Source: a virus | Lineage: Duplodnaviria; Caudoviricetes | Length of the DNA stretch: 64,000 nucleotides | IMG/VR virus record: IMGVR_UViG_3300028832_000004 | Span: 63,988 to 127,987 of that record | Direction: 5' to 3' (one strand) | In this document: positions 1-64,000 of the stretch, one piece after another | Position numbering within the stretch: the stretch's first letter is position 1 | How the letters are laid out: every line of letters begins with the position of its first letter | Notes under the pieces: model-generated | The model's database searches: none | What the model was told of the DNA's origin: nothing | The model's input: only the letters and a program-made list of their open reading frames with translations | Position numbers and translations under genes: made by a program

Positions 1-8
1 TGCAGTAT

Positions 9-398
9 ATGCCCAAATCCGAGAAAGAAACCGGGGTCAACATATACCACGCCGTGAAGGCAAAATATGTGGCCGAAATCAAAAAGATCGGGACGATTCT
101 TGATGGGAAGGACCTCTTCTCCGGCATTACATTCAAGGCCGGAAAGAAGTATTTTCGCGTGGATACCTTCGGAGGCGCGGTCGATTTTGAAATTCGCGTT
201 ACGCCGCTGACCTACACGAAAAACGTGGAATGTGATTATAAAAAAGGCATCGTGCGCCATCTCAAGGCAGAATACGACCAAAGAAAAACAAAAAAGCTCC
301 ACCGCAAGAATTTCGAAAAGACGATCGGCGCCTTCAAAAATGAAAAGGATTTCGCGACCAAGTTCTTTGCCAAGTTTGGCTTCTTGGGCCTCGTTTAG
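9..398 (+). CDS. hypothetical protein
   Basis: 129-aa Lys-rich ORF, no recognised motif. Confidence 0.6.
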   Translation: MPKSEKETGVNIYHAVKAKYVAEIKKIGTILDGKDLFSGITFKAGKKYFRVDTFGGAVDFEIRVTPLTYTKNVECDYKKGIVRHLKAEYDQRKTKKLHRKNFEKTIGAFKNEKDFATKFFAKFGFLGLV

Positions 399-446
399 CA
401 CCCGCTATAATTGATTATATTTGAAAAAGATTCATTGGAGCAATAT

Positions 447-935
447 ATGCCTAAATTGAAACTTATTGATAGGCGCACGCCGATGGAAAACGCCTTCATC
501 GAAATGATGTCCAATAACCTCGGCGATACAGGGCTCCACCCGAAAGTCGGAATCTTCTGGTATTCGCCCGCACATGGATGCTTCGGGGTGGACTACTCAT
601 ATTACGATGAGGCGCCGTTCATGCCTAATAGCTTCTTCAGCCAAAAGGCGAATATGAGCAGACGCGTCCATCAAAATTATTGGAAAATCCTAAAACAGCG
701 TAATAAATTGCCTAAGGAATATGCGGCAATTTCCGACTATACACAGATACCGAGGGGGCGCGTATTCGGGCTTGAGGACGGCACGTTCAGGGTTATGCAC
801 GGCAAATGGCTTGACCAATACCCCGATGCAAAACAGGATATCTTGGATGAGTTTGAGCTTCCGCCGGAAAAAACAATCTTTGTATACTCCGATCATTGGG
901 ATATAGGGCACGGATGGGGCGAGGAACTCGCATAA
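447..935 (+). CDS. hypothetical protein (possible internal head protein)
   Basis: ATG at 447 after GGAG RBS; N-terminus MPKLKL resembles the cargo-family leaders; followed by a terminator. Confidence 0.65.
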   Translation: MPKLKLIDRRTPMENAFIEMMSNNLGDTGLHPKVGIFWYSPAHGCFGVDYSYYDEAPFMPNSFFSQKANMSRRVHQNYWKILKQRNKLPKEYAAISDYTQIPRGRVFGLEDGTFRVMHGKWLDQYPDAKQDILDEFELPPEKTIFVYSDHWDIGHGWGEELA

Positions 936-961
936 CGCGCAGATATCGCATTCCAATTCAA

Positions 962-990
962 AAGGCGGGCATTTGCCCGCCTTCTTTGTT
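962..990. terminator. bidirectional intrinsic terminator
   Basis: AAGGCGGGC-ATTT-GCCCGCCTT hairpin with T-tract, between convergent genes; near-identical copies at 32226 and 50285. Confidence 0.8.
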
Positions 991-1021
991 TTATGCCTTT
1001 ATAGCGCTGTTTATGCGCAAA

Positions 1022-1786
1022 TTAGAAGGTATCCCAAATGAGCTGGTTGAGCTTGGCGACCGCACAACTAATCATATGCCCGCGGTTGTATCCATAAGCA
1101 CGGATGAACTCCGGAACGGATGTAACCGGCTTGATGTAAGTGAAGGAGTCCACCGAATCAAAGTCAATGTAGCGGGCAAGCTTGGAAGTGATCCCGAGGC
1201 CGTGAATATGCACATCGCGGGCGCGGGCGTACCAAACGAGCTCGCGCATCAGGCGGGCAACATCATGGCAGTTCGTCAAGCCCGATCCGGCAACGCCACC
1301 GATGGCGAAGAAGCCGCCGGGGCCGACCTGCTGGCAATAATCCGCGAACTTTTGAATCGGGTCAAAGATATGCCAAACGAGGGTAGGTTCCTCTCCGACA
1401 AGCTGGATGAGCTTGTCGCGGAGACGCGCATATTCCTTTTCGCCAACCACGGACTGAATATCCAATTCGAAGAAGTGGGTGAAATACTTGCGATACTTCT
1501 TGATGAAAGCCGCGTAGTCTTCCACATACTTGTCAAGGCTGAATTCGCCCTTGAGCTTCCCCTTCTTGGCTGCCATCATCATAGAGAAGGCGCCGGAGTC
1601 AAGCAAGATTTCTTGTCCCGGTTCGGGACCTGAGTAAAGCTCCAGCGCCTCCTCGACGCGTTCGGGAGATGCCTTGGACAAGTAATAGAACGACACAAGG
1701 CAATATTTAAATTTGTATTTACGGAATGCTTCTTTCGATACGGACGCATGAAGCTTTCCGATGTCAAGACCGGCGTAATACTTCAA
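1022..1786 (-). CDS. TGT-fold (queuine tRNA-ribosyltransferase/DpdA-like) base-exchange protein
   Basis: Motifs LLDSGAFS, FELD, AIGG, HIHGLG, FDSVDS typical of TGT-like barrels; adjacent to ParB-like gene. Confidence 0.7.
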   Translation of the reverse strand: MKYYAGLDIGKLHASVSKEAFRKYKFKYCLVSFYYLSKASPERVEEALELYSGPEPGQEILLDSGAFSMMMAAKKGKLKGEFSLDKYVEDYAAFIKKYRKYFTHFFELDIQSVVGEKEYARLRDKLIQLVGEEPTLVWHIFDPIQKFADYCQQVGPGGFFAIGGVAGSGLTNCHDVARLMRELVWYARARDVHIHGLGITSKLARYIDFDSVDSFTYIKPVTSVPEFIRAYGYNRGHMISCAVAKLNQLIWDTF

Positions 1787-1797
1787 AGCGGACCTCC

Positions 1798-2388
1798 TTA
1801 CACCTTGTCCCAGCCGATAATATCAAAGTTTCCTTCGTCTTCGGAATTATCGTTAACCGGACCTTCGGATCCATCAACATCCACCGGACATTCCGGTTCG
1901 GCGACTGCATTGGATTCGCCAACGATTTCGGAAGCGATACCTGCTTCTTGCGGGAGCATGTTACGCTTCTTGAGAATCTTAGGATCGAGCGGGCGGATGT
2001 TCTTGATGTCCGTAATGATGTTCTTCATTTCGGTGAGATACTTGGAGTGAACGCGGCCGCCCATAATTTCCTTCGCAACGGAAGCAAAGTCCAGCTTGCC
2101 GAGGGACTGCGTCACGTTGTCGATGATGCGGAGTTCGTCTTCAGCCTCCTTGTCAAGGTCGGAAATGATGCACGGAATTTCGGACAAGCCTAGTTTCTGT
2201 GCAGCCATGAGGCGGCCGTGACCGGTAATGACAACATGTTCGGCGTTCACCACAATCGGAATTTGGAAGCCGAAGCATTCAATGGAGTTCGCGATGGAAT
2301 CCACGTTATCGGCGTGGGTCTTGTTGTTGTTCTTGTAGGGGTAAATGCACTTTACCGGGAGGTATACGATTTCGAGTTTGTGTTCCAT
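1798..2388 (-). CDS. ParB/Srx-like N-terminal domain protein
   Basis: PYKNNNKTH..IANSIECFGFQIPIVV..ITGHGRLMAAQKLG..RIIDN; ATG 2388 after AAAGGA. Confidence 0.85.
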   Translation of the reverse strand: MEHKLEIVYLPVKCIYPYKNNNKTHADNVDSIANSIECFGFQIPIVVNAEHVVITGHGRLMAAQKLGLSEIPCIISDLDKEAEDELRIIDNVTQSLGKLDFASVAKEIMGGRVHSKYLTEMKNIITDIKNIRPLDPKILKKRNMLPQEAGIASEIVGESNAVAEPECPVDVDGSEGPVNDNSEDEGNFDIIGWDKV

Positions 2389-2423
2389 TGTATTCCTTTT
2401 GAAAAGATACATAAATATACGAA

Positions 2424-2452
2424 AGGAGGCGCCTAGATTTTAGGCGCCTCCT
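2424..2452 (-). terminator. intrinsic terminator closing the minus-strand ncRNA island
   Basis: 12-bp inverted repeat AGGAGGCGCCTA/TAGGCGCCTCCT followed by TTT on the minus strand. Confidence 0.6.
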
Positions 2453-2671
2453 ACACCAGGAAAGAAAATTAGTCCGGATACGACGCGCTGAATTTCACAG
2501 ACTCAAAGGCTATACAAGACCATATCCGGTCCGCGCAGAATAATTGTGCCCCCTACTAATGACTTGTTTCCAGCCCTCGCGGCCACCGGAGTTCGGATTT
2601 CCACCGTATTGAACAGGGCTATCTCCAGTCAGGTGGCGGCTGCCCTCATGAGGTATGACTAAATATACGAT

Positions 2672-2784
2672 GCCAGTGACTCGGGGAAGGATCGAACTTC
2701 CGAGGATTGCGGCCCATCACAGTCGCGGCGCCTCTGCTTCCGCGACTCACGGCTTGCCAACCACCGCTCACGCAAACCACTGAC
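2672..2784 (-). ncRNA. tRNA-like RNA with non-canonical anticodon arm
   Basis: 12-bp terminal stem, D-like arm GCGG-TGGTTGGCAAG-CCGT, 8-bp stem with 11-nt loop in the anticodon position, perfect T arm GGAAG-TTCGATC-CTTCC. Confidence 0.55.
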
Positions 2785-2785
2785 A

Positions 2786-3118
2786 TCAAAAAGCGTGTTC
2801 GCCCCAATCGGCATGCGGATGCTTATGCCTGAATGCTTTGTGCCACGCCTTTCCAAACTTTGATACGTGGAACATTACATTGGTGCCGGGACCCGGCGCT
2901 TCCCTGCTTGTCATAAGCCCTTTTGCGACCAATGATTCACAAGCGAGAAAGTTATTGTCTTTGATATTGCGGTTGCATCCAAAGAAGTTTCTATAGCCAC
3001 CGGATCCCCAGCCATTATAGATCGGGTAGGAGTCGAAACCCAGGGAGTGTGTCATTACCTTAACTTCTTCGACAGAGCAGGTCACTCCATAAAAACCAAG
3101 TCGCAATCCTTTTGACAT
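2786..3118 (-). CDS. hypothetical protein
   Basis: 110-aa ORF with GAGGG RBS. Confidence 0.65.
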   Translation of the reverse strand: MSKGLRLGFYGVTCSVEEVKVMTHSLGFDSYPIYNGWGSGGYRNFFGCNRNIKDNNFLACESLVAKGLMTSREAPGPGTNVMFHVSKFGKAWHKAFRHKHPHADWGEHAF

Positions 3119-3134
3119 TTTGAACCCTCTTAAA

Positions 3135-3215
3135 TGGTATGCGGCAGTTCCGCTCTTACCTGCCCGGTTTCCGCTTTGGGGCGGGCGCCGTTAAGCCTCG
3201 GAGTAGAACTGCCGC
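3135..3215 (-). ncRNA. putative structured small RNA
   Basis: 10-bp closing stem GCGGCAGTTC/GAACTGCCGC with nested helices, ending ATACCA on the minus strand. Confidence 0.35.
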
Positions 3216-3566
3216 TAGGCATTGGCCACTGCTGTTAGCCACCAACTATTATGCGGTAGTTAAGTCCCGTCAGGTGTATCGGACCCTGCGTCGCCCCCAT
3301 TGCCAAGCGGGGAATCTTTCTCGGCCTGTTCATCGCCATGCTTTACTGAACAGGCAACTTCTTGTAGCGACCGGTTGTATGTCTCTTTGCAAGGAGTGAA
3401 GGAAACCGGAAAACAAAGCTCTCCTCTTTCAAAATGAAAGGTGCTGACAAGGGATTCTAGCTTTATGCCACGCGCGGCTCTTCACCGTCTCAGGGGATTG
3501 CTCCCGCACCTCTTTCAAAAGCGTCGCCTCGAAGATGCATTCCCCGAGACTTCTGCCGTATCCCTA

Positions 3567-3640
3567 AACGCGTTACCGGACTCGAACCAGTGGCTTACCG
3601 GGTGTATCCGCCCGAGCTCTACCAACTGAGCTAAACGTGT
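3567..3640 (-). tRNA. atypical tRNA-like gene, 8-nt anticodon loop CGGATACA (Ile-GAT-like)
   Basis: ACACGTT/AACGCGT acceptor (1 mismatch), D arm GCTC-AGTTGGTA-GAGC, TCGGG/CCCGG stem, T arm ACTGG-TTCGAGT-CCGGT; no U33. Confidence 0.7.
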
Positions 3641-3755
3641 AGGGGTTTCGACAGCATTTCAAACTTGCGGTGCGCTCTAGCCCGGTGGAGCGATGCGTTC
3701 CTCGTAAGGACTGAGCATCCGGGCGTCACCAAACATAATATACGCCGCAATAAAC

Positions 3756-3980
3756 CTAATGATTCGGATCTACAAGGCGGACAAGATCGCCCACGGTCTT
3801 TATACGATCCAGTTCTGAATCGGAAATGTTGGCGCCGAACTCATCTTCCAAATCTAGTGAAATCATAAGACGCTCATAGTCATCCTCCGAAAAGACAGTT
3901 TCAAGATTGGTATCCTCGGTGATGTCCGAAATGGCGAGGCGGTCTTCGAGAATGGTCTTAACACGATCAAATGCGGTCAT
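3756..3980 (-). CDS. acyl carrier protein-like protein lacking the phosphopantetheinylated Ser
   Basis: FDRVKTIL..DITEDTNL..LEDEFGANISDSELDRIKTVGDLV aligns with AcpP; DSL motif reads DDY. Confidence 0.8.
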   Translation of the reverse strand: MTAFDRVKTILEDRLAISDITEDTNLETVFSEDDYERLMISLDLEDEFGANISDSELDRIKTVGDLVRLVDPNH

Positions 3981-4056
3981 ATACTATTCCTTAAAATAAA
4001 TCGTTTGCGCGTGATGCCCAAGCCTAAGATGAGGCATCACGCCTTCTTTTATGTAG

Positions 4057-4129
4057 GGGCAGGAGCCGGACTCGGACCGGCAACCTAGGAATTAGTATAT
4101 TCCCTGCTCTACCATTGAGCTATCCCGCC
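4057..4129 (-). tRNA. atypical tRNA-like gene, 8-nt anticodon loop TATACTAA
   Basis: GGCGGGA/TCCTGCC acceptor, D arm GCTC-AATGGTA-GAGC, GGGAA/TTCCT stem, T loop TCCGAGT. Confidence 0.75.
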
Positions 4130-4149
4130 ATAGTCCTTGTGGTTGATAG

Positions 4150-4430
4150 TCACTTTTCGTTCGGGAGTAGCCGAACGAGCCCTGAAGGATGCCGGGCGCT
4201 CCGTCTTCCCACCCTATTGACGGAACAGAGGGAAACTACTCCACACGGGTAATCAGCCCGTACTACGTAGCCGGTCCTGATGCAGTTTGGCCCTCCACCG
4301 AGCACTGCTTAGTCGGTAGCCGTAGCATCCGACCTACATCAGTCAGTTTTCCGATTTCCTTCAGCCTAATGCGGTCTCCAGCGCTTTGCCTCGGTCCGCT
4401 TCGCTTATCACGGTCACCTTGGCAAAACCT
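4150..4430 (-). ncRNA. large multi-helix structured RNA, unclassified
   Basis: At least six hairpins, long-range CTGAAGGA/TCCTTCAG helix and a GAGTAG/CTACTC loop pairing; no convincing ORF. Confidence 0.45.
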
Positions 4431-4435
4431 CATCG

Positions 4436-4551
4436 GGAGGTGATTAAATATACATACCAAATGCTCTACACGTTGGCAGGTGCTTCGCCCCGTCTGTGAC
4501 CTCGGCGTGCAACTTGCGTATCGGTATCCCTGTCGAAACCAAGGCACCCCC
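4436..4551 (-). ncRNA. miniature tmRNA-like RNA (no mRNA-like domain, no T arm)
   Basis: GGGGGTG-CCTTGGTTTCGACAGGG start, GCACGCCGAGG and AACGTGTAG helix-2 hallmarks, 3' CACCTCC giving G3.U70. Confidence 0.65.
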
Positions 4552-4557
4552 GATAGT

Positions 4558-4746
4558 TTAAACCTGAACCGGAGCCTGAGCTTCAGCCTTCGGAGCCTTG
4601 GCGGCCTTTTCAGCGGCCCGTTCAGCCTTGCGCTGCTCACGGAGCGGGGTCAATTCGGCGAGAACCTGCGATGTATCTTTTCCACCCTTCTTAAGGGTCG
4701 ACAGCTTATGTGTGAGCTTGCGAATCTTCAACTGCAATTCGGTCAT
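4558..4746 (-). CDS. small basic Lys/Ala-rich protein
   Basis: ATG 4746 after AAGGAG; CGTATATT -10 at about 4788-4795. Confidence 0.65.
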   Translation of the reverse strand: MTELQLKIRKLTHKLSTLKKGGKDTSQVLAELTPLREQRKAERAAEKAAKAPKAEAQAPVQV

Positions 4747-4901
4747 TTGAAACTCCTTGGTTGATATGCCAATTAAATGTCTTCTGTAATATACGGACAG
4801 CTGGACCATTTCGTCCAGCCGTGAGGTATAAGAAAATTTAAGGACTATACGGTTTCCGCTGCCCTAAATGAAATCCGCCCTCTTTTTTTCGATAAAACGG
4901 G

Positions 4902-4930
4902 GTGTCTTTTTCAAATAATGGAGCTATATT
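4902..4930 (+). promoter_or_regulatory. phage early promoter, copy 1
   Basis: GTGTCTTTTTCA-N11-TATATT; 7 copies in the window with identical spacing. Confidence 0.85.
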
Positions 4931-4973
4931 ATATTCATAGCCTGCAGGTAGCGGGCGAAATAAGGAAAGAAAT

Positions 4974-5258
4974 ATGATCAAGAATTTCAAAAAAGAATTG
5001 TACGGCTGGTGCGCAACCTACGTTGCCACAGTAAAACGCCACTTCGTCTATAGGCTCAAGCATACAGAGGCAAAAGCCTTCAAGGTATTTGTCGAATATA
5101 AAGGGCAGACGTTTGCCAAAACATTCAAGAAAAATGCCATCTGTTGCGTCAAAGGGCATTACCATGTGAACGGCATTATCCTTTGGGCAAAAACCATTAT
5201 GCCGCGTAATCCGGGCGATGTTTGGGTGTTCGTCTCGAAAATTCAGGTCAAGTACTAA
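4974..5258 (+). CDS. hypothetical early protein
   Basis: First ORF after the promoter; AAGGAAAGA RBS. Confidence 0.7.
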   Translation: MIKNFKKELYGWCATYVATVKRHFVYRLKHTEAKAFKVFVEYKGQTFAKTFKKNAICCVKGHYHVNGIILWAKTIMPRNPGDVWVFVSKIQVKY

Positions 5259-5259
5259 T

Positions 5260-5508
5260 ATGAAAATGCCCCGCCTCAAAACTAGTATGGAACGCCTGCT
5301 CTTCGCGATCAATCGCTACCACACATTTGATGAGGGAGGTAGCTACCATTGGGCGCAATCAAACCGGGCACGCTCGCTTGACAAGACCAAATGGCATCGC
5401 GACCAAGGCATCCTCATGAAAGTGAAGGCAAACTTTTGGGATAAGGTCGTCAAATACTACGCGGCGAAGATCGAAGGCGCCGATTATCTCATCACACGCT
5501 ATTTATAA
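5260..5508 (+). CDS. hypothetical early protein
   Basis: Tightly packed ORF in the plus-strand operon. Confidence 0.6.
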   Translation: MKMPRLKTSMERLLFAINRYHTFDEGGSYHWAQSNRARSLDKTKWHRDQGILMKVKANFWDKVVKYYAAKIEGADYLITRYL

Positions 5509-5520
5509 AAGGAGTCCATC

Positions 5521-5832
5521 ATGAAAAAAGCAACCGAAACTAAATTCAACCCGGATGAAAACGCATTAATTCGGGATCTAATGACGAAACTCTATGACCA
5601 TGCGGAATGTGCCGCTTTCAATAAGTCCTCAAGTCGAGTTGTCCTAGGGATTGGTGGTTTCAATAAAAAATTCAAAAAAATCGAAATCATTAAAAATTCG
5701 GATGCAGTATTTGCTGTCGAGGTTGTTACGGGGCACTTTGTAACGTGCTCCATGACATGGAAGGACTCCTTCAAAAATTTGCTTCGCCGTATGGAACTTG
5801 AACTGGTTCACCCCGAATTTCAGGAGGACTAA
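5521..5832 (+). CDS. hypothetical early protein
   Basis: AAGGAG RBS, operon packing. Confidence 0.7.
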   Translation: MKKATETKFNPDENALIRDLMTKLYDHAECAAFNKSSSRVVLGIGGFNKKFKKIEIIKNSDAVFAVEVVTGHFVTCSMTWKDSFKNLLRRMELELVHPEFQED

Positions 5833-5967
5833 CAATGAAGTCCGTATCTTATGAAACCCTCCGCCGCATTATGGCGGGCCGCATTGCGCAGCGCTACCAC
5901 GATGCCGCCATCAAGGCTGTACGCGAACGCTACGTGACACATTAAACAAGGCGGGGAAGGAGACAGT

Positions 5968-6210
5968 ATGATCGCTATACGCCATATTAGAAAAGAACGG
6001 AAAGGCCGGAAAACCGTAGAAAAGCCCTACGGCGATCCCATCAAATTTTTAGATTTACAGTCGGAAGCAAGCACCTTTGTGCAGAGCTGGAATAGCGGAT
6101 CGATGCTGTCGAGAATCACGGCGGAGAATTGGTCCATAGGACAGTTCGCCGAGTGGGTCCGCGAACAACTTGAAAACATCAATAACCGATTGGATAACCA
6201 TAATTTATAG
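5968..6210 (+). CDS. hypothetical protein
   Basis: AAGGAG RBS. Confidence 0.65.
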   Translation: MIAIRHIRKERKGRKTVEKPYGDPIKFLDLQSEASTFVQSWNSGSMLSRITAENWSIGQFAEWVREQLENINNRLDNHNL

Positions 6211-6218
6211 GAGGTCCC

Positions 6219-6605
6219 ATGTATTTACTCAGGCGCATCATCGAAAATACCAGCGTCGCCAAGCAAAGCGCCACTATACATGTTACGCAGGTAATCCATC
6301 CCGACCTAAACCATTTAATTGAATGTGCGACCCGTATCGGGACATGTACAATTCAAGGCGGAATACATAGGGATGTGATTACAAAGACGCCGAATCAGTC
6401 AACATATCAAGGCTGCGTCTTCATGATCAATTCATCGGACCGCTACCATGACGGCGATTCAGGGTCATATGCCCGGCGTATGCGCATTGCCATTTATAAT
6501 ATCGATAAGGGTTATAGCCCCGGAATTGAACGGGCCGAGATGTGCAAATATATTATATGCGGAGACCCATGGGACGTAGCCCGCGTATTCAATACAATCA
6601 AATAA
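6219..6605 (+). CDS. hypothetical protein
   Basis: AGGAGG RBS. Confidence 0.7.
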   Translation: MYLLRRIIENTSVAKQSATIHVTQVIHPDLNHLIECATRIGTCTIQGGIHRDVITKTPNQSTYQGCVFMINSSDRYHDGDSGSYARRMRIAIYNIDKGYSPGIERAEMCKYIICGDPWDVARVFNTIK

Positions 6606-6613
6606 CCGCAAAA

Positions 6614-6895
6614 ATGAAATACGGAATTATTCTATCGCAAGAATATGACGAAATGCATGAAAAGGCGGCATCCATGGCCATTATCCAGTTTACGGGGGTC
6701 ATGGCCATTGCCGTCATATTCGGCATTATTATAGCAATAATAGCGCTTAAATCCGGCGATTCGGGGAATGGCGCCTCTTACTATAGGCAGGCAGAAAAAC
6801 CGGCGCAAATGCGCGTTTACGGCGAAAGAAACCATTTAGATGAAACGGACTATTATCGCGCATTGTGGCTCACAAATACATTTATAGGCGACTAA
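6614..6895 (+). CDS. hypothetical membrane protein
   Basis: One strong hydrophobic segment (VMAIAVIFGIIIAIIAL). Confidence 0.65.
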   Translation: MKYGIILSQEYDEMHEKAASMAIIQFTGVMAIAVIFGIIIAIIALKSGDSGNGASYYRQAEKPAQMRVYGERNHLDETDYYRALWLTNTFIGD

Positions 6896-7137
6896 TGGGA
6901 AATGAGAAATACATAATCGGACCATATGAAAAAGGCAAAATCTACGAATGCTCTTGGTTTGACAGCGGCATGAACGGCTGTACCGGCCGTTTCAAGGCAG
7001 TCATGCGCAAAGGCCGCATTGTATTCAAGGAGTTGGACGCATCCGGGGTACATTCCCCGGATGCGTTTTATTGCATCGGAAAGGCGGAAGATCAATGGCC
7101 GCACGAACGCATACGCTTCCAACAAATTGAAGACTAG
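6895..7137 (+). CDS. hypothetical protein
   Basis: TAATG overlap with the previous stop. Confidence 0.6.
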   Translation: MGNEKYIIGPYEKGKIYECSWFDSGMNGCTGRFKAVMRKGRIVFKELDASGVHSPDAFYCIGKAEDQWPHERIRFQQIED

Positions 7138-7164
7138 TGTATATTTGGAAAACAGGAGACTTCT

Positions 7165-7701
7165 ATGGAAAAATTCACCAAAGCACAAATCGAAAAAATC
7201 ACGCAATACGCCAAGGAGCATTTCACTGTCGAAAAGGACGCGAAATGGGCGGATTCGTGGGATGTCCTGATGGATGGCTGCTTCATCACGCTTGCCCATA
7301 AGGAATTTGAAAACGAGGGCTGCGCCTACAACATCCCGGTCGGGGATCCGAAACTGGAACTCGCATTCGAACTGGATGGGGAAGTTCTCCTCCTTGTAGA
7401 AAAGGAGATTTCGAAGGTGGAAGCCTATCGCGACTTTGACAAAACAAGCGACAGCCGCGTTGCCTGCATCGGATTCTCGGAAAAGAATCAGGTGTGGACT
7501 GGCTGGTCTCATCGCGCCTACTGCAGTTTCAAGATCGGGGACGAAATCAAGAAGGGCGACCTTGCCGCGGATTCCGGTTGGAACTCCGAATACGAAAAGG
7601 AACACCCCGAAAGATGCTTCAATCTCAAGCCCGGTTTCAAATGCGAAACCCTCGATGATTGTCGCAAGGCAGCTATCGCCTACGCGATGGCAGTGGCTTA
7701 A
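7165..7701 (+). CDS. hypothetical phage protein
   Basis: AGGAG RBS, upstream GTATATT; WTGWSHRA segment. Confidence 0.75.
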   Translation: MEKFTKAQIEKITQYAKEHFTVEKDAKWADSWDVLMDGCFITLAHKEFENEGCAYNIPVGDPKLELAFELDGEVLLLVEKEISKVEAYRDFDKTSDSRVACIGFSEKNQVWTGWSHRAYCSFKIGDEIKKGDLAADSGWNSEYEKEHPERCFNLKPGFKCETLDDCRKAAIAYAMAVA

Positions 7702-7723
7702 CAATTAAATCCCTCTATAAGGA

Positions 7724-7755
7724 AAGCCCCGGAATTGCTTCCGGAGCTTCTTTTA
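7724..7755. terminator. intrinsic terminator between convergent genes
   Basis: AAGCCCCGGA..TCCGGAGCTT followed by T-tract. Confidence 0.65.
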
Positions 7756-7771
7756 TTGAAGGGAGATACGT

Positions 7772-8116
7772 TTATTCTTCAATAATAATTGCACCAGCGG
7801 GCTCGAGATATTCATGGGCGGCGCGATTCTCCATCTTACAGCCGCGGTACTGGTCCCAACCCTTGACAAAATATACAATATCCGCAGTGGACAGAAGTTC
7901 GAAAGCCTTGCCAAGGAACCACAGCGGCTTGGCATTATGCGGGGCATCCTTGAAGAAGGAGTCGATAACTTCGATCTTGCGTTCGCCTTCGGGGACGCCA
8001 AGCTGGGCGTTGACGTAATTCTGTGCGGCTTCGATCGCACGCTTACGTTCGGCTTCGATCTGTTCGTTGGACTTGTCAACCATGGGTTGGGAAATGAAAA
8101 GTCTATGGATAGACAT
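7772..8116 (-). CDS. DUF4406-like (nucleoside 2-deoxyribosyltransferase-fold) protein
   Basis: LFISQPM..ELLSTADIVYFVKGWDQYRGCKMENRAA pattern. Confidence 0.75.
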   Translation of the reverse strand: MSIHRLFISQPMVDKSNEQIEAERKRAIEAAQNYVNAQLGVPEGERKIEVIDSFFKDAPHNAKPLWFLGKAFELLSTADIVYFVKGWDQYRGCKMENRAAHEYLEPAGAIIIEE

Positions 8117-8148
8117 TTTGGATTCTCCTTTATGGATTAAGTGAATAT

Positions 8149-8658
8149 TCATAATGCGCTCCGGCGTGCCCATTCTGCAATGAGAAGTGCGTCCGCGTCC
8201 TTATGCTTGGTAATCAGCTCCGACTGGGTTGGAAACAGGCGGCATCCAATATCCATCGATGCCTTCTTCAATTCCGGCGAGCCTTTGATGCCATGCGGGA
8301 GTAGCTTGCTTTGCCAATCTCTACTATCGCAATACATGTGCGGGAGGCCAAGATCCTCTATGACGCATAGGGTCGCCTCCAACGCGCGTGCGGCGGAGAT
8401 GGATGTTTTGAAACGGAGTGGATTGATGCACGGACGTTCTAGAACGACCAATACATCGCTTGGCGGGGTTTCCGCAATTAGACCGGTTAAAAGTTTTTTA
8501 AGTGCGACATGGTCTATGCGAGAAATGAGCTGTTTCGCCTTCGTGTAGGATTGTTCTTTAAACATAGGGGTGAGAACATACCCCGGGGCAATATCGGTGC
8601 CAACCCACCCGATGGACCCAGAAGTCCCATTGTCAATTGCAATTACTAACTTATGCAT
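8149..8658 (-). CDS. ruvC: RuvC-like Holliday junction resolvase
   Basis: IAIDNGTSG, VVLE, WQ, DADALLIA acidic motifs of phage RuvC-like proteins. Confidence 0.75.
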   Translation of the reverse strand: MHKLVIAIDNGTSGSIGWVGTDIAPGYVLTPMFKEQSYTKAKQLISRIDHVALKKLLTGLIAETPPSDVLVVLERPCINPLRFKTSISAARALEATLCVIEDLGLPHMYCDSRDWQSKLLPHGIKGSPELKKASMDIGCRLFPTQSELITKHKDADALLIAEWARRSAL

Positions 8659-8881
8659 GTTTTCCTTCTTGCTTTAGCTTTTGATATAATTCAGGAGTAC
8701 GCTCTACCTTAGGTAGTTTACGAAAATCTAAGGCGATCGCCGTTGGAAGCCATCCGCGCTTCCCATTGCAGATAGGCGCCCCTTTAGTCCAATGGGAAGT
8801 GCTAGGCCACCGCCCTTTCACAAATACAGACCCATCGGAGCGAACGCGCATTCCAAGTGTAGGATGCATGCATTCTTCCAT
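8651..8881 (-). CDS. hypothetical protein (possible HNH/NUMOD N-terminal remnant)
   Basis: VRSDGSVF start resembles homing-endonuclease N-termini; no HNH core. Confidence 0.4.
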   Translation of the reverse strand: MEECMHPTLGMRVRSDGSVFVKGRWPSTSHWTKGAPICNGKRGWLPTAIALDFRKLPKVERTPELYQKLKQEGKHA

Positions 8882-8884
8882 GAA

Positions 8885-9760
8885 CTAGTCCTTTATTTTC
8901 CAACTGTTAATGGCAAGGGAGCGCAACCACTTTTCCTGATTCGGGAGGGCGACTGCAATTTCTTCTAGGGAATGCGGGATGCCGACATGTTCAAGGCACT
9001 TGCTGTAGGTGCCCAAGAAATGCGGAACGGTGGCATTCGCCCTAATGATGTTTGCCGCGGAATCGCACTCCGGGCCACATTCGATATTGCACAAATACAG
9101 GGCTTCTCGCGCAGCGGCATTCATGGCGGTTTCGCGAATGGCATTTTCGAACTCATCGCGCGTTACCAGCTCCTCGCGAATTACCGGCGGAGGTTCGACC
9201 TTCGGCGATTCAGCGGGCGCAGTTTCAGGTTCGCCTTCAGGTTTCTTATGGGCTTCTGCCTGCTTGACTTTTTCAAGTTCATCCGGTTCCTGCCAATCGC
9301 TCACATTCTCCGGGGTGCACCAATCATCCGTCGGCGGTTCGGCAGGCGCTGCGGCTTCTACCGTAACGGGAACGTTTACCGCATGAACATCATTGCCGCG
9401 TGCCGCATCAAGGTGGGCAACCACGTCCGGCTCGGCGGCGGTAAGCGCAACTGCAATCGCATCTTCAATGTCGGAAGGTTTCTTGGGTTCGGGGAGTGTT
9501 GCCACCTGAATAGGATCGAGGCCATCGCATGCCTCAATGCAGGCGAGGAGAACATCAAAAGTAATGCCATCCAAATTGACGGAGCCGCCATCAAAGGTGA
9601 GGTATTTGAGTTCACCACCGTTTTCGAGGTATTTGAATCTTCCGATTTCGCGGATCTTGCCTTCGGGCGTTCCCGTATATTTTCGGGTACACGGCTGATT
9701 GTAATCGACAACGCCGCACATATAGCGTAATTGCTTAGATTGTGATTTCGTAATATTCAT
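8885..9760 (-). CDS. hypothetical protein with Pro/Glu-rich linker
   Basis: 291-aa ORF. Confidence 0.7.
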   Translation of the reverse strand: MNITKSQSKQLRYMCGVVDYNQPCTRKYTGTPEGKIREIGRFKYLENGGELKYLTFDGGSVNLDGITFDVLLACIEACDGLDPIQVATLPEPKKPSDIEDAIAVALTAAEPDVVAHLDAARGNDVHAVNVPVTVEAAAPAEPPTDDWCTPENVSDWQEPDELEKVKQAEAHKKPEGEPETAPAESPKVEPPPVIREELVTRDEFENAIRETAMNAAAREALYLCNIECGPECDSAANIIRANATVPHFLGTYSKCLEHVGIPHSLEEIAVALPNQEKWLRSLAINSWKIKD

Positions 9761-9782
9761 ATGTAATTATACGAGGTATGCG

Positions 9783-10040
9783 ATGCCAACGGACAAAAAA
9801 GAATATAATCAGGACTACTATAGAAAGCATCCTGATATTTGGAAGAAAAATTATGAGAAGAACGCCCCTGCCCGAAGGGCGCGTGCGCGTTCTTATGCGG
9901 AAAATAAATGGAACAATGACCCGGAATATAAAAAGAAGCATATCGAAAATACCATCAGGCGCACGCGCACCCGGCGCATAGCTGGCGCCATAATCAAAAG
10001 CACCGCCAAGGTGATTTCTGTGCTAGAAAAGCTTTTATAG
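9783..10040 (+). CDS. small basic protein
   Basis: GAGG RBS; K/R/Y-rich helical repeats. Confidence 0.6.
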   Translation: MPTDKKEYNQDYYRKHPDIWKKNYEKNAPARRARARSYAENKWNNDPEYKKKHIENTIRRTRTRRIAGAIIKSTAKVISVLEKLL

Positions 10041-10041
10041 G

Positions 10042-10070
10042 GTGTCTTTTTCAAACGAGGGATGTATATT
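10042..10070 (+). promoter_or_regulatory. phage early promoter, copy 2
   Basis: GTGTCTTTTTCA-AACGAGGGATG-TATATT. Confidence 0.85.
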
Positions 10071-10122
10071 TAAGGTAGGCGGCGATGTTGCCTGCCTTTT
10101 AATTAAACCGAATGAAGGGCTT

Positions 10123-10446
10123 ATGACTGAGAAAATCCAAATCAACGACAGTAATTGGCATTGGTCAAAACCATCCTCTTCGTACAACCATAACTACTAC
10201 TTTGACACGACCGCCAAAGGATCCGGTTGGTTCTTGGAAGAATGCGATGACGACGTGGGCGACTGCCTCTACTATGAATGCAACACTAAACTTGAAAAAA
10301 TCAAATATCTCGGCTACACCAACCGTGAAGGTTCCCATCTTCATCATACTGGCGAATGCCTTGAGCTTGATCCGGATATGCCCCGAACAAGAGCCTATGG
10401 AGTTCACGGCTATCCCAATTTCCGATGGCATCAAGGGAATGTATAA
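10123..10446 (+). CDS. hypothetical protein
   Basis: True start probably ATG 10123, since the track's GTG at 10042 lies inside the promoter. Confidence 0.65.
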   Translation: MTEKIQINDSNWHWSKPSSSYNHNYYFDTTAKGSGWFLEECDDDVGDCLYYECNTKLEKIKYLGYTNREGSHLHHTGECLELDPDMPRTRAYGVHGYPNFRWHQGNV

Positions 10447-10543
10447 ATTCGGGGATTCTACCGATGCCGTCCACTTGAAACGGCTTACTAAACTCGCAAA
10501 CGTATAAAAGCGATTATTACACTAGCATCCCAAAAAAATTAAA

Positions 10544-10939
10544 ATGCAAGACTCTTCCGAAATACCATCTTGGGAAGCCCTTATCGCCACCCGCATGCGC
10601 CCATGTGCTACCATGCCCAAGGAGGTAGACCCCTCAAAGCGGGCCAAGAAAATAAGTGACGCCCGTTTTGGCAAGACGCAAAAGAAACGGGATTCATATA
10701 AGGCATGGGCGCAAACCCCGGCGGGAAAAGAATCCATCAAAAAATCCCATCGCAAGTATGATGCCTCCCCGAAAGGTAAGGCAAACTCGCAGCGTAAACG
10801 GGACAAATATTACGCAACGCATAAGGATGACCCCGAATTCAAGGCCCGAAAAAATGCGCGTAACCGTGCCTACCGGGCCCGTAAGAAAGCAAAGGAATCC
10901 GGTATATTAGAAAACACAATAAAGGATGCTGGCATATGA
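10544..10939 (+). CDS. basic putative DNA-binding protein
   Basis: Repeated [ST]PxGK..K..Y motifs; start may be further downstream. Confidence 0.6.
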   Translation: MQDSSEIPSWEALIATRMRPCATMPKEVDPSKRAKKISDARFGKTQKKRDSYKAWAQTPAGKESIKKSHRKYDASPKGKANSQRKRDKYYATHKDDPEFKARKNARNRAYRARKKAKESGILENTIKDAGI

Positions 10940-11260
10940 AATGGATATGGCTCATTATCGGATGCTTCTTTTGGATAATCGGATGGATTATCCAGCTAAT
11001 ATGTATTTGGACCCATTCGTTGCTCAATTGAATTGAAGAATGGCTCGACTACTGCGAATATCACATTAACAGGTGTGGCCGATGAAAATCTTCCGCTGCG
11101 GCAAATGCCATAAACATTTCCTCGCCGAATACGAGGTGAATAAATGGACGATCGGATGGTGTCCGGAATGCAAGGCCATCCGCCGAATTTACTTCGAGCG
11201 CGAGGATTAACGTGCCATTGTGAATTGATGTTCGTATATTATTCAACAAAGGAAAATCAC

Positions 11261-11344
11261 ATGAAGCAGTATTACGCAAATAATTTCAATTTTGAAGCAG
11301 CGGCCAGTTCCGAGGCTTCGATCTTGCATATACCGCAGCGGTGA
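11261..11344 (+). CDS. putative attenuator leader peptide MKQYYANNFNFEAAASSEASILHIPQR
   Basis: CGTATATT -10 at 11233-11240, AAAGGAAA RBS, 27 codons, ends 25 nt before a terminator that precedes the tRNA cluster. Confidence 0.6.
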   Translation: MKQYYANNFNFEAAASSEASILHIPQR

Positions 11345-11369
11345 TAAACTCCAAAAGAAGTGTAAATGG

Positions 11370-11401
11370 AATCCGCTGCATAAACAGCGGATTTTTTATT
11401 T
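11370..11401 (+). terminator. intrinsic terminator immediately upstream of the tRNA cluster
   Basis: AATCCGCTG-CATAAA-CAGCGGATT then TTTTATTT. Confidence 0.75.
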
Positions 11402-11405
11402 ATAT

Positions 11406-11477
11406 GGCGCCATAGGCAAGCGGTTACGCCTCCGGAATTTCACTCCGGCAACTGCGGTTCGACTCCGCATGGCGCTA
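11406..11477 (+). tRNA. tRNA-Glu(TTC)
   Basis: Cloverleaf; CCGGA-ATTTCAC-TCCGG; T arm TGCGG-TTCGACT-CCGCA; no encoded CCA. Confidence 0.9.
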
Positions 11478-11488
11478 CTAATTATTAC

Positions 11489-11573
11489 GGGCAGTTATGC
11501 AAGCGGCTTTAAAGCACGGTGACTGTAAATCATCTCCCTAACGGGTTCGGGGGTTCGAATCCCTCACGGCCCA
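11489..11573 (+). tRNA. tRNA-Tyr(GTA)
   Basis: GGTGA-CTGTAAA-TCATC, long variable arm, TTCGAAT T loop. Confidence 0.9.
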
Positions 11574-11579
11574 TTATAT

Positions 11580-11652
11580 TGGATTGTAGCTCAATTGGTA
11601 GAGCGCTTGGCCGTTAACCAAGATGTTGCAGGTTCGAGTCCTGCCTTTCCAG
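11580..11652 (+). tRNA. tRNA-Asn(GTT), C33 variant
   Basis: CTTGG-CCGTTAA-CCAAG; two T-T mismatches in the acceptor stem; G73. Confidence 0.85.
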
Positions 11653-11658
11653 CTAAAC

Positions 11659-11740
11659 GGAAGCGTCCCACAACTGGTGGTGGAGCGGTCTTGAAAACCG
11701 CCGGCCATAAGGTTTGGGGGTTCGAATCCCTCCGCTTCCG
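11659..11740 (+). tRNA. tRNA-Ser(TGA)
   Basis: GCGGT-CTTGAAA-ACCGC, long variable arm, G73. Confidence 0.9.
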
Positions 11741-11744
11741 CTAT

Positions 11745-11831
11745 AGAGGCGTGGGTGAGTGGTCTAAACCGCCTCCCTGCTAAGGAGGTACTCTGAGATA
11801 CGAGTCGCTGGTCCGAATCCAGCCGCCTCTA
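11745..11831 (+). tRNA. tRNA-Ser(GCT)
   Basis: CCTCC-CTGCTAA-GGAGG, long variable arm; T loop TCCGAAT, A73. Confidence 0.85.
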
Positions 11832-11900
11832 CGAATTTGCCTAATCTGTTTCAACTTGCCGATCGGCCCTTTCGTATATTTAGATGTACCTGATCCTATC

Positions 11901-11938
11901 AAGCCCCGGACGCCTCTTCCATTGCATCCGGGGCTTTC
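11901..11938 (+). terminator. terminator after the tRNA cluster
   Basis: AAGCCCCGGA..TCCGGGGCTTT. Confidence 0.55.
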
Positions 11939-11975
11939 GTGTAGAATGGCGCAAAACAAAGGTATATTTTCAGGT

Positions 11976-12494
11976 ATGGCACATAGTTATAATGTAATCA
12001 CCAAGCACGCGGATTTTAAGGAGTATATCGCGCTCAAACACCTAGTCCAAATACAGGGCTATGTTACGGACGTTTATCTCCCGATAAAAGGTGAGTATGA
12101 TCCTAAAACGCGTACCGGATCCATCTACAACTCGAAGGACCATGAATATCGATATGCCGACAATCCGGACTTCCAAGCCCGCGTAGCATACACAGACCCG
12201 CAGACGGATATGTTCGATCGGGGGCGCGTAATGGAAGTGAACTACACAAATATCGCATATACGCTCAAGCGCCTGCCTCCGGATATCCCTCCCGCAGGCC
12301 CCGGGCAATATCGGCCCAAATATGCGGATAAATACTGCCCCGGCGATATTGTCCAGTTCTCAAAGCTATACGTGCATTACGGATCTATGGACCTTAGCTA
12401 CTTCGTGCGCCAAATCACAGTTATCCGCAACCCCAACGCCAAGAGCGTGGATGACGAGGCACTGATCCGTCTTGAACTGGTAATCCACATCTAA
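11976..12494 (+). CDS. hypothetical protein (possibly virion head-completion)
   Basis: ATG 11976 after GGTATATT; 172 aa. Confidence 0.6.
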   Translation: MAHSYNVITKHADFKEYIALKHLVQIQGYVTDVYLPIKGEYDPKTRTGSIYNSKDHEYRYADNPDFQARVAYTDPQTDMFDRGRVMEVNYTNIAYTLKRLPPDIPPAGPGQYRPKYADKYCPGDIVQFSKLYVHYGSMDLSYFVRQITVIRNPNAKSVDDEALIRLELVIHI

Positions 12495-12508
12495 CAAAAG
12501 GACACAAT

Positions 12509-12829
12509 ATGCATAGAATACGACTTATCAAACACGAGGCATTGGAGAAGATCAATGCCACCAATGCCACAGAACCGGTAGCGGATATAACATCCCCGAA
12601 GGATATGGACGTGCTGAAGGTGGCGGCGAGTCTTGCAAATGGATACCCCACCACGTGGCGCATCGCAAATGAGCTACGCTTATCCACGCAGACAACCCAA
12701 AAGCGGTTGAATGACCTTATGGCAGCCGGTCTCTTGGAAGTTTCTAAGCGAGGCAACTTCAATTATTATTATCTCACGCCGACTGGCAAGAAGGCTTTAG
12801 CGCGTAGCATGAAGTTTAATTCGCCATAA
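12509..12829 (+). CDS. winged helix-turn-helix protein
   Basis: TTWRIANELRLSTQTTQKRLNDLMAAGLLE..YYLTPTGK (MarR/ArsR-like). Confidence 0.8.
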   Translation: MHRIRLIKHEALEKINATNATEPVADITSPKDMDVLKVAASLANGYPTTWRIANELRLSTQTTQKRLNDLMAAGLLEVSKRGNFNYYYLTPTGKKALARSMKFNSP

Positions 12830-12912
12830 ACGCGCATATAAGCCCGGAAAATAATAAAGGCGCCCAAATACATGGGTGCCTTCTTTTATCGCCTTAAAAA
12901 CGCCGTATTGCG

Positions 12913-13377
12913 CTAGTCGCCATAATCCGCCGGAACGATGGACGCGAAATAAATAGATTCCAGCTCCATTTGATTGCCGGGCATCATTTGCCCAATGCCC
13001 GACAGCCCATACGCCATCTTCCCGGCGCCCTTGAGGATCAATTCCTGTGCGGCACGCCCTTCCGGGGTATTGTGCAAGGCAATGTCGATACAATCGCCTT
13101 GACTACCGCAAACGCGTACCACATGCCCCGCCACCCCGACCTTGCGGCTGGCGAAGGCTTCTGCCGTGACATCCCGCTGTATCACCTCACGCGAGACGGA
13201 TTCCCCGGGGAAGCCAAGGGTCACGCAACGCTGATTTTCGGGGCGCTTCATGAATTCATCAAACGCGCCCGGCGCAATTTCAATATGGCGGTTATTGACC
13301 GGACCGAGAGAAATCTCAACGCGAACGCGCCTCGGATTGCGCGTGAAGAGTCCGGCAAGCCATTTGAAAAATCTCAT
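12913..13377 (-). CDS. degenerate T4 gp21-like prohead protease homolog
   Basis: NNR, LGFP (cf. GELGHP), LHNTPEG (cf. LDTPxG), YGLSGIG (cf. GVSSRGxG). Confidence 0.5.
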   Translation of the reverse strand: MRFFKWLAGLFTRNPRRVRVEISLGPVNNRHIEIAPGAFDEFMKRPENQRCVTLGFPGESVSREVIQRDVTAEAFASRKVGVAGHVVRVCGSQGDCIDIALHNTPEGRAAQELILKGAGKMAYGLSGIGQMMPGNQMELESIYFASIVPADYGD

Positions 13378-13425
13378 ATTGCCTCCTTTGTTAATTTTTG
13401 GCGAATAGTATGCAACCACTTCGCA

Positions 13426-14364
13426 TTACACATCTCGTTTTCCGGAATACGCATATTTCAAGGTAGGGAAGCGCAAGCTGTATTTTCCATCCTGAGCAAC
13501 CGTTTCTTCGAAATACTTAACACAAATGTCCGAACCAATAATTTTAGACGGGTCATTATACCATTCAATACGCTGCTCTCGGGTAAGGCCTGCGCCAACG
13601 TTCACGGTATTCCCCTTATAGTTAATGACTAGGGAACGTACACCTGTAAAAGTTTCGTTGCCTTTACCGGGGATTGCCGTTGTCATTTCACCAACAACTA
13701 CATCCAAAACGGTAGCCTCCAAGTCCGAAAATTTCTTGACCTTCAAAAGATCCTTAGTGCGCCCGGATTGATAAAATGTGTTCTTGCGGAGCATAAAGCC
13801 TTCCCAGTTGCCTTCGGACACGTATCCGGACCAACGGTCGAAGTCGTCCTGGCTGCGGAGAAGTTCCTGCTTGAGCAGCTTGACATAACAACGGTCATGC
13901 GGAAGGGAGGAGTACTCGAATGCCAAGTCAGCAAGGCGCTTGAAGCGAACAGCCAAAATTTCTTTGGACTTGCCTTCGCAGAATTCATCGTAGGTGAGTA
14001 TGTCGAACACCTGATAGCAGCAATCTTCAATCATGTAGTCCTTGCGGCGAATTTCCTTCATCATCGACTGGAAGTCTTCATCGCCGTTAGCGTCTACCTT
14101 GCAAAGTTCGCCGTCGAGAACCCACTTGCCGGTAAGCGGTGCGCAGAAGCGGCTTACGCCGGGCTTGAGATTTTCGAGAGTGGTGAATTCCTTGTTTTGG
14201 CGGGAGCGGAATTCAACAGTGCCTTCATCCACGTCCACGATCGCCACGCACCGGCAATTATGCTTTAAAATTCCATTGCAAAAAAAACAATGGGTACCTT
14301 CCACAGTCAACTCATACGTATCTTGCGGAGGTATTTTAGTAATTCTATTTATGGTCGCAAACAT
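13426..14364 (-). CDS. ATP-dependent DNA ligase, C-terminal part fused to split-intein IntC
   Basis: 36-aa IntC ending ILKHN then CRC; ligase motifs LDGEL, VFDIL, EGFML, LLKVK, SLRFP. Confidence 0.92.
   Translation of the reverse strand: MFATINRITKIPPQDTYELTVEGTHCFFCNGILKHNCRCVAIVDVDEGTVEFRSRQNKEFTTLENLKPGVSRFCAPLTGKWVLDGELCKVDANGDEDFQSMMKEIRRKDYMIEDCCYQVFDILTYDEFCEGKSKEILAVRFKRLADLAFEYSSLPHDRCYVKLLKQELLRSQDDFDRWSGYVSEGNWEGFMLRKNTFYQSGRTKDLLKVKKFSDLEATVLDVVVGEMTTAIPGKGNETFTGVRSLVINYKGNTVNVGAGLTREQRIEWYNDPSKIIGSDICVKYFEETVAQDGKYSLRFPTLKYAYSGKRDV
14257..14364 (-). mobile_element. split intein C-fragment (36 aa)
   Basis: TYELTVEGTHCFFCNGILKHN/C blocks F and G. Confidence 0.9.
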
Positions 14365-14589
14365 GAGCGCCCTCCATTCTAATATGATTCTTTAAAATAA
14401 AATCAACAATGTTTTTATACGAACCATCTTTTACCTGAGATTCCCATATGACATATACGGTATATCCAAAAGATTCAAGATGGCGCTTGCGAATTGCATC
14501 CTGGCGCCATATAGCGGCAGCGCAATAGCGGCAGCGCAATAGAGTGTTACGCGTTCGGGAGCTACCCTAGCCGCACATAAAACATACAT
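14345..14589 (-). pseudogene. remnant of Vsr/DUF559-like homing endonuclease between the intein halves
   Basis: IWRQDAIRKRHLESFGYTVYVIWESQV C-terminal motif; catalytic N-part absent; frameshifted by a 14-bp duplication. Confidence 0.65.
14511..14542. repeat. 14-bp tandem duplication ATAGCGGCAGCGCA x2.3
   Basis: Directly visible in the sequence. Confidence 0.9.
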
Positions 14590-14591
14590 AA

Positions 14592-15410
14592 TTATATGCT
14601 ATCTATCGCCAACTCATCTCCGGGAGCGAGGGCGTCTACGCGAACCCAGCCCTTGCCTTTCACATATAAAGAATCATTCCCAGTTATTTTCAAGGAGCGA
14701 CCATCTTTCAGCTCAAGCAAAAACCATTCTTTTTGACCCGGGTCGGCATCCGGCACATTATGCATCCAATCGGTTATATCGGAATACACAACGCGGCCGG
14801 TCGCAACATCATATGATTTGATTTTTCCTTGCAATTTTTTATCAACGACCTCCGATATAGGCAAAACACCGTGACCTTCAATCTCAACCAAGGTGTCCCC
14901 CGAGACACAGCCATCGCACTTGCGACTTGCGTAGTAGGTGCCGTTGACCGGATTCACGCCCTTGACCTTTTCGAGATGCTGGGCGAGCGCCACCTCGAAC
15001 TTTTCGGAGATGCCCAAAACTTCGGCACGCCATGTCTTCCAGCTAATGCCCATCTTGAGGTCGCGGTCAAGAACCTGCTTCAACAGTTCACGCGTTTCAT
15101 CATCACGAATAAACGAGAGGATGCTACGAATAGCCTCGACAGCAGCATTTCCTGTAATTTCGCGCTTCGCAAACTTGGCGAGGAGCGCGTGGAAATCTCG
15201 GTAGTAGTCCGGGATTTCTTTGATGCCGCTGCAGGTAACTTCTCCAACGTCCTTCGAGGTCACGCCATAAGTGATGCTCGGGTCCATTGCATCGGCAACG
15301 ATTTGGTCGATGAGTTGGTTATGGTGTTCTTTTGCGTAGGCGACCTTTGCGGTGGTGCCCGGGATGGAGCGGATTGTTTCAAAGAATTCGCTAATAAGCA
15401 TGTTATGCAC
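14592..15410 (-). CDS. ATP-dependent DNA ligase, N-terminal part fused to split-intein IntN
   Basis: Ligase N-domain to motif I SRKCDG (aa 167), then CVSGDTLV intein block A; ends at stop after 105 intein residues. Confidence 0.92.
   Translation of the reverse strand: MHNMLISEFFETIRSIPGTTAKVAYAKEHHNQLIDQIVADAMDPSITYGVTSKDVGEVTCSGIKEIPDYYRDFHALLAKFAKREITGNAAVEAIRSILSFIRDDETRELLKQVLDRDLKMGISWKTWRAEVLGISEKFEVALAQHLEKVKGVNPVNGTYYASRKCDGCVSGDTLVEIEGHGVLPISEVVDKKLQGKIKSYDVATGRVVYSDITDWMHNVPDADPGQKEWFLLELKDGRSLKITGNDSLYVKGKGWVRVDALAPGDELAIDSI
14595..14909 (-). mobile_element. split intein N-fragment (105 aa)
   Basis: CVSGDT..GRSLKITGND..GWVRVDALAPGDEL. Confidence 0.9.
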
Positions 15411-16077
15411 TCCTTTTGATTACGGCGTATACCTTGAAATCCTTGCCCTTGCGCCAAGCATCGGCGGCGGCCTTGATACCGCAAAGGGCACTTTCATAAC
15501 GTTCCTTGCAGGTCCACGGAAGGACTCGTGCCAAAAATAGGCCGCGAGGCGTGATCGGGCGCTTGGAGCCTGCGTTGCTCTTGCGGTCATACCAGCCCGA
15601 AATGCAAGCGTCGTATAATGCGGTGGCATCACTACCGGCCTTGACCACGTATTCGCGCAATGTATCTCGTTCATCCGGCCTGCCAATAAGCGTCAGCAAG
15701 TCCACAGTGCCTTCGCCATCGGAGGAGGCGCCCTTGGTCACATTATTCTTGTGCTTGGATTCGACGCGAATGTCCGTGCCGGTAAGGCGGCGAAGCTGCG
15801 TTGCCACGTAAGTAGGCAATGAAGCATCACCATTCGGATCCCAACGGAGGCAGGCGATGCAGAAAATCAAGTTGGCACGTGCCTCAAGTTCCTTTGGGTC
15901 CATCGGGGTGCGCGAGCTGTGATAGTATACCGCATAGTCGATGACATTCTTGCACTGGGCATAATACTTATCCTTGTTAAGTTCCCAGCGCTGCCACGTT
16001 TCAGGGGAAATCTCGGAGAGGTGTGCTTGATAATCGTCCCGGTAAAGACCGGTACTTGGGCGTAATTCTAATTCCAT
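15403..16077 (-). CDS. sigma-70 region 2-like transcription factor
   Basis: DPKELEARANLIFCIACLRWDPNGDASLPTYVATQLR resembles the sigma region 2 core-binding motif. Confidence 0.6.
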   Translation of the reverse strand: MELELRPSTGLYRDDYQAHLSEISPETWQRWELNKDKYYAQCKNVIDYAVYYHSSRTPMDPKELEARANLIFCIACLRWDPNGDASLPTYVATQLRRLTGTDIRVESKHKNNVTKGASSDGEGTVDLLTLIGRPDERDTLREYVVKAGSDATALYDACISGWYDRKSNAGSKRPITPRGLFLARVLPWTCKERYESALCGIKAAADAWRKGKDFKVYAVIKRSA

Positions 16078-16121
16078 TGCTTCTTTCCTTGTTGATGGGC
16101 GTTATTGCCCCGAATGATTAT

Positions 16122-16150
16122 AATATAGATTCATTTATTGAAAAAGACAC
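16122..16150 (-). promoter_or_regulatory. phage early promoter, copy 3
   Basis: GTGTCTTTTTCA-N11-TATATT on minus strand, upstream of the sigma-like gene. Confidence 0.85.
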
Positions 16151-16237
16151 TCCTATTAGGTAATTTTTCTGAAAAATTTTATAGGGACAAAGAAAAAGGC
16201 AGGAATCTTCCTGCCTTAAAATCTGAAGACTTGCGGT

Positions 16238-16828
16238 TTAATTTGATGCTCCGGAAGAGTATGCGGCAGCGAACTTTTCGGCAAGGTTCCATGCATCGGA
16301 GTCCGGGCGCCAAAAATCATAACGCAGGCCAAGATTCGAAGGAACGGATACCTTGCGCTCGTCAAACAACGATTCCCAAAATTCCGTTATGAATTCGGGG
16401 AACTCATCACACTGATTCGTCCAAGAATAATCCTCGCACTCCTTGAGCGGCTCATATGTGCGTATGAATGTTTCCATCTCGCATCCGGGAAATAGCCAAA
16501 GGACCGTGATGCCGCGGTGCACAATCACCACGCCGTCGCCGGAGCAATCAAAAGGTACTCCGCGTTCCATCGTTGCGGATTGCTCGAGGAGATACTGGCG
16601 GTAATACGGGTCTTCGCCAATGTTAAGGTTGTCGAAAGCATGCGACCCGCGTTTCTTTTTAAGGATTTCTTCCGTGTAGCGAATAGCGTGCCTTGCAGAA
16701 TCCGGGGTAATGCGCCCTTTCAAAAACTTCAAATAGTCCGCTCGCATTGTGTTTAGGAACGGCATTAATTTTTCAATGGGCGCAATGGTGTCCGGCACCT
16801 TGTAGCAGTTATAACATCTAGTGCTCAT
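16238..16828 (-). CDS. hypothetical protein
   Basis: 196-aa ORF in minus-strand operon. Confidence 0.7.
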   Translation of the reverse strand: MSTRCYNCYKVPDTIAPIEKLMPFLNTMRADYLKFLKGRITPDSARHAIRYTEEILKKKRGSHAFDNLNIGEDPYYRQYLLEQSATMERGVPFDCSGDGVVIVHRGITVLWLFPGCEMETFIRTYEPLKECEDYSWTNQCDEFPEFITEFWESLFDERKVSVPSNLGLRYDFWRPDSDAWNLAEKFAAAYSSGASN

Positions 16829-16837
16829 AATCTGCCG

Positions 16838-17131
16838 CTACCAGTAAACGACGACCTGAATCCCATCGTTGCTGGGCTGGACGGTAGTAACGTCGCCGGT
16901 GCCCCACCCCAAACATTTAAGTTCATGCAGGACCTTCGTGGTGCATGTCGACAACGGCACGTCATTCGTGCAGGCAAACTCAACGGTGCAGGAGCGTGCC
17001 CCGGTGGCGCGGGCGGCATCCGGGATGGTTTCGTTCAGGCGCGTTTGCACATAGCCACGCCAATCAAAGCCTTCACGGGAAAGTTCAAGCGCCTTCTGCG
17101 GCGTAATATCGTTAACGGTTGTTTTATCCAT
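16838..17131 (-). CDS. hypothetical protein
   Basis: GGAG RBS, operon packing. Confidence 0.65.
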   Translation of the reverse strand: MDKTTVNDITPQKALELSREGFDWRGYVQTRLNETIPDAARATGARSCTVEFACTNDVPLSTCTTKVLHELKCLGWGTGDVTTVQPSNDGIQVVVYW

Positions 17132-17135
17132 GGGA

Positions 17136-17465
17136 TTATTTCTCCGGTACAGTATTGGTTTGGTTATGGGACAATTCTTCCAGCTTTGCCCCGAATTTTA
17201 AATGTCCGGCAAATTCAAAAAGGCATTCCGCAATCTTCGATTCAAGATTGACCTTGCCTAAATACTTCATGAACGGGCTAGTCCCTTCGCGGGCAGCACG
17301 CAAATCGCCGGTGTAGTAAGATGCCTGAAAATCGGTGTGCCAATCAACCTCGCCAACCTTGCGCCAAATTCCAATTCCGTGCGAGATCGGGCCGGCACAA
17401 GAAATCTTGACAAATATGCGCTTGATTGACGGGGAAGATGAATTCTCATACATTTCGTTTTTCAT
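17136..17465 (-). CDS. hypothetical protein
   Basis: GAGG RBS, operon packing. Confidence 0.6.
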   Translation of the reverse strand: MKNEMYENSSSPSIKRIFVKISCAGPISHGIGIWRKVGEVDWHTDFQASYYTGDLRAAREGTSPFMKYLGKVNLESKIAECLFEFAGHLKFGAKLEELSHNQTNTVPEK

Positions 17466-17474
17466 TTCGCAACC

Positions 17475-17852
17475 TCATATTTTTGCCGCCTCTATAATAT
17501 GGCGGGCCCGCTCAAAAAAGCGATTGACTATGTCAATATCCTTGAAATGATACATTATGCTGTCGCTCATGGTAGGGAATCGGGTAACTCTCACGCCGGA
17601 GTCCGAATCGCGCGGACCGGATTTGCGATCCGCCACGGCAGCTAACGCTACTACCATCATTGCGTAATGTGAAAGCTTGGCACTGCAAAGCTTTTGCCCG
17701 GAAGGCCCTTCCGGTACCATCGCATCGCAAATCTCATGCCATATGCCAATTCCTCTATCTTCCATGTGACACCTCGAACTATTTATACAAAATTCAATCG
17801 CGGCGGCATTGATCCTTTTTGAATCGCCCGTAATTGAAATCGGTGTAGGCAA
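17475..17852 (-). CDS. hypothetical protein
   Basis: Operon packing; start uncertain. Confidence 0.5.
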   Translation of the reverse strand: MPTPISITGDSKRINAAAIEFCINSSRCHMEDRGIGIWHEICDAMVPEGPSGQKLCSAKLSHYAMMVVALAAVADRKSGPRDSDSGVRVTRFPTMSDSIMYHFKDIDIVNRFFERARHIIEAAKI

Positions 17853-18268
17853 AGAAAAAGCCTAGAATGTGAAAGTTGAGATCGAGGCAGTTGTCTTTCC
17901 CTTTGATGGCGCCATTTGAATGACACCAAAAGTGGAATATGTGGTGGGGAACCCACTGGCAACTTACAACCAGCCCCCGGTTTTATCCACCACTCAATCA
18001 GCATAAGGCTCCACCCGATCGGATGGAGGAGCGTGAGCCTGCCCTTAAACAAATTCTTCATAACACTACCATTTAAATTTTTCGGCATATTTACGGCGCA
18101 TGGTTATTTCCTCTTTGCAGGCGCCTTCACAAAGGCAACCTTAAGTTGCCCGTTAGCCCCGGCGATCAGCATCGGAGCGCTGTATGTTGTTTCCTTCTTC
18201 ATCTTGTTCCCTTTCATATTTGAGTTGGACGGTTCGGTGTCCGGGCATTGTTCTGTTCTTCCTTCACC

Positions 18269-18769
18269 TTAGCCTACCTTCGCGACGTTCTTGAGGAGCC
18301 AATGAATCTGCTTTGCCTTGTTCTTGCCCTGAGCCATATTGATGATCCAAGTAGCCTGTTTGTTCTCGTTGAGCGCGATCTCTGCTACCTTGAGCGCCTT
18401 TTCGACGAGTTCACGGTATTCCTTCGGAATGACGAGGTCGCCGCGTTCGTTTACTTTAGCGATCTTGGCAGCCTTTGCAGCCTTTGCCTTTGCCTTAGCG
18501 AGCTCTTTCGATCGAGACGGGCGGCGTTCTATCGTAACATCATTTCCATAGAGTTCTCGGCATTCCAAGATTCGGCCGTTCGGGAATTCAAGAGTCATGA
18601 TAGCACCGCCATCCGTGAGGTAGCCCTTGAGACCGTTGTTGTTGATCCAATCGGTGCGGAATTCCTGTTCGACCTTCTTGCCATTTTCCATGAGATTGTA
18701 GAAAATTTTTTTGAATTCTTCCGGTTCCATCTCGGCGAGTTCCGGTTCGGTTTTGATTTTTGCTTCCAT
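18269..18769 (-). CDS. hypothetical early protein
   Basis: First ORF behind promoter copy 4; AAGGAAAGA RBS. Confidence 0.8.
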   Translation of the reverse strand: MEAKIKTEPELAEMEPEEFKKIFYNLMENGKKVEQEFRTDWINNNGLKGYLTDGGAIMTLEFPNGRILECRELYGNDVTIERRPSRSKELAKAKAKAAKAAKIAKVNERGDLVIPKEYRELVEKALKVAEIALNENKQATWIINMAQGKNKAKQIHWLLKNVAKVG

Positions 18770-18814
18770 ATTATCTTTCCTTGGTTAGGCGCATACCTAG
18801 CGCCGTATATCCTA

Positions 18815-18843
18815 AATATACACCTATATACTGAAAAAGACAC
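18815..18843 (-). promoter_or_regulatory. phage early promoter, copy 4
   Basis: GTGTCTTTTTCA-N11-TATATT. Confidence 0.85.
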
Positions 18844-19143
18844 CTATTTCTTGTGCATTTTCCGTTTGAGGGCATTTTTGAGATGGTTATGTCGATGGCC
18901 GCCTTTCATATGGGGCTTGCAACGCTGCCAGCCGCCGTCGTGGCGCGTAACAAAGGTTCCGGCCTTTACGTGGATGTAACTGCCGAATCCGTGGCGATCT
19001 ACCTCAAGCGGAATAAAACGGTCCACCGCATATTGATACACGGTGGATAGATCGGTGAGCTTGGCCGGGATGGTATACCAGCTGAACTTGCGCATTACAA
19101 ATGAATAGCGGATAGATCCGCAACGTAATAGTCCGCCTTGCAT
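18844..19143 (-). CDS. hypothetical protein
   Basis: ORF; start probably at MRKFSW. Confidence 0.5.
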   Translation of the reverse strand: MQGGLLRCGSIRYSFVMRKFSWYTIPAKLTDLSTVYQYAVDRFIPLEVDRHGFGSYIHVKAGTFVTRHDGGWQRCKPHMKGGHRHNHLKNALKRKMHKK

Positions 19144-19916
19144 TCCTGGCAGCGATAGTGGCGGCAGACCACGCCTCGAAGTCGGACCGGTTCATCATAC
19201 ACTAGAAAGCGCGTGGACCCGCAAATGCCTGCCTTGATGGGGCGCGTACATTTGTCAGGAACCTCAACACGGATTCGATGCGGCTTGTGGTTGAGTTTGG
19301 TGCTTTCAATCATTTGATAGTGGCCTGCTGTTGTTTCTTTGCAAGAACTTCCTTGAAGACTTCCTTGAAGCACTTTTCGCACAGGTCAAAGCGCTGGCCC
19401 TTGCTCCGAGGCTTATCGTAAAGCATATCCTTGACTGTGATTTCACGGCGGGGATTCTTTTTGCAAATATCGCAAACAATCATTTTGATGCTCCTTTGTT
19501 AAAAAGAAAAGGCTGGCGGCTCGTCTAGCAATGGTTATTGAAACGCTGCAGTGCACATCGGCGCTATCAATGCCATTACATCATAAACCAACCGCCTGCC
19601 CTGCCAACACATCTCCTCCGAATACCCTAGGTCGGCAACGGGAGCTACCACATTACAGACTATTAGGACTTACGGTGTCGATTATCCGGACGCGAATCCG
19701 GCAGTCAGCTTTCTAAACTTATCGGCAAAACGACCACCGCTTTTCATAGCAGGTCATACACATATGCCCATCCTGCATTGTTCCGAGCGTGACCGGCTTG
19801 CCACATTCTATACATACGTTTTTAGGAACTGAAAGAGACACGCGTTTAGTTTTCTTTCGCAAAGTCATACTACCCCCTACACTGCTTGACCCTTTCAAGA
19901 CCCTTGTGCTCCACAT

Positions 19917-20711
19917 TCAGCCACTTCTGCGCTTCTTCATAGCAGCCCCGTCCTTTGCGAGGCACTTGCTTTCCAAGCGGTCCGCCTTGGTTTGCATTTC
20001 CAAATAATTCTCTTTTCGGTCATGCGCAATCTTGCGAAGGGTGCTTCTTTCGTCGGTGACGTCCTTAATAATTTTGTCACGGGACGCTACCTGCTCGTCC
20101 AAGAATTTAACCTTCTTTTCATAGGCGGCATTTTCGGCATTGAGTTCATCGATCACGGTTTGGTTGTCATCGCGTTCGGCGCAGACATTGACGGCACAGT
20201 CTTCATACTCCGCCAGCTTCTTTTTCAGGTCCTCAATTTCCTTGTCCTTCGCCTCGCACGAGGCAGCCTTCGCTTTCAGCTCCTCAATTTCTTTTTGACA
20301 ATTCTCCAAGGAATCCAGGGGAAAGCCGCAAATTTTGACAAATTCATCAAATGACACGGGGTTCTCCCTATTAAAAAGGGCCCCATTTTCAAATTCTTCC
20401 AATCTTTTGCGCTGGTCCTCAATTTCTTTATTCTTTTCCGCAATGACCTTATCAACGTCTTCGAAATCACACACCCACTGTTCACCGGTCTCCGGGCTGC
20501 CAATCATCCAGGGCTTCAGCGCCATAGTCTTCGGGCGGGGAAGGTAGTTGTCCTCGTAATCGCGGATTGTGCGGTCCTTCACGTCAAGCAGGTCGCGCAC
20601 TTCCTGAATATGAACCCACACGCCCATCGGATCTTCCGGCATGAAGGCAATAGCCTTCCCTGCGCCTAGCACCTTAATATCGGGTCTATGTCTTTTCAAA
20701 TTCTCGTTCAT
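19917..20711 (-). CDS. coiled-coil protein
   Basis: Long heptad-rich E/K C-terminal half. Confidence 0.75.
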   Translation of the reverse strand: MNENLKRHRPDIKVLGAGKAIAFMPEDPMGVWVHIQEVRDLLDVKDRTIRDYEDNYLPRPKTMALKPWMIGSPETGEQWVCDFEDVDKVIAEKNKEIEDQRKRLEEFENGALFNRENPVSFDEFVKICGFPLDSLENCQKEIEELKAKAASCEAKDKEIEDLKKKLAEYEDCAVNVCAERDDNQTVIDELNAENAAYEKKVKFLDEQVASRDKIIKDVTDERSTLRKIAHDRKENYLEMQTKADRLESKCLAKDGAAMKKRRSG

Positions 20712-20977
20712 TTGGTTGCCTCCTCATCATCATACGCTTCTTTTTCGCGCGCAATAACTTTTTTTCTGCCGTCCCGGATCACCCAATAATCTCCTTCTTT
20801 TTGGTAATTGCAATTAAGCGCCGTGCACATTCCATCCAAGAATCCTCTTAGGTATTTAAGCTGGACGTTTTCAAACCCAATGACATCATTGTCGCCTCGC
20901 TTTTGCTTGTCGTTGAGAATTTCGCCAACGAAATCCTCTAATTTGTTTTGCAAGAGTTCAACGAATTCGGTTCGCAT
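20708..20977 (-). CDS. hypothetical protein
   Basis: GGAGG RBS; ATGA overlap. Confidence 0.7.
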   Translation of the reverse strand: MRTEFVELLQNKLEDFVGEILNDKQKRGDNDVIGFENVQLKYLRGFLDGMCTALNCNYQKEGDYWVIRDGRKKVIAREKEAYDDEEATK

Positions 20978-21120
20978 TTAGCAGCCTCCGAGGTTTCCTC
21001 AAATTTACGGTTATTGGCGTGGGCGTTCTTGAGATATACCCTAGCTTCTTTGCCCTCCTGCAAGGCCATAAAGTATGCGGTTTCGGACTTCAAGTGCAGC
21101 TTATCTTCCATTTCAGCCTC

Positions 21121-21453
21121 CTACGCACGCAAAGTCAAGCGCAAGCACTTATCGGAGCCCACCGAGAAGAAAGCATTCATCTTCTCGGAAGCGATATGGT
21201 GGTAGGCATAAATATGATGGGGCGCGCTTGGGCTAACCGAGGAGTCATCTCGGAGATACGCCTGCCCGCAATAAACACGATCCGGATGAAGTTTGAGCAA
21301 CGCATTATACATCACTTCAGCCCTCCTGTAGGCTGTGGCGAAATCGTAGCTGCTCACCGTGACGTCGGCATCTTCATTGGCGTAGCAATCTTCGGCACCA
21401 TCAAAGAGGCCGGAGAATTTAATTTCCCAATAAAGGTTTCCGTGTTCCTGCAT
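21121..21453 (-). CDS. hypothetical protein
   Basis: GGAGG RBS. Confidence 0.65.
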   Translation of the reverse strand: MQEHGNLYWEIKFSGLFDGAEDCYANEDADVTVSSYDFATAYRRAEVMYNALLKLHPDRVYCGQAYLRDDSSVSPSAPHHIYAYHHIASEKMNAFFSVGSDKCLRLTLRA

Positions 21454-21455
21454 GA

Positions 21456-21740
21456 TTAAGCCTCCTTCTTGGTTTCGCGGTAAAGGATCGTGTAGGTCAA
21501 TATGACCGTATCGTGGCGGCCGTTGTTATGGCGGTCGACTGTATAAGGCGTAACCTTGATGTCAACCACATCGGCCTGCTCCTTTTTGATCCACGTGTTG
21601 ATCTTCTTGTCGATTTCACATTCAGTCAACGGAGTGCCGTTCTTGTTGACACGCGCGATGAAGGCGAGATCGTCGTCGTGATGGACATCGTTGCCTGCCG
21701 CGTTAGAGATGAGGAACTGGAATGTCTTTGTCTTAATCAT
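21456..21740 (-). CDS. hypothetical early protein
   Basis: ATG 21740 after AAGGAAAGA, behind promoter copy 5. Confidence 0.75.
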   Translation of the reverse strand: MIKTKTFQFLISNAAGNDVHHDDDLAFIARVNKNGTPLTECEIDKKINTWIKKEQADVVDIKVTPYTVDRHNNGRHDTVILTYTILYRETKKEA

Positions 21741-21782
21741 ATTCTTTCCTTGATTCGGCACTACCTGTGTCCTTATGACTAT

Positions 21783-21811
21783 AATATAACTTCGTTATTT
21801 GAAAAAGACAC
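21783..21811 (-). promoter_or_regulatory. phage early promoter, copy 5
   Basis: GTGTCTTTTTCA-N11-TATATT. Confidence 0.85.
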
Positions 21812-21867
21812 TGGTTTTTGAAAAAATTAGGCATATTTATAAAAGACCATAAAAACCAGGAGATTCC

Positions 21868-21942
21868 ATGCATATCAAAAACGTTTACCGCAACGAGGCG
21901 ACACAAAAGTATCTAATCGCCAGCGACGGCAAGACCACCTAG
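21868..21942 (+). pseudogene. 24-codon ORF MHIKNVYRNEATQKYLIASDGKTT, truncated member of the cargo-protein family
   Basis: AGGAG RBS; N-terminus matches the family motif; TAG at codon 25. Confidence 0.45.
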
Positions 21943-22025
21943 GTAGGCCCAAATATGGAAGCGGCAGCATCAAGAAAATTCCAGCCTAATTTTCGCACTA
22001 GTCAAAATCATCAAAGAGCGCCACG

Positions 22026-22058
22026 AAAAGGGCGGGAAGCAATGCGCCGCCCGCCCTA
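22026..22058 (-). terminator. terminator of the second ncRNA island
   Basis: AGGGCGGG..CCCGCCCT then TTT on the minus strand. Confidence 0.6.
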
Positions 22059-22155
22059 ATCAGTTTCATTCTTTTACCGCTACCCGCGAACGGACGGAGA
22101 AATGCTCACGCCAAGCAGAAACTGTAACAATAACCGCGTGTGAAGATGTTCGCAA

Positions 22156-22259
22156 TATTTGATGGGCGATTCGAACCTCCCACCTCCACCTTGATCCGGT
22201 GGCGCTCTTCCGTGGCGTGTTCACCTTTCGACGGATGAACACGTCTAAGCTAATCAAAT
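22156..22259 (-). ncRNA. tRNA-like RNA (loop GGATCAA) with a 28-nt hairpin inserted in the D loop
   Basis: ATTTGAT/ATCAAAT acceptor, GCTT/GAGC D stem, CCACC/GGTGG stem, TTCGAAT T loop with weak stem. Confidence 0.65.
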
Positions 22260-22269
22260 ATCACTTGAT

Positions 22270-22305
22270 GGAAGTGCCAAGTTTACGAGATCGCTTGGCA
22301 CTTCC
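22270..22305. repeat. perfect 12-bp inverted repeat between tRNA-like genes
   Basis: GGAAGTGCCAAG-N12-CTTGGCACTTCC. Confidence 0.8.
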
Positions 22306-22318
22306 GCCCGAATTTTAG

Positions 22319-22678
22319 TGGGCGCCGAAGGATTCGAACCTTCACAGTCTTACGACATGCAGGGAATCCATGGGAGCTTATCCCCATTTTATCCACTGCA
22401 TCGCCTCGCCAGCTCCATCGTTCCAATACCGCACATTTACTTCAGCAACGATATTAGCTACATATCGTTAACCTTTCTGTTATTGGCATCTTCAGTCGTT
22501 TCAGCGATTCCCGATCCGATCTACTCCAGCTTAGAGCGATTCCTTCACGGATCTACCTACTCCTTTATATGGCACTTTCATTAGGAATGACCAAGATCGC
22601 AGCTACAAAGAGCAACCAATGTAACCCACTTTCGGAGTCGTCAATCTTTCTCTTACTAGTGAATGGCGGAGAACGCCC
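22319..22678 (-). ncRNA. 360-nt tRNA-scaffolded RNA with large insertions in D and anticodon arms
   Basis: GGGCGTT/GGCGCCC-A acceptor, CGCCA/TGGCG stem closing 252 nt, ATGCAG/CTGCAT stem closing 33 nt, GTC-GTAA-GAC variable arm, GAAGG-TTCGAAT-CCTTC T arm. Confidence 0.65.
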
Positions 22679-22701
22679 GTATTTAATGCACAAGTGCATA
22701 G

Positions 22702-22778
22702 TGGCAGTTTTGGGAATCGAACCCATCATCGTACTAGCTTTCGAAAGCTAGGTGCTCTCCCGACTGAGCTATACTGCC
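22702..22778 (-). tRNA. atypical tRNA-like gene, 8-nt loop TTTCGAAA (Arg-TCG-like)
   Basis: GGCAGT/ACTGCC acceptor, GCTC-AGTCGGGA-GAGC, palindromic anticodon arm CTAGCTTTCGAAAGCTAG, TGGG-TTCGATT-CCCA. Confidence 0.75.
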
Positions 22779-22834
22779 ATAAAAGGTGACCTGACTCAGC
22801 GCGGTGCACTCTTGTCTAATCGCCTTATGTTAAT

Positions 22835-22863
22835 AATATACGTCTTTATTTTGAAGAAGACAC
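22835..22863 (-). promoter_or_regulatory. phage early promoter, copy 6, driving the tRNA-like RNA operon
   Basis: GTGTCTTCTTCA-N11-TATATT. Confidence 0.8.
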
Positions 22864-22891
22864 CGGGTAATTCAAAAAAAATCAAATTTTT

Positions 22892-23092
22892 TTATAAGAG
22901 CCCGGTCGAGACGCCTAATTTCTTGGTCAAGCATTCCTTAATGGCTTCTTCAAGCGCAAGACGATCGCCAAGATTAAAATCCGCCTTATAATGGCGGAGG
23001 ATGGCGGACGACGCGTCGGCGACATCAAGAGGGCCAGTCTCCGAATTATCATCCGGTTCAAATTCATATCCACATGCGGGGCATTCAGTCAT
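22892..23092 (-). CDS. small protein with CPACG motif
   Basis: GGAGG RBS. Confidence 0.6.
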   Translation of the reverse strand: MTECPACGYEFEPDDNSETGPLDVADASSAILRHYKADFNLGDRLALEEAIKECLTKKLGVSTGLL

Positions 23093-23256
23093 TGGGTGCC
23101 TCCCTATAGCCGTTTAATCGCATATACGGCGCTTTTTAGCCTTGTTTTCGCCGTCGCCTTCGTTCATATCGCCGGATGCAATTTTATCAAGCACATCGGC
23201 GCTTTTGCGCAAATTCTTGGCGGCATCCGCAAGCGCCGCAGCAGTTTTCTTATCCA

Positions 23257-23562
23257 TCATTTGAGTCTCCTCGATAGGGGTGTAGCGTTGTATTCGGCAC
23301 GCACCGCATGGCTTGCTTCAGTGCTCGCCAATGCCGAACGTATGCCTAGGTTTTGAATAGCCGAAAGATATTCCTCGGATGTCAATGGATGGGCACGTAA
23401 TACCTGCGGTATGGTTATCACAAGCTTCCATGCCTCAACCTCATCCGGGGTCATCCCGGTAAAATCATATACGATGAATCCCGAAGGATTCTTTTTCATA
23501 CGCGGGACAATTACATATCCGGTGTCCGAGTTCGCAATAAATGCCTCAAGCAGCATGGACAC
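23257..23562 (-). CDS. hypothetical protein
   Basis: AAGGAG RBS, follows queD. Confidence 0.65.
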   Translation of the reverse strand: MSMLLEAFIANSDTGYVIVPRMKKNPSGFIVYDFTGMTPDEVEAWKLVITIPQVLRAHPLTSEEYLSAIQNLGIRSALASTEASHAVRAEYNATPLSRRLK

Positions 23563-23565
23563 TCC

Positions 23566-24534
23566 TTAGGAAGGGACTCGGCTAACGGAAATAAGGGCCG
23601 CACCGGCCGGATGCTTCTCATCTATGGCAGCCTGTAACGTACGGACCAAGGCAACCCCTCGCATGGCGGTCGCAAACACACCGGAGATCGGCTGAGGATA
23701 GCCGACCGGCCAGTAGGAAACGAGATAGGCGATTTCGTCAGGGAAAAGTTTGTCTTCCGGCTTGCATTCAATCGGAACTTCGATGTGGTTGATTACCATC
23801 TTCGGCTTTTCTTTTAACTGGCATTCTCCAGCATCCGCCAGGCGACAGCCCAATACACCGCGCCTGCGAAGATATTCAATCTTCTTACGGGCATGCGCAA
23901 CATCCCAATTACAGTCCGCAAGGACAGTTCTACAAGTGGTGGCATCAGCGCCGGTCTCAGCGGACAACGCCTGAGCCATTTCATAGCGGGCACGCACGTC
24001 TGCCGTAACGGGAGCGCCGACGTCGGCCGAAATATTAATATCCAAGCGTTTGGGCGGTTCTATCTGTTCCGTCGGGGAAACTTGCGGTGTCCAAGTCACG
24101 GTATTCTTTGCGGTCTCGCTTGCAGTCAAGCGCGTCAGCGAAATGCCAAGATGCTGGGTATCGAATGCGGTCTGCAAATCTTTTGCCCAAGTCTCGACCA
24201 TCCATTCGAGGGTCGGGTTGGCTTCAACGATGTGAAGGCGGGCGGTTTCATAGTCCGACATCAAGGCGGGGGCGAGCGGATCCGCCGCATTGAAGCAGGC
24301 GCCATGATCCCACACGTCATCAAGGACGCGCTTGACAATTTCCTTCAACTTCTTGAAGTCAACAATCATACCATCCTTGTTAAGGCTTCCATGTTTGGAA
24401 GCCACCGTAATTTCGACCTCGTAGCGATGGCCGTGCAAATGGCGGCAGCGTTGAGCATATGATGTCAAAAGACGATGCGCTATCTCCAGCTCGGTGTAAG
24501 TAGTCAACTCAAGCATTCTTATTCCTTTGGGCAT
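23566..24534 (-). CDS. queD: 6-carboxy-5,6,7,8-tetrahydropterin synthase QueD with C-terminal extension containing an EF-Ts-like UBA domain
   Basis: AHRL..CRHLHGHRY..GMIVDF..DH..NPTLE..SET motifs in aa 1-150. Confidence 0.9.
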   Translation of the reverse strand: MPKGIRMLELTTYTELEIAHRLLTSYAQRCRHLHGHRYEVEITVASKHGSLNKDGMIVDFKKLKEIVKRVLDDVWDHGACFNAADPLAPALMSDYETARLHIVEANPTLEWMVETWAKDLQTAFDTQHLGISLTRLTASETAKNTVTWTPQVSPTEQIEPPKRLDINISADVGAPVTADVRARYEMAQALSAETGADATTCRTVLADCNWDVAHARKKIEYLRRRGVLGCRLADAGECQLKEKPKMVINHIEVPIECKPEDKLFPDEIAYLVSYWPVGYPQPISGVFATAMRGVALVRTLQAAIDEKHPAGAALISVSRVPS

Positions 24535-24564
24535 GGCGCCCGATTATTGCATTCTTTTTCAAAA

Positions 24565-24975
24565 TTATACGTCCGGGCATTTTCCGGCGTTCTCGGTCCC
24601 CGGGGACCCTTTGCCTTCTGCCTCGGCGATTAATGCGGCAATGGCGACGCCGGTATTTTCGGAAACGGAAGGCGGCGCTGTTATATCTGCTTCCCTTAGC
24701 TTGCAGGCGCGATTCAAGGTATCCACTACATAATCATGGAGTTCATGCAATGCCTCCGGGGTATTTGCCTGAGCCACGGTAAAGGATACCAACGCGGATA
24801 CCAAATCGGTAATACGCGCATTGACAATTGCCGGGGCGAAATATTCGTCCTTGCCCTTGACAAAAAGAAACCCGCCGTGGTGAAGGGCGGTCATGGTTGC
24901 CTTTTGTAAAGTCTTCTTGGAAGTTTCAAGCGTGTTCGCCTGCTTAATCTTATGTTTACGTTCTTTTTTCTTCAT
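24565..24975 (-). CDS. hypothetical protein
   Basis: CGTATAAT -10 immediately upstream. Confidence 0.65.
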   Translation of the reverse strand: MKKKERKHKIKQANTLETSKKTLQKATMTALHHGGFLFVKGKDEYFAPAIVNARITDLVSALVSFTVAQANTPEALHELHDYVVDTLNRACKLREADITAPPSVSENTGVAIAALIAEAEGKGSPGTENAGKCPDV

Positions 24976-25074
24976 GTCTTAATTATACGAAAAGCGCCTC
25001 TCCCCGGTGAAAACAAAAATCGGTCCAGCCGGACCATGCCGGTTGCTACTTAAAACGGGGAGAGGCGCAGGTTC

Positions 25075-25305
25075 TCAGTCGTCCAACTTCTTTGAGAGCC
25101 GGACAACCCAAACGGTGTTATGTATCGCCGAGCCTATACACAGCGGCATCACTATCATGAATGACAATGTCTGCGACACGGTCGGCGCCATAATCTTGTC
25201 CAAATAGCATACAGCAAAAAACCCGGTGAGGAACCAAAACCAAGCAGCCTTCGCCACCCGATAAAAATAGTCCCTTCGGATTTGTTCTTTGCCCGGGCAG
25301 CCCAT
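25075..25305 (-). CDS. small membrane protein
   Basis: Two hydrophobic segments; TAATG overlap. Confidence 0.6.
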   Translation of the reverse strand: MGCPGKEQIRRDYFYRVAKAAWFWFLTGFFAVCYLDKIMAPTVSQTLSFMIVMPLCIGSAIHNTVWVVRLSKKLDD

Positions 25306-25967
25306 TAGTCCGCCTCGCGTTCAATATCTATCGGCGGATCCTCGGGACATTCAACACCTGCCGTGCGGCAAATCTCGCCCCAACTGAATCCGGTTTCATC
25401 CCGGACAATCGAGCGGAATGTTTCGCGGCCGCTTCTTATGTCAAGGGAATGATTCGTGCGCTCCTTGCCATCAAGAAAGTCCAAGGCGCCCTGACCCATC
25501 TTGTCAAGCCTTTCACGGATCTTTTCGGCGGCCGCTTCCATCTCCAGCTTGCGCCGTTTCTCAATATATTCGGTCACATATTTCTTCGGGTCATCCTTCG
25601 CAATGTCAAACTTCGAATCAATCATCGGCAACTCCTTATACTCGATCGTTACCGAATCCCTTGTCCGGATTCCGAAGGACACTTGAGCAACGCCACGCCC
25701 GTAAAGGTCAAGCGCACCCTTTCTGAACCTGACGCGGTCCACCGTAATGAGGAAAAAATCCTTACAATGGTCGATACCCATAAGCGTCTTGCCAATATAA
25801 CCCTCGACCTTTTCAACAATGGCCGGATTGATCAGCGCAAGAATTTCTCGCATTGCTTCCGAAACCACTTGCGTCTGCTTGCCCCAAATCTCATGGGACT
25901 GGCGGCGCAAATCAACAACCGTTTCAAGGTTCTTACGGATCTTTTCAACACTTTCTTTCTTGTCCAT
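25305..25967 (-). CDS. hypothetical protein
   Basis: GAGGA RBS; 220 aa. Confidence 0.75.
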   Translation of the reverse strand: MDKKESVEKIRKNLETVVDLRRQSHEIWGKQTQVVSEAMREILALINPAIVEKVEGYIGKTLMGIDHCKDFFLITVDRVRFRKGALDLYGRGVAQVSFGIRTRDSVTIEYKELPMIDSKFDIAKDDPKKYVTEYIEKRRKLEMEAAAEKIRERLDKMGQGALDFLDGKERTNHSLDIRSGRETFRSIVRDETGFSWGEICRTAGVECPEDPPIDIEREAD

Positions 25968-26093
25968 AAATTATTTCCTCTTAAATTTTTCAGTGAATAC
26001 GAAAAAACATATATATATATCACGGGGGCAGCCCGTTTCCTTGTGTCTTTTTCACTATATACGACAACCGCATTCCGCGTCGCATATTCATGA

Positions 26094-26360
26094 TTACGGG
26101 GCGTGTTGAATTAGCGGGTAAAGCGTATCATCCCCGGGCGGAATTGCGCCTAGCGCATTATACTCAAAGTACTCCTCCGCAACCTCGCGCGTCATCCCAT
26201 CACGCGTCATAAGTATACCAATGCACTTCTCATAATCGTAGACTACCCGAAATGCCTTGCCTACATCCTTATATCCGGATATGGCGGCGTCATATCCGTC
26301 CAATACTAGCGGATGGCAATTACGGCGATCCGCCAATTCATCAATTTCTTCACGGGTCAT
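26094..26360 (-). CDS. conserved phage hypothetical protein
   Basis: LDGYDAAISG..VVYDYEKCIGIL..AEEYFEYN pattern seen in phage proteins. Confidence 0.75.
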   Translation of the reverse strand: MTREEIDELADRRNCHPLVLDGYDAAISGYKDVGKAFRVVYDYEKCIGILMTRDGMTREVAEEYFEYNALGAIPPGDDTLYPLIQHAP

Positions 26361-26578
26361 TTCGTATGCCCCCTTATTTCCTTGAGAAGTTTCGCCCTCA
26401 TCGCACGCCATCTATCCGCCGCGTGCAGCAACCGGGCACATCGCCCTACATCGCATGAGGTGCCTGCCAACGATTCCAAGCGGTAAATGATTCCGTGGAT
26501 CGCCAAGCTACGAAGGGCCAAATTCTGTTTCTTTAAATCCATGTTTTCTTTGCGCAGGGCCGCGTTGACGGATTCCAT
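26357..26578 (-). CDS. hypothetical protein
   Basis: Short coiled-coil ORF; start uncertain. Confidence 0.45.
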   Translation of the reverse strand: MESVNAALRKENMDLKKQNLALRSLAIHGIIYRLESLAGTSCDVGRCARLLHAADRWRAMRAKLLKEIRGHTK

Positions 26579-26658
26579 CGCAATATGCTCGGAAGCGGAA
26601 TGCGCGTCGACCGGATAATGCCTATGTGTCCTAGGTGGCAAACGTCGCGGCATATCGA

Positions 26659-26895
26659 TTACCTCTCGCCCGGATCGATGCTATAGGCGCGTTGTTGCCC
26701 GTGTGCATCGACCACCACGCATTTGTAAGGCGCATCGTCCGGTTCAGATGCCGGAACATCATTTCCCGATCCGTGCTTGGATTCCAGCCCGGGCGGAATT
26801 GGCTTCCCCGCCGCCATCAGGCGCTTTCTTAAATGCGACTTCTGTTGCGGGGTCATCTTCGCGAAGTCCTGCTTTATTGCGTCTTCCAATTTCAT
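26659..26895 (-). CDS. hypothetical protein
   Basis: GAGGG RBS; CGTATAAT upstream. Confidence 0.6.
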   Translation of the reverse strand: MKLEDAIKQDFAKMTPQQKSHLRKRLMAAGKPIPPGLESKHGSGNDVPASEPDDAPYKCVVVDAHGQQRAYSIDPGER

Positions 26896-26995
26896 CTACT
26901 TGCCCTCATGTGTTTCTTTCATTATACGGGATGCGTGGACAAGTCCGTATGTCGTATATGTTCGGAGACTATTTCATCCTACAGGATTTTTAGAA

Positions 26996-28168
26996 ATGAA
27001 ACTTGAAGTATTCCCATATCGCTTTCGCGGCAAGGCGAAGGCGGCGGCACTTTATAGGCGCGGAGGCGGCTGTATAGAGGTCCACCACGCCAAGGACCTA
27101 TTCGACCTCTACAACGCAGGCGTTTCCTTCCGCCCCATGCCCGGTACCATATTCGAGGCGGTAGTCTTCGACCTTGATGACGTTACGCCGGAATATGCAA
27201 CTAAATTGGACAATCTATCAAGGCCCGATATCTTTGTCGCAAAAAGCCCATCCGCAATACTCGGCGTCGACGGCAAAATTTATCGAAGGAAAGTATTCTA
27301 CCAACTTCCTGAGCCAGCCAAGTTCGGGTCATATGGCGAGGCATATATGGCGGCCTTCGCAAGATTCATATTGGTCGCCGGGCTACCTCTGCTGCCGTGC
27401 GACCAATGCATGCAATCGCCTAGACAGATGACTTTCGGGAGGCCCTTCCCCGAAATGGGCTCGTCCATAGAAAAGGTCAAAATCGATGGACTATCGGATA
27501 TACGCGCCCCGCTGCCGCTATCCCGATATATGGCGAAGGCGATATTCGGGATAGACGATGACATTCCATTGCCGCCGATCGAGTTCTATGCAAGGGGTCC
27601 GGTCCCCGAAGGCGAGCGGCACTCCTACATTTGGCAGCGCATCGTCCCGGCCGCATTCTCATGGTTCCGCTATTTCGAGAAAACTTCCGAAACGCGATGG
27701 GGACTGAATCAGGCAGGATACCGGTTCAAGGACTGCGAGGCGGCTATACGGACTGCGATGCTCCGTATCGGGGTCAGCATTGACGAGACGGAGGCGGTTA
27801 TCCGGGGGGCGCTATACGAGGCATACACAAAATTCAAGACGCCTGCCCTTACATGCTATCGTCCGCGTGTCACGGTGACCAAGAAGGAGGTGTCAAGGTG
27901 GGAGAGGAAAACGCCCGCCGCAAGGAAACGGGCATATGAACGGAAGAAGGAAAAGCGCCGCAGTCTTTACGTTACCCGCCCCAGTAGGCCGAGAAAGCCT
28001 CCTATAAGTCCGGGCAGGCCACGCAAGGTTGGGGTGGACAATTTGGGCGCGTTGGAGGCGCTGTGGACCGAGGGAAAAATCTCGAAGCCTTACTACTATC
28101 GGCTGAGAAAGCAGCTGGGCGGGGCGCCTCGGAAAAGGGGTCGCCCGCCGAGGACAGAGAGAAAGTGA
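26996..28168 (+). CDS. AEP primase/polymerase-like protein with PriCT-like region and C-terminal AT-hooks
   Basis: VVFDLDD (DxD), KSPS, PEGERH, PGRPRK and KRGRPP. Confidence 0.55.
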   Translation: MKLEVFPYRFRGKAKAAALYRRGGGCIEVHHAKDLFDLYNAGVSFRPMPGTIFEAVVFDLDDVTPEYATKLDNLSRPDIFVAKSPSAILGVDGKIYRRKVFYQLPEPAKFGSYGEAYMAAFARFILVAGLPLLPCDQCMQSPRQMTFGRPFPEMGSSIEKVKIDGLSDIRAPLPLSRYMAKAIFGIDDDIPLPPIEFYARGPVPEGERHSYIWQRIVPAAFSWFRYFEKTSETRWGLNQAGYRFKDCEAAIRTAMLRIGVSIDETEAVIRGALYEAYTKFKTPALTCYRPRVTVTKKEVSRWERKTPAARKRAYERKKEKRRSLYVTRPSRPRKPPISPGRPRKVGVDNLGALEALWTEGKISKPYYYRLRKQLGGAPRKRGRPPRTERK

Positions 28169-28197
28169 GTAGTATACCCAACAAAAAGTCTCTGAAA

Positions 28198-28486
28198 TGG
28201 ACAAGTAGAGGTTGTCCATCATGTCCGTCGGGACGTTTCGGCGATTTTGATATCAATTTCCGCATTTTTCTTGGACGAACATTCTGAAGATGGACAACTT
28301 GTCCCTTAAACCCTTAATCCTTACCCCATTAACACTTTTGGGACGACTTGTCCATATCGGAGACGAATGAGCAAACGGACCGGTCCTTTTTGTTACGTTG
28401 TAGTCGAATGGACTCGTACTTTGTGATGAAGATGTCCGGTGGCATGCGGACAGGTCCGAGTTGTGATTGGGTTGTCCGATGGGACA
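28198..28486. repeat. GGAC/GTCC iteron-like cluster, putative origin or pac region
   Basis: 17 GGAC/GTCC tetramers in about 290 bp of non-coding DNA, many as inverted pairs. Confidence 0.7.
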
Positions 28487-28507
28487 GCTTGAACGTATAT
28501 TATCTGC

Positions 28508-28894
28508 ATGTCCAATTCTACAGAAATGACATTGCATACGCAGGACGACCTGGATGACATCAAGCGCCGCGTCAATACGACGATGGTGGACATGGTGGAC
28601 CGTTCCGTCAAGGCAATGGACAAGTTATCGAGACGGCTGGATCAGGTGGACGATGCGATGGACAAACTGGTGGACGTCTCGAAGATGAGCATGAATGAGC
28701 TGGTGGCATATCAGGCGTTCATGCGTGAATCGTTCAAGATGCGTGCGGACTTTTTACGCACATTGAGCGGGTATGACATTAACGTATCGAAGGTCCCGAT
28801 AAAGGCGGACGATCACTCGCTTATGGATGAGGAGGCGGCGTGCGCATTGAGGGACGAGGTAATGCGCCGCGATGGCACAGGAACGGGCATATAG
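28508..28894 (+). CDS. helical hypothetical protein (candidate terminase small subunit)
   Basis: 128 aa coiled-coil; CGTATATT upstream; adjacent to the repeat cluster. Confidence 0.6.
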   Translation: MSNSTEMTLHTQDDLDDIKRRVNTTMVDMVDRSVKAMDKLSRRLDQVDDAMDKLVDVSKMSMNELVAYQAFMRESFKMRADFLRTLSGYDINVSKVPIKADDHSLMDEEAACALRDEVMRRDGTGTGI

Positions 28895-29579
28895 GGCGAA
28901 GGTCAATGCGGAATTTCAGCGGGCACATTTGGTAGCCCGCTGTGTTCATATGCGCCGTCCTCCGGACGAGCCGGTCGGGTTTGCTACCGACGATCCTGAA
29001 ATGAAGGCGGTGATAGCGATGCGTGAGCGTCTAGCGGCGATAGGGCGATCGAAGGGGATGCTAACGCAGGGGTGGATGCGCTCCGCGTTATTTTTGCGAA
29101 TGGTCTATCTCCTGAAGGGGTCCGAGGGCTTTGACGTTCTGCATGATGCGATATGGGCATACACGGCGGCATTGGTTGACAACCTCGAGAAGGTTTGCGG
29201 CGACATGAACATCTTGGCGGACGTTCCTGCGCATCAGCGCTATGGTGCATGGCGCGAGATAATGCTCACGCTGAAGCGGGGGCTGGCGGAACAGGTCAAG
29301 CTTTTGAATGAGGTCAAGTCGCGGAAGATAGAATTTGAGTCGGGGGCGGATGCGCTTGAATATGGCCGCAGGTTGCTGCGGACCGTTCATTTTCCGAGGT
29401 ATGATGGCGAGGACTTTATTGCGCTTGCAGATGCCATTGCGAAATTCGGTCCGGGCGGGTTGCCGGACATTAATGACGGCGAATGGACTCAGGCTGTTGC
29501 ATTATCCAAGGCGATTTTGAAATTTGAGGAAGGCAGGCAGGCGGAGGCGCCGATTGCTGCGCCGGAAACGGCGCAATAA
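28872..29579 (+). CDS. hypothetical protein
   Basis: 235-aa ORF overlapping the previous gene. Confidence 0.7.
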   Translation: MAQERAYRAKVNAEFQRAHLVARCVHMRRPPDEPVGFATDDPEMKAVIAMRERLAAIGRSKGMLTQGWMRSALFLRMVYLLKGSEGFDVLHDAIWAYTAALVDNLEKVCGDMNILADVPAHQRYGAWREIMLTLKRGLAEQVKLLNEVKSRKIEFESGADALEYGRRLLRTVHFPRYDGEDFIALADAIAKFGPGGLPDINDGEWTQAVALSKAILKFEEGRQAEAPIAAPETAQ

Positions 29580-29777
29580 GGCTGTTAAATCAAAAAACAA
29601 TGTAAATGTATAGGCAAGAAATTTTGCGCCTTAAAAGCGCAGGAAACGCGGGGTTTGAAAATGCAAGGAAATAGCGGCGAGGGCTGGAGTTTCAGTAGGC
29701 GAAAGTCAGTAGTCTAAAAAAAATGAAGGAAATGTGCTCTCCCCCTAAAGGGGGAGAGGCGGCAACAGGAGGCATAC

Positions 29778-31544
29778 GTGATACGCATAATCGACCATCT
29801 CAAAGAAAAGGAAGCGGTCCTCCAGCTGAATCTGCAGAAGGTGCAGGCGGCATTACGGCGAGGGGAGGCGGTAACGATATATCATCCGGTCGGGCACATA
29901 CATGGCAGGCTTGCGAACATACCGGGGGTTGAATATGTGGAGGGTCGCTGGCTCGGGTCCGGCACATCCGGAAATGACATGGCATTGCTAGGGCGGCTGG
30001 TCGCCCCGAATGGCTATCGCATGCCGTATTATGGGGAGCCGCGAGGCGAGCTCTACATTCATTGGTTTTATCGGGAACGCTCCGAGGATAGGCTAGGCAG
30101 GTGCGAAATGTTCCACCTGAATATGCTCCGCTACTTCAATGTAATGGACAGGGTTGATGTTATACATATCCGCTGCGCATGGAATGGCAGGATGACGCAT
30201 GCGATGGAATCGGCCATAGCGATTTTGGAATGCGGGCATGCGACGGTTGACTTCCGGATAGTGAAGCAGGCGGACAGCTGGGAACATGATACCATCAAGG
30301 AAGCGGCTGAATACGCGGTGGCGACTGGGAAATTTGTATACTACACGCATTTCAAGGGTGTTACGCGAGTGGCTGACCCGTTATTTGGAGGCAGCACCCG
30401 CCGGGGATATGAGGTGCTGGACATATTCTATTGGGTGTGGCTATTGTATCGCGGCCTATTTATGGCGCCGGAGAGTGCGACGGCGATAGGCCCGATGCTC
30501 CGCGATGGAATCAATAAAACCTATAAGGATGGCAGGTGCGACATTTCATGGAGCGCATTAGGAATCAGCCGCCATCATTATGCGGGAAGTTTTCAAGGCT
30601 TTGATGGAAAGGCGCTGCGGCATAGGCTGGACCTGCTGGGACTGTCGTCCGAATCGGCACGCCTCCGGAAATTATGGATTAAGGACCGTTATACTGTCGA
30701 AATGTTTTTATCGCTGGTATTCCCGAAATCCGAGGTATTCTCCGCCTGCATATTAGGTTCCTTGAAGGACTATAATCTGTATGCGGGGGGTCGCCTGCCT
30801 TATCATAAGGAGATGTTCCGGCGCATGTACACGTCCGAGCCATCCGGGCATACCCCGGACCGGATTGAATGCGATAAGGCTGTCATCACATGCCTATATG
30901 GGGAGCACAGCATTTTGAGGGAGCCGCTTGTTGTGGACAGCGGGGTATCCTACATTTGCGTAACGGACAATAAGGCGCTGAAGCCTTCGGACGGCAGCGT
31001 ATGGAAAATCGTATACGACCCTTGGCCGGAATTTGGCGGGCGCTTCCGGCACATGAATGCCAAGTTCCGCCCCTTCCGTTATACCACCGCACGGCGCGTT
31101 GTTTACATGGACTCGTCCATTCAAATAACGGGAAGTCTTCTTCCGCTGTTTGAGCTGGAAAATAAGGGGGTGCTGTTGAAGCGGCATCCGATTGCAAGGA
31201 CGATCGGGGAGGAATTGCCTCGTTGGCCCAGGCTGCGCAAGATGCCGGTGCCGGATATGCGGAGATTCATGCTACAGCTACCGTTGGTAGGCGCAACATT
31301 GGATTCGCCCATTTATGAGGGGGACATTGCGGTATGGGCTAATACCGGGCGTGCCGCCCAGTTTGGCGAGGAGGTGCTTGCGCTTGTCGAGGGGTCCGGG
31401 GAAGGATACCCATTCATGTCAAATCAGCTATGCATGTCGGCATTGGCGGCGGGCATGTTTGCGGACATTGTCGGCGTATTGCCGAAAGGGCTGCCCATAC
31501 AGAAATATCGACATAATACGTGGGAAAAGAATACGGGGGCGTGA
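29778..31544 (+). CDS. two-domain glycosyltransferase-like protein (C-terminal DUF616/TOD1-like)
   Basis: YYTHFKGV in the N-half; VITCLYG..YICVTDN..K..P..YMDSSI..HP in the C-half; AGGAGG RBS. Confidence 0.7.
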   Translation: MIRIIDHLKEKEAVLQLNLQKVQAALRRGEAVTIYHPVGHIHGRLANIPGVEYVEGRWLGSGTSGNDMALLGRLVAPNGYRMPYYGEPRGELYIHWFYRERSEDRLGRCEMFHLNMLRYFNVMDRVDVIHIRCAWNGRMTHAMESAIAILECGHATVDFRIVKQADSWEHDTIKEAAEYAVATGKFVYYTHFKGVTRVADPLFGGSTRRGYEVLDIFYWVWLLYRGLFMAPESATAIGPMLRDGINKTYKDGRCDISWSALGISRHHYAGSFQGFDGKALRHRLDLLGLSSESARLRKLWIKDRYTVEMFLSLVFPKSEVFSACILGSLKDYNLYAGGRLPYHKEMFRRMYTSEPSGHTPDRIECDKAVITCLYGEHSILREPLVVDSGVSYICVTDNKALKPSDGSVWKIVYDPWPEFGGRFRHMNAKFRPFRYTTARRVVYMDSSIQITGSLLPLFELENKGVLLKRHPIARTIGEELPRWPRLRKMPVPDMRRFMLQLPLVGATLDSPIYEGDIAVWANTGRAAQFGEEVLALVEGSGEGYPFMSNQLCMSALAAGMFADIVGVLPKGLPIQKYRHNTWEKNTGA

Positions 31545-31551
31545 GCAGGGT

Positions 31552-32214
31552 ATGGGAAGCCAAATACATGTGGTCGCCAGCTTCACATCATATCCGCCGC
31601 GTATCGGGAATTGTGCGGCTGTAATTGATTCACTCGCCGCGTCGCGTATTCCGATATCAATTGAATTGAATTTGTCCCTGGCGGAATTTCCGGGCGCCGA
31701 GGCGGATTTGCCGGGCGCATTGCAGGATCGCATTTGCAGGGGGATTGTAACGGTGAATTGGGTTCCGGACAACCCCGGGGTATTCAAGAAAATCATACCC
31801 GTTCTTAAAAAGCGCCAGGGCGAGGATTATATACTACTCTCCGTGGATGACGACCGGCTATATGGTCCGTTATATGCGGAATATATGGTTTCGCGGCTGG
31901 CGGATTATGATGCGTATTGTTGCGATCGCGGTATTGTGGGGAATCGCGCCGTGTATCGCGCAAAAATTTTTCGTCCGGCATTTTGGGAAAATTTATCGGC
32001 GGGAATGATTGAAACCGGAATCGACGATACCTATATACGAGCTTATTTGCAGCATTGCGGGGCACGTTGCCATTTCTTTGATGACCCGGCGGTACGCGGC
32101 CAAATAACGGTATATAATGCGGTATATGGACATGTTTATCCTAAGGAGTTGCAGCGACGGGCGCAACTCCTTGCGGATCGGTGTTTAAACGCGCATTACG
32201 GCGCGTTTAAATGA
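31552..32214 (+). CDS. GT-A fold glycosyltransferase
   Basis: VASFTSYPPRI, KKIIP, SVDDD (DxD), DD motif. Confidence 0.8.
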   Translation: MGSQIHVVASFTSYPPRIGNCAAVIDSLAASRIPISIELNLSLAEFPGAEADLPGALQDRICRGIVTVNWVPDNPGVFKKIIPVLKKRQGEDYILLSVDDDRLYGPLYAEYMVSRLADYDAYCCDRGIVGNRAVYRAKIFRPAFWENLSAGMIETGIDDTYIRAYLQHCGARCHFFDDPAVRGQITVYNAVYGHVYPKELQRRAQLLADRCLNAHYGAFK

Positions 32215-32225
32215 ATTAAACAATG

Positions 32226-32249
32226 AAGGCGGGTATTTGCCCGCCTTTT
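32226..32249. terminator. bidirectional terminator
   Basis: AAGGCGGGT-ATTT-GCCCGCCTTTT. Confidence 0.8.
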
Positions 32250-32303
32250 GAATTTTATCGCCGTAGAAGCGCCGTATTAGCGCCCCATCACCGTGGTCCT
32301 GCC

Positions 32304-33647
32304 TTAGCTTTCTCCGTCCGGATCTTTATTCCAAGCGGATGTTACATCCAACACCTCAATGCCGGGGAAGGCTTGCGGGACCAATTCCTTGACCATATTG
32401 AGGAAAAACTTTCGCGCATTTTCATCGCTATGGTCTCTGCAATATGCGTCAATCAATTTGTCCATCTTCTTGGCGCCTGCCTTCAATTCCGGATGAACCT
32501 GTGCGAGCGCATCCCCAAGGACACGTGCAACGTGGACAACATCAATTCCACCAACGCGAAGAATCGGCTGCTTCTTCCCATTTAATTTGTAATGGAGGTT
32601 AAGTCGGCGCATCGAGTTGTAGTAGCGATGATACCAATAGTCGCCCGCATGTTTGGCGAGGATATCGCCTGCGCCTTCATTTTTGATGCTTTCAAGTCCG
32701 TCGGCATTGCCAGTAAGTGCGGAGATCTCGCCGTCAAGGGTTTTCAAAAATTCTTGGCACCATTCAATCGCCTTATCGCATGGGTCCACGGTGGCTGTGA
32801 AGTAGCGGTCAACCGGCCAAAACTGAATGATTTCTCCGCCAAGGAAATGTCTTCCGGCATCGTCCTTTGCACTGCCCGCCGGGTGCCCGTATGCTTCCTC
32901 GCTAATGGCATCGGCCAAGGCCTTGGCGCGTTCCGGGGAGCCGCAGTCAATCATGAACGAGCTGGAGTAACCGGGGCCGCCACGATAAACGGTAAACGCC
33001 TCGTTGCATTTACTTTCGGGATTGCTCTCTTTGAAAAAACCAATACGGCGAAGTTTGGCTAGCAGCTGGCGCGAGGCCGTGCCTTTCAGCCACAACTGGT
33101 AAAGGTCCCCATAGCCTACGTCTAGAATATCCGACAGCTTTTCAAGCACGCGTTCACGTACAATTGAATCGTCCACATGGATGTAATTATAGACATCCCC
33201 GCCGTCTAAAAGGGTTTGGATAACTCCACGGAAAGTCCCTTGGATTTTCGGGCCTAGTTCGTCAGTATCGTATTCAACAGTATACCAATCCTTAATAGAG
33301 GAGTCCAAGGTTTCCTGTTCGTTTTCGTGCGCATTGCATTTGGTTTCGGAAGACTGTTCAACGGCATAGCGGGCAAGCACCTTGTCAAGTATTGCCTTGG
33401 CTGCCTTTCCCGCAGGTTCAATGTCCCAGCCTCTATCGTAACTCACCACCAATTTTCCATTGGGACCCTTGATGCTCAATTTTGAAATGTTTCCATTATT
33501 GATGCCGTAGTCGGAAGGTTCCGGGAACACCAGCGCCTGATATGAATAGCCGTCAATGTTGCCGCTATCCCAAGTGCGTGCGGTAATAGGCTTGCCACTA
33601 TTGTCTACCAGCCCTTCATGTTTGTTTGAACCGGAAATTGTATTCAT
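32304..33647 (-). CDS. multi-module putative internal head protein
   Basis: Four small modules separated by K-x-x-E linkers; modules resemble polyvalent-protein domains (VVSYDRGWD; DSIVRERV). Confidence 0.65.
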   Translation of the reverse strand: MNTISGSNKHEGLVDNSGKPITARTWDSGNIDGYSYQALVFPEPSDYGINNGNISKLSIKGPNGKLVVSYDRGWDIEPAGKAAKAILDKVLARYAVEQSSETKCNAHENEQETLDSSIKDWYTVEYDTDELGPKIQGTFRGVIQTLLDGGDVYNYIHVDDSIVRERVLEKLSDILDVGYGDLYQLWLKGTASRQLLAKLRRIGFFKESNPESKCNEAFTVYRGGPGYSSSFMIDCGSPERAKALADAISEEAYGHPAGSAKDDAGRHFLGGEIIQFWPVDRYFTATVDPCDKAIEWCQEFLKTLDGEISALTGNADGLESIKNEGAGDILAKHAGDYWYHRYYNSMRRLNLHYKLNGKKQPILRVGGIDVVHVARVLGDALAQVHPELKAGAKKMDKLIDAYCRDHSDENARKFFLNMVKELVPQAFPGIEVLDVTSAWNKDPDGES

Positions 33648-33665
33648 GGAAGTTATCCCCCTATG

Positions 33666-34829
33666 TTAATAGAAAAGTCTTTGATTAATAGAAAAGTCTT
33701 TGAGTTCTTCTGCGAATTTACGACCAAGCCATTTAAGATCTTCCGGGCGCACCCTTTCGTCATAAACCGTTATGATAAGGTCATCCCCGCGGGAATTGTC
33801 CGACCAATTATATTCACATTCTGCCATTTGGAAGTGATCGTCGAACAGGTTGAAATATCCATCCGCCTGTTCTTCCGGAATATCTTTTAATCGGAACCAT
33901 GATGTAAGGCGCCCGGCGTCTTCGGACTTTTCCGATTCCTTGAGCGAATAGCCAAGTGCCTTGAGCACCTTGCCCACGCATTCCTTTTCATCGTCCGTGG
34001 CATCCGTTTCGCCGGACTCGCCATTCACGGTGACCTTATAAATGTCCGGGCTGGAGTTGCCCTGCCAATCATCATCAACATCAATGTATTCCACATTGAC
34101 CGGAAATTCGTTTCCGTCCTTGATGCCTACATAGGCTTCGGAGTATTCGGGGTGCTTGCCTACATTGCGGTCTTTGAGCACTTCATAGGCGTAGTAGCAA
34201 TCCTTGACCGGATACGGGTTGCCGTAGGATAAATAGTCGGTTGTATCCGTATTGCCGCGATCCCACTTGAGCCCTTCCTCTTTCACAAGGAACTTAATCT
34301 TGTCCGCAAGGAATTGCTTGACGCGGGCATCCGACATTCCATCCCAAAGGTTATAGACGGCGCGGCCGTCATCGTGATTCGAATTGGCGTTGTCGATTTC
34401 AAGGTAGATTTTATTGTCCTTGAGAATCGGGTGCGCAAACTTCCAGTAGCCACGCATACGCGGCGAATTTTCCCAATAGCCATCGCTCATTTGGCCGAAC
34501 ACGGAATCAATCATGTCCTTGAATTTGGAATCAAGGCCGAGGTCCACCAAATGGGTATCGTCGTTGTCCTCGCTCTTATTAAGAAGGGCGATAATACGCT
34601 TGACGGATTCTAGGAACGCGCCATCTCCATTCAAAATGCGGTTTGCCTCCGCCTCAATGGCGGTACCTTTCACCGCCTTGCGAATATCGGCTGCGGCATC
34701 AGCAGCCGCATATTTATGAGCACGGCTATCTTGATCTTCCTGCCATAAGTCCTTAATATCGTTGAGCTCCTGAATAAGCTGTTCGGCGGACTTTGCGCCT
34801 TCATTCTTTTTCAAATTAATATTGGCCAT
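33666..34829 (-). CDS. multi-module putative internal head protein
   Basis: N-terminus MANINLKKNE; internal KSE linkers; GQMSDGYWEN module. Confidence 0.65.
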   Translation of the reverse strand: MANINLKKNEGAKSAEQLIQELNDIKDLWQEDQDSRAHKYAAADAAADIRKAVKGTAIEAEANRILNGDGAFLESVKRIIALLNKSEDNDDTHLVDLGLDSKFKDMIDSVFGQMSDGYWENSPRMRGYWKFAHPILKDNKIYLEIDNANSNHDDGRAVYNLWDGMSDARVKQFLADKIKFLVKEEGLKWDRGNTDTTDYLSYGNPYPVKDCYYAYEVLKDRNVGKHPEYSEAYVGIKDGNEFPVNVEYIDVDDDWQGNSSPDIYKVTVNGESGETDATDDEKECVGKVLKALGYSLKESEKSEDAGRLTSWFRLKDIPEEQADGYFNLFDDHFQMAECEYNWSDNSRGDDLIITVYDERVRPEDLKWLGRKFAEELKDFSINQRLFY

Positions 34830-34843
34830 TGGGATTACCTCGA

Positions 34844-35668
34844 TTATGCCATAGGTGAGACCATATCACGCAGCGCCCTGAAGTTGGCGGATATCTCCGC
34901 CATGAATGACAGAATCAGGCTGCCATTTGCCTCGGTGCCTTGTGCAAACTTTTCAATTTTCGCAATGTTAGTTTGGGCAAGATTATCAAGGAATACTCGG
35001 ACCTTATATTCCCATTCAATGCCATTGCCCATGTTCATCGGCTCATCATATACCGTAACATGCATTACGATGCTGTCGTATGCAGGGTCCGAATAATATG
35101 AGGAATCGCCCGGATAGACAAGCAGGTCCTTTGTGGACACCGGAATCCAGTGTTCGGTGTCCTCATTCGGGGCAAGCGACCCTTCGGTATAGACATAGCC
35201 ATCCGACCCTTCATAAATGCAGGCGTATGCAACATCCCGATTCGTGCCATACCATACATGGTCGCCATAATAATAGGTCTTATTCCATTCGGCGGATTTA
35301 TATTCGCGATAACGGCGGCCAAGCATATAGACCGAGTTGTATGTGATGGCAACCGGCATGCCCTCGTCATCTACCAGCTGGGTGTTGAAATCAAAATCCA
35401 CGGCAAATGCCGCAGTATCGCCATCGGACACCTTGACCGGGAGTATACCGGAACATGGGACCAGCCTTTCAATCGGATAGCCATCTATGGTGACCTTTCC
35501 GGTATTAGGGTCGGTTCCTACCGCGTAATGGGTAGTTGCGATTGAAAGCGGGGTTATTTGCCCAAGGTCCTGCGACATTAAGGCGGCCCCATATACCAAG
35601 AAAAGTTCACCGCCGGAAAGGGCGCGTGAAATTTGGAGGGAGCCGTCATTGGTGAGGATTGCGATCAT
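34844..35668 (-). CDS. virion structural protein with CBM5/12-like module
   Basis: WNKTYYYGDHVWY..YACI..P..W. Confidence 0.55.
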   Translation of the reverse strand: MIAILTNDGSLQISRALSGGELFLVYGAALMSQDLGQITPLSIATTHYAVGTDPNTGKVTIDGYPIERLVPCSGILPVKVSDGDTAAFAVDFDFNTQLVDDEGMPVAITYNSVYMLGRRYREYKSAEWNKTYYYGDHVWYGTNRDVAYACIYEGSDGYVYTEGSLAPNEDTEHWIPVSTKDLLVYPGDSSYYSDPAYDSIVMHVTVYDEPMNMGNGIEWEYKVRVFLDNLAQTNIAKIEKFAQGTEANGSLILSFMAEISANFRALRDMVSPMA

Positions 35669-35901
35669 GCCTCTTTCTCCGCGATACTAAGCGCCGCCCA
35701 TATAATTGTATGCAAGGCGCCTTCAGCCCGGACAGTACCGAGCACGCGTCCGGATTTTGACACAACTACCGCAGATTGGGTGGGATCGTATTTAAACGCC
35801 ACATTATTGGCATATAAGGATCCCAATTTATCAAGCAAGTCCAAAAACTCCGGACTTGCGTTGTTTCCTTCCGCTTGCGTGTGAACCAATTGTATATGCA
35901 T
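35665..35901 (-). CDS. hypothetical protein
   Basis: ATGA overlap; GGTATATT upstream. Confidence 0.6.
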   Translation of the reverse strand: MHIQLVHTQAEGNNASPEFLDLLDKLGSLYANNVAFKYDPTQSAVVVSKSGRVLGTVRAEGALHTIIWAALSIAEKEA

Positions 35902-35936
35902 ATCCTAAATATACCAAAACGGCATACATAGGCACA

Positions 35937-38759
35937 CTACCCGTATTGGAACGAGATACGAATCGATTCGGTCGGGGTTTGATATTCCGCCCAATCCGCC
36001 GAAGTCATGGTATGTGCGCCCGGAATGAGCGTAATGACGAAAATAACCTTTCCGTTGGCGTCCTTGCAATATAAGGCAGGCGCAAAGAGGTTATGGAAAA
36101 CCAGCACGTCATCATCCCACGCGAATGGAATGTCCTCGCCATCATGCACCGCAGTTTCAATTTTTGCCAAGGTGGATTTGAAGGTATCAATACTTCCTTC
36201 AAAGGAAAGGCCCTCTACGTAAGAAAGATTTTCCCAATCGGCAAACGGCGTGGTATTGGATAATCGCCATACGTCCGTCGCTTCGGGGTTATTAAGCACA
36301 TACATCCAACGCAAGGCCTTTGCCGTATCTACACCAAGACTTTTTGGGCGGTAAAGGGCGGTCACCCCTACATATCCATTCGCAAGCATCAGGTCGCTTT
36401 CATCCGTTGCTTCCGGATCGGTAACGTTGCGGAAATGATCCGTGGAAGTGGACTCCGGCAGTCCAAGAAGCCCAAAGGTGTGGGTGGATTGCCAATAACG
36501 GATAAATGTGTTTTCTTCCAAATTTACGGCGCGTATACGAATTGGGTACGCCACCCTATCGAATTCATATATTTTGGATCCACGGCTTTCATTGATGCGG
36601 GTCGGCACCAATTCGGACCAGCTGCCGTCATCGTTGACGTATACCCCGGTTTCGATTGTAACGTAATCGCCTAGCATTCTATTGAAATAACGCGTGGGGA
36701 ACAATTCAAGGATATTCTTTCCGCCGCAGCGCTGCCCATCAAGGATGCCGGAATATACTGCGGTTTCCATTTCAATCTTGGACTCGTCATATAGATGCAT
36801 GTGAAGGCGGACCCATACATATATCGGAATTTCATATGCGATAACATCCGCCACCAATGCCGAGTATTCGCCCGCCCAAGCGGACGCCTTCACCCATGTC
36901 TTGCCATCGCCAAGTTCCTTGACCGCATCCTCTGCAAGGCGGGCGAGCACCGTAAGGTCGCAATCATAATATCTGTTATTATGAATTTGGGTGGGCTCTA
37001 TTTCGGAAAAACGATAGCGCTGAATCCATTCGCCCTCGGAATATTGTAAGATGACGTTGGGGTCATCCTTGTCGTATGCCAAGGCGCCTTCTTCCGGGGG
37101 CGTCGTTTCGCCGAACGGCTGAAGGGTGGAAATATTAGCGACCAGCTTGCGGAGGTTGTCATGCTGAGTATAGACATCCTTCACCTCAACTGCATCGGTG
37201 CCATCCGGATTGCAGCTATATGAGATGGAAGGGTCGGACAACACAAGATTTTTCACATCAAGGCCTACCGCCCTCATGCATATGCGGAACCCCTCGAATG
37301 TATTGCGGGTGCGTGTAAGGAGCGCAAACAGCAAGGCGGACCACTTTGCCCCGCATGCATCCATAATTGATTGCGGGATGCCAACCATATGTGAATATGC
37401 ACGGCACATTTCTTCCGATACGCTCCACGTTTTTGCTACAATGGCATTGGAGGCATTGGTATGCGGGACAATGCTGTAATCGGACAACAGCGGGGAATAG
37501 TCCCCCGGCATGCGGCAATAAATTTCCTCCCATGCGGGATTGAGATAATGCCCCGGAGGATATGACAGGGTAGACTCGTCTTGAATATCGGTGTGCTTCC
37601 GGGCGAACAACCTAATGGAATCGTCCGTTACATATGATACAATGTCATCCGAGTTATAGTCGGCAAAGTTTGCCATATCGTAATGCCCGCGATATGTTCC
37701 AAGGTTTGTCGTATGAGAAATGTCTACCCAAAACGGATATCCTTGGCTGTCAACCGTCGCCCAAATATGCTCGATGCCGCCCTTTTTAATTGGGAGCGGC
37801 CCATATGGCAGATGGAAGGATTCGCCATCGAGAACGGAAAATCTATAGAGGTAGCCCGCCTTCCAATGGCGCATATCATTCAATGAGATTTCGGCGGAGG
37901 CATCCGCAATGCAAATGTAAGAAGTCCGCCCTATGCGCCGGACGGCGCCCGCTGAGTAGCTTCCGGGCGCCCGCTTATGGGTTTCCGCATCCATATGGGT
38001 AACGCTCCCCAATGTGTCCGGATAGACCGGCTCGCGCAGCTGAAGCATCCGGCGCCGATATATGACGATGGATCCTTGCGGAAGCTTTGCCCCGGTAATG
38101 AAAATGGTAGGACCGTTCCCGGCGACAGTTCCTGCCCCAACGCCCCACGCCTGCACGCCGGCATATTTTGAAAGCAGGGATGCCGGAATGGATGGATGCT
38201 GGTTTGCCTGCATGAACCCGTATAAGGGTTCCCCGGCGGCATGAAGGGCCTCCATAAACTGAGGTTCCATCACGAGGCGATTAAGCGTTCGAATGATATA
38301 GCTGTCGCGGACCCATCCGCCTGCCGCCTTGCGAAGAAGCGGCCGTTGCTGGATGGATACGTATGACGACCAAAATACGGTAGAAACATTGCCATCGTTA
38401 AGATTGATTCGATAGTCCAGCCTAAACAGTCCGGGGACCTCGATATTCGGAATATTGACGGCGACCTTGGATGACACGTTGACGCGTCTATCGCCGACTT
38501 CGAGGTAGACTATCGGGATTTCCGGTGTAAACTCGGAAAATTGGTCGACTAGCGTAACTGCCTGAGGCGCCTGCTCAATTTTCAAATACATCGGGTTTCG
38601 CCCCGGGGAGAGAATGGCTTCTGCCGAGATGAATTCCTTCCAATATGTATTGTACAGCTCCGTCTCATCATCCATAACACGGAGGACGATGTAATTTGGT
38701 TCCTTCGATACGACCACATATTCGCGAGAATACGCTGTATTTAAGATTCGGCTACCCAT
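35937..38759 (-). CDS. large baseplate/tail structural protein
   Basis: 940 aa in the structural operon; CBM-like Y..G..V..Y.C segments. Confidence 0.6.
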   Translation of the reverse strand: MGSRILNTAYSREYVVVSKEPNYIVLRVMDDETELYNTYWKEFISAEAILSPGRNPMYLKIEQAPQAVTLVDQFSEFTPEIPIVYLEVGDRRVNVSSKVAVNIPNIEVPGLFRLDYRINLNDGNVSTVFWSSYVSIQQRPLLRKAAGGWVRDSYIIRTLNRLVMEPQFMEALHAAGEPLYGFMQANQHPSIPASLLSKYAGVQAWGVGAGTVAGNGPTIFITGAKLPQGSIVIYRRRMLQLREPVYPDTLGSVTHMDAETHKRAPGSYSAGAVRRIGRTSYICIADASAEISLNDMRHWKAGYLYRFSVLDGESFHLPYGPLPIKKGGIEHIWATVDSQGYPFWVDISHTTNLGTYRGHYDMANFADYNSDDIVSYVTDDSIRLFARKHTDIQDESTLSYPPGHYLNPAWEEIYCRMPGDYSPLLSDYSIVPHTNASNAIVAKTWSVSEEMCRAYSHMVGIPQSIMDACGAKWSALLFALLTRTRNTFEGFRICMRAVGLDVKNLVLSDPSISYSCNPDGTDAVEVKDVYTQHDNLRKLVANISTLQPFGETTPPEEGALAYDKDDPNVILQYSEGEWIQRYRFSEIEPTQIHNNRYYDCDLTVLARLAEDAVKELGDGKTWVKASAWAGEYSALVADVIAYEIPIYVWVRLHMHLYDESKIEMETAVYSGILDGQRCGGKNILELFPTRYFNRMLGDYVTIETGVYVNDDGSWSELVPTRINESRGSKIYEFDRVAYPIRIRAVNLEENTFIRYWQSTHTFGLLGLPESTSTDHFRNVTDPEATDESDLMLANGYVGVTALYRPKSLGVDTAKALRWMYVLNNPEATDVWRLSNTTPFADWENLSYVEGLSFEGSIDTFKSTLAKIETAVHDGEDIPFAWDDDVLVFHNLFAPALYCKDANGKVIFVITLIPGAHTMTSADWAEYQTPTESIRISFQYG

Positions 38760-39993
38760 CCATATCTCCTATGGGAAGGAATTGATATTCGATAGAAATA
38801 ATTTGATTATTCGCCCAAATAAAGTTACGCTTTGCGATGAATTGGCAAATACGCGGGCCGGTTACTGTCCGTGATACGCCGGGCTGCCATAACCAATTTC
38901 CATCCCCGATGCGATCGTAACGATCCGTAAGGCATATAGGGGCAATTCCATTCCCCATAACTTGCACCGTCACGATCAGTCCATCCGCTTCCATTTTCAT
39001 GGGCGGGGTTGTCGAGTTTACAAACACCCCATTGGATTTTATCGCGGTGCGCATAGGCCAAACAAATGACGGGGACCCGAACATGCTTGCATTAGATTCA
39101 ATGCGGGCCTTATACCAATAGATACCATCGATGTCGCGCCAATATGGGGCATTTGGCATCGTTGCGGATGGGACCCACGCGTAATCCGGTTTCCACGGGG
39201 AATAGCGGCTGCTTGCATAAATCCAATCCGGATAAAACGGATTATCAACGAGCGGCAAATTGAACCCATTAATAGGGGCGCCATTATTGGAGAGCGCCTC
39301 GAATGGAATGTATTCCGTATATGTGGCATCTGTTTCCGGAGCCATCGACGGATCGCTTGGGGTCGCCCATCCATTTACTTTTTCAACCGGGATAATTTTT
39401 TCCCCGGAAGTAATAAGATCTTCCGTAACCACGGCGTCGGCGCGTATGTGCTCGTCAAGAATAACTTCCCCGTCCGGGGCATCCAATGTGGCGAGCTCAG
39501 AATTGTTTATTTCAAACGTCCCAGTGCCGATGAATTGGCGTATGGAAGCATTCAGCATTTCAATCGCATGCGCCGTGAAATTCATCATGGATGGGAGGAC
39601 CAAAACCACAAGGTTGTTCTCGGAAGTCAACCCGACTATACCTGCCGTTCTAAATACCCCGGCGGCGACGGGGCCATTCGCGATTAGTCCGGTAAATGCC
39701 CCAACTGAAGCGGTAACTGTGCCTACCGACCACGTCTCGCTGAGCCCATTGTTTCGGAACGTAATGTATTCCCTGACATTTCCTTCGGCAAGGGTAAAAA
39801 TTAACCATGCACACGGCACGCGAAACAGGCTGCCATCGGCAAATTCAAAATCCACATATCCTTTGGAAGCGGAATCACCGGAAGAGGTATCATCCGGGTT
39901 TTCCACAAGGAATGGCCACTTGGTGAAAAATTCAAAGGCATCGTGAATTATATCATGTGCACATTTAAGCGAGGTGTCACTATCCAAGAGCAT
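38752..39993 (-). CDS. tail fibre/spike-like protein
   Basis: Shared N-terminal D-x6-KW module; beta-rich body. Confidence 0.55.
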   Translation of the reverse strand: MLLDSDTSLKCAHDIIHDAFEFFTKWPFLVENPDDTSSGDSASKGYVDFEFADGSLFRVPCAWLIFTLAEGNVREYITFRNNGLSETWSVGTVTASVGAFTGLIANGPVAAGVFRTAGIVGLTSENNLVVLVLPSMMNFTAHAIEMLNASIRQFIGTGTFEINNSELATLDAPDGEVILDEHIRADAVVTEDLITSGEKIIPVEKVNGWATPSDPSMAPETDATYTEYIPFEALSNNGAPINGFNLPLVDNPFYPDWIYASSRYSPWKPDYAWVPSATMPNAPYWRDIDGIYWYKARIESNASMFGSPSFVWPMRTAIKSNGVFVNSTTPPMKMEADGLIVTVQVMGNGIAPICLTDRYDRIGDGNWLWQPGVSRTVTGPRICQFIAKRNFIWANNQIISIEYQFLPIGDMDG

Positions 39994-40000
39994 CGGCGCC

Positions 40001-41107
40001 TCACAGTTTATACATTGTATGGGTGGAAGAGGTCACGCCAGACCCTGTCGCCGTTTCGCTTGCCGCCATAAATCTTCCGCAAGAATAATTGGCCAACATC
40101 CTGAGCGATTGTACCCTTACTACATGGGTGGTAGAGGTTTCGTTTGACTGTATCCGCGTGACCGCCACTCCGGTTCCATTGCAGTTTCCAACACGCGCAT
40201 AATGAATGCGCCCTTCCTGCCCGGTAAGAGGAAGCCAACGGATACGATACCCGCCGGAAACCGGCTCGTACATTTTATAAGGCCATGCGGTGATAAGAGG
40301 GGTCCAAAAATCTTCGAGGGCGGATTGATTTAAGACTTTAACATTTCCGGAGGTCCCCCAATATATATGAATATTCGAGGCGACCCCAATAATTTCTTCC
40401 GGCATGTAATTACAATCGGCCCATGTCGGCTCGGCATATATCCCCGCTGCCTCGAGTACGGCAGGATCTCCAGTCCAAATATCGCCATCCGTGGAATTTA
40501 ACGCATTTGTCATCGCGCTTTCAATGCCAAAGCGGACTACCTGCTTACGGTATTGAATAGCCCCCATATCAAGGCGCTGGGTGACTACCTTATTTACGGT
40601 GAGGGTCCCCGTAATACGTGTGCTTCCCGAGATGGTGGTCGTCCCGGAAAATGTTGCATTTCCAATACGCCCGCCGCGGGAAATGAGATTTTCAATGGTC
40701 GCATCCTGAATAGATCCGCCAAGAATTCCCACATTGCCGGTGATCGGCAAATTGCCATCTATGCCTTCTATGCGGGCAACCGCCAAGGTGCCCGTAATAA
40801 GATGAGCAGGCGCTTCCGCCCCGGTGACTAATTCAACCGCCCCTTCATTATTCATACGAATAATAACGGTATGCGTTCCATCGGAAAGGGTCATTTGATC
40901 GAAGACGCTGCCAAGATAGCGATTAATTGCGGCACGAATAGACGGCAGGGTGATATCAATAGGCTCCCCGCCTTCCTGTTTAATGGTGATGGTCACATCG
41001 CCCGGGGACTCAATAAGTTCTCTCCATTTGGAAAGAATGGCGATTGCATCCGAATGCGCAGCACGAATGAGCTGGATGCCTTCACTAAAATCCATTGACT
41101 TTCCCAC
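40001..41107 (-). CDS. tail fibre/spike-like protein
   Basis: Shared N-terminal module; Gly/Thr/Ile beta-repeat region. Confidence 0.55.
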   Translation of the reverse strand: MGKSMDFSEGIQLIRAAHSDAIAILSKWRELIESPGDVTITIKQEGGEPIDITLPSIRAAINRYLGSVFDQMTLSDGTHTVIIRMNNEGAVELVTGAEAPAHLITGTLAVARIEGIDGNLPITGNVGILGGSIQDATIENLISRGGRIGNATFSGTTTISGSTRITGTLTVNKVVTQRLDMGAIQYRKQVVRFGIESAMTNALNSTDGDIWTGDPAVLEAAGIYAEPTWADCNYMPEEIIGVASNIHIYWGTSGNVKVLNQSALEDFWTPLITAWPYKMYEPVSGGYRIRWLPLTGQEGRIHYARVGNCNGTGVAVTRIQSNETSTTHVVRVQSLRMLANYSCGRFMAASETATGSGVTSSTHTMYKL

Positions 41108-41788
41108 TTATGCATCCTCGCTATTAATAATGTTTAGGCGCACTGCACGCGCCACGGTCGATCTTCCTGCATTGGCAATATTCTTGGTAGCCACGAACAC
41201 ATGCCAAACGGATGCGCCAATCGCGATTAATTCCATGCGCTGGGTGGTCCCGTACGATGGAAATGATAGGTTCACCGATGTGCCGGAGTTCGCATATATA
41301 AAAAAGTCCGTGGTATGGAGAATATTCGTATCTTGAAGGGAGGGCGCCACCGTTATGGACGGATGGGCATTCGCGGGGATGGACCATGACCTAGGAAGCG
41401 GCCATTCCCTAAGGGTAGTGTTTTCCTGAAATTCGACAGCCTGATGCTCCATTCCAATTGCGGAATATTGTGCCCCGGCGCCGACACCGAAAAATGCGAT
41501 GCCGCCATTCGTAACGCGCCCGGATCCGCTTTGGCCGCGAAGCGTAACGGAATCAAATGTAGGATCTGTCGGAAGCGTGCGCGTCCCAATAGTATCTATA
41601 ACCTTTTGGATATTGGGTATAGTGTACGTGACCGGGGTCCCATCCTGCCCTTTCAAGGTGAATGTAACGTCATTGGGGGTGGAAGCAATCATCTCGCCCC
41701 ACTTTTGGACAAGGACCATTACATCGGATTGCGCATTGAGCAATGTCTTCAATGCGGTTTCAAAATCATATACCAACGCGCCGGGCAT
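41108..41788 (-). CDS. tail fibre/spike-like protein
   Basis: Shared N-terminal module. Confidence 0.55.
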   Translation of the reverse strand: MPGALVYDFETALKTLLNAQSDVMVLVQKWGEMIASTPNDVTFTLKGQDGTPVTYTIPNIQKVIDTIGTRTLPTDPTFDSVTLRGQSGSGRVTNGGIAFFGVGAGAQYSAIGMEHQAVEFQENTTLREWPLPRSWSIPANAHPSITVAPSLQDTNILHTTDFFIYANSGTSVNLSFPSYGTTQRMELIAIGASVWHVFVATKNIANAGRSTVARAVRLNIINSEDA

Positions 41789-43659
41789 TATTTAGCCTCC
41801 GTAAGATAAATGGACAAATCGTTTCTTGAAACATACTCATCCGTTCCAAGTTGCACGTGATCGCCGGGTGTCGTGCCGATTGAATCGGCGTCATTCCTTG
41901 CCATTGTAATATACACCTTCGTTATGCCGAATGCCTCGGTTAGCTTGGTATGAAGCTCCGCGCCGGACAAATATTTTCCGACGTTGTAGCACACATATCT
42001 TTGGATAAAACGGGTAATCTCCTCGTTCTCCTTATGGGCTCCGGTATACTTGCATGTAATGGCGACTTTTGCCGAGGTGCACGGTTCAACAACCACGGAT
42101 GTGAAGCCAAGTTTTGAGGCGATTCCAAAATAGCCTTTCAATTCAAGTTCGTATGCCGCCTGCGTAATCGGGACATAATCATCAATCTTGTAGGCGCTAT
42201 ATGGCGAATCGCTAGGAAGGGCATCAAGATCCTCCTGCGAAATCCAATAGGCGGCTCCATCGTCCGTCCCGGGCTCAACCCCGTAGACATCCGCAATCGC
42301 CACATAGAGCATCGCGGTGCCTGCATGATAGACGATATTCCCGGGCGAATAGGCATGCTTGCCTTCCCAATATCGTCTTCCAGCCGCCATGAGTCCGGAT
42401 AACACAATTGTCGCGTTATCATAGCGGAACGCGGTTTCGGCATTCAGTCCCATGGTCTTCAAGGACGCATATATGTCTGCGGGGACAATGACCTGCCATC
42501 CGCTATTTACATCCGTCGGAAGCGCCCCGTGTATACTGCCGCGATCCTTCGGCAAGGCAACGTATAAGGCGTTTTCAAATTCAACCATCGCGCCATGCGG
42601 GTATACAATTTCCCCGTTATATTCCTTTACGGGGAAGTGTCGGTTTTGTTCGCGGCGTGCCGCACAGGATTTAATCAGCGGGATTTTCATAATCTCCGTA
42701 ACCAAATCCTTTTCATCCGTAATCTTTCCGGAGGCGAACGTTTCAGCAACTGCCCTGGACCTGAACATTTCCGGGGTATCCCCGGTGCTTGGCTTATTCA
42801 GTAGAGGTACGCCATTCTTATTCAAGGGCGTCACATCGCTATTGAACCCTATGGTTTCATTTGCCGCTTCGGCCAAACTGTCCGTTTTTATGTAGGAGAT
42901 GCGTACTGCAGTGATATTTGCAAACGATTCCTTATTGTTGTAGCCCGCCCCATATACTTCGCCATCGCCGAGCGTAATGACCAGGCCACGTGCCGTGTGC
43001 TGACAAAGAACCAAATAGTCCGTATCGGTATAGGAAAGGAGTTCCGCCATGGAAAAGATCGGCACAACGTCCTTGTCAATTCCATCGAGATGTATACGTA
43101 CGGACGGGGTCCAAATAGCCTTATATGTTTCGGGGACATATACAGCTTGGAACGTGCCCGGGGTTAAGTCAATATCGCTTGCCGCAAATTCCTGCGTGAC
43201 ATATTGTCCGGCGCAGTATAATGCTTCATATTTTTGCTCGCCGAGAGCAGTCTTTTCGTCCAGCTTATTGAATTCATAAAGAATCAGGTTTGCGCTGGAC
43301 CCATCGCGTAATGTAATGGAGCCCACCGAGCTGTAGAGATTGTAATCGCGCAAGGATGCAAAAATAAACGGGTTTCCGGAAGGTATGAGCGGCGGGGTGA
43401 TGCTTTCAATTGAGTTAAGAAGAAAGCCTTCGCCCAATTTAAGCAAGTAGGCGTCGTTCGCCCTCAAAATGTCCATATTAAGCAGGTGTGACGCGGCTCT
43501 CGCCGTGATCATATCGTCGCCATAGGACAGCATTTGAACTACGCCGCGTGCCTGCATGCCATACAATGCGGACAACTTATTAAGCGCATTAGGCGCAGTG
43601 CCTAAACGTTCCTGAATGGTTTTATTAGCAAGTGCAAAGTGATCAAAAAATTGCTGCAC
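41788..43659 (-). CDS. baseplate wedge (gp6/J-like) protein with two inserted CBM5/12-like modules
   Basis: GDTPEMFRSRA..KITDEKDL baseplate-J-like segment; YNGEIVYPHG and YWEGKHAYSPGNIVY modules. Confidence 0.6.
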   Translation of the reverse strand: MQQFFDHFALANKTIQERLGTAPNALNKLSALYGMQARGVVQMLSYGDDMITARAASHLLNMDILRANDAYLLKLGEGFLLNSIESITPPLIPSGNPFIFASLRDYNLYSSVGSITLRDGSSANLILYEFNKLDEKTALGEQKYEALYCAGQYVTQEFAASDIDLTPGTFQAVYVPETYKAIWTPSVRIHLDGIDKDVVPIFSMAELLSYTDTDYLVLCQHTARGLVITLGDGEVYGAGYNNKESFANITAVRISYIKTDSLAEAANETIGFNSDVTPLNKNGVPLLNKPSTGDTPEMFRSRAVAETFASGKITDEKDLVTEIMKIPLIKSCAARREQNRHFPVKEYNGEIVYPHGAMVEFENALYVALPKDRGSIHGALPTDVNSGWQVIVPADIYASLKTMGLNAETAFRYDNATIVLSGLMAAGRRYWEGKHAYSPGNIVYHAGTAMLYVAIADVYGVEPGTDDGAAYWISQEDLDALPSDSPYSAYKIDDYVPITQAAYELELKGYFGIASKLGFTSVVVEPCTSAKVAITCKYTGAHKENEEITRFIQRYVCYNVGKYLSGAELHTKLTEAFGITKVYITMARNDADSIGTTPGDHVQLGTDEYVSRNDLSIYLTEAK

Positions 43660-43800
43660 GATACCCTCGGGAGTGTAAAAGGGCGCATCGCCCTTTCCTA
43701 AATATAGACTTATTGAAAACCAATATCAAGCAATGACTGAAAACGGGGCCGCCAATTACGGCGCCCCCGTCCCTATACGGGTTGTATTGATGACCCAACC

Positions 43801-44469
43801 TTAATTCTGTTTCTTTGAGATGACGGACACCAGCGTATTCGAATCCGCGTATGCATCTATAAAGTCGCCGGCGTTGCCGTCGTATAGCTTCCATGGGCGA
43901 TCATCCTGCCCTTCATATTGAATTGAATATATAACGGGAACAGTATCGGGCTTTTGGGCAATGAGAACTTCCTCGCCTACGGTTTCAAAGGAGACACCCC
44001 ACCCGGCATCTTTCAATGCGGATGCCAATGCCTTATAGCCGTCAGGGTTGACCGTGCCCCAATTTTCTTCGGACATTTTTGATTCTGCGGCGCCGTTGAT
44101 AGAACGCGTAAGCATTGATTCAATCACGTCCATAAGATCGGATCTTCCGCACATTTCATCCTCGATTATGGTTTTGCCATCCGGGGTCATGCGCATGACC
44201 TTATAGTCACTGGTATGTGTTGCACTTGCGAATTTCACATCCACCAAGGCGGCAATTTTAGTGAAAACGCCATTATGGGCGCCGATACGGAATGTATCGT
44301 AGCAATGCGTTTTGTCATCCAGGAGCAGGCTGACGGCGCAGTCATATCCAAGGTCTTCCACCACGCGTCGAATTTCAGGGTAGAGTTTGTTTTCGAGTTC
44401 GTCGAAATCCTTGAGTCGGTCTTGAAGTTCTTCCCTTTGGGGCTTCAGGTCAAAAAGAATACTTGCCAT
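43801..44469 (-). CDS. putative internal head protein
   Basis: Two modules joined by ESKMSEE. Confidence 0.6.
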   Translation of the reverse strand: MASILFDLKPQREELQDRLKDFDELENKLYPEIRRVVEDLGYDCAVSLLLDDKTHCYDTFRIGAHNGVFTKIAALVDVKFASATHTSDYKVMRMTPDGKTIIEDEMCGRSDLMDVIESMLTRSINGAAESKMSEENWGTVNPDGYKALASALKDAGWGVSFETVGEEVLIAQKPDTVPVIYSIQYEGQDDRPWKLYDGNAGDFIDAYADSNTLVSVISKKQN

Positions 44470-44473
44470 TTCA

Positions 44474-44755
44474 TTACCTCAGGTCTTCAGGTTGATAGCC
44501 AAACTGGGCGGCGATATGCGCCAACACCGCCCGCATTATAATTTTACGTTCCGGGGAGTTAAGCTTGTTATCCTTGACGTCCGGGTCCGTATTCGCAATG
44601 TAATTTCCTGCATAAGTGGCGAGGGCGGTGACTTCGTGTAGGGCCTTATCTAATTGGCCGTCTTTCTGCAGCTTATCGAGAACCTTGCGCACTTCCTTCA
44701 TGGTGATGCGGTTCAAGACTGCTTCATTCTTTTCAACGAGATTTAGTTTTCGCAT
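44474..44755 (-). CDS. putative internal head protein
   Basis: MRKLNLVEKNE N-terminus; GAGGA RBS. Confidence 0.65.
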   Translation of the reverse strand: MRKLNLVEKNEAVLNRITMKEVRKVLDKLQKDGQLDKALHEVTALATYAGNYIANTDPDVKDNKLNSPERKIIMRAVLAHIAAQFGYQPEDLR

Positions 44756-44784
44756 AAAATCCTCTTTCAACCTAAAGATGCGGC

Positions 44785-45756
44785 CTAGCCCTGTGGACCG
44801 CTATCCTGCCCAATTTGAAGAGTATCATTCAAGGATGCAAATTCATCCTTGAATAACCCCTTGAGATCGTCCGCAGTAGTGAAGCTCAATTCGGCGACAA
44901 TTTCGGAAGTCCCATTCATGACATTGTCGGCATAACGCGCCACAACGCCTGCATCCGGAAGAATGCGCCAAGATACGCCGCATAGTGCACCATCTAAGGT
45001 TTTCGGGAAGACATCAATGCCGCTGTGGCGTTGGTCATCATCCATGTCACATGTAAAGAGCTTTGCCCCGGATTCGGAGTACGCGGAGGTCACCGCACTT
45101 TTCGCTGCATCATTTGTTACTGGTCCGTCCGTGGATTCCGGCTTCGGCTCACCTTTCCCGGAAAGTTTTGCCTGCAAATCCTTAAACGCGCCAGTAAAGT
45201 ATTCTTCCAAATCGCCCAAGGTGTCCATCTCGACGGACTTTACCGGTTCCTTGTCGCGGCTGGCGTTGTATTGGTCCGCCGTGATTTTTTCGCCGTCGCC
45301 AAAATTAATATCCCATTTGACGTCAACGTCCTTTTTACCATGGGGGTCCTTCGTATAGATGATTACGGAGTTTCCAAGGCGTACAATATCCAATTTGAAA
45401 TCAACGGCATCGCTGGCGCTCCATGCAGAGCGTGCTGCTGCCTGAATTTGGCGTGAATCTAATTTTTCGGAAGCTTCCGCCTTATTTTCGATAATGCCGT
45501 AATAGCGGGCATAGTCGTCGAACGCGTCCTTATAGCAGGCGGGCACTTTTGACTTTGCCGCAGCATAACTAAGATGTTCAACCAAATCGTCGAAGAAGCT
45601 CCACAAAGACTTTCCGATATATTTGCGAGTATACTTGTTGGCAGGGTCGGAGTCGTAAGGGGCTGTTATGCGCTTGCCCTTGGACCAGCCGGTTTCACTG
45701 CCTTCGCCAATATGGTGCGTCACCCCGCCCTTTTTTAGAATACGTGATTGGTACAT
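44785..45756 (-). CDS. multi-module putative internal head protein
   Basis: First module paralogous to that of 46040-47116. Confidence 0.65.
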   Translation of the reverse strand: MYQSRILKKGGVTHHIGEGSETGWSKGKRITAPYDSDPANKYTRKYIGKSLWSFFDDLVEHLSYAAAKSKVPACYKDAFDDYARYYGIIENKAEASEKLDSRQIQAAARSAWSASDAVDFKLDIVRLGNSVIIYTKDPHGKKDVDVKWDINFGDGEKITADQYNASRDKEPVKSVEMDTLGDLEEYFTGAFKDLQAKLSGKGEPKPESTDGPVTNDAAKSAVTSAYSESGAKLFTCDMDDDQRHSGIDVFPKTLDGALCGVSWRILPDAGVVARYADNVMNGTSEIVAELSFTTADDLKGLFKDEFASLNDTLQIGQDSGPQG

Positions 45757-45782
45757 ATAACAATCCTCTAAAATATATTTAC

Positions 45783-46022
45783 TTAGCCTTTCAGTCCGAG
45801 CTTTCCTTCGACATCGCTGATAAGGGTATCAAGGCCCTTGAGAATGTAATCCATTAAGGAAATTTTCGCCTGATCCGCAGTTCTTTCGGTCGGCTGGAAG
45901 CTGTCGACAATCCCGGAGAGATGGTCAAGGCGTGACATGGTATCATCCTTGCGTTGGTCAAACACTTCCGCTGCGACATCATCCTCGTTTTTCTTGACCT
46001 CATATTTCTTCTTAATATACAT
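45783..46022 (-). CDS. putative internal head protein
   Basis: MYIKKKYEVKKNE N-terminus. Confidence 0.65.
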   Translation of the reverse strand: MYIKKKYEVKKNEDDVAAEVFDQRKDDTMSRLDHLSGIVDSFQPTERTADQAKISLMDYILKGLDTLISDVEGKLGLKG

Positions 46023-46039
46023 GGGTTGCTCCTTTTGAT

Positions 46040-47116
46040 TTATACCTTGTCCGCGTAGCTTTTCATACGTGCCAAATGTTTTTCGGCATCGTCTTTCTTT
46101 GGGAATGAGGCGAGGATGCGCCCGTCGGCGTGGCTACGAATCACCCACGGAGCGTCCTCGCCTTTTGAATTCTTGTGCCCTTTTTCATATTCGAGCTTTT
46201 CGTAGGCGGATTCGCCTACCGACTCCATAACGCCAAGGGACTTGAGATCCTTCTTCCAGTCTTTGAGGCTGCGGCCTACATAATACTTTCCGTCCTTCGT
46301 AAGGACATATGCGCACCATGGGACCAAAGAACCGGATAATTCTTTTCCGGCCTTTGTAAATTCAAAATATTGGGAATGATCATTGAAGAACCAACGCCAG
46401 CCATTTTTTTCCATGTAGGCCTTGATCTTGTCGATTTCATATGGCTCATCGAGCGAGCCGACAAGCTTTTCTTCCGCACCATCGCCCCTACCGGACTTAA
46501 TCATTCCGGCGAGGCCCCTTGCAAGCGCCTCAAGCCCATTGGCATCTTCCGGACAGTCGATGCGGGTATCCGGGATATTTCTGCCTTTATAGGCGATTTT
46601 AAAATTCCCATCGCCGGCCGGGGAATAAACTTTCACTTCAAGATGCGGATTGCGCCCCGGATCATTTTTATCGACCACGGCTACCATGGGGTATACATCA
46701 TCATAAGAGCGAATCGCCAAGGAGGATTCCGGTCCGCCCAATTCATTGCCGAGCATTATGGCGAAATAATTACGGACGGCGGTTGCTGCCTTGAATCCGG
46801 CATTATTAGGGAACTGCACGTTCCCTTCCGACTGCCCGGCACCGTTCTTTTCTTCCATATTATAAAACTGGACGTATGCATCAAACGCCGGAATGTAGCG
46901 TTGCGGGACGCGCGTGCGGGCAACCGCCGCCTTGAATCTTCGAATTAGGCTGTCGAAGAAGGTTTCCACTTCCTCGCCATAGAACGGCTTGATATATTTG
47001 TCATTGGGGTCTGTGGATGGTCCTTCTTTGGCAATGATATTGTCAAAGGCGGAAAACAGCTTTCCGATGGCGCTTTCCTCTGCCGCATTCTTGCGTGAAT
47101 TCAATTTGATATGCAT
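46040..47116 (-). CDS. multi-module putative internal head protein
   Basis: MHIKLNSRKN N-terminus; C-terminal PWVIRSH..GRILASF..A.KHL module. Confidence 0.65.
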   Translation of the reverse strand: MHIKLNSRKNAAEESAIGKLFSAFDNIIAKEGPSTDPNDKYIKPFYGEEVETFFDSLIRRFKAAVARTRVPQRYIPAFDAYVQFYNMEEKNGAGQSEGNVQFPNNAGFKAATAVRNYFAIMLGNELGGPESSLAIRSYDDVYPMVAVVDKNDPGRNPHLEVKVYSPAGDGNFKIAYKGRNIPDTRIDCPEDANGLEALARGLAGMIKSGRGDGAEEKLVGSLDEPYEIDKIKAYMEKNGWRWFFNDHSQYFEFTKAGKELSGSLVPWCAYVLTKDGKYYVGRSLKDWKKDLKSLGVMESVGESAYEKLEYEKGHKNSKGEDAPWVIRSHADGRILASFPKKDDAEKHLARMKSYADKV

Positions 47117-47201
47117 ACCCTACCAATATAAATGATTTATCTAAAAATACATTCATTCGGCATAAGAGCCCACCGGTACGCCTAAACGGTATATTAGTCC
47201 T

Positions 47202-50200
47202 ATGGAATATGCAAAAGAAGATTTGAGCAAATTGTCCAAGCGTGAACTCTACGCGGCGGCGGCGGCTGCAGAAGGATATGAGTCCGTTCCGGTGGACATT
47301 GATACGTTTTTGGACGACCCTTACTATTTGGGGCAGACGTATGGGGATGGCGCTGTATACCCCTACTGGCGTGAAGCCTTGCATAAAATTTACCCGAACC
47401 CGCTGTATTCGCCGTATGTGGAAGTATGCCTCTCCGGGGACACTGAAGTTGACTTGCTTGATGGCACCGCCAAAACAATGCGGCAAATTTGCGAAGAAGG
47501 GCCGAACCATGTGTTTTGGGTACTTGCTTTCAATATGCACACCAAGGAATGGGAACCTTGCAAGGCAGGCGCCGCCAAGATGACCGGGATTAAGCCCGTC
47601 TATAAGGTTACCCTGGACAACGGCAAGTGGTTCAAGGCGACCGGAAATCATAAGATTTTAGGAAAGGACAACCGGTGGCATCGGACCGACTCATTGAAGG
47701 TCGGCCAATCGTTAATGCCATATAATCTCCAATATGACCCTAATGGCTATGCCTATATATGGGACAACTCCGCCCAGTGCCTTTTGAAACGGGCGCGACT
47801 TGTCCAGCGCTGGAAAAACAATATTCCGGAAAAGCATCATACCCATCATAAAGATCAAAATCGCCGTAATGATGTGCCTGAAAATATTATTGCGCTAGCA
47901 CCCGCGCGGCATTTGGCAATACATAATCGCTTGCTGCATGCAGCGCTATCCAACCATGAGACCGCATCCCTTTTAAAAGCGAAAATATCGGCGGGCCAGC
48001 ACGCGTACATACATGCACATCCCGAATTATTTGCTGAAAAATGCCGTAAAGGAGGGCTCGCCTCTTGGGCATTGAAGACCCCGGAGGCCATTGCAAAGAT
48101 GCGTACCGGACAGAAGGCATGGGTTAATTCGCCGGAAGGAAAGGCTAACTCTAGTAGGATAATCACGGAATACAATAGGTCGCACATGCCCGAATTACGC
48201 GCACGTGGACCGATTTCTGCCCGAAAGAAATGGGCAAATGCGTCCGACGCAGAACATCAGCGTGCCGCCCGCCACATGAGCGCCATGAATGCCAACCCTG
48301 AATTTCAGGCAAAGGCGGTTGCGGGGAATAGAGCGGCAAATCTAGATAAGCTCTTGCGTCGCCTTAACCAAATGTCAGGACTTCAAAATACCCATCCCAA
48401 AAAACTGCCATACCCGCTTCAAAAAGTAATTGCGCGTAATTTTGGCTGTTTTAAGCCCGGGACAGAGAATATAGATGATGAATTGCTTGTGGGAAAATGG
48501 CCGGAAATCGTGGAGAAGGCACACAACTATAATCACCGCATCGTATCCATAGAAATTCTCCCACCGGAACCGGTATATAATTTCACAGTTGACCGCTTAC
48601 ACAACTACCCACTCGCCTGCGGCGCCATCAGCTCTAACTGTGTAACCGGTTGTATTGGCGCTGGGAAAACAAGCTTTGCCATTATGGGCGCCCTTTACGA
48701 TTTATACCATGTAACCCTTCTTCGCGCGCCGCAGCGGAAGTATAAGCTTTTGCGCACCACCCGCATCATCATGTCGCTTGTCACCGCTACCAAGGACCTA
48801 GCGTCCGCCGTTATGGCAAACCAAATGCTTGATGTTATTGCCGCATCACCATACTTTGTTTCAAAATTCATGCCTAAAAAAGGCGAGAAACTGGACGAGG
48901 ATATGTTCCCGCATCATGTTGGAGTGGGCTTCGGATCCCGCGGCGGACACAACTTGGGCAAGGCAGTTATCGGCGCCATCATTGATGAAGCGAACTTTCA
49001 GGAGGCGGTCGCCGACCAGGCGGTGAAGAACTACGAAACCATCACGCGCCGTATGAAATCTCGTTTCATGGGAAAGAATGGCTCATTGCCGTGCAGGCGT
49101 TGGCTTGTATCTTCCCGTAACGGCGACTCGTCATTCCTTGAGTCGCATATAGAGTCCGTTAAAAACAACCCCGAAGTGATAGTCTTCGCACCTGCTATAT
49201 GGGATATCCAAAAAGTCAAAGGAATTTATAGCGGAAAGACGTTCCCTGTCTTCATCGGCTCAAGCACCGAACAGCCGATGATTTGCACCACAGAAAAGGA
49301 AGTCGACGATCACGCCGGATTCATTATAGACGTTCCGGTTGAGTACCGGAACGAATTTGAGGAAAATCTTCCCGGTGCATTGATGGACTTGGCCGGCGTT
49401 GCCAACCGCTCATCAATGGCCCTTGTTTATAATGTCGAGAAATGGATTAAATGCCAGTCGCTCGATAACGCTGTCACGAAGGACGAAATCATGCTTTCGA
49501 TTGATGGCAACGACCACCTGATAGACTACCTGAAGAAGGACCTTCCGCCACTCAGTTATTATGTCCATCTTGACGGCGCCTTGAAAGGGGACCGTTTCGG
49601 GTTTGCCATGTCCGCCGTCGAAAAGCAAATGACTGTTGCCGGAAATGATTTCTTGACCGGCGAAAAGACCGTGCGCCTTATGCCTGCCCTCGTTACCCCG
49701 ATTTGTTTTGGCATCAAGGCAAGGCCCGGATCCGAAGTGCCGCTGTGGAAGGTGCGCAAGTTCCTGCTTGACCTGAGAAACAAAGGTGTACGCATTATGC
49801 AGGTGTCAACCGACGGATTCCAATCCGCCGATATGCGCCAGCTTCTTGCCAAGATGGGTTTTGAAGTCAAATATGTGTCCGTGGATACTACAAAGGAACC
49901 CTACCTGCAATTCGCATCCGGCATCAACCATGGGACCGTCAAGGTGCCGAAAAGCAATATTCTTGATTTTGAGGTGCGCAACCTTCAAAATCAGGAGAAG
50001 AAGATTGACCACCCGGCGAAGGTGATGGTCGATGGCAAATATGTCAAAGGTGGCAAGGATATTGCGGATGCAGTTGCCGCCAGCCAACATGAGGCGCTGA
50101 TGGCGGCGCAGACCCTTACCGAGTCGTCAATAACATCGCAATTCGGGGAGAATAGCTATATGTCAATGAAGGATCGTCAGGAATATGTGCAGGATTTGAT

Positions 50201-50246
50201 CTTCGGCGAAATGCTAGGCAAGCCGCAGATCAAGACCATGTATTAA
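47202..50246 (+). CDS. terL: terminase large subunit with intein
   Basis: After splicing: Walker A GCIGAGKT, Walker B IIDE, VSS coupling motif, nuclease HLD..D, DGFQS, KDIADAV. Confidence 0.9.
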   Translation: MEYAKEDLSKLSKRELYAAAAAAEGYESVPVDIDTFLDDPYYLGQTYGDGAVYPYWREALHKIYPNPLYSPYVEVCLSGDTEVDLLDGTAKTMRQICEEGPNHVFWVLAFNMHTKEWEPCKAGAAKMTGIKPVYKVTLDNGKWFKATGNHKILGKDNRWHRTDSLKVGQSLMPYNLQYDPNGYAYIWDNSAQCLLKRARLVQRWKNNIPEKHHTHHKDQNRRNDVPENIIALAPARHLAIHNRLLHAALSNHETASLLKAKISAGQHAYIHAHPELFAEKCRKGGLASWALKTPEAIAKMRTGQKAWVNSPEGKANSSRIITEYNRSHMPELRARGPISARKKWANASDAEHQRAARHMSAMNANPEFQAKAVAGNRAANLDKLLRRLNQMSGLQNTHPKKLPYPLQKVIARNFGCFKPGTENIDDELLVGKWPEIVEKAHNYNHRIVSIEILPPEPVYNFTVDRLHNYPLACGAISSNCVTGCIGAGKTSFAIMGALYDLYHVTLLRAPQRKYKLLRTTRIIMSLVTATKDLASAVMANQMLDVIAASPYFVSKFMPKKGEKLDEDMFPHHVGVGFGSRGGHNLGKAVIGAIIDEANFQEAVADQAVKNYETITRRMKSRFMGKNGSLPCRRWLVSSRNGDSSFLESHIESVKNNPEVIVFAPAIWDIQKVKGIYSGKTFPVFIGSSTEQPMICTTEKEVDDHAGFIIDVPVEYRNEFEENLPGALMDLAGVANRSSMALVYNVEKWIKCQSLDNAVTKDEIMLSIDGNDHLIDYLKKDLPPLSYYVHLDGALKGDRFGFAMSAVEKQMTVAGNDFLTGEKTVRLMPALVTPICFGIKARPGSEVPLWKVRKFLLDLRNKGVRIMQVSTDGFQSADMRQLLAKMGFEVKYVSVDTTKEPYLQFASGINHGTVKVPKSNILDFEVRNLQNQEKKIDHPAKVMVDGKYVKGGKDIADAVAASQHEALMAAQTLTESSITSQFGENSYMSMKDRQEYVQDLIFGEMLGKPQIKTMY
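47427..48638 (+). mobile_element. 404-aa intein with HNH homing endonuclease
   Basis: CLSGDT start, ATGNH block B, HHKDQNRRND..N..H HNH core, VYNFTVDRLHNY..SSN/C end. Confidence 0.9.
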
Positions 50247-50284
50247 TGCGCCGGAAACGCGCATATACGCCCTTTAAATAAAGA

Positions 50285-50306
50285 AGGCGGGCATTTGCCC
50301 GCCTTT
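50285..50306. terminator. bidirectional terminator
   Basis: AAGGCGGGC-ATTT-GCCCGCCTT. Confidence 0.8.
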
Positions 50307-50354
50307 AAAATTCATGGCTGTAAAACACCGTTTATGCGCTTATTTATCCGCTCC

Positions 50355-50693
50355 TTACATAGCGTCAGGGTCCGGGAGGTAGTCGCTGATGACGGCGCTT
50401 CTATCGGACGGGGATGCGAACGCAAACACCAGGTTGCTGCCGCCGATGGTAAGCAAATACTTAAAGTCAAGCGCACCCATTGCATTCTTGAGATCGAAAA
50501 CACCGGCATCGCCATCCCATCCGGATTCTTCCCCGTTGCTTTGCGCTTCCTTGAATTGTTCGTGAATGTCCTCCACCAAGGCACGAAGGCCCTTTTCATT
50601 GGTAAAGGCGGGAACATAGACGAGGTCCTTCTCCACCGTCGGCAACTTGGCCAGCTTTTCGTGCTTGGATTCATATTTCTTCTTGATATACAT
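50355..50693 (-). CDS. putative internal head protein
   Basis: MYIKKKYESKHE N-terminus. Confidence 0.65.
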   Translation of the reverse strand: MYIKKKYESKHEKLAKLPTVEKDLVYVPAFTNEKGLRALVEDIHEQFKEAQSNGEESGWDGDAGVFDLKNAMGALDFKYLLTIGGSNLVFAFASPSDRSAVISDYLPDPDAM

Positions 50694-51304
50694 TATCCGG
50701 ATACCTCCGAATCATTCAGCTTGTCGTATTCTGCGCCAAGATTTTCGGCAACAGAATCATTCAAGGATGATTCAATTATTTGTGTAACATCTTTCAATGG
50801 GCAGCCGACCGCATCAGCCGCCTGCATGAATTCGGGATTGGACTCAAGGCTGTCGACAAGCGCCTGCATATTCGATGCATCGTATCCCCAAAAATCGCCG
50901 ACATAATCGTCCGACGTAACTCCGGAAAAAATTCCGAGGACAAATGCTTGAAGAACCGCCTTTGCCGTTTCAACCGCGTTATGCACCTTCAAGGTGGCAT
51001 TGTAGCCGCTATCGCCGCCATCGCGCCAATAACGGACATCCGTCTCGAAATCCTCGAATACATCGGCAAGCCCCTCATCCATTTGATCCCAATTCGAAAC
51101 TTTCCCTGTCAGCGCCTTAAACGAATTGGAGGCGCCGAGTAGACCTAAAAGCAAATTGGAGCCGGTGATAACGCTGCCATGCTCCTCGCGCTCGCTATAC
51201 TCATATACAACGGAGTCGCCGCCTTGTTTGAAATATCCGACGACAGATTCCGTCTTGGAATCGTAGGTGCGGCGCTCATTCTTTACAAGTTTGAGCTTTC
51301 GCAT
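50693..51304 (-). CDS. putative internal head protein
   Basis: MRKLKLVKNE N-terminus. Confidence 0.65.
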   Translation of the reverse strand: MRKLKLVKNERRTYDSKTESVVGYFKQGGDSVVYEYSEREEHGSVITGSNLLLGLLGASNSFKALTGKVSNWDQMDEGLADVFEDFETDVRYWRDGGDSGYNATLKVHNAVETAKAVLQAFVLGIFSGVTSDDYVGDFWGYDASNMQALVDSLESNPEFMQAADAVGCPLKDVTQIIESSLNDSVAENLGAEYDKLNDSEVSG

Positions 51305-51307
51305 ACA

Positions 51308-51610
51308 TTATGCCTCCAGTATCTTCTTTACAATATCGGCCGCCTTTTCGGAATCCACGTTCGGAACCTGAATGGTCAATTCGTCACCGGACATGTACAT
51401 GGTGATAGGGGCCTCGGCAGAAATGGAGGTGCCAAACAGGACGGCGTCTTCGTCCTCGGCACCGCCAAATTTGAATGTCAGTGTCTTGGCGGCATCGGAA
51501 TACGTAACCGCCGTGCCGTACTGGTCGCGGATCATAATGCCGCCCGGAATAGCCTTGGTGGCATACGAATCGCCCTTGACCATTTCATCGAATAAATCTT
51601 GCACTTTCAT
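51308..51610 (-). CDS. hypothetical virion-associated protein
   Basis: AGGAG RBS, follows the neck gene. Confidence 0.65.
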   Translation of the reverse strand: MKVQDLFDEMVKGDSYATKAIPGGIMIRDQYGTAVTYSDAAKTLTFKFGGAEDEDAVLFGTSISAEAPITMYMSGDELTIQVPNVDSEKAADIVKKILEA

Positions 51611-51624
51611 AAGTTGCTCCTATA

Positions 51625-52218
51625 TTACCAAAGAACGGTGCCCTTTTGAAGAAATATTGTATTGCCGACGCCCTTATATGGTTCCTTGCGCAAATCTGTA
51701 ATATTCTTGGGGTCCTCGTCCCTGTTAATCATGATGAAATTTTCCCATTCCTTGATGGCGGATTCGCCTTCGCTATAAATAGCCTCGCCGTCGAGCTGGA
51801 ATGGCTGATTTTGATAGCTGCTGAATTTCAGCTTCTGCCCCATCACCTTCTTGCAGTAGCCCACGAACAAACACTCCAATTCGTGTGGCAAGCCCGCCAA
51901 ATAGGCGTTATCCGAAGTTAAGGCGATTGTAACGGTGATGGATCCCGTCCCGTTAAAAATGCGGGTTTCGGTATCCACCAAGGTTGACAGCTTTACGGTT
52001 CTCCCTTGATACTTGACCTCTTGATTCATATCGATATCCGGCACATATTCCCCGGACTCAATACTAAAATTACAGGTGTTGGTGCGAGGGAATAGGCGAT
52101 ATTTACGATACCAGTTGACAGCCTTGCGATACATACGGGTCAAAGATTCATCCGTAATAAGTTCCTCGGTCTCGAGGCCCATTTCGTCATCAAGCACTTG
52201 TCGCAGGGATACAGCCAT
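51625..52218 (-). CDS. T4 gp13-like neck protein
   Basis: K..MGQKLKF..QLDGEAIYSEG..I..WE resembles the gp13 C-terminal motif. Confidence 0.65.
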   Translation of the reverse strand: MAVSLRQVLDDEMGLETEELITDESLTRMYRKAVNWYRKYRLFPRTNTCNFSIESGEYVPDIDMNQEVKYQGRTVKLSTLVDTETRIFNGTGSITVTIALTSDNAYLAGLPHELECLFVGYCKKVMGQKLKFSSYQNQPFQLDGEAIYSEGESAIKEWENFIMINRDEDPKNITDLRKEPYKGVGNTIFLQKGTVLW

Positions 52219-52355
52219 ACCTGAAATATAATAAAAATCAAATGGCAGGCACACCGGAGAATACTGCGCGTTTAAGGCGCGAAAATAAATCACGCGCCCA
52301 AATGCCTAGGCGCGTAATTTGAAAGGCGTAGGCGCCGTTTTAGGCGCCTTTATGA

Positions 52356-53294
52356 TTAAGCCGCGATGCTTTCGACCCACTTGATGATATTGTTCATCGG
52401 GGTGGCGAGGCTGCGTTCGAAACGCTTTTCCGCCATACGGGCACTCTTCTTTTGATTGGTGCCGGAGTAGTGGGTGGCGAAGTCCGCGTAGGCGTTGATC
52501 AAGCCCCAAGCGCTGTTGCGGAAGTTGCCGTTGTCGTCCGCGTTGAAGCAGTTGCGGAGGTCGGCACGCTTCACTTCGAGGCGGCGGAGTTCGTTTTCCT
52601 TCAGTTCGCCCTTGATCGGGAAGAGGAAGTCGGCGAAGGCGTCCACGGCGTCCGCACCAACGCGAAGCGTGGCGAACTTTTCGGCGAGCTTGCTGAACTC
52701 GGCCATATAGGCGGCTGCGGTGGACATCGTTGCCTTAGCCTGTTCCAGCTTTTCGGCGGCGGTGCGGCTGTGGCGGATGCACACGGCGTTTTCGGCGCTG
52801 CGGAAAGCAATATTGAACTGATTTTGGCACACAATGCGCAGCGGGTAAATGGCGGCCTTGCAGATGTATTTCTTGTTGAAGGAGTTTTGGAAGATGAGGT
52901 GCGGGGTGATCTCATCGCCAAGGACCTTGATGGACGGCAGGGCTGCAATGAGGTAGTTCAGGCCGGTTTCGGTTTCGCCGCCACGGAGGAACGTCAAGTC
53001 GTCCGGGATATACTGGGCGAAGTCGAATGCTTCACGGTTCTGAATGATGTGATAGGCATCGCTGACCACGCCGTGAATCTTATTGTCCGTGCCGACAACC
53101 GCGTTGGTGTTCGGGATGCGGGCGAGGATGCCATCCGGCATCGTGGTCATTGCGGGGGACATCGATGCGGTGAAGTCAAGGCCGCATTCGGCGAGGGCTT
53201 CATCGAACTTAGAGGTGTTGATGCCTGCTCCGATGGAATCCCAAGTGGCTTCGCGTGCGGAGAGGGTGGTAACGAGTGCGGTGTTGTTCTTCAT
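52356..53294 (-). CDS. DUF932 family phage/plasmid protein
   Basis: GVVSDAYHIIQNREAF, NSF, PLRIVCQN, IRH, SAWGLINAYADF. Confidence 0.9.
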   Translation of the reverse strand: MKNNTALVTTLSAREATWDSIGAGINTSKFDEALAECGLDFTASMSPAMTTMPDGILARIPNTNAVVGTDNKIHGVVSDAYHIIQNREAFDFAQYIPDDLTFLRGGETETGLNYLIAALPSIKVLGDEITPHLIFQNSFNKKYICKAAIYPLRIVCQNQFNIAFRSAENAVCIRHSRTAAEKLEQAKATMSTAAAYMAEFSKLAEKFATLRVGADAVDAFADFLFPIKGELKENELRRLEVKRADLRNCFNADDNGNFRNSAWGLINAYADFATHYSGTNQKKSARMAEKRFERSLATPMNNIIKWVESIAA

Positions 53295-53351
53295 AAGATT
53301 CTTTCCTTGTTTGAGAGTTGCTTGAGGCGCTGCCTACGCCGTTATGTTTAT

Positions 53352-53380
53352 AATATAGAATCGTCTTCTGAAAAAGACAC
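53352..53380 (-). promoter_or_regulatory. phage early promoter, copy 7
   Basis: GTGTCTTTTTCA-N11-TATATT. Confidence 0.85.
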
Positions 53381-53420
53381 CCGTTTTGTGAAAATTTCTC
53401 ACTTTTTTTAATTGGCGGGC

Positions 53421-54377
53421 CTAATATAAAAATTTGAGCGGTATTCCGTATTTGCCATCATGTTCGGCGCACCACCGTTCTATATATGCCTTTTCGGCAG
53501 GATCCAACAGGAGGCGCTTCATATCCGGCTGGCCCGTCCAATCCGCCACCGCGTGATATTCGATACAGGCGACCTTCGGGAATAATTCGGGGACCTTTTC
53601 AGGTAGCCCCTGCACGTCAGTGAAATTCGCCTTAGAAACCGTGACGGATAATTTATAGGCGGCATTTGGGAAGAGCGCCGTGGCGCGTTCATAGCCACGA
53701 ATAAGGTTATGCCATTTGGATCCGGCGCGAATTGTTTCATATAGTTGGGGCGTGGCGCTATCCAATGAAATGATAATTTCCTTGACAAGCGGGTAATTCC
53801 CCGGATGAATCCTTTCACAATTTTGAAGGGTCCAAGTCTGTAGGCTAGTGATCAATTTGATTTCACGGATTCCAAAGTCCGCAAGGCGCATGCATAAAAG
53901 GTTCCGGTAGTTTTCCGAATAAAAGAGATCGCCAGCCGCCCCGATTACAATGGCAGGCGGCGGTGCGCCTTCCGCAGCATTCGAGGTCGCCACCTCCTTG
54001 TAAGTTTGGGAGAGGTCTTCCATATACTTTCTAATTTCAACCGGGGAAAGAATGCGCTCGTCCGCATGTTCGGCATGATTAGTGCAGGTAATGCAATGGC
54101 CCGGGCATTTGCGCCATTCGCCTAATGAAATTTCCTTAATGAAATTCCTTCCCGCACGAAAATGGGGGCACGTTCCTTTATTGCAGAAACCGCCGAGGCT
54201 CCCGGCATATGCCTTAAAATCAAACACGCCATTTTCAATAAAGCGTTCTCGCCGAAAAAACATTTCGGCGCCTTGCGGGGAATTGCAACATGGCAAAACT
54301 ATCCTAGAACGGACCGGCAATGTAAAAAGGTTCACCGCAGTAAAATAAAGCCTATCGTGATAAATACAAGTGCACAT
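53421..54377 (-). CDS. radical SAM protein with N-terminal Cys-rich region
   Basis: CPGHCITC (CxxxCxxC), GD, ISLDSAT..YETIR.G. Confidence 0.75.
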   Translation of the reverse strand: MCTCIYHDRLYFTAVNLFTLPVRSRIVLPCCNSPQGAEMFFRRERFIENGVFDFKAYAGSLGGFCNKGTCPHFRAGRNFIKEISLGEWRKCPGHCITCTNHAEHADERILSPVEIRKYMEDLSQTYKEVATSNAAEGAPPPAIVIGAAGDLFYSENYRNLLCMRLADFGIREIKLITSLQTWTLQNCERIHPGNYPLVKEIIISLDSATPQLYETIRAGSKWHNLIRGYERATALFPNAAYKLSVTVSKANFTDVQGLPEKVPELFPKVACIEYHAVADWTGQPDMKRLLLDPAEKAYIERWCAEHDGKYGIPLKFLY

Positions 54378-54380
54378 ACA

Positions 54381-55067
54381 TTATTTTACGGGAAGCGGCC
54401 CTACATTGTCAAGCAGGGTGGACTTCATGCCTTTTCGTATGGCGAGCTTTATATAAGTGGTCATCGCCTGGATATAGTCCGGATGCGCCCCTTCATCCCC
54501 GCCAACGGAACCATTCAAGGTCGTCTTGGCGCTCAAGGCGCAGCGGATTCCGAGATGCCCCGCGACCGTCCCCATATATTGATCTTCCCCGCCCCATCCT
54601 TTGAATTCTTCGCTGAAGAACTCGCCGTCATTGAACGCCATTATCCTATCGATTGTTTTCTTGTATATGGCAAAGCCGCATGAGAAAAACGCATTCCCGG
54701 GGCCTTTTATATAAATCGGGGCGCCGGGCTTGGCGTATGCACTTCGAATATCCTTTTCGCATGGGTAGAGCAAGATGTCGGCACCAAGCGCCGACATCTC
54801 GGCGGCGGGGTCCGCGTATCGAATAGGAAAACGATCGCCATCGAAAAATTCGACGATTGTATCGTCTTCCGGATTTTGACTTAACCAATAAGCCAGCCCC
54901 GCGTTTCTATTGGCGCTGCGGTTGCCCGCTTGCCCCATTGTGATAACATGATGATCTGTTGCGGCGGCAATGTCGTCCGGGGTAGGATCATCAAACACGA
55001 ATACGAGGTCGGCAAAATTAAAATGCCGGATGTATTCGGTTTGGTGGTGGCTTATTACGATTTTCAT
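54381..55067 (-). CDS. glycosyltransferase (GT2/GT7-like)
   Basis: RSANRNAG, FFDGD, FSEEFKGWGGED. Confidence 0.85.
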   Translation of the reverse strand: MKIVISHHQTEYIRHFNFADLVFVFDDPTPDDIAAATDHHVITMGQAGNRSANRNAGLAYWLSQNPEDDTIVEFFDGDRFPIRYADPAAEMSALGADILLYPCEKDIRSAYAKPGAPIYIKGPGNAFFSCGFAIYKKTIDRIMAFNDGEFFSEEFKGWGGEDQYMGTVAGHLGIRCALSAKTTLNGSVGGDEGAHPDYIQAMTTYIKLAIRKGMKSTLLDNVGPLPVK

Positions 55068-55068
55068 A

Positions 55069-56772
55069 TTAATAATTCGGATAATCCTGACAACAATATC
55101 CACCAGTAAGGAGGATAATTGCAGGTGCGCCATCCACGATTACTTTGGTGAAAATTAATTTTGCGGACGCCGCGATTGGGATAGTAGGCATCTCTCCCGG
55201 AAGATACTGACCGTAGCCGCTTTTTTCCGGAGAATTAAAGGTCACTGCAATCGAATGGTTGGTTGGCGTAGTTTGGGACGTGGATGTAACTTTCGCCCCA
55301 TTCGGATTCCCATAACCCCATGAATACGTTTTCAAGTATGGAGTGTCCGCCCCGGCTTGAAACCATAAATGCGGCACAGGTCCGCCGTTATGAGGGGTCG
55401 CCGCATGCAGTAGCCCCTTATTATCGGATAAGGGTGTTATTGCGTCCCACCAAGTACCTACCGAGCTTGCCGGGGTATTTCCGGAATTATTATTTTCGCG
55501 GGATATGTAGAAGGAATATTGCGGGCCGTTATCGCCTTGGGTTTCAACGGAAACAATTTCGCGGGACGCATATGTGGCGGCGGCATCCCATTCCCCGACA
55601 AAATGCTCAAGGCCCAAGTCACTGTGGAGTGCCTGCTTTGCCGGAGGGAATGATACAATATGCATGTTCAATTCAATAACTTGGCCTTCTTCCATGGCGG
55701 AAACATCCATGGTATATATAACGTCACTCCCTTGGGGAACGCGCAAGCCGGTGTCACCTAAGACAAACCCACAGGTGATATACATATCCAACTGCGTGAC
55801 TTTCGGCCCGATCTTAATTGCGTTTAAGCTTGAGGCGCCTCGGGGTTCGCACCCAATAAAGGAGTCAGCCAGTACGAATCCGCATGTCGTGTTATCATGA
55901 ATATATGAATTGGACGCAAAAGTGCCATCCGGTTCACGGAAAACCAATGCGGTGTCTCCATTGATTAGGCTGGATGGGAGCCAGTCTCCATTATATGCCG
56001 GCTTGGCACGCGGAACGAGATACCCATCCTCTTTTTTGCCAGGGGCCGGCGATGCCGGGAATAGATGCTCCGCCATGACAGCGCCAACCGTATTTCCATA
56101 AGTATATAGCCCATACAGCGGCCATTCCAGCGTTGGAAGGCCATCGACCGGCCCAATTCTTGAATAATCAAGAAGGGCAACGATTGCGTGGGTGCCGCCA
56201 CCGGTAGCATTGCTCATCCATGAGGTGCGCCGCACCGTTGCGGTAACGCCGGATGGCACAACCGGGATCTTATCGAGGGTGGATTCATATGTAAAGGATT
56301 GGCCGCCGCCAAGTGTTTGGGCGGTTGCCATAATGAACGCGCCAACGCTAACATCCTTTGCCGCCATGCTTTCGATTGTAACCGCCTCGGCGGGGCCATG
56401 CGTATGAAAATAGAAATGGAAGAACGGCGAGCCATTCGCTCCGATAACGGCATGGAACGGGGCAATCGTATGTACATGGATCCGGAGATTCCCGGACGCC
56501 TCGCCTACGCTGCTATCCGGAAATACAAGAGTGATAGTATCGGGGACCACCGCGTTGATGAGCACGTGAAATTCGCCGCTCGCTATTCCGTGAATTTTAT
56601 TTACGCCAAGCAAGGCATCAACATCAACATTGCCGGATTTCCCTGCAAGCATATCGGCAGTGACCACATAATCATATTGTATGGACTGCGTGATCGCATT
56701 CATGTTTTTCGGGGGGACTGTGTCATTAAGCTGGTAATTGGTGCGTATGCCTGCTTCCGGATTATTAATCAT
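55069..56772 (-). CDS. tail fibre/virion protein with CBM5/12-like module
   Basis: GEWDAAATYASREIV..FYIS..NTP..WW; beta-rich. Confidence 0.55.
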   Translation of the reverse strand: MINNPEAGIRTNYQLNDTVPPKNMNAITQSIQYDYVVTADMLAGKSGNVDVDALLGVNKIHGIASGEFHVLINAVVPDTITLVFPDSSVGEASGNLRIHVHTIAPFHAVIGANGSPFFHFYFHTHGPAEAVTIESMAAKDVSVGAFIMATAQTLGGGQSFTYESTLDKIPVVPSGVTATVRRTSWMSNATGGGTHAIVALLDYSRIGPVDGLPTLEWPLYGLYTYGNTVGAVMAEHLFPASPAPGKKEDGYLVPRAKPAYNGDWLPSSLINGDTALVFREPDGTFASNSYIHDNTTCGFVLADSFIGCEPRGASSLNAIKIGPKVTQLDMYITCGFVLGDTGLRVPQGSDVIYTMDVSAMEEGQVIELNMHIVSFPPAKQALHSDLGLEHFVGEWDAAATYASREIVSVETQGDNGPQYSFYISRENNNSGNTPASSVGTWWDAITPLSDNKGLLHAATPHNGGPVPHLWFQAGADTPYLKTYSWGYGNPNGAKVTSTSQTTPTNHSIAVTFNSPEKSGYGQYLPGEMPTIPIAASAKLIFTKVIVDGAPAIILLTGGYCCQDYPNY

Positions 56773-56837
56773 AGATACCTCTTTACGTTATGCCATTAAA
56801 TCTAAGAAATTTAGTGGCATAACGCACAATTATGCCG

Positions 56838-57854
56838 CTAAACGTCCGGCGAAAGAAGAACGGTTGTCCCGGCGCTTTCCAGTGAAAGAAGGATTCCGGA
56901 ATCTCCGATATTCTTTACGGACGCCTGAATGCCTGCCTTCATTAGGCGGAACGGGCTGGCATCGACGGTAAAGCTTCCGGTATATTCGCCATCCCAAGAT
57001 GCTTCCCCGCAGAATGTGCCACTGGAATTTTCGGCGTTGACGGAAATAGTCCCCGGGGCAAATGTAATATGCACCGGCATCTGTTTCGAGAACGCATCGG
57101 TAAAGCCTTCCGCCTCCCTGATGGCGCCAAGCACCTCCTCATTGAATGTCGCCGTTGCGGTAACGGGGGCATCCTGTGATGCATGGATATAATCGCACAG
57201 CGGACCCATCGGAAAGTCATTGATGGCGCGATAGAGCACGGAGCATATAGTGCCATCATCATATTGAACATGAATATATGGCATATCATTCAACACATGG
57301 GTCGCCACCTTGCCTGCCTTGGACAAGGCATGAACCGCAGCGTCCGGGATCCATGCCCCGCCGGGCAACCCATCGCATGTCGCCGTGACAATTCGGATGG
57401 AATCGGTTGCAATAAGCCCCGAATAGATTTCGCTATCCCACGCAACCCCCGCGTATCCTGACTTGTTCGGGAAGGCAACCGCCCCTATCTTGTTAATAAA
57501 ATCTGCGGGTGCCGGCTGCAATTCATCCGGAAAGGCCGGAAGGGTTGAAGGAACCTCGGCATACGGGAGCGTTAAACGGGAGCGGCCATGTTTAACCATA
57601 ATCCCGGAGGCGTCGCCCGTAATGGTAATATTCCCCGTTGCCTTTGAAAGGATCTTGTCAATCGCGGCCTTGTCGACCATAAAGGCGAAATCGACGGATG
57701 GGCATGGAACCCTCACGTTGATACTGGTGCCGCACCCCATAATGTATCCGGGGACGAAAATAAGTTTTCCGGCCTGCAATAGCCCTGTTCCGGCATCTAC
57801 ACCGGCGGAGCATTTGCTTACGGCGTCCTTTAATTCTTTTGCTTCAATAATCAC
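56838..57854 (-). CDS. dnaN: DNA polymerase III beta-clamp-like protein
   Basis: 338 aa, IATDSIRI (cf. VATDGHRL), three-domain pattern, context. Confidence 0.7.
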   Translation of the reverse strand: MIIEAKELKDAVSKCSAGVDAGTGLLQAGKLIFVPGYIMGCGTSINVRVPCPSVDFAFMVDKAAIDKILSKATGNITITGDASGIMVKHGRSRLTLPYAEVPSTLPAFPDELQPAPADFINKIGAVAFPNKSGYAGVAWDSEIYSGLIATDSIRIVTATCDGLPGGAWIPDAAVHALSKAGKVATHVLNDMPYIHVQYDDGTICSVLYRAINDFPMGPLCDYIHASQDAPVTATATFNEEVLGAIREAEGFTDAFSKQMPVHITFAPGTISVNAENSSGTFCGEASWDGEYTGSFTVDASPFRLMKAGIQASVKNIGDSGILLSLESAGTTVLLSPDV

Positions 57855-59311
57855 AGTTTGAATCCTCCGCGTCTACCGCGTGTTGGTGTTCTTTGCGGCT
57901 CGTCTTCATCGTTTTCCGCCTGAATATCCACATTCGCAATCATATGCGCCTCCATCATGGGCTCGCCAATGGCAAGGCAGGATGTGCAAAGCAACTGCGA
58001 TGGCGCTACCGGCTCATCACGGGTAGTATTGCATGATAGTCTATACAAACCCTGTTCTCGCTCGGTCGCAGTTTGATTGATCATAATCATCTTGGTGACG
58101 TGGGCAACCTTGCGGATATCTTCCGCCACGTCCGCCTCATCCGCATCCTTTTGTCCGCCAACGGTTGCACGCCCGGTTTGCGTTGCGGTGATCAAAAGGC
58201 ATTTGCGCTCGGACGCCAATCCACGCAATGACACCCATGTATCATTGATACGGTCTCGCATTTCCTTTGCCGCCGACGTGTGGCGCATAATGTCCGCATA
58301 GTCAAGAACGATAACGTCCGGGACAAAATGTTCATATAGTTGCAGCGAATCCAAATCTTCCTTTAAGCGGGCAATAGTCAAGGAGTTTGACGGATATGTG
58401 CGCACCCTAAGGTCGCCGCGATAATACATCGCGTAGTTGCCCATCGTCTTGGCAATTTCCGCCTCTTCCAATATTGGTGTACGGGAAAGAGTTTGCCCCG
58501 GCACAATGGTATAACGCCCCGGCGTAATCTCCATAAACGCGCTATATTCGGCGGATTGGCCATTGCGGGTAGATCCGGTAAGCTGTTGCCAAATACGGCG
58601 TAAAACCTGCGATTCCTTCATTTCGAGCGAAAGCACAAGCACGCGCAGTCCACGCTTGGCGCTTTCCGTCCCAAGTTTTAGGAGCCACCATGACTTGCCG
58701 CGTTTAGGCGGGGCGCCCAATGCGACAAAGTCCTCGCGGGCAAACGAGCCCAGCACCTTTCCGGCATCGCCTTCAAATGTAAGGAGGGTCTCCGTTTCTT
58801 CGTTGAATGCGCTTGCCACGATGCCTGCCGACTTAGGCGAGAACATTGCAACGGTAGAACTATGGATCGGCGCAGGCGCCGCGTATTGGGCGACCACGGC
58901 CTCGCCGCGGGCGGCATCCCGAATCAGCAAGGCGCGATCTATATCGTCACGCAATTTACGCAAGGCGCTGACCCTAAAAAAGTCCAACGCCTGCGACTTA
59001 ATAAGATCGAGGTTGGTCGGCTGCCAATCGTCGCTAATGCTTTTTAAGAAAAGGCCAACCCCTTCGGCATCCTCCTTGCGCATGGATTGTGCCTTGAAGA
59101 GGAAAATGTCCTCGATTGCACGCTGCGGCGCCGCATGGTGCACCTGAAAGAACTCCCACAGCCATGTAGCCACATTACGGCATACGCCTTCGCTAAAAAG
59201 CTCCGGCTTGCCCATTTCCATGCAGGCGGAAAGCAATGGGGTGGACATGACAAGGTTGGCGATGAGGCGCCGTTCGCCGTCAACCAATGGATTGATTTGG
59301 GTTATTTCCAT
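57851..59311 (-). CDS. dnaB: DnaB-like replicative helicase
   Basis: GAPPKRGKS, SLEM, VLDYAD, TATQ motifs. Confidence 0.9.
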   Translation of the reverse strand: MEITQINPLVDGERRLIANLVMSTPLLSACMEMGKPELFSEGVCRNVATWLWEFFQVHHAAPQRAIEDIFLFKAQSMRKEDAEGVGLFLKSISDDWQPTNLDLIKSQALDFFRVSALRKLRDDIDRALLIRDAARGEAVVAQYAAPAPIHSSTVAMFSPKSAGIVASAFNEETETLLTFEGDAGKVLGSFAREDFVALGAPPKRGKSWWLLKLGTESAKRGLRVLVLSLEMKESQVLRRIWQQLTGSTRNGQSAEYSAFMEITPGRYTIVPGQTLSRTPILEEAEIAKTMGNYAMYYRGDLRVRTYPSNSLTIARLKEDLDSLQLYEHFVPDVIVLDYADIMRHTSAAKEMRDRINDTWVSLRGLASERKCLLITATQTGRATVGGQKDADEADVAEDIRKVAHVTKMIMINQTATEREQGLYRLSCNTTRDEPVAPSQLLCTSCLAIGEPMMEAHMIANVDIQAENDEDEPQRTPTRGRRGGFKL

Positions 59312-59715
59312 CCCTGGGATTCCTTGCTGGCATTGCCTTGATATTTTCCGGTGTATTGTGATGCGGGGTCACATTCAAAGAAAATCATCTGCGCAATACG
59401 ATCGCCCGCATCAAACTTCACCGATTCATTGCCCATATTGTAAATGGTGCATCCCGAGGCGCCGGAGAAGCCCGGATCATAAAGTCCGGAAGAGATAAAG
59501 ATGCCCTTTCGGGACAACGAGCTGCGAACGCAAAGCATCGCGGCCGCATTGGAGGGTACAGAAATCTTTTCGGCGATTTCAATGTTCAAAAATCCATGTG
59601 CGGGAATTTCGCAGGATTCCTTGATGGTAACGTCTACTCCGCATTGTTGCTTCTTGGTACCTTCGGCGGGAATGATGTGCTTGTTTTCCAAAATCTTATC
59701 AGGATTGATAATCAT
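59302..59715 (-). CDS. dut: dUTPase/dCTP deaminase family protein
   Basis: GVD, RSSLSR, GLYDPGFSG, GDRIAQ, YTGKYQ. Confidence 0.85.
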   Translation of the reverse strand: MIINPDKILENKHIIPAEGTKKQQCGVDVTIKESCEIPAHGFLNIEIAEKISVPSNAAAMLCVRSSLSRKGIFISSGLYDPGFSGASGCTIYNMGNESVKFDAGDRIAQMIFFECDPASQYTGKYQGNASKESQGWK

Positions 59716-59772
59716 AAAAACTCCAATTTGGGTTTATTTAATATACGGAAAAAGGCGCGTGGCGCCTTTGTG

Positions 59773-60723
59773 TTAAACCTGCAACTGGTCCGGTTTCAAG
59801 TGGCAAAGCTTGAATACCTGCGCCGCCATTTTCGGGAACGCTTCGCCTTGGTCATAGACCGGTTCGCTAAGGTGTTCAATGAGGCGTAGGCATGCCACAT
59901 CCGATCGCGCTATGAGTGTGGTAGTTGCATACGCGAGTGCCGTATGGCGAATTGCTTCCATCATCACGCCCTGCTTTTTCAGGTTGGTAAGTTGGGCGCC
60001 GAGGGTAGGCCACGCGCCCGGCACGCCTACCGATTTATATAAGGCACGGCAAAAGTCGATGACCACAGTCTCTTTCTTGCTTTCTTCCGCAACCATGGGA
60101 TCCCCGGTGATCGCCTGCTCCAGCAATACAAGTGCTTCGCGTGGTATTCCGTTACAACCGTCAACAATCGAGGCCAACGCCGCTGCGGATAACTGGATAT
60201 GTTCTTTTTGGGCAATTTCCGTGACAAGTTTAGTGATGTCCGGTTTCGACAATGCCTTCAACTTCCAAAATGTCATGCGGGACTTCAAGGCGGCGCCGGC
60301 ATCACCGGAAAACAATGTATCCGGATCAGTAGTACAGAAAAACCAATAGGTAAACGGTGGAACATCCTCGGTCGGCTTCAATAATGCCTTTTTCCCTGGG
60401 CCAAGTAGGGAATGTGCCTCGTCAAGAATAATAACACGAGCCTTTCCCGTAGGCGGTCGATATGCGGCGAGGTCAATTACATCCTTCATGGATGCAATTC
60501 CACGCTCTGTGCCGCAATTCACTTCAGTGATGCTGAGTCCATCCGCGCCGAGCATACTTGCCGCAATGCGTGCGGTGGATGTCTTTCCCGCCCCGCGTGG
60601 GCCTATCAGGCAGTGGACATGCGAATGAATTTCATTGGAAAAATGACGTTCAAATGCGGCGAGGGTCTTTTCATTCCCGACCATTTCGTTAATTGTAGTC
60701 GGGCGGTATTTTTGATATAACAT
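59773..60723 (-). CDS. dnaX: clamp loader, DNA polymerase III gamma/tau-like
   Basis: LYQKYRP, GPRGAGKT, ILDEAH, LLK..E, SR, G.PREAL. Confidence 0.9.
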   Translation of the reverse strand: MLYQKYRPTTINEMVGNEKTLAAFERHFSNEIHSHVHCLIGPRGAGKTSTARIAASMLGADGLSITEVNCGTERGIASMKDVIDLAAYRPPTGKARVIILDEAHSLLGPGKKALLKPTEDVPPFTYWFFCTTDPDTLFSGDAGAALKSRMTFWKLKALSKPDITKLVTEIAQKEHIQLSAAALASIVDGCNGIPREALVLLEQAITGDPMVAEESKKETVVIDFCRALYKSVGVPGAWPTLGAQLTNLKKQGVMMEAIRHTALAYATTTLIARSDVACLRLIEHLSEPVYDQGEAFPKMAAQVFKLCHLKPDQLQV

Positions 60724-60792
60724 AAATAGCTCCTTTTATAGAATATACGGAAGGCCGCTTTCGCGGCCTAATGTAGTCTAATAAATCAGGTA

Positions 60793-61551
60793 TCAAATAC
60801 AGTTGCGCTCCATGATCTTGCGGAACATGCGCACGTTATAATACAGCAGCTCCGGATCAATTTTTGGCGGGGTATCCATCATAAGACGGATGTTGCTCTT
60901 CTTATCAACGCCAGTTTCGGAATAGCGCCAGCCTTCCGCCGCTGCCGTGACCGGATTTGACGTATCCACCGTTTCGAATTTAACGTGGCGATAGACCGGT
61001 GACAGAAACTCGCGTGCCGCATATGTGCCGAACAGGTGCATCGGATTTTCTTTCCAACACGGCAGCTGCGATAGCTTCTCAAGGAATGCAGGCCTACGCT
61101 CCCACGGCATAAGGCTTTGATCATAGCCATGGGAGTCAAACGGGATGGCTATCTTCTCGGTCTTCTCAATCATGAACTTGTAGCAATCGACAAGTTCATC
61201 GAATGTTTCGCCTTGGATGGCACAGATGCCGATACCGGGAAGGTCGGGGAATGTTTCCACAAACTTCTTGTAGGACTCAATGGTTTCAGCGCCATTGTGG
61301 CGCACGTCCGGTATCACGTACCAAGTCGGGCGCATATCCGCAACGATATCGCCAAACGTATCGAAGATTCCGGCGCCAAGTTCAAATGCGCTATTGTCGA
61401 GAAGCACCTTGCGGCCGAGATCCCCGCTCCCCTTATAGAAGAAATGAAAGTCCGGGTCGTTGCAAAGGTGGGCGAATGCGTAGTCATAATCATTGAAACT
61501 ACGCGATTGGATAAGGAGGTCTTTGGGAACCTCGTGAGAAATTAATACCAT
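60793..61551 (-). CDS. second TGT-fold-like protein
   Basis: LLDNSAFELG, IPDV, AIQG, HLFG, VDTSNP. Confidence 0.6.
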   Translation of the reverse strand: MVLISHEVPKDLLIQSRSFNDYDYAFAHLCNDPDFHFFYKGSGDLGRKVLLDNSAFELGAGIFDTFGDIVADMRPTWYVIPDVRHNGAETIESYKKFVETFPDLPGIGICAIQGETFDELVDCYKFMIEKTEKIAIPFDSHGYDQSLMPWERRPAFLEKLSQLPCWKENPMHLFGTYAAREFLSPVYRHVKFETVDTSNPVTAAAEGWRYSETGVDKKSNIRLMMDTPPKIDPELLYYNVRMFRKIMERNCI

Positions 61552-61554
61552 AAT

Positions 61555-61842
61555 TTAGAATTTGTAGGCGATGGCAATTCGACTACCGCTAGGGAGTGCC
61601 AGTTTGTTGAACGCCTTTGCGCCTGAACTGATGAAGTAATCGCGATGGGACCCCTTGTGAGTAATGATGACGGCATGTCCCGTTGCGTCATCCACTTCAA
61701 GGCCCAAAATAGGATCCTTGCAAGTATACGAATGCTGCCACACGGTATGGCTGCTTAAATGCGAAGCCCATTGGAGCTCTCGCTCATTTGCGGGATTCGA
61801 CCGGAAATAAATTTTATCTTTCGGGGCGTAGATAACAGGCAT
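61555..61842 (-). CDS. hypothetical protein
   Basis: GAGGA RBS. Confidence 0.6.
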   Translation of the reverse strand: MPVIYAPKDKIYFRSNPANERELQWASHLSSHTVWQHSYTCKDPILGLEVDDATGHAVIITHKGSHRDYFISSGAKAFNKLALPSGSRIAIAYKF

Positions 61843-62018
61843 ATTACCATTTCCTCTTATATTTATCCGCCTTCCCTGCGGCTTCGCAATAGCTGCATAT
61901 TGGGTGGCCCCCAATAGTCCGATAGGTACGGCGCTCTTTACATATTATACACTTTGGAGGCGGTTTCGCCACCGAAGGACTTGGCCCGCGAGGCTCCGCC
62001 GGAATAAGCGATATTTCC

Positions 62019-62942
62019 TCACCCCACTTCAAACGAGGACCTCTCCGCAAAATGATGTTCAAGATAAAGCTTGACCGCGGGCGCAAATTTGCCGTTAGTA
62101 TCATTGAAGCATACCACGCATTTGTCGCGCAACGCATCTATCTTTTCCGGGGTGGCATCGGGCATCTCGATATATCCTTTATGGGGGAATCGCTCCGCAT
62201 GCTTGGATATCCCGGTAAAGTCCTGCCAATAGCGGAGAATCCAATGGTTATAATTCTTTTCATCCCTGAATTTCGTCAAGGTCGGCTCTATGGTAGGCCA
62301 AAATGTATTGAGTGCCGGAATGATCGCATCACGTTTATAGCACACTGCCAAATGGTTATGGGTATAATGCGGGCACTGTTTCCCCACAATCTTGGACACC
62401 AAGTCAAAGTTATTGCATACGATGGAGCGGAAAAGGCATGTAGGCTGGAATCTCGATTCACGTATTTCCATCCACGTTAATGGCTGGTCGCCTTCGACGA
62501 AATTATCAAAGGTGCAAGGCGCGTTGAAATAGAAGTCATCATTCATCATCAAGAAAAATGGAGACAACTCGGATGCATGCTTATGAAGGAAACACAGCTC
62601 GATGCAGGAGCTATTATAGCTCGGAGTTGCCCACTCCGGCATGAAATCCGCGTGATAATGGATCTTGAGGCGGGGATGCGACCTATCTAGCCACTCCGGA
62701 ATTTGCGATTCGGACTGTACTATTAAATGCACCGTTCCAGGCGGGCCGAACTTTTCATACCCGCGCCACCAATAGCGGAACATGCCATAGGACGCATAGC
62801 GATTCGAAAATAGCTTCAAGAATAATTCACGCGCCTTTTGAGTGGTAAACCGCTTCTTGCGCGTTGCAAGGAACCGTTCCTGCCATTCTCGGTCGGAGGA
62901 GTCCACATATGGAAGGACAATATCAAGATTCGAATCTACCAT
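62019..62942 (-). CDS. Stealth family hexose-1-phosphate transferase
   Basis: DIVLPYVDSSDREW (CR1), P.WL..H..F.P..PSYNS..IE, FLMMNDDFY (CR2). Confidence 0.9.
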   Translation of the reverse strand: MVDSNLDIVLPYVDSSDREWQERFLATRKKRFTTQKARELFLKLFSNRYASYGMFRYWWRGYEKFGPPGTVHLIVQSESQIPEWLDRSHPRLKIHYHADFMPEWATPSYNSSCIELCFLHKHASELSPFFLMMNDDFYFNAPCTFDNFVEGDQPLTWMEIRESRFQPTCLFRSIVCNNFDLVSKIVGKQCPHYTHNHLAVCYKRDAIIPALNTFWPTIEPTLTKFRDEKNYNHWILRYWQDFTGISKHAERFPHKGYIEMPDATPEKIDALRDKCVVCFNDTNGKFAPAVKLYLEHHFAERSSFEVG

Positions 62943-63130
62943 CTATTATGACCTTTCCTCGGAAGATATCCCGGCATTTTGGCATGGAAGTGCTTGCCGC
63001 CTTCCCCGGGGACAGATGTCTTCGGAATATAAAAATAACGCGATATGCGCCGTAGCTTATTGTAGATTGCAATAAGCAAAAGCACATTCACGCCCGCCGC
63101 TGCAATGGCTGCCACATTAAGGAGCAACAC
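62936..63130 (-). CDS. small membrane protein
   Basis: N-terminal hydrophobic helix; GGAGG RBS. Confidence 0.5.
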   Translation of the reverse strand: MLLLNVAAIAAAGVNVLLLIAIYNKLRRISRYFYIPKTSVPGEGGKHFHAKMPGYLPRKGHNRW

Positions 63131-63428
63131 CGCCCTCCGTCATTTCTGCCGTTTTCTTCTTGCTTTTGTATTTCTTCTTGGATGTAGTTGGGGCAGCCAC
63201 TTCCGGCGTCGGAATTTCAACCGGGGCTTCAACTTCAACCGGCGCTTCAACTTCAACAGGTTCTTCGGCCGCAACCGGCGTTTCAACCGGTTTGATGTCG
63301 GCGGGTTGACTAGATGCGACTGGCTGTTTCGGTGCGGTAGCTGCCTTGCGCTTTTTGCGGGCGGCAAGTTCACGCGCCTTCTTGCGCTTGGCGATTATGT
63401 CAATTACTGCACTCATTTTCGGATTCAT
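63117..63428 (-). CDS. low-complexity basic/acidic protein with PVEVEA repeats
   Basis: K/R-rich ends, tandem [AE]PVE[VI]E repeats. Confidence 0.7.
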   Translation of the reverse strand: MNPKMSAVIDIIAKRKKARELAARKKRKAATAPKQPVASSQPADIKPVETPVAAEEPVEVEAPVEVEAPVEIPTPEVAAPTTSKKKYKSKKKTAEMTEGGVAP

Positions 63429-63958
63429 AGTTTCAACTCCTTGGAAAGGGTGGTTTTAATAATTTTCACGCGATCCTGAACGGACCCGGTGAGTTCCTTA
63501 TATGGAACATTACATTCTTTTGCGAATGTAATCAAGGCCGCATGCCATCTCTGCTGATAATCCGCGTCCGTCGAACGAATCCCATTTGCCGCGATTGCAA
63601 ACTCGCCGGGCTTCGGGATAAACGCATAATTAATGTAGGATGCCATCTTACGAAGGCGTTTTTCAAAGGCAGCCTTGATATCCGCAGGCACGCTGTTGTC
63701 CAATGCCATATAGGAATAACAATCCAGGGCGGACCTGTCCAAATAAATCGGGGCGTCGATTGCAAGTGCCTGATTGAGCTGGCTCTCCATGGTAGATACG
63801 ATAAATTCCTGCTTTTCTGCCGGGGATCTAAATTGCATGGATGCCGCGATGTTGGATGCGGAAGGGGTGACCACCGTTCCGCCGTCCGCAAAGATAGCCG
63901 TAATAATTGAGGTCTTGCCTACGCCCTGGGCACCGGAAATTGAGATAATACGATTCAT
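63425..63958 (-). CDS. P-loop nucleotide kinase (AAA_28/NadR-like)
   Basis: ISGAQGVGKTS, LDRSALD, NGIR, LTGSVQDR. Confidence 0.85.
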   Translation of the reverse strand: MNRIISISGAQGVGKTSIITAIFADGGTVVTPSASNIAASMQFRSPAEKQEFIVSTMESQLNQALAIDAPIYLDRSALDCYSYMALDNSVPADIKAAFEKRLRKMASYINYAFIPKPGEFAIAANGIRSTDADYQQRWHAALITFAKECNVPYKELTGSVQDRVKIIKTTLSKELKL

Positions 63959-64000
63959 GAATAGCCTACGGTTTTAAAACTGGTATTTTTCGTTTAAGGT

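Follow-up and report, generated by a model that had tools for sequence, protein, structure and literature searches.

The RNA-gene island and its setting

The window analysed here, a stretch of 64,000 nucleotides, makes up the latter half of a virus record of 127,987 bp that is complete and has terminal repeats. The phage genome originates from bovine gut samples, and the sequencing runs listed for the stretch include no RNA run. On the minus strand, which carries all of the features described below, an RNA-gene island of about 2.4 kb extends over 2414-4795. The island is mostly non-coding. An earlier sequence-only reading had described about 2.1 kb of mostly non-coding DNA at this place; about 74% of the region 2420-4560 is indeed non-coding, because it contains only two credible ORFs (3980-3756 and 3118-2786). 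About 25 related contigs (L numbers) were used for comparison. IMG/VR itself contained only two relatives, and no match to the phage was found in the annotated phage collection.

The minus-strand -10-like elements that had been pointed out in the island were recovered as copies of one promoter-like box, CGTATATT. Box P1 (4795-4788) stands at the island head, upstream of a small ORF, and is conserved at this position in L003 and L004; P2 lies at 3744-3737, P3 at 2669-2662, and a further copy, P4 (2421-2414), precedes a ParB-like gene (2412-1798). The box is enriched, with 11 copies in the window against 2.7 expected, and 11 copies were reached by none of 100 shuffles. Several copies immediately follow terminator hairpins or precede genes or RNA clusters. 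An internal box, GTATATT (4453-4447), lies 6-7 nt upstream of the 5' end of the structured RNA SR1; it precedes SR1 likewise in L004, L010, L012, L016, L022, and L023, and might be a promoter as well. The tRNA/tmRNA genes around SR1 number 35 in L017 and 24 in L020. The whole genome of the phage studied here contains five normal tRNAs, three odd tRNAs, and no intact tmRNA.

The proteins encoded in the island are small. A 62-aa Lys/Ala-rich ORF (4746-4558) opens the RNA region in nearly all relatives; it has no match in Pfam, PHROG, or the Atlas. The 110-aa ORF (3118-2786) belongs to phrog_13561, a family of unknown function; its protein has no locus in IMG/VR and no named relatives in the Atlas. 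The 74-aa ACP-like protein (3980-3756; PF00550, phrog_5934) matches PF00550 with an E-value of 5.7e-5 and 23.7 bits, over the 20.8-bit cut-off, and aligns end to end with solved acyl carrier proteins (best E-value 7.6e-10). It had been read as an ACP without its serine, and this is correct: an Asp aligns with the phosphopantetheine serine of 4dxe, 6lvt, and 1x3o, which lies in the Asp-Ser-Leu motif. The protein cannot act as a conventional carrier, because Asp replaces the cofactor serine. The Ser loss is recent, since the sole homolog (P0030) retains Ser. The gene is also missing from the closest relative, L003. The view of the ACP-like protein as a selected mimic is not supported by these findings.

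SR1 and the tmRNA stump

A large structured RNA had been noticed in the island from the sequence, and comparison among relatives confirmed it as SR1 (4443-4135), an RNA of about 300 nt that occurs once in the genome and shows strong covariation. SR1 starts with a 5' hairpin and a variable domain, continues with a three-way junction and a conserved core, and closes with four hairpins at its 3' side. Seventeen metagenome loci were gathered by the exact core motif, and a covariance model of the 3' domain scored 80-134 bits across all of them. The paired cells of the alignment can pair in 92% of cases, against 26-40% with the partners slid. Changes on both sides were found in 22 of the 31 pairs, and the observed values were reached by none of 500 shuffles. 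The helix of the three-way junction covaries too. A loop-loop pairing between the loop CCGAU of hairpin H1 and a conserved AUCGG is plausible from the sequence; both sides are invariant.

An Rfam search over 2200-5000, with the GOLLD and ROOL models included, returned no match to SR1 at E<=10. RNase P RNA, 6S RNA, group I intron, T-box, and permuted tmRNA were considered as identities of SR1 and rejected, with no Rfam match and none of their signature motifs seen. The core motif was not found in 185,579 species genomes, and is known from this phage group only. SR1 is a new RNA family.

SR1 is closely coupled to the gene that follows it. A tRNA-shaped gene begins 5-15 nt past the end of the SR1 model in 16 of the 17 loci with this end on the contig. 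The partner is tRNA-Met(CAU) in 11 loci, the tRNA-like RNA of type A described below in four, and tRNA-Pro in one. The tRNA partner is not obligatory, since SR1 is followed by a terminator, and not by a tRNA, in L008. SR1 is absent altogether from the relatives L029 and L030, so that the island RNAs are accessory. Its 3' end might be the product of an RNase P cut at the following tRNA or tRNA-like gene. The GOLLD and ROOL RNAs are structured non-coding RNAs of unknown function, often encoded by phages or prophages and often beside tRNA genes; ROOL was first discovered in cow rumen data (PMC5737381). SR1 is similar to them in its phage context beside tRNA genes and in its gut habitat. However, GOLLD and ROOL are about 580-800 nt long and SR1 about 270-320 nt, and the coupling of SR1 to the next tRNA (usually tRNA-Met, at 5-15 nt) is much tighter.

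The region upstream of SR1 had been taken for a single unit, a mini-tmRNA (4551-4435). It consists instead of four pieces: a tmRNA 5' stump (4551-4488), a non-coding relic of the 3' coding end of a small ORF (4487-4456; aligned with L004, L010, and L023), the GTATATT box, and the first hairpin of SR1. The stump matches the initial ~62 nt of a tmRNA gene, which is present at its full length of 354 nt in L003, L033, and L034. It scores 30.8 bits against the tmRNA model (RF00023), under the gathering cut-off of 47 bits; the L003 gene scores 156 bits. In the model alignment the stump lacks a T arm; it also lacks pseudoknots, a reading frame for the tag, and a true acceptor strand at its 3' side. 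What looks like that strand is the 5' side of hairpin H1; it lies downstream of the promoter-like box, and is also present in relatives without any tmRNA piece. ARAGORN identified no tmRNA in the window, and found tags in L003, L033, L034, L017, L018, and L020. Three-way alignment and BLAST maps showed that the near-identity of 4551-4488 to the L003 tmRNA ends at about nt 62. The junction is spanned by separately assembled contigs from another run, and a variant without the stump co-occurs. A deletion or recombination event left the mini-tmRNA as a scar; it was not selected as a mimic, and the case cautions that a neat 'mini-tmRNA' elsewhere may be such a scar too.

tRNA-framed RNAs and conserved modules

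Two tRNA-like genes lie in the island and a third in a second island. The tRNA-like A (4129-4056; 53.9 bits) has intact acceptor, D, and T arms. The tRNA-like B (3640-3567; 37.4 bits) has a weak acceptor stem, with a mismatch and wobble pairs, and an 8-nt loop without U33. In the tRNA-like C (22778-22701; 36.7 bits), the anticodon arm is a palindromic hairpin that is read as an 8-nt loop. All three exceed the Rfam cut-off for tRNA (RF00005, 29 bits). The abnormal loops of these genes were confirmed by ARAGORN, with 8 nt in B and C, and with 6 nt in A, where an open closing U-A pair would give 8 nt. A, B, and C all fail to combine a 7-nt loop, U33, and a readable triplet; ARAGORN assigns 2-base or 4-base 'anticodons' to them and likewise to their relatives. 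U33 is found in type C only, and types A and B have neither U33 nor a purine at 37 in any register. A link of the UG-starting loops to the neighbouring TGT/DpdA-like gene (phrog_887) was considered and rejected; the gene belongs to a QueC/DpdA DNA-modification cluster, and UGU is not at positions 33-35.

The three types vary in different ways among the relatives. In type A, the flanking arms are near-identical and the anticodon arm is wholly different. The window has at this position a unique 5-bp stem with an 8-nt (or 6-nt) loop, which occurs nowhere else among the loci or in IMG/VR, and no donor was found there. The loop UGUUUCGG is common to L003, L031, L032, L012, and L022, and its stem shows a compensatory change from A-U to C-G. 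L034 has a 6-bp stem around a branched insert of ~50 nt, with the cloverleaf fold retained. One type A frame is associated with three unrelated anticodon-arm inserts. In type B, the 8-nt loop is kept across four variants, and four of the eight loop positions differ between close relatives with identical stems; one homolog sits within the full tRNA array of L017. In type C, compensatory changes are present in the anticodon stem and the T stem. Its loop UUUCGAAA, with U33 and a purine at 37, is conserved, and can close to form a 7-bp stem with a tetraloop. The odd tRNA genes look like natural tRNA scaffolds, because their acceptor, D, and T arms are retained and the anticodon-arm position carries interchangeable non-decoding inserts.

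A tRNA-like RNA without an anticodon loop had also been reported, and it corresponds to X3 (2787-2669), which has a 15-bp closing stem, a branched centre, and a canonical T arm (2701-2685), but no anticodon arm. In L034, the closing stem of X3 is wholly replaced, and its complementarity is kept. The second RNA island, also proposed earlier, was found at about 22.84-22.16 kb with its own CGTATATT box ahead. Besides tRNA-like C, it contains an RNA of ~360 nt (22686-22327, ends read from the sequence), absent from L003 and L004, whose frame consists of a canonical T arm (22343-22327) and a stem resembling an acceptor stem. No equivalent of the second island as a whole exists in the genomes of L003 and L004, and its only element with a relative is tRNA-like C, matched in L034.

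The rest of the island consists of conserved modules. These include the leader module X0 (3735-3641), the non-coding modules X1 (3566-3376) and X2 (3313-3119), and X4-E5 (2660-2424), a unit of ~235 nt that begins at box P3 and ends in a strong terminator hairpin (2452-2424). A conserved hairpin 3' of tRNA-like A (4050-4005) is 93% identical to L003. X1, X2, X3, X4, and SR1 are 94.7%, 95.9%, 94.8%, 94.3%, and 93.3% identical to L003, respectively. The 110-aa ORF reaches 80.2%, tRNA-like B 85%, tRNA-like A 73%, and the anticodon arm of A 32%; among the RNA elements of the island, A and B are conserved least. The third-codon divergence, taken as the neutral rate, is 26%. The fold energies of X1, X2, and X3 are not better than those of shuffled sequence (z of -0.04 to -0.30), and thermodynamics is thus uninformative here. 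The homologs of X0, X1, X2, and X4-E5 are partial modules, 87-98% identical, with too few substitutions for covariation.

Sequence comparison supports selection for RNA shape in the island. The earlier statement that stems are preserved and decoding parts altered was borne out by compensatory stem changes among relatives in all three tRNA-like families. Its claim of selection rather than decay is supported for the tRNA-like families, X3, and the non-coding modules, which are about 95% identical to L003 against 80% for the ORF among them, but not for the mini-tmRNA, which is a scar, or for the ACP-like protein with its recent Ser loss.

Origin and possible functions of the island

The island might be best explained as a mosaic, recombination-prone region of RNA-gene cassettes, whose transcripts are cut via tRNA frames; we give this reading slightly better than an even chance. 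The island would be the remainder of the large tRNA/tmRNA array of its relatives (24-35 tRNAs and a tmRNA). The four CGTATATT boxes and the GTATATT box would drive transcripts that consist mostly of structured RNA. In the frame RNAs A, B, X3, C, and the ~360-nt RNA, an acceptor-like stem and T arm, and usually a D arm, are kept, and the anticodon-arm position is occupied by a non-decoding insert that differs between relatives. Such frames may recruit the host maturation enzymes, RNase P at the 5' end and 3' trimming and CCA addition at the 3' end. These enzymes would split the multi-RNA transcripts into discrete units with tRNA-like stability. Species 1 and 2 of the phage T4 tRNA cluster are stable non-tRNA RNAs, which are co-transcribed with tRNAs and freed by host tRNA-processing enzymes; we know of no sequence relation between them and the island RNAs. 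MALAT1-mascRNA is a eukaryotic case. In this RNA and in the engineered tRNA scaffold (PMC3753655), the acceptor stem and T arm serve for RNase P/Z processing and stability, and the cargo is at the anticodon arm. Type A has exactly such a layout with three cargos, and might be processed in a similar manner. The engineered scaffold is a laboratory design, unlike the natural phage RNAs.

A processing handle needs the acceptor stem and T arm only. The kept D arms and anticodon stems hint that the whole L-shape is required for function, as do the conserved loops UGUUUCGG (type A, five loci) and UUUCGAAA (type C). The sequence-only reading had proposed an arsenal of decoys, in which tRNA-shaped RNAs titrate anticodon nucleases, tRNA-modifying toxins, or sensors of uncharged tRNA. 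These RNAs would shield the real tRNAs or blunt abortive infection. The compensatory changes keep the full tRNA L-shape while the loops vary, which speaks for decoys; we consider this reading possible but unlikely. The four changed loop positions of type B, beside identical stems, fit diversifying selection as well as drift, and are within drift given the neutral third-codon divergence. Known anticodon nucleases (PrrC, colicins, VapC) cut 7-nt loops, and the loops of A and B are poor copies of these natural targets, because they have 6 or 8 nt and no U33. No defence or anti-defence gene was identified adjoining the tRNA-like RNAs, and the supposed mimic of tmRNA has proved to be a scar. That phages use tRNAs against tRNA-targeting defences is established (PMC10264068, PMC11464382, PMC11555353). 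However, the tRNAs in the published cases are functional, and act by resisting cleavage or by replacing cleaved tRNAs, not as non-decoding decoys. The anti-defence tRNAs, such as the T5 tRNA against PARIS (PMC11464382), resemble the island RNAs in being encoded by a phage, in their tRNA shape and altered anticodon loops, and in the setting of an arms race, but they are functional decoders with 7-nt loops, whereas the island RNAs have loops of 6 or 8 nt or inserts. In a related and rather doubtful proposal, SR1 and the tRNA-framed RNAs would together form a toolkit against host surveillance of tRNAs and translation, with the framed, non-decoding RNAs as baits for tRNA-binding factors or for defence enzymes that target tRNAs, and SR1 acting on the CAU-anticodon tRNA that nearly always follows it.

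The odd tRNA genes might also be functionless pseudogenes that decay after shrinkage of the array, with their conservation due to recent ancestry. The tmRNA is truly a dead remnant, the Ser loss of the ACP-like protein is recent, and A and B, the latter with its imperfect acceptor stem, show the lowest RNA conservation. Decay is nevertheless improbable. Compensatory changes are found in the anticodon and T stems of A and C, and the arms other than the anticodon arm diverge far below neutral sites. The non-7-nt loop persists in at least four B variants, and the B homolog of L017 stands beside a full tRNA set. Moreover, the L034 insert lies within a perfect cloverleaf frame.

For X0, X1, X2, and X4-E5, a different reading is that they act in cis as leaders or riboswitch-like elements, or as DNA bound by a protein (e.g. 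the ParB-like protein), and are not free RNAs. The modules X0, X1, X2, and X4 could be DNA elements or leaders, because the folds of X1 and X2 are unremarkable and the substitutions are few. The long terminal hairpin of X2 abuts the ribosome-binding site of the 110-aa ORF. Nearly all relatives have a conserved E5 immediately ahead of the ParB-like gene, and in five of them it is present as a tandem pair. On the other side, X4-E5 is flanked by a promoter-like box and a strong terminator, as an sRNA gene would be, and L033 and L034 have an extra 129-aa gene between the homologs of X2 and of the ORF. This reading also does not address SR1 or the tRNA frames, whose RNA nature is clear, and we assign it a low probability.

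It is very improbable that the 8-nt-loop tRNAs are charged and read four-base codons (+1 frameshift) or triplets: yeast mitochondrial tRNA-Thr decodes triplets with an 8-nt loop (PMC3113583), engineered quadruplet decoders function in E. coli (PMC9094753), and the loop of type C combines U33 with a four-base palindromic anticodon and purine 37, but that loop may form a stem with a tetraloop, A and B lack U33 and purine 37, the type A frame carries the 50-nt insert in L034, and the acceptor stem of B is weak.

In summary, the covariation and the mosaic composition of the island, with SR1, the tRNA-framed RNAs, and the tmRNA scar, are consistent with a region of exchangeable RNA cassettes cut via tRNA frames. 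SR1, with its solid covariation and strict tRNA partner, is a target for structure and function studies beside GOLLD and ROOL. The type A RNAs of sister phages resemble the laboratory 'tRNA scaffold', with one frame and different cargos, in nature. If these RNAs serve as baits for tRNA-cleaving defences, they would represent a new counter-defence principle, of an RNA-only class not yet described. If they are processed as proposed, the island might illustrate a general route by which phages obtain stable small RNAs through the host tRNA enzymes.

RNA genes of the island and their cassette site

The virus record is complete (127,987 bp, with direct terminal repeats; the window is its bases 63,988-127,987), and DNA of the window is contained in bovine-gut metagenome runs. 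All genes described here are on the minus strand. Within 2420-4560, only two credible ORFs were identified, encoding a 74-aa ACP-like protein and a 110-aa protein (PHROG 13561; 2786-3118). Just upstream, a 62-aa Lys/Ala-rich ORF (4558-4746) stands at the start of the RNA region in almost all relatives, and its product may be an RNA-binding protein. Its Ala/Pro-rich tail is similar to the tag peptide of the relatives' tmRNA. ARAGORN and Rfam concur on three tRNA-model matches with abnormal anticodon loops: A (4129-4056), B (3640-3567) and C (22778-22701). Five normal tRNAs lie at 11.4 kb; a whole-genome scan found no other tRNA genes, and no intact tmRNA. The tRNA and tRNA-like genes of this phage group encode no CCA (L003:5333-5345; L004:7040-7050; window 22320-22330). 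They share a C-U-A and A-rich trailer after the discriminator base, which may be a 3'-processing signal.

About 25 related contigs were gathered using the ParB protein (two IMG/VR relatives, L003 with 95% and L004 with 81% identity), the conserved core motif of the structured RNA SR1 (17 metagenome loci), ParB homologues in the protein collection (additional contigs), and homologues of the 110-aa protein (more contigs). The distant relatives L017, L020 and L011 have arrays of up to 34 tRNAs and a full tmRNA around SR1; closer relatives have shorter, differing sets of RNA genes. The stretch between the 62-aa ORF and the ParB gene is therefore a cassette site whose RNA genes are hypervariable, since the relatives carry differing array contents there. 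L004 (7220-7360) and L003 (5545-5695) have in common a ~140-nt RNA whose paired ends are tmRNA-like and which has a T arm (17.6 bits with Rfam tmRNA, E 0.0025), and L003 has several further units ending in a T arm and A-rich trailer; neither was found in the window.

The island is followed downstream by a ParB-like gene (2412-1798) and a TGT/DpdA-like gene (phrog_887; 1786-1022); related contigs have QueC next. The order ParB-like, TGT/DpdA-like, QueC, phosphoribosyltransferase-like is conserved (window 1022-2412, L025, L027, L029, L031-L033), which suggests that the phage DNA carries 7-deazaguanine modifications. In one relative, an IS605 OrfB/TnpB-like gene (L029:1-264) lies a few kb away from the cassette site. 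Just upstream of the ParB-like gene there is always a ~110-nt element (window 2440-2591; L004:7755-7969) that contains an inverted repeat; it is present as a tandem pair in L004, L010, L012, L014 and L022, and may be an sRNA or a site for protein binding.

The window has 11 copies of the box CGTATATT versus 2.7 expected, a count reached by no shuffle. Four fall within the island, and further ones stand ahead of the normal tRNA cluster and of the second island. Many copies lie directly behind a terminator hairpin, and these have no -35 box. From its distribution, CGTATATT looks like a putative phage promoter element.

The tmRNA piece and the ACP-like protein

The sequence-only reading described an island of translation-machinery mimics, selected and not decaying. 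The description was largely right, but its mini-tmRNA is a scar containing a tmRNA stump (4551-4488), and for this piece the idea of selection fails. A full 354-nt tmRNA lies directly behind the small ORF in L003 (156 bits, with a tag peptide), L033 and L034, and similarity of the window to it is limited to the first ~62 nt. Over the following ~30 nt, the window corresponds to what in L004, L010 and L023 is the 3' coding end of this ORF; after that come a GTATATT box and the "3' acceptor strand" of the Rfam alignment. That strand, CACCUCC, was rejected as part of a tmRNA: it forms the 5' side of SR1's first hairpin, is also found in relatives without the tmRNA piece, and covaries with its own downstream partner. 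An assembly artefact was also rejected, as the junction is spanned by contigs that were assembled separately from another run. Thus ~290 nt of tmRNA were lost through recombination, along with ~1.6 kb of RNA genes that L003 has. A variant present at low depth in the same sample lacks the stump; in this contig (run X2), 29 other bases replace it at 4490-4582, and therefore strains with and without the stump co-occur.

The ACP-like protein aligns full-length with solved ACPs and has Asp at the cofactor serine. Its sole homologue among 5.8 billion proteins (P0030) is 84% identical and keeps Ser, and L003 lacks the gene. The serine loss is thus recent and in an accessory gene, which makes this protein weak support for a designed mimic.

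Conserved structure in SR1 and the tRNA frames

Identity to L003 is 94-96% for the non-coding modules X1, X2, X3 and X4 and 93% for SR1, versus 80% for the 110-aa ORF between them (26% third-codon-position divergence). The non-coding modules are thus more constrained than the protein gene. The ORF changes fall at all codon positions, and flanking non-coding DNA is ~95% identical on both sides. X2 (3119-3313) may be a leader or riboswitch of this ORF, because its terminal long hairpin abuts the ribosome-binding site; L033 and L034 have an additional 129-aa gene between the two. The tRNA-like genes are less similar (B 85%, A 73%), and changes cluster in the anticodon arms. In the B loop, 4 of 8 positions changed, which for so few sites is indistinguishable from neutral drift.

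SR1 (4443-4135) was defined by alignments and a covariance model. The alignments (14-17 distinct sequences) showed invariant core motifs between helices that change on both sides. The model covers the 135-nt 3' domain, scores 80-134 bits at every locus, and finds a single copy in this genome. In the model alignment, which is fitted to the model and somewhat favours structure, 92% of cells pair versus 26-40% with slid partners, and 22 of 31 pairs have both-side changes; 0 of 500 shuffles attained any observed measure. With MAFFT only, 19 of 37 pairs have compensatory changes. SR1 matched no Rfam family, its core motif was absent from 185,579 species genomes, and SR1 was absent from L029 and L030. 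It is a mosaic, with a 5' domain of L004/L010 type and a core of L003 type. In 16 of 17 loci, a tRNA-shaped gene starts 5-15 nt past the model end, mostly tRNA-Met(CAU), once tRNA-Pro, otherwise type A; in L008, SR1 is followed by a terminator and no tRNA-shaped gene. The tRNA-Met(CAU) behind SR1 in L004 (6968-7041) and a tRNA-Met ~1 kb upstream of SR1 in L003 (5261-5334) have a U1-U72 mismatch atop the acceptor stem, reminiscent of initiator tRNA.

The acceptor, D and T arms of type A are nearly identical in the window, L003, L031, L032, L012, L022 and L034; the anticodon arm differs between relatives. That of the window is unique (32% identity to L003 over 19 nt), and five loci have the loop UGUUUCGG in common, together with a compensatory change in the stem. 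In L034 (1199-1318), the arm is a 6-bp stem around a branched insert of ~50 nt; the minimum-energy fold of this RNA remains a cloverleaf (z -2.2). The insert holds T-arm-like and D-arm-like hairpins, like a tRNA within a tRNA. All four sequence variants of type B retain an 8-nt loop that lacks U33, on unchanged stems, and a relative (31 bits) sits in the full array of L017. Type C has compensatory changes in the anticodon and T stems between the window and L034, and an identical palindromic loop. In X3 (2787-2669), a 15-bp closing stem adjoins a canonical T arm; in L034 this stem is wholly different in sequence and perfectly complementary. A strict T-arm scan of the window found only seven motifs: four real tRNAs, B, X3 and a ~360-nt RNA of the second island. 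The reading as selected and not decaying holds for the tRNA-like RNAs and for SR1.

Possible roles of the tRNA shape

The observations are compatible with tRNA shape being selected without decoding; an 8-nt loop alone does not rule out decoding (PMC3113583). The simplest use of the shape would be as a recruiting signal for the host's tRNA-maturation enzymes; these would cleave transcripts that hold several RNAs and make the resulting products stable. RNase P would set the SR1 3' end, which fits the tight SR1-tRNA spacing. Maturation of phage tRNA clusters parallels this mechanism. The laboratory tRNA scaffold works as proposed here for the phage frames (PMC3753655). There is room for more specific roles, because D arms and anticodon stems are kept, the A and C loops are conserved, and SR1 prefers a CAU-anticodon tRNA neighbour. 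One such role is the proposed decoy for anticodon nucleases, tRNA-modifying toxins or stringent-response sensors, for which published work supplies the setting but no precedent (PMC10264068, PMC11464382, PMC11555353).

GOLLD and ROOL, also found close to phage tRNAs (PMC5737381), come closest among known RNAs, together with tRNA-like processing modules. SR1 represents a new RNA family. The tRNA-like genes amount to frames that carry cargo, and a tRNA frame that swaps its cargo is a new form of these themes.

Follow-up and report, generated by a model that had tools for sequence, protein, structure and literature searches.

A tmRNA gene fragment without its 3′ end at a probable mosaic junction in a phage genome

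A 116-nt stretch on the minus strand of a complete phage genome, which the original prediction read as a minimal tmRNA, is best explained as a tmRNA pseudogene, truncated at its 3′ side by a mosaic junction; we assign this reading a probability of about 0.86. The genome is a 127,987-bp IMG/VR record with direct terminal repeats. Its second half, a stretch of 64,000 nt, is called the window here, and positions refer to the window unless another contig is named. The tmRNA gene fragment inside the element is real but ordinary, and the 116-nt ‘mini-tmRNA’ as a unit is neither a real feature nor a new kind of RNA. Table 1 lists the pieces of which the region is made, together with the intact tmRNAs of related phages.

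Table 1. Features at the tmRNA fragment and intact tmRNAs of relatives
Feature	Position	Strand	Basis or remark
Small Lys/Ala-rich ORF, 62 aa	4558..4746	(-)	Stop TAA at 4558-4560
Putative 116-nt element	4551→4436	(-)	In the phage genome half analysed
Genuine tmRNA 5′ fragment, nt 1-65	4487..4551	(-)	RF00023 score and homology to intact tmRNAs
Orphaned 3′ end of an ancestral small-gene copy (EAPANV codons and TAG stop)	4486→4466	(-)	Translation and identity
GTATATT promoter-like (-10 type) box	4447..4453	(-)	Over-representation and position
First hairpin of the downstream RNA (CCTC, 5-nt loop, GAGG)	4428..4442	(-)	Conservation
5′ module of the downstream non-coding RNA, L030/L033 type	4360..4427	(-)	Alignment and consensus fold
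Conserved ‘ornate’ RNA core and tRNA-like gene with 8-nt anticodon loop (4057-4129)	3999..4359	(-)	Not part of any tmRNA
Full tmRNAs	L017:6355-6710; L038:3714-4065; L042:1299-1651; L043:1560-1915		Tags AAPVAQAA* or AAPVAMAA*

A 65-nt fragment carries the tmRNA signal

Read on the minus strand, the element opens with a tmRNA-type 5′ end, a D-loop analogue and the 5′ strand of helix 2 up to CCGAGG, where pk1 begins. An acceptor-like pairing of 7 bp, with a G.U at position 3, is possible within it. The tag reading frame, the pseudoknots, the T arm and the terminal ACCA are all missing, as had been predicted. At Rfam gathering thresholds the window yields tRNAs only, and ARAGORN makes no tmRNA call and reports no tag there. 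The alignment to the Rfam tmRNA model that the original prediction proposed as a check did give a global match in a permissive scan (RF00023, 4435–4551; the T arm and 255 positions in the middle of the model count as deletions), but its 30.8 bits lie below the gathering threshold of 47 bits. Scanned alone, positions 4487–4551 give a 3′-truncated match to model positions 1–64 with 32.9 bits; the whole 117 nt score less than this, so the 3′ half adds nothing to the resemblance to tmRNA. Neither score reaches the level of a one-piece ssrA RNA, for which relatives of this phage score 156 bits, and the fold predicted for the full 120 nt is no more stable than those of dinucleotide shuffles (z = −0.11). 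Of a tRNA-like domain, the element has no homologous 3′ acceptor strand, T arm, discriminator A or CCA; of an mRNA-like domain, it has no resume codon, tag frame, stop or pseudoknots.

The predicted tmRNA ancestry of the 5′ end is borne out by the score of the fragment and by its identity to intact relatives. The 65 nt hold the 5′ acceptor strand, the D-loop analogue, the helix-2 5′ strand and the start of pk1, and break off in the pk1 loop. Over nt 12–61 there are no substitutions relative to the tmRNAs of L017 and L043 and one relative to those of L038 and L042. In a pairwise comparison with phage L007, the window is identical over the first ~61 tmRNA nt, bar one extra T, and unrelated directly beyond. 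Homology to full tmRNAs ends at 4488, and we place the break point at 4487/4486. The fragment is thus a stretch collinear with four intact relatives, in the same gene order, that stops sharply, and the sequence past the break has an unrelated origin and is present in relatives that have no tmRNA.

The fragment starts 6 nt past the stop codon of the small Lys/Ala-rich gene. Because no terminator was found between the two, transcripts of the small gene most likely run on into the fragment and carry it as a 3′ tail, a prediction from sequence. The small ORF matches no Pfam family; a homology search with it returned 18 homologues, and a protein-pattern scan of IMG/VR found the same phage only.

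Relatives carry a full tmRNA, none or a truncated one

An exact 24-mer from the 5′ part occurs in one other IMG/VR phage, L007 (131,711 bp; also L023), where the small ORF is followed by a one-piece tmRNA (156 bits in L007/L017, which correspond to the full-tmRNA genome G001) with the tag AAPVAQAA*. Exact-pattern scans of IMG/VR and of a metagenome collection returned only this phage besides our own, the rest being chance 17–20-mer matches without a tmRNA, and a DNA search of the INPHARED phage collection gave no match. An exact 23-mer of the tmRNA 5′ end was absent from GTDB genomes; a degenerate 5′-end pattern matched many tmRNAs of gut and rumen Bacillota and Cloacimonadota, the best of them only ~70% identical over the full length.

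Among relatives, full tmRNAs of 352–356 nt lie directly after the small gene in L017/L029, L038–L041, L042 and L043, and in L017, L038–L041, L042 and L043 they start 3–9 nt past its stop codon. Four independent relatives have an intact gene at the place of the window’s fragment, and between L017 and L038 a helix-2 pair covaries (G/C to T/A). L026, L028, L030, L032/L033 and L035 have no tmRNA behind the small gene. In three of them (L030, L033 and L026) the last codons of this gene spell ...EAPANV/A; next come a GTATATT box and a short hairpin with which a conserved non-coding RNA begins. The original prediction had stated that it would be undermined by relatives carrying a full tmRNA together with an untranscribed copy here; full tmRNAs at the same locus were indeed found, and transcription of the fragment is, as described above, probable.

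The truncated form was found, among the contigs that we fetched, in the window and in L025 only, the latter being the same genotype from another sample. L025 is an independent assembly that is identical across the junction, so the junction is not a mis-assembly. An identical small protein is encoded on 14 contigs, 11 of which have the same neighbouring genes, with the junction readable only in L025. The truncated allele is known from one strain-level lineage only, in at least two independent assemblies, and the presence of the genotype on 14 contigs indicates that it is not obviously deleterious.

Intact copies are nearly invariant over the stretch that the fragment covers (0–1 differences), whereas the flanking small gene is only ~80% identical to its relatives. 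Because of this near-invariance, and because the allele is known from one lineage only, a recent truncation would suffice to explain the identity of the fragment to intact tmRNAs; constraint would fit as well.

Sub-threshold RF00023 hits of 141 nt in L030 and L033 were considered as further tmRNAs and set aside as unconfirmed, with 17.6 bits in one context and 7.4 in another. The ~141-nt element (L030:3963-4103, L033:4897-5037, G001:81295-81462) resembles a tRNA-like RNA: it has a T arm, an acceptor-like stem of 7 bp and, inside, a long helix. G001 carries it in addition to its full tmRNA; the window’s genome does not contain it.

The 3′ half is a gene end, a box and the start of another RNA

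The sequence directly past the break translates as ...GEAPANV*, and the small-gene homologues P0003 and P0010 end in AEAPANV. At the nucleotide level, its 21 positions are all identical to the end of the small gene in the tmRNA-less L026, and 20 of 21 match L030. The window thus has two ends of this gene, a functional one (...APVQV*) at 4558 and an orphan at 4466, and the CGTGT that had been taken for the 3′ strand of helix 2 consists of the Asn-Val-stop codons of the orphan. We also considered the 3′ half as a collapsed remnant of pk4 and helix 2 and rejected this: a free-gap alignment to the L017 tmRNA gave only scattered 7–10-nt matches, and the gene-end homology accounts for the sequence. 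A pattern scan with the 3′ half returned no match.

The AT-rich linker that was thought to replace the T arm contains the GTATATT box, which is also found 3′ of the small gene in L030, L033 and L026. The motif is present in 25 copies in the window compared with 7.6 ± 2.8 in shuffles, none of 100 of which reached 25, and the other copies typically lie 15–25 nt upstream of a ribosome-binding site and ATG. It looks like the −10-type promoter element of the phage. The roughly threefold over-representation includes minus-strand sites, for example at 2414, 2662, 3737, 4447 and 4788, before genes and RNA units, and in relatives the motif often has the extended form TTC-GTATATT-TA. Between the orphan stop and the box, the spacer measures 12 nt in the window versus 8 nt in relatives, and the added sequence includes a GGTAT that is able to pair with the ATACC of helix 2.

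The supposed 3′ acceptor strand, CACCTCC (4436–4442), is the 5′ side of the hairpin with which the downstream RNA opens. Box and hairpin are kept with one substitution in the tmRNA-less L030, L032 and L033; at the aligned hairpin, L017 has CTTC...GAAG in place of CCTC...GAGG, with both sides changed, and the theme of box plus hairpin recurs at 2662 on the minus strand. When the downstream module was folded with RNAalifold, CCTC preferred a long-range partner to the local hairpin, with both partners lying inside the downstream RNA.

Co-folding of the 65-nt fragment with the real 55-nt 3′ half gave −10.2 kcal/mol, a value that 21% of 1,500 random 55-mers drawn from this phage matched or beat; homologous sequence in the tmRNA-less L030 and L033 gave −9.4 and −9.8 kcal/mol, and a genuine tmRNA 3′ end gave −17.0 kcal/mol. 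The original prediction had held helix 2 and the acceptor stem to be intact, and had taken two clean deletions that spare both helices as a sign of selection. Neither point survives. The pairing is no stronger than expected by chance, and what look like 3′ strands come from a gene end and from the opening hairpin of the following RNA, both present in phages without an adjacent tmRNA, and not from a tmRNA; the argument from clean deletions therefore fails.

The RNA region downstream of the junction

From 4486 to ~4347, the window is 87–89% identical to L030:3678-3792 and L033:3684-3819, unlike L017; positions 3999–4359 are 89% identical to both L017:4343-4706 and L030:4309-4673. This switch of identity along the window, from L030/L033 to L017 and L030 alike, is, as far as alignments tell, ordinary phage mosaicism. 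The ~360-nt ornate core matches no Rfam family and is preceded by a separately exchangeable 5′ module of ~85 nt (4360–4443, minus strand) common to L030 and L033; in L030, a 516-nt insert splits the core from this module. Thermodynamic folding detected no signal in the 306 nt downstream (z = −1.27).

Several tRNA-like genes in these phages (window 3567–3640, 4057–4129 and 22702–22778, minus strand; L017:4093-4166 and 4401-4476) form good cloverleaves with anticodon loops of 8 nt or another length that is not 7 nt. These genes are syntenic in L017 and L030, and their loops differ between phages (ARAGORN: gata/ac in the window, gtca/tt in L017). The leader and 5′ acceptor strand (3634–3660, minus strand) of the tRNA-like gene at 3567–3640 include a perfect complement of tmRNA nt 12–22 (11 nt; 4530–4540). 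The same leader also complements the orphan gene end and the spacer that follows (4459–4474, minus strand) over 9 + 7 nt that are contiguous in the target. Compared with its counterpart in L017 (4170–4200, minus strand), it shows 7 transitions clustered in 14 nt within a region otherwise 91% identical, and in L017 the 11-nt pairing between leader and tmRNA survives with two G.U pairs. Candidate readings of this complementarity are an antisense function, gene conversion and chance.

Two protein-coding observations complete the survey of the window. An ORF of 74 aa that resembles an acyl carrier protein (3756–3980, minus strand; PP-binding, 23.7 bits) lies among the RNA genes, at a place where L017 has only 74 nt. 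On the plus strand, positions 7165–7701 encode a 178-aa protein that matches Tad6, a type I Thoeris inhibitor (PF25188, E = 1.3e-28), and that is kept in L026 and L029.

Origin of the junction and alternative explanations

The arrangement would be explained as follows. In this group of ~130-kb phages, a standard one-piece tmRNA appears to be an optional accessory placed directly 3′ of the small Lys/Ala-rich gene. A single event, either illegitimate recombination or a deletion within an ancestor that was itself mosaic, would have fused nt 65 of the tmRNA, in the pk1 loop, to a second copy of the small gene of the tmRNA-less type, seven codons ahead of its stop. About 290 nt would have been lost in this order of events: the tag frame, pk1–pk4, the 3′ strand of helix 2, the T arm and the 3′ acceptor strand. 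Their place would have been taken by the orphaned end of the small gene, the GTATATT box and the beginning of the following non-coding RNA. The covariance model threads a ‘global’ tmRNA alignment through the fusion because CGTGT and CACCTCC happen to be able to pair with the fragment. So composed, the element is expected to be incapable of being charged, has no T arm for contacts with EF-Tu or the SmpB elbow, and encodes no tag.

The original prediction had favoured a selected decoy that resembles the tRNA-like domain (TLD) and had named a relic as another option. As a decoy, the chimeric 116-nt RNA, with acceptor stem (G3.U70) and helix 2 but no T arm, would titrate SmpB, AlaRS or a tmRNA-directed factor, as has been suggested for TLD-only molecules. 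The relic is what the evidence supports, and we regard the decoy as very improbable. A global Rfam alignment does exist, the acceptor-like pairing with its G.U can be drawn, the fragment is free of substitutions and a spacer specific to the window supplies the GGTAT complement; moreover, the literature offers precedents in the TLD-only tmRNA of phage DS6A and in a TLD-like molecule that inhibits tmRNA (both cited in PMC4131195). Yet the 3′ half adds no score and pairs no better than chance, its helix strands belong to a gene end and to another RNA’s hairpin that both occur in tmRNA-less phages, CACCTCC has conserved partners inside the downstream RNA, and a promoter-like box sits between the two halves. 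A decoy would also have to do without T arm, discriminator A and CCA, and the allele is seen in one strain-level lineage only. A related notion, that the fragment and the fortuitously complementary sequence downstream were co-opted as a T-arm-less tmRNA mimic, or that the fragment is an antisense partner of the leader at 3634–3660, strikes us as a long shot of much the same order; if true, it would disturb host trans-translation or the processing of the phage’s odd tRNA-like RNAs, and would account for a substitution-free fragment in a widely sampled phage.

Retention of the 65 nt for a role in cis, as a structured 3′ untranslated region or as a processing or stability signal derived from the former tmRNA cleavage, is unlikely, if slightly less so. 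Its start 6 nt after the stop codon, the lack of an intervening terminator and the identity to intact copies would all suit such a role. Against it, the tmRNA-less L026, L028, L030 and L033 manage without the fragment, folding of the fragment on its own predicts nothing stable except a short hairpin, and a recent event explains the identity equally well. A split tmRNA, two-piece or permuted, with the T-arm, acceptor and message parts elsewhere in the phage, deserves almost no credence. The genome is rich in tRNA-like elements, and the original prediction had suggested looking for a separate piece. None turned up in the complete genome: a DNA search with nt 62–356 of the sister tmRNA gave no match (best 18 nt, E = 0.06), models of permuted tmRNA (RF04321 and relatives) gave nothing above 8 bits, and the only other RF00023 matches are T arms of ordinary tRNAs, so that no separate acceptor piece, tmRNA T arm or 3′ CCA end is present. 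A gene for SmpB was found neither in the window’s phage nor in G001, the one full-tmRNA genome searched. The tmRNA pseudogene at a mosaic junction is the reading that we retain.

Relation to known tmRNA forms

The element has the defining features of a known class, the tmRNA gene fragment, and is not a tmRNA, a TLD-only form or a split tmRNA. Curation of the tmRNA Website sets aside tmRNA pseudogenes and ssrA fragments ‘missing one gene end’ (Hudson, Lau & Williams 2014, PMC4131195). Like these, the window element is contiguous with one end of an intact tmRNA, loses homology abruptly, lacks the rest and falls below threshold in tmRNA finders. It differs in lying in a lytic-type phage genome and not a bacterial chromosome, and in how it seems to have arisen: mosaic recombination beside a small ORF left the 5′ end, whereas integration of genomic islands leaves 3′ fragments.

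Phages with ssrA have been listed, including the mycobacteriophages Bxz1, Catera and others and Bacillus phage G (PMC4131195). The sister phages L017, L038, L042 and L043 carry such a full-length gene, from which the window fragment derives, but the window copy has lost everything past nt 65. Mycobacteriophage DS6A has a “TLD only” form, described as ‘little more than the TLD’ and as a possible titrator of SmpB (PMC4131195). The window element shares with this form, and with engineered TLD inhibitors, the loss of the message domain and pseudoknots and a phage context. DS6A, however, keeps a complete tRNA-like domain. In the window, just two parts of that domain, the 5′ acceptor strand and the D-loop analogue, come from a tmRNA; with neither a T arm nor a genuine 3′ acceptor strand, the tmRNA-derived sequence is unable to form a TLD.

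Implications

The case carries a caution for the annotation of structured RNAs: a “global” alignment to a covariance model can extend from a gene fragment into its unrelated flank, and a reader, human or AI, can then see clean deletions that preserve helices. The matter is resolved quickly by comparing the score of the fragment alone with that of the whole element, and by inspecting the flank in relatives without the gene. For the phages themselves, a full tmRNA that follows a conserved small ORF is now seen in a group of ~130-kb metagenomic phages, where it is present, absent or truncated depending on the member. Because its presence varies in this way within the group, the distribution marks the phage tmRNA as what would be a dispensable and frequently exchanged accessory.

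Follow-up and report, generated by a model that had tools for sequence, protein, structure and literature searches.

The tRNA array of the uncultured phage described here appears to be preceded by a ribosome-mediated (leader-peptide) transcription attenuator, a reading in which we place considerable confidence, and the phage probably makes its tRNAs only when certain codons of a short leader ORF, the sensor codons, are decoded slowly. At the level of sequence the region seems to possess every feature by which attenuators of the trp/ilv type are recognised. A short ORF with a predicted ribosome-binding site lies directly downstream of a putative promoter, and an intrinsic terminator is predicted between this ORF and the tRNA genes, with no apparent promoter in between. 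According to the fold models the end of the ORF can form an antiterminator that would exclude the terminator and whose 5' strand could be reached by a ribosome standing on the stop codon. Finally, the leader seems to be enriched in codons of the tRNAs it would control, imperfectly so for Phe and Ala. A preliminary description of this DNA had proposed just such a promoter, leader ORF and antiterminator/terminator switch for the tRNA array, and the comparison of 11 versions of the cassette lends support to it. The -10 element, ribosome-binding site, ORF, 9-bp terminator and tRNA-Glu gene that it listed were all found again at the same coordinates.

Genome context and the tRNA array

The window, a stretch of 64,000 nucleotides to which all coordinates refer unless a locus is named, forms the second half of a virus record that is complete at 127,987 bp and bears direct terminal repeats. 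A search of GenBank phages returned generic tRNA similarity only and no relative. The whole 128-kb genome contains five standard tRNA genes, all of them inside the array (11406-11832), and additionally three tRNA-like genes with abnormal anticodon loops. The array is encoded on the plus strand and consists of tRNA-Glu (UUC; 11406-11478, 54.6 bits), tRNA-Tyr (GUA; 11489-11573), tRNA-Asn (GUU; 11580-11653), tRNA-Ser (UGA; 11659-11741) and tRNA-Ser (GCU; 11745-11832). Genes for tRNA-Ala and tRNA-Phe are absent from the genome of this phage. A hairpin read from the sequence 3' of the array (11903-11934, plus strand) has a weak T-run and possibly marks the end of the transcription unit; the related locus L002 carries a clearer terminator at the matching place. 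When L002 was aligned with the window, its tRNA-Ala proved to be a clean additional gene.

Upstream of the cassette a 45-aa zinc-ribbon ORF (11073-11210, plus strand) ends one base 5' of the -35 element. Its weak matches were Pfam Zn_ribbon_8 and a PHROG that bears the annotation translational regulator; the ORF is kept in L002.

In another element of the window (4057-4560, minus strand) positions 4435-4551 match tmRNA below threshold, with 30.8 bits against a gathering score of 47. Conserved non-coding sequence of about 300 nt comes next, and after it a tRNA-like gene (4057-4129, minus strand) whose anticodon loop is not of 7 nt. Homologues of this element in L011 and L027 are located upstream of a normal tRNA-Met(CAU).

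Related cassettes and their mobility

Relatives were collected through homologues of the neighbouring 172-aa gene and their contigs, and then by a leader-specific DNA pattern scan of viral and metagenome contigs. Together with the window this gave 20 loci representing 11 distinct cassette versions, 10 of them beyond the window, from related metagenomic phages. From these versions the anatomy, conservation, covariation and codon match of the leader cassette could be read off directly.

In the window and in L002 the cassette is located between the small zinc-ribbon gene and the 172-aa gene, whereas in L005, L006, L014 and L028 the whole unit is found on the opposite strand, downstream of the 172-aa gene and behind another terminator. 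Despite this variation in context and strand a tRNA starts 146-165 nt after the ATG in all 20 loci that match the leader pattern, and we conclude that the leader travels with the array. Among the 121 matches listed in a generic scan of viral contigs for promoter, Shine-Dalgarno sequence and ATG, none had a tRNA within 600 nt, and no further members of the cassette family were among them. Distant homologues of the 172-aa gene (P0034 and P0050) had no tRNAs within 10 kb, and in L008 and L027 tRNAs are present without any leader.

Some arrays of the family are disrupted. L008 (2157-2422) carries a degenerate array which has lost the leader and the genes from Glu to Asn; of tRNA-Asn a 3' remnant survives, joined to a called 59-aa ORF, and the array is reduced to tRNA-Ser(CGA) and tRNA-Ser(GCU). 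The arrays of L005 (2684-3367, minus strand), L013 and L019 are split by insertions of about 0.8 kb. The insertion of L005 is a 227-aa ORF without a clear Pfam family, and tRNA-Ala is missing from its array. Directly upstream of relocated leader cassettes lies about 190 nt of conserved non-coding DNA, a unit that has a -10-like element and a terminator of its own (L028, 12090-12290; L006, 5270-5460; L005, 3800-3990; all minus strand), for which no match was found in Rfam.

Promoter and ribosome-binding site

The putative promoter of the cassette is of the sigma70-like class. It is composed of a -35-like hexamer, GTGCCA (11212-11217, plus strand), and a -10 hexamer, TATATT (11235-11240, plus strand). 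The position of the former is kept in all 11 versions, where it reads GTGCCA, GTGCCG, TTGCCG or, in one version, the perfect TTGACA; the latter is invariant. The spacer is exactly 17 nt throughout, with letters that vary freely.

The -10 hexamer lies within a recurrent motif, GTATATTAT, of which the window has four copies against 0.45 expected (3735, 11234, 22833 and 28495). Three of the four sit upstream of tRNA or tRNA-like genes, which suggests that the motif may mark a promoter class dedicated to small RNAs. Two of these genes stand alone (3567-3640 and 22702-22778, both minus strand). They score above the Rfam tRNA threshold, have 8-nt anticodon loops and are assigned four-base anticodons by ARAGORN. 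Each has the same -10 type upstream as the cassette, but neither has a leader ORF and terminator.

The Shine-Dalgarno sequence AAAGGAAAA (11248-11256, plus strand) places AGGA 7 nt 5' of the ATG, and AAAGGAAA is almost invariant at this site across the versions. At the other end of the leader the preliminary description had seen no room for a separate tRNA promoter. This holds for the whole family, the gap between the terminator and the first tRNA being only 12-25 nt in every version.

The leader reading frame and its codons

The leader ORF (plus strand) comprises 27 codons from the ATG at 11261 and a TGA at 11342-11344. The preliminary description had made its reading depend on the conservation of this ORF, and conserved it is: the frame measures 84 nt in all 11 versions, with zero indels, whereas its flanks, the 5' UTR and the downstream spacer, differ in length between versions. 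Stops close both alternative frames in every version.

Amino-acid replacements outnumber synonymous changes between leaders (for example 15 vs 2), yet they are confined to a set of six residues. In all leaders codons 4-21 are limited to Phe, Tyr, Asn, Ala, Glu and Ser, with a rare Ile, and the arrays behind them consist of varying subsets of tRNAs for the same Phe, Glu, Ala, Asn, Tyr and Ser. Such a pattern fits selection on the composition of the leader rather than on the function of a peptide. The sensor codons of the window (codons 4-21, 11270-11323, plus strand) specify two Tyr, five Ala, three Asn, two Phe, two Glu, three Ser and one Ile, so that 17 of 18 belong to the family-wide tRNA set (p=1.5e-7); they are mixed and do not form runs of a single amino acid. 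No 18-residue window of 152 predicted proteins reaches this proportion, and a six-frame translation of the 128-kb genome contains only one stop-free stretch that does.

The two Tyr, three Asn, two Glu and three Ser codons counted in the preliminary description, and the 23 distinct codons among the 27, are indeed present in the window leader. Taken together, codons for these four amino acids (10 of 26) are modestly enriched relative to the phage proteome (expected 0.207, binomial p=0.029). It went too far, however, in equating the leader composition exactly with the identities of the downstream tRNAs: five Ala and two Phe codons have no matching tRNA gene in the genome. Moreover, the TCC Ser codon is no obvious target of either Ser tRNA.

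The suggestion that leader codons co-vary with tRNA content among relatives fared differently for different amino acids. It holds for Ser, which is confined, within codons 4-21, to leaders followed by an array with a tRNA-Ser, a co-variation based on about three lineages: the window and L002 have three Ser codons each and two tRNA-Ser genes per array, L012/L019 combine one AGT codon with tRNA-Ser(GCU), and the remaining eight versions have neither a Ser codon in this interval nor a tRNA-Ser. For Phe and Ala the relationship is weak or negative. Every leader has at least two Phe codons but just four of the 11 arrays have tRNA-Phe, and the numbers of Ala codons do not follow the presence of tRNA-Ala. 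The closest agreement was found in L014 and L016, where the leader set (Ala, Glu, Phe, Asn and Tyr) is identical to the array set; by simple arithmetic two random five-member sets of amino acids would coincide once in 15,504 cases.

It might be argued that the ORF is simply a small gene of the usual phage kind, followed by a terminator of its own, that the tRNAs are transcribed by constitutive, leaky read-through and that the complementarity described below has no regulatory role. Small ORFs are common in phages, the match to the tRNAs is imperfect for Phe and Ala, and the terminator is strong and wins at equilibrium, all of which would suit such a gene. A folded or interacting protein would not, however, be expected to confine its replacements to six residues, and the composition of the leader is unique among the predicted proteins of the genome. 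The cassette always moves with the tRNA array, and the pairing between the end of the ORF and the terminator arm co-varies, including a pair with a base of the terminator loop. We therefore consider an ordinary gene improbable.

Terminator and antiterminator

The intrinsic terminator (11370-11397, plus strand; segment 3 with segment 4) has a 9-bp stem with arms at 11370-11378 and 11385-11393, a 6-nt loop and a T-run at 11392-11397. Its stem ends 12 nt before tRNA-Glu. Across the versions the stem has eight different sequences; the hairpins all lie between -12 and -22 kcal/mol, and a T-run follows each of them.

The antiterminator (11335-11379, plus strand; segment 2 with segment 3) is formed by pairing of the end of the ORF with the 5' arm of the terminator. 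As the preliminary description had noted, GCAGCGG (11335-11341) and CCGCTGC (11373-11379) are exactly complementary, and an inner helix of TCCA (11350-11353) with TGGA (11367-11370) is present as well. In most versions the inner helix consists of UUUCCA and UGGGAA and extends the antiterminator pairing. In the family as a whole the strand consists of the stop region and the two or three codons before it, which pair with the 5' arm and in some versions also with the terminator loop. When the nascent RNA was folded up to the terminator loop, the antiterminator was the minimum-energy fold in all 11 versions; its energy of -13.9 kcal/mol in the window and -13 to -23 kcal/mol in the relatives is comparable to that of the terminators.

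Several observations indicate that this pairing is maintained. In alignment A3 85% of the antiterminator cells are paired, against 36-43% with slid partners, and seven pairs show double-sided changes. The GCAGCGG/CCGCUGC pairing of the window is replaced by GCAGUGG/CCACUGC in L012. The covariation score was 0.245 versus 0.139±0.019 after shuffling and was reached by 0 of 500 shuffles, although the shuffle statistics overstate independence because the 11 versions are related, and the structures scored (antiterminator and leader hairpin) were derived from the same sequences. Duplexes of cognate ORF ends and arms had -14.4 kcal/mol and non-cognate ones -11.8 kcal/mol, and only 76 of 40,320 permutations were as good. 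In one of the covarying pairs the first base of codon 25 is matched by a base of the terminator loop. Since it cannot be explained by the terminator, this pair is specific to the antiterminator.

A second helix between GAGGAG (codons 18-19) and a terminator arm of the CCTCC type was considered and rejected, because L015 combines a CCTCC-type terminator with a leader lacking GAGGAG, and in L014 GAGGAG is present but the arm is another. The window leader, and no other, carries a second copy of GCAGCGG in the sensor region (11297-11303, codons 13-15). It is likewise complementary to the 5' arm and could serve as a second antiterminator strand or be a product of chance.

The untranslated transcript has a further fold. 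Its minimum-energy structure contains a leader hairpin (11251-11350, plus strand; segment 1 with segment 2), which may act as an anti-antiterminator or pause hairpin. In full-length folds the Shine-Dalgarno site and the 5' half of the leader pair with the 3' half and the stop region, so that the Shine-Dalgarno region doubles as the 5' strand of a long-range helix with the sequence right after the stop, and the terminator forms too. The helices of the hairpin are 85-92% paired across the versions, with double-sided changes at three pairs, and the leader region is far more stable than its shuffles (z=-5.0). The 1:2 hairpin appeared in all full-length folds. Before the 3' arm is present, the 1:2 and 2:3 structures have about the same energy and the preferred state depends on the version.

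These folds might also be expected of a regulatory or processing RNA that codes for nothing and binds, for example, a protein or, in the fashion of a T-box, a tRNA; the open frame would then be a coincidence. This idea agrees with the three conserved, covarying helices and with a Shine-Dalgarno sequence that is sequestered in the full-length fold. It does not account for an 84-nt frame that is free of indels in 11 versions with indels in its flanks and stops in its other frames, nor for the proper distance between Shine-Dalgarno sequence and ATG, and the restriction to six amino acids would be meaningless outside the reading frame. In addition, neither the T-box nor any of the Rfam leader families (Trp, His, Leu, Thr, Phe and others) gave a match at gathering score in the window, and a permissive Rfam search of 11150-11450 returned only unrelated families below threshold, mostly over the terminator hairpin. 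A purely non-coding role thus appears very improbable. The covarying antiterminator, a frame kept without conservation of the peptide and the strict association with the array argue against this explanation and the ordinary gene alike, and for an attenuator.

How the proposed attenuator may work

Translation of the leader, its kinetic coupling to transcription and the direction and size of the response are what we infer from this anatomy. Transcription would begin at GTGCCA-N17-TATATT, and a ribosome would load on the 27-codon leader during ongoing transcription. If codons 4-21 (Phe, Tyr, Asn, Ala, Glu and Ser) are decoded quickly, the ribosome would reach the last codons and the stop, where it would cover the 5' strand of the antiterminator. 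The terminator could then form, and transcription would end 12 nt before tRNA-Glu. If, however, charged tRNA for any one of the sensor codons is scarce, the ribosome would stall at or before about codon 21. This would leave the last codons free to pair with the emerging 5' arm, blocking the terminator and permitting read-through into the tRNA genes. In a leader that is not translated at all, pairing of the Shine-Dalgarno site and the 5' half with the 3' half may again favour termination. Because the tRNAs of the array decode sensor codons, the arrangement would amount to direct negative feedback on tRNA supply, and the circuit would hold these tRNAs at the level that translation demands.

Folding of the nascent RNA under a ribosome-footprint mask is consistent with this scheme in five versions (L006, L011, L012, L014 and L016), in which the antiterminator remained intact with A-site codons up to and including 21 and was broken from codon 22 onwards. 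The switch coincides with the end of the sensor codons. With the same crude measure no switch was resolved in the window or in L002. When the masks were applied to the full transcript at equilibrium, the terminator won at every ribosome position. Any switch must therefore be kinetic, as it is in classical attenuators.

We lean towards regarding the cassette as a self-contained and mobile phage module for 'tRNA on demand', in which a roster-bearing leader would sense shortage by the speed of the ribosome and release exactly those tRNAs; such a module may also counter depletion or cleavage of host tRNAs. If this is true, the sensed molecule and the output are one and the same, and the module would exert homeostatic control over decoding capacity during infection.

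Counter-defence might even be the purpose of a working attenuator, as the preliminary description inferred: anticodon nucleases or infection-triggered decay would deplete host tRNAs, and the resulting stall would trigger the synthesis of replacements. By construction the circuit would respond to tRNA depletion. Phage tRNAs are reported to replace host tRNAs that are lost in infection or cleaved by nucleases, and tRNAs for Tyr and Asn are among the known nuclease targets. On the other hand, the sequence gives no hint that the trigger is a nuclease, a roster of six amino acids is broad for one specific nuclease, and the same stall would result from ordinary demand caused by a mismatch in codon usage or by high translation of late genes. 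A trigger of this kind is compatible with the cassette and purely conjectural, the data treated here being the same for it and for demand-driven feedback; we think it rather unlikely that counter-defence is what the attenuator is for.

To our knowledge discussions of phage tRNA genes usually turn on their presence alone, as a means of matching codon usage or of replacing degraded or cleaved host tRNAs, and we are aware of little work on the regulation of their expression. A literature search whose coverage took in few of the subscription journals yielded no description of phage tRNA genes controlled by an attenuator. The novelty would thus lie in the application of leader-peptide attenuation, a known mechanism, to phage tRNA arrays, which as a group would be a new class of target for a textbook mechanism. 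Phages would be monitoring the speed of decoding codon by codon, and from the roster in a leader one could predict which tRNAs are treated as limiting by the phage. A further use of the module might be as a compact sensor for the availability of tRNAs.

Comparison with known systems

Attenuators that respond to more than one amino acid are known from enterobacteria. The ilvGMEDA leader senses Ile, Leu and Val and the thr leader Thr and Ile, while trpL is the prototype of the class. Like these leaders the phage device has a short ORF close to the promoter that abounds in sensor codons, for several amino acids as in the multivalent leaders, and alternative 2:3 and 3:4 helices with an intrinsic terminator; a 1:2 helix is predicted in addition. 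In the phage device as in the leaders of the trp/ilv type the stop codon adjoins segment 2, and a ribosome that finishes the ORF would therefore favour termination. The roster of the phage differs in that it covers six amino acids and is mixed rather than arranged in runs, and the device, carried by a phage, moves as a cassette.

A T-box also senses tRNA charging through a choice between terminator and antiterminator. It binds the uncharged tRNA directly and needs no ORF, whereas the phage device has a conserved frame which is predicted to be translated. E. coli pheV was considered as a precedent and rejected, since it has a plain promoter directly before the tRNA and no leader ORF. In the pheST attenuator, with its pheM leader, a component of the decoding machinery is adjusted by slow decoding of the leader's own codons. 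There, however, the target is an aminoacyl-tRNA synthetase, a single amino acid is sensed and the system is chromosomal, while the phage device would control the tRNA genes directly. The same point separates it from ilvGMEDA, thr and trp, where biosynthetic enzymes are controlled: because the controlled genes of the phage encode tRNAs, the output would be the sensed molecule itself, which would make this a rare case of a sensor whose product is what it senses.

Follow-up and report, generated by a model that had tools for sequence, protein, structure and literature searches.

A 360-nucleotide RNA with a tRNA-like frame and a large D-arm domain in phages of the cattle gut

A non-coding RNA of 360 nt is encoded at 22678..22319 (minus strand) of the window, the whole 64,000-nt stretch of phage DNA analyzed here. 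The RNA is real, conserved and structured. Its predicted frame is that of a class II tRNA, in which a multi-helix domain of 259 nt stands in place of the D loop. The explanation which is favored here, with moderate confidence for the whole of it, is that the locus belongs to a small, previously undescribed family of RNAs of ~360-377 nt in cattle-gut phages, that the RNA is probably excised and stabilized by the tRNA-processing machinery and that its conserved D-arm domain probably acts in trans on a host component. What the sequences show is that the RNA exists, with its boundaries, secondary structure, non-coding nature, tRNA-slot context and horizontal spread; how it is processed, its stability, the action in trans and the target are those parts of the explanation which we infer.

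The window corresponds to the latter half of an IMG/VR virus record of 127,987 bp bearing direct terminal repeats, and DNA near-identical to it is contained in bovine-gut metagenomes from several studies; the public runs listed for it included no RNA dataset. The RNA itself is present in independent JGI, ENA and Logan assemblies, likewise from several studies, and is therefore no assembly artefact. None of the members was matched by a family of Rfam 15, and for the RNA of the window no match to tmRNA, intron, RNase P or other families was obtained at E<=10. ARAGORN and Infernal made no call on the 360-nt RNA, and neither Rfam 15 nor the searchable literature holds a description of such an RNA. 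Furthermore, no match was found among the INPHARED phages, which were queried with the locus and its 12-kb flank, or in the GTDB genome contigs scanned for the RNA. Exact or degenerate motif scans of IMG/VR gave 0, 0, 1, 1, and 1 loci, each match being the homologue L034. A weak nhmmer match in L009 was dismissed, as it apparently lies within coding sequence. Two resemblances inside the RNA, one to a CRISPR repeat (..GCUGAAAC) and one to P4 of RNase P (GAAAGU / ACAGAA), are short and were not supported by Rfam. The sole other candidate for a tRNA-framed long RNA in the genome, at window 2677-3102(-), overlaps a 110-aa ORF and is probably due to chance.

Four further full-length homologues and one partial homologue were recovered, all of them from bovine-gut assemblies, and their sequences were retrieved via flanking proteins and motif scans:

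L020, 4792-5152, 65-kb ENA contig: full-length homologue (identical to L021), 91.7% identical to the window RNA
L023, 1160-1536: full-length homologue, the same as L025:4816-5192 (122-kb JGI contig)
L024, 6587-6956, 47-kb GenBank contig: full-length homologue
L034, 1708-2069, 139-kb IMG/VR record: full-length homologue
L069, 12106-12329: partial homologue at the end of L069

A copy in L019 differs from the window RNA by one SNP. The nhmmer E-values of the homologues range from 1e-114 to 1e-121, and the identity between members is 83-92% over the BLAST-aligned stretches. The boundaries of the RNA are marked by this comparison: conservation spans G1 to A73 and the following CUA, and outside this stretch the sequences are unrelated. 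A deletion of 173 nt, present in L020 and two Logan contigs, sets in 3 nt beyond the 3′ end of the RNA.

The five distinct full-length sequences were folded by RNAalifold into a common structure of 96 pairs with 97.5% of cells paired. Double compensatory changes were found at 23 pairs, compared with 10.7±2.1 in shuffles (0/500), a statistic which overstates independence because the known sequences, five full and one partial, are mutually related. Slid controls, in which the partners were moved by 1-3 columns, gave 2-5 pairs with double changes. The fold of the single sequence reproduces the frame with a z of -1.57, which is not striking, and a 7-bp closure within about 400 nt is estimated to arise by chance in about 20% of cases, so that the weight of the case rests on the comparison of the homologues.

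The frame comprises the following elements, where RNA position p corresponds to window coordinate 22679-p:

22319..22678 (-): whole tRNA-framed RNA, with full-length homologues in L020, L023/L025, L024 and L034 and a partial one in L069
22672..22678 (-): 5′ strand of the acceptor stem, positions 1-7, GGGCGUU, pairing with 22320-22326
22665..22669 (-): 5′ strand of the D-like stem, positions 10-14, CCGCC, invariant in 6 sequences
22401..22405 (-): 3′ strand of the D-like stem in the RNAalifold consensus, positions 274-278, GGCG(G/A), abutting the anticodon-like stem
22358..22400 (-): anticodon-like arm, positions 279-321, a 5-bp stem and an apical hairpin with loop GAUAAGCU
22347..22356 (-): variable-arm hairpin, positions 323-332
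22327..22343 (-): T arm, positions 336-352, loop UUCGAAU
22319..22326 (-): 3′ strand of the acceptor stem, positions 353-359, GGCGCCC, and discriminator A360 (A73 equivalent)

An earlier reading of this DNA, made from the sequence only, had described the acceptor stem with A73, the T arm, the variable arm and the anticodon-like stem, and all four are retained here. The acceptor stem consists of 7 bp including two G.U pairs and is followed by A73 at 22319. Its pairs G1-G3:C70-C72 and A73 are invariant, and pairs 4-7 covary (C-G to G-C, G-C to A-U, U.G to C-G or U-A), which gives the variants GGGCGUU/GGCGCCC, GGGCGUU/GACGCCC, GGGGACC/GGUCCCC, and GGGCUCC/GGUGCCC. A73 is followed by CUA in 5/5 full-length members and CCA is not encoded; a C after the discriminator without a fully encoded CCA is also seen in seven of the eight neighboring tRNAs printed. 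The T arm is perfect in the window (GAAGG-UUCGAAU-CCUUC at 22343-22327), its stem pair A337-U351 is replaced by G-C in L020, and its 5′ strand carries a 5-nt bulge in L024. The variable-arm hairpin GUC-GUAA-GAC (22356-22347) is of the class II type, and its stem reads GUC/GAC in the window, GGAAC/GUUCC in L023, GUCU/AGAC in L024, and GUGG/CCAC in L034. The anticodon-like stem, UGCAG/CUGCA or, in L034, UAUAC/GUAUA, encloses 33 nt with an inner hairpin in the window and 32-33 nt across the family; the apical stem is AUGGG/CCCAU, UUGAG/CUCAA or CAGG/CCUG. All helices of the frame covary, with the exception of the invariant D-like stem. In place of the 7-11-nt D loop of a canonical tRNA (RF00005) there are 259 nt, and the 7-nt anticodon loop is absent in every member.

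The D stem had to be revised. The register proposed by the sequence-only reading, 11-15/268-272 enclosing 252 nt, is that of the single-sequence MFE structure, and its 3′ strand varies (C271 to A in L023 and to U in L034). In the RNAalifold consensus, positions 10-14 pair with 274-278 to form the D-like stem, which encloses 259 nt, and the helix that follows is 172-176/269-273. The bases GGCG at 274-277 do not vary, and A278 of the window is a G in the other four full-length homologues. Because this helix is invariant, it escapes a covariation test, and the tandem GGCGA-GGCGR together with the two AAUCGCU copies would permit alternative registers. GCGG at 247-250 was dropped as a partner of the D stem, as two of its bases, G249 and G250, are paired to C194 and C193 in a helix that covaries.

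Inside the D-like stem, the following elements were predicted:

22585..22646 (-): hairpin A, long and irregular, positions 33-94 (helices 3-4), apical UUGGUUGCUCU invariant; 20 pairs, 5 with double compensatory changes
22523..22572 (-): three short hairpins, positions 107-156, overlapping unit 1 of the tandem repeat; helices 5-7, almost invariant
22503..22563 (-): imperfect tandem repeat, unit 1 at positions 116-144 and unit 2 at 152-176 (GGAGUAG..GAUC..GGAAUCGCU)
22425..22490 (-): domain II, positions 189-254, a closing helix including GAUGCC(189-194)/GGUAUU(249-254) and hairpin 206-235 with loop G-UAGCUA

The predicted hairpin 33-94 is very well supported by covariation, its pair 35/92 being U.U, C-G, A-U or U-A across the members; it replaced an early idea of a helix 16-21/49-54. 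Domain II and its hairpin are likewise supported as predicted structures, with a change from U-A to C-G at pair 191/252 and three double changes in the 8-bp stem of hairpin 206-235 (helices 10-11). For the putative hairpins between 107 and 156 the covariation support is weak, the sole pair changes being U.G to C-G at 112/119 and U.G to U-A at 146/152. Helices 5-9 are invariant in the five-sequence alignment and hence beyond covariation testing.

The tandem repeat noticed from the sequence stands, as GGAGUAG and AAUCGCU occur in two copies each against 0.04 expected. The abundance of GGA triplets, a cue for a protein sponge, does not: 10 were observed and 8.6 are expected (p=0.33). With regard to a CsrA/RsmA sponge of the CsrB/RsmZ type, whose hairpin loops present many GGA motifs, one hairpin alone (107-123) displays AAGGA in its loop. 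AGCU is modestly over-represented (5 versus 1.55 expected, p about 0.013). It is found in the loop of hairpin 206-235 in 6/6 members, as the palindrome UAGCUA in four of the five full-length ones, and at the tip of the anticodon-like arm in 4/5 members; one of the three AGCU-bearing loops does not conserve it. These loops may permit loop-loop contacts.

The RNA is non-coding. No conserved reading frame was found among its members, and all candidate ORFs are broken by an insertion of 2-3 nt after position 42, by one of 1 nt after position 123 or by the loss of a stop codon. Two coding interpretations, a tag peptide (AAILVIPNESAI) and an AUG frame of 16 codons, were rejected, since neither is conserved.

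In three phages the RNA occupies a tRNA slot within large tRNA arrays. It is located between tRNA-Glu and tRNA-Asp in L025, whose 34-tRNA array covers all 20 amino acids, between tRNA-Lys and tRNA-Val in L024, and between tRNA-Ala and tRNA-Asn in L034; in L069 it lies 3′ of tRNA-Thr. The spacers between the RNA and the tRNAs measure 6-12 nt, similar to those among the tRNAs. Long variable arms are normally confined to Leu, Ser and Tyr tRNAs in bacteria; in L025 they were also seen in a tRNA-Asn (7110-7195), a tRNA-Trp (892-976), and a tRNA-Cys (2135-2219), all on the minus strand and 85-87 nt long.

In the window and in L020, the RNA belongs to a cassette of about 1 kb that is preceded by a phage promoter-like repeat:

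22833-22864 (-): promoter-like phage repeat at the head of the RNA cassette; 6 copies found in the window against an expectation of 0
4901-4932(+), 10041-10072(+), 16120-16151(-), 21781-21812(-), 22833-22864(-), 53350-53381(-): copies of this 32-nt promoter-like repeat, GGTGTCTTnTTCAAA..TATATTAT
22026..22056 (-): terminator-like hairpin GGGCGGG..CCCGCCC, then UUUU, closing the cassette

The promoter and the two tRNA-like neighbors that the sequence-only reading had placed around the RNA were thus recovered, the former as the promoter-like repeat copy at 22833-22864(-). The copy at 21781-21812(-) heads the next gene, and the motif also occurs in the relatives L002 and L004. L002 lacks the whole cassette, and there a single promoter copy joins the two flanking genes. 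The terminator-like hairpin was read directly from the sequence and was not reported by the program hairpin scan, which covered loops of 3-8 nt only.

Several further features of the cassette and its surroundings were observed. The tRNA-like gene at 22701-22778 (-) has an anticodon arm that is a perfect 18-nt palindrome with an 8-nt loop, UUUCGAAA, and is 100% identical in L020, though the adjoining RNA differs by 8%. The 173-nt segment at 22143-22315 (-) contains a 12-bp hairpin and a third tRNA-like RNA (about 22156-22259), in which an acceptor-like stem is combined with a weak T arm and a hairpin of 10 bp occupies the D-arm position; because it is absent from L020 and the two Logan contigs, it was taken as an independent module. 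In L020, the palindromic tRNA is flanked by two non-coding stretches of about 200-225 nt (4277-4500 and 4582-4783) which have no counterpart in the window and matched no Rfam family. An ORF of 24 codons with an AGGAGA ribosome-binding site lies between the cassette terminator and the next promoter copy (21868-21942, plus strand), and L020 lacks the segment carrying it. Additionally, a 322-aa protein is encoded at 23566-24534 (-), of which residues 11-152 alone match QueD-like 6-pyruvoyl-tetrahydropterin synthase (phrog_2389), the C-terminal 170 residues being without a match.

The carrier phages share essentially no proteins, and the RNA has therefore moved horizontally. Between the record holding L034 (G006) and this genome, one weak protein match was found, spurious ORFs over the RNA or a tRNA aside. 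L025 is related to G006 and not to this genome, and other relatives of the L025/G006 lineage have tRNA arrays without the RNA. From these genome comparisons, the RNA appears as an accessory module exchanged between unrelated rumen phages. No partner protein common to the carrier phages was found, because the carrier lineages share almost nothing.

Sequence constraint is unevenly distributed along the RNA. The core at positions 95-273 is the most conserved part, with 88% mean identity and 77% invariant columns, compared with 54% identity in the anticodon-like arm and 64% in the variable arm, T arm, and acceptor 3′ strand together. The D-arm domain is thus more conserved than the tRNA frame, which the homologues nevertheless keep, and both results agree with the proposal of the sequence-only reading that a tRNA frame carries a large cargo domain.

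According to the favored explanation, the RNA would be transcribed with its tRNA-like neighbors, in the window from the repeated phage promoter and elsewhere inside long tRNA arrays. Host tRNA-processing enzymes would excise it: RNase P would cleave at G1, the 3′ end would then be trimmed and CCA would be added to A73. The tRNA-like fold would give the RNA stability. The sequence-conserved D-arm domain would be the working part, acting in trans on a host component, with the translation- or tRNA-related machinery as the leading guess for its target. A host target is more likely than a phage target, since the RNA family is common to phages without common proteins. The AGCU hairpin loops, including the UAGCUA palindrome of most members, may mediate contacts within or between molecules. 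For a tRNA-style processing there is strong circumstantial support from the tRNA slots, the tRNA-like spacers and the shared trailer. The persistence of the anticodon-like and variable arms as covarying helices suggests that the frame is more than a processing handle. A pure handle would not need these arms, which counts against the favored explanation.

The same arms lead to a reading that is considered rather unlikely, in which the frame itself is the working part. The RNA would then be a tRNA mimic or decoy for a tRNA-binding host factor, for example an anticodon nuclease or another tRNA-targeting defence, a modification enzyme, a synthetase or an elongation factor, and the large domain would add affinity or block turnover. 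Every arm of a class II tRNA persists as a helix with covariation, the invariant G1-G3:C70-C72 and A73 resemble an identity set, the cassette holds other non-decoding tRNA-like RNAs, and a spread among unrelated phages is typical for counter-defence cargo. However, sequence change is faster in the frame than in the domain, L024 has a different tip on its anticodon-like arm, no member has a 7-nt anticodon-like loop, and a defence or target gene was not identified.

The RNA shares its size with tmRNA, whose hallmarks are G3.U70 (alanine identity), the lack of an anticodon arm and a long helix P2 closing a pseudoknotted body. As the sequence-only reading had pointed out, G3.U70 is missing: the pair is G3-C70 in 5/5 full-length members. 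The comparison with the tmRNA model RF00023 in Infernal, which had been suggested at the same time, gave no match at E<=10; with the same model, tmRNAs of the relatives score 144-156 bits. Among the members, neither a resume codon nor a tag or stop is conserved; the candidate tag frame at positions 76-114 is the 3′ strand of the covarying hairpin, and its stop is lost in L023 and L034. The topology differs as well, the body being closed by the D-like stem, with separate anticodon-like and variable arms. The one trait in common is an acceptor stem and T arm with a UUCRANY-type loop, and nhmmer found no similarity between the RNA and the tmRNAs of the relatives. By these features, the RNA is judged not to be a tmRNA.

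The complete relatives G001 and G003 have intact canonical tmRNAs (156 and 144 bits, tags AAPVAQAA and AAPVAMAA), and neither BLAST nor nhmmer --max found the RNA in them. In this genome, a remnant was identified instead:

4435-4551, on to 4130 (-): truncated tmRNA (stump), RF00023 30.8 bits, syntenic to the G001 tmRNA

The stump keeps the acceptor 5′ strand, the D-loop analogue and the start of P2/PK1, with the first 64 nt or so homologous to G001, and is without tag region, pseudoknots and T arm. Roughly 300 nt after it, up to the tRNA at 4129, look structured. Phage DS6A is on record as having a tmRNA that has no CDS and inhibits trans-translation of the host (PMC11915505). No tmRNA was found at the syntenic site of the L020 phage, whose contig is only about half a genome. 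The coincidence of the RNA with tmRNA loss is suggestive, and the 2-versus-2 pattern amounts to about one evolutionary event. Near the stump, two tRNAs with abnormal anticodon loops were observed at 3567-3640 (-) and 4056-4129 (-), given as 'gata' and 'ac' by ARAGORN, the second having 8 nt in its loop, UAUACUAA; beside the tmRNA of G001 there is a comparable odd pair ('gtca', 'tt').

Speculatively, and with low probability, the RNA might represent a second natural class of tRNA-cargo hybrid besides tmRNA. Its matured and possibly charged end would carry the 260-nt domain into host translation or into a self-assembled RNA particle and would thereby replace or subvert trans-translation after tmRNA loss. 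Charging would proceed through the invariant G1-G3:C70-C72/A73, the formation of a particle through the palindromic AGCU loops.

Slightly less probable still is a direct tmRNA substitute or antagonist, a ribosome-directed tRNA-cargo hybrid taking over after the loss of the canonical tmRNA. Size class and placement among phage tRNAs are the same, intact tmRNAs are found in the two relatives without the RNA, and this genome and the L020 phage have a stump and nothing, respectively, at the syntenic site. Against this stand G3-C70 in all members, which implies no alanine identity, the missing resume codon, tag and stop, the covarying helix in place of a tag-like stretch, the failure of both RF00023 and nhmmer, the position of the cargo in the D arm, and the count of effectively one event, with L020 known from about half a genome.

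A class II tRNA gene with an intron or mobile insertion, from which splicing yields a normal tRNA, is very improbable. Group I introns are known in bacterial tRNA and tmRNA genes (PMC11915505), and the tRNA frame and the position among tRNA genes would fit. The search for a group I intron, which the sequence-only reading had named as a check, gave no match to Intron_gpI (RF00028) or any other intron model at E<=10. Moreover, removal of the insert leaves a D stem without a loop and no anticodon loop, a 7-nt anticodon-like loop being absent from all members, and the L025 array already covers all 20 amino acids. Judged from these sequences, the RNA is not an intron-bearing tRNA. Finally, a functionless, decaying tRNA pseudogene with a chance fold, for which the unimpressive single-sequence z-score and the frequency of chance closures could be cited, is scarcely credible given the extensive compensatory change, the strong conservation of the core and the fact that unrelated phages have kept the RNA after its transfer.

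Large, highly structured bacterial and phage RNAs of unknown function are rare, and earlier examples gave new biochemistry. Here the tRNA fold is used in an unusual way, in an RNA that is exchanged together with tRNA genes between unrelated rumen phages and whose appearance coincides with canonical tmRNA loss in one lineage. Gaps in phage tRNA arrays can accordingly conceal non-tRNA genes which are missed by tRNA finders. As the RNA is compact and has clear boundaries and a covariation-supported fold, it lends itself directly to probing of its structure, cryo-EM, processing assays, and pull-downs.

Among known systems, tmRNA (RF00023) is similar in its length of about 360 nt, in an acceptor/T-arm frame that holds a body of about 260-300 nt and in its place among phage tRNA genes. 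In contrast, the body of the phage RNA sits in the D arm, whereas that of tmRNA replaces the anticodon arm, and the phage RNA has G3-C70 rather than G3.U70, no tag frame, and retains anticodon-like and variable arms. The 'species 1 and 2' of phage T4 (rnaC, rnaD) are stable non-tRNA RNAs of unknown function in the T4 tRNA cluster. Compared by description, they are alike in being co-transcribed and processed with phage tRNAs, but with about 120-140 nt they are much smaller than the 360-nt RNA.

The bacterial Y-RNA-like YrlA is a non-coding RNA with a tRNA-mimicking module, some copies of which are phage-borne (PMC4201824). In YrlA the Ro-binding stem is formed by the two ends and the tRNA-like part lies inside, while the ends of the 360-nt RNA form the tRNA frame itself; Rfam families, those of the YrlA type included, did not match this RNA. 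ROOL and GOLLD are large RNAs of phages and prophages, often located beside tRNAs and in some cases from the rumen, which self-assemble via loop contacts (PMC5737381; bioRxiv 10.1101/2024.12.08.627333). This mode of assembly is a possible parallel for the AGCU loops, but ROOL and GOLLD comprise about 580-800 nt and have no tRNA frame, and the 360-nt RNA gave no Rfam match. The closest logic is that of the engineered 'tRNA scaffold' (Ponchon and Dardel), in which a foreign structured RNA is placed in a tRNA and is excised and stabilized by tRNA-processing enzymes (PMC3753655), as proposed for the phage RNA. The scaffold is artificial and carries its cargo in the anticodon stem; in the phage RNA, nature has apparently reached this laboratory design with the cargo in the D arm instead and with a remodelled anticodon arm.
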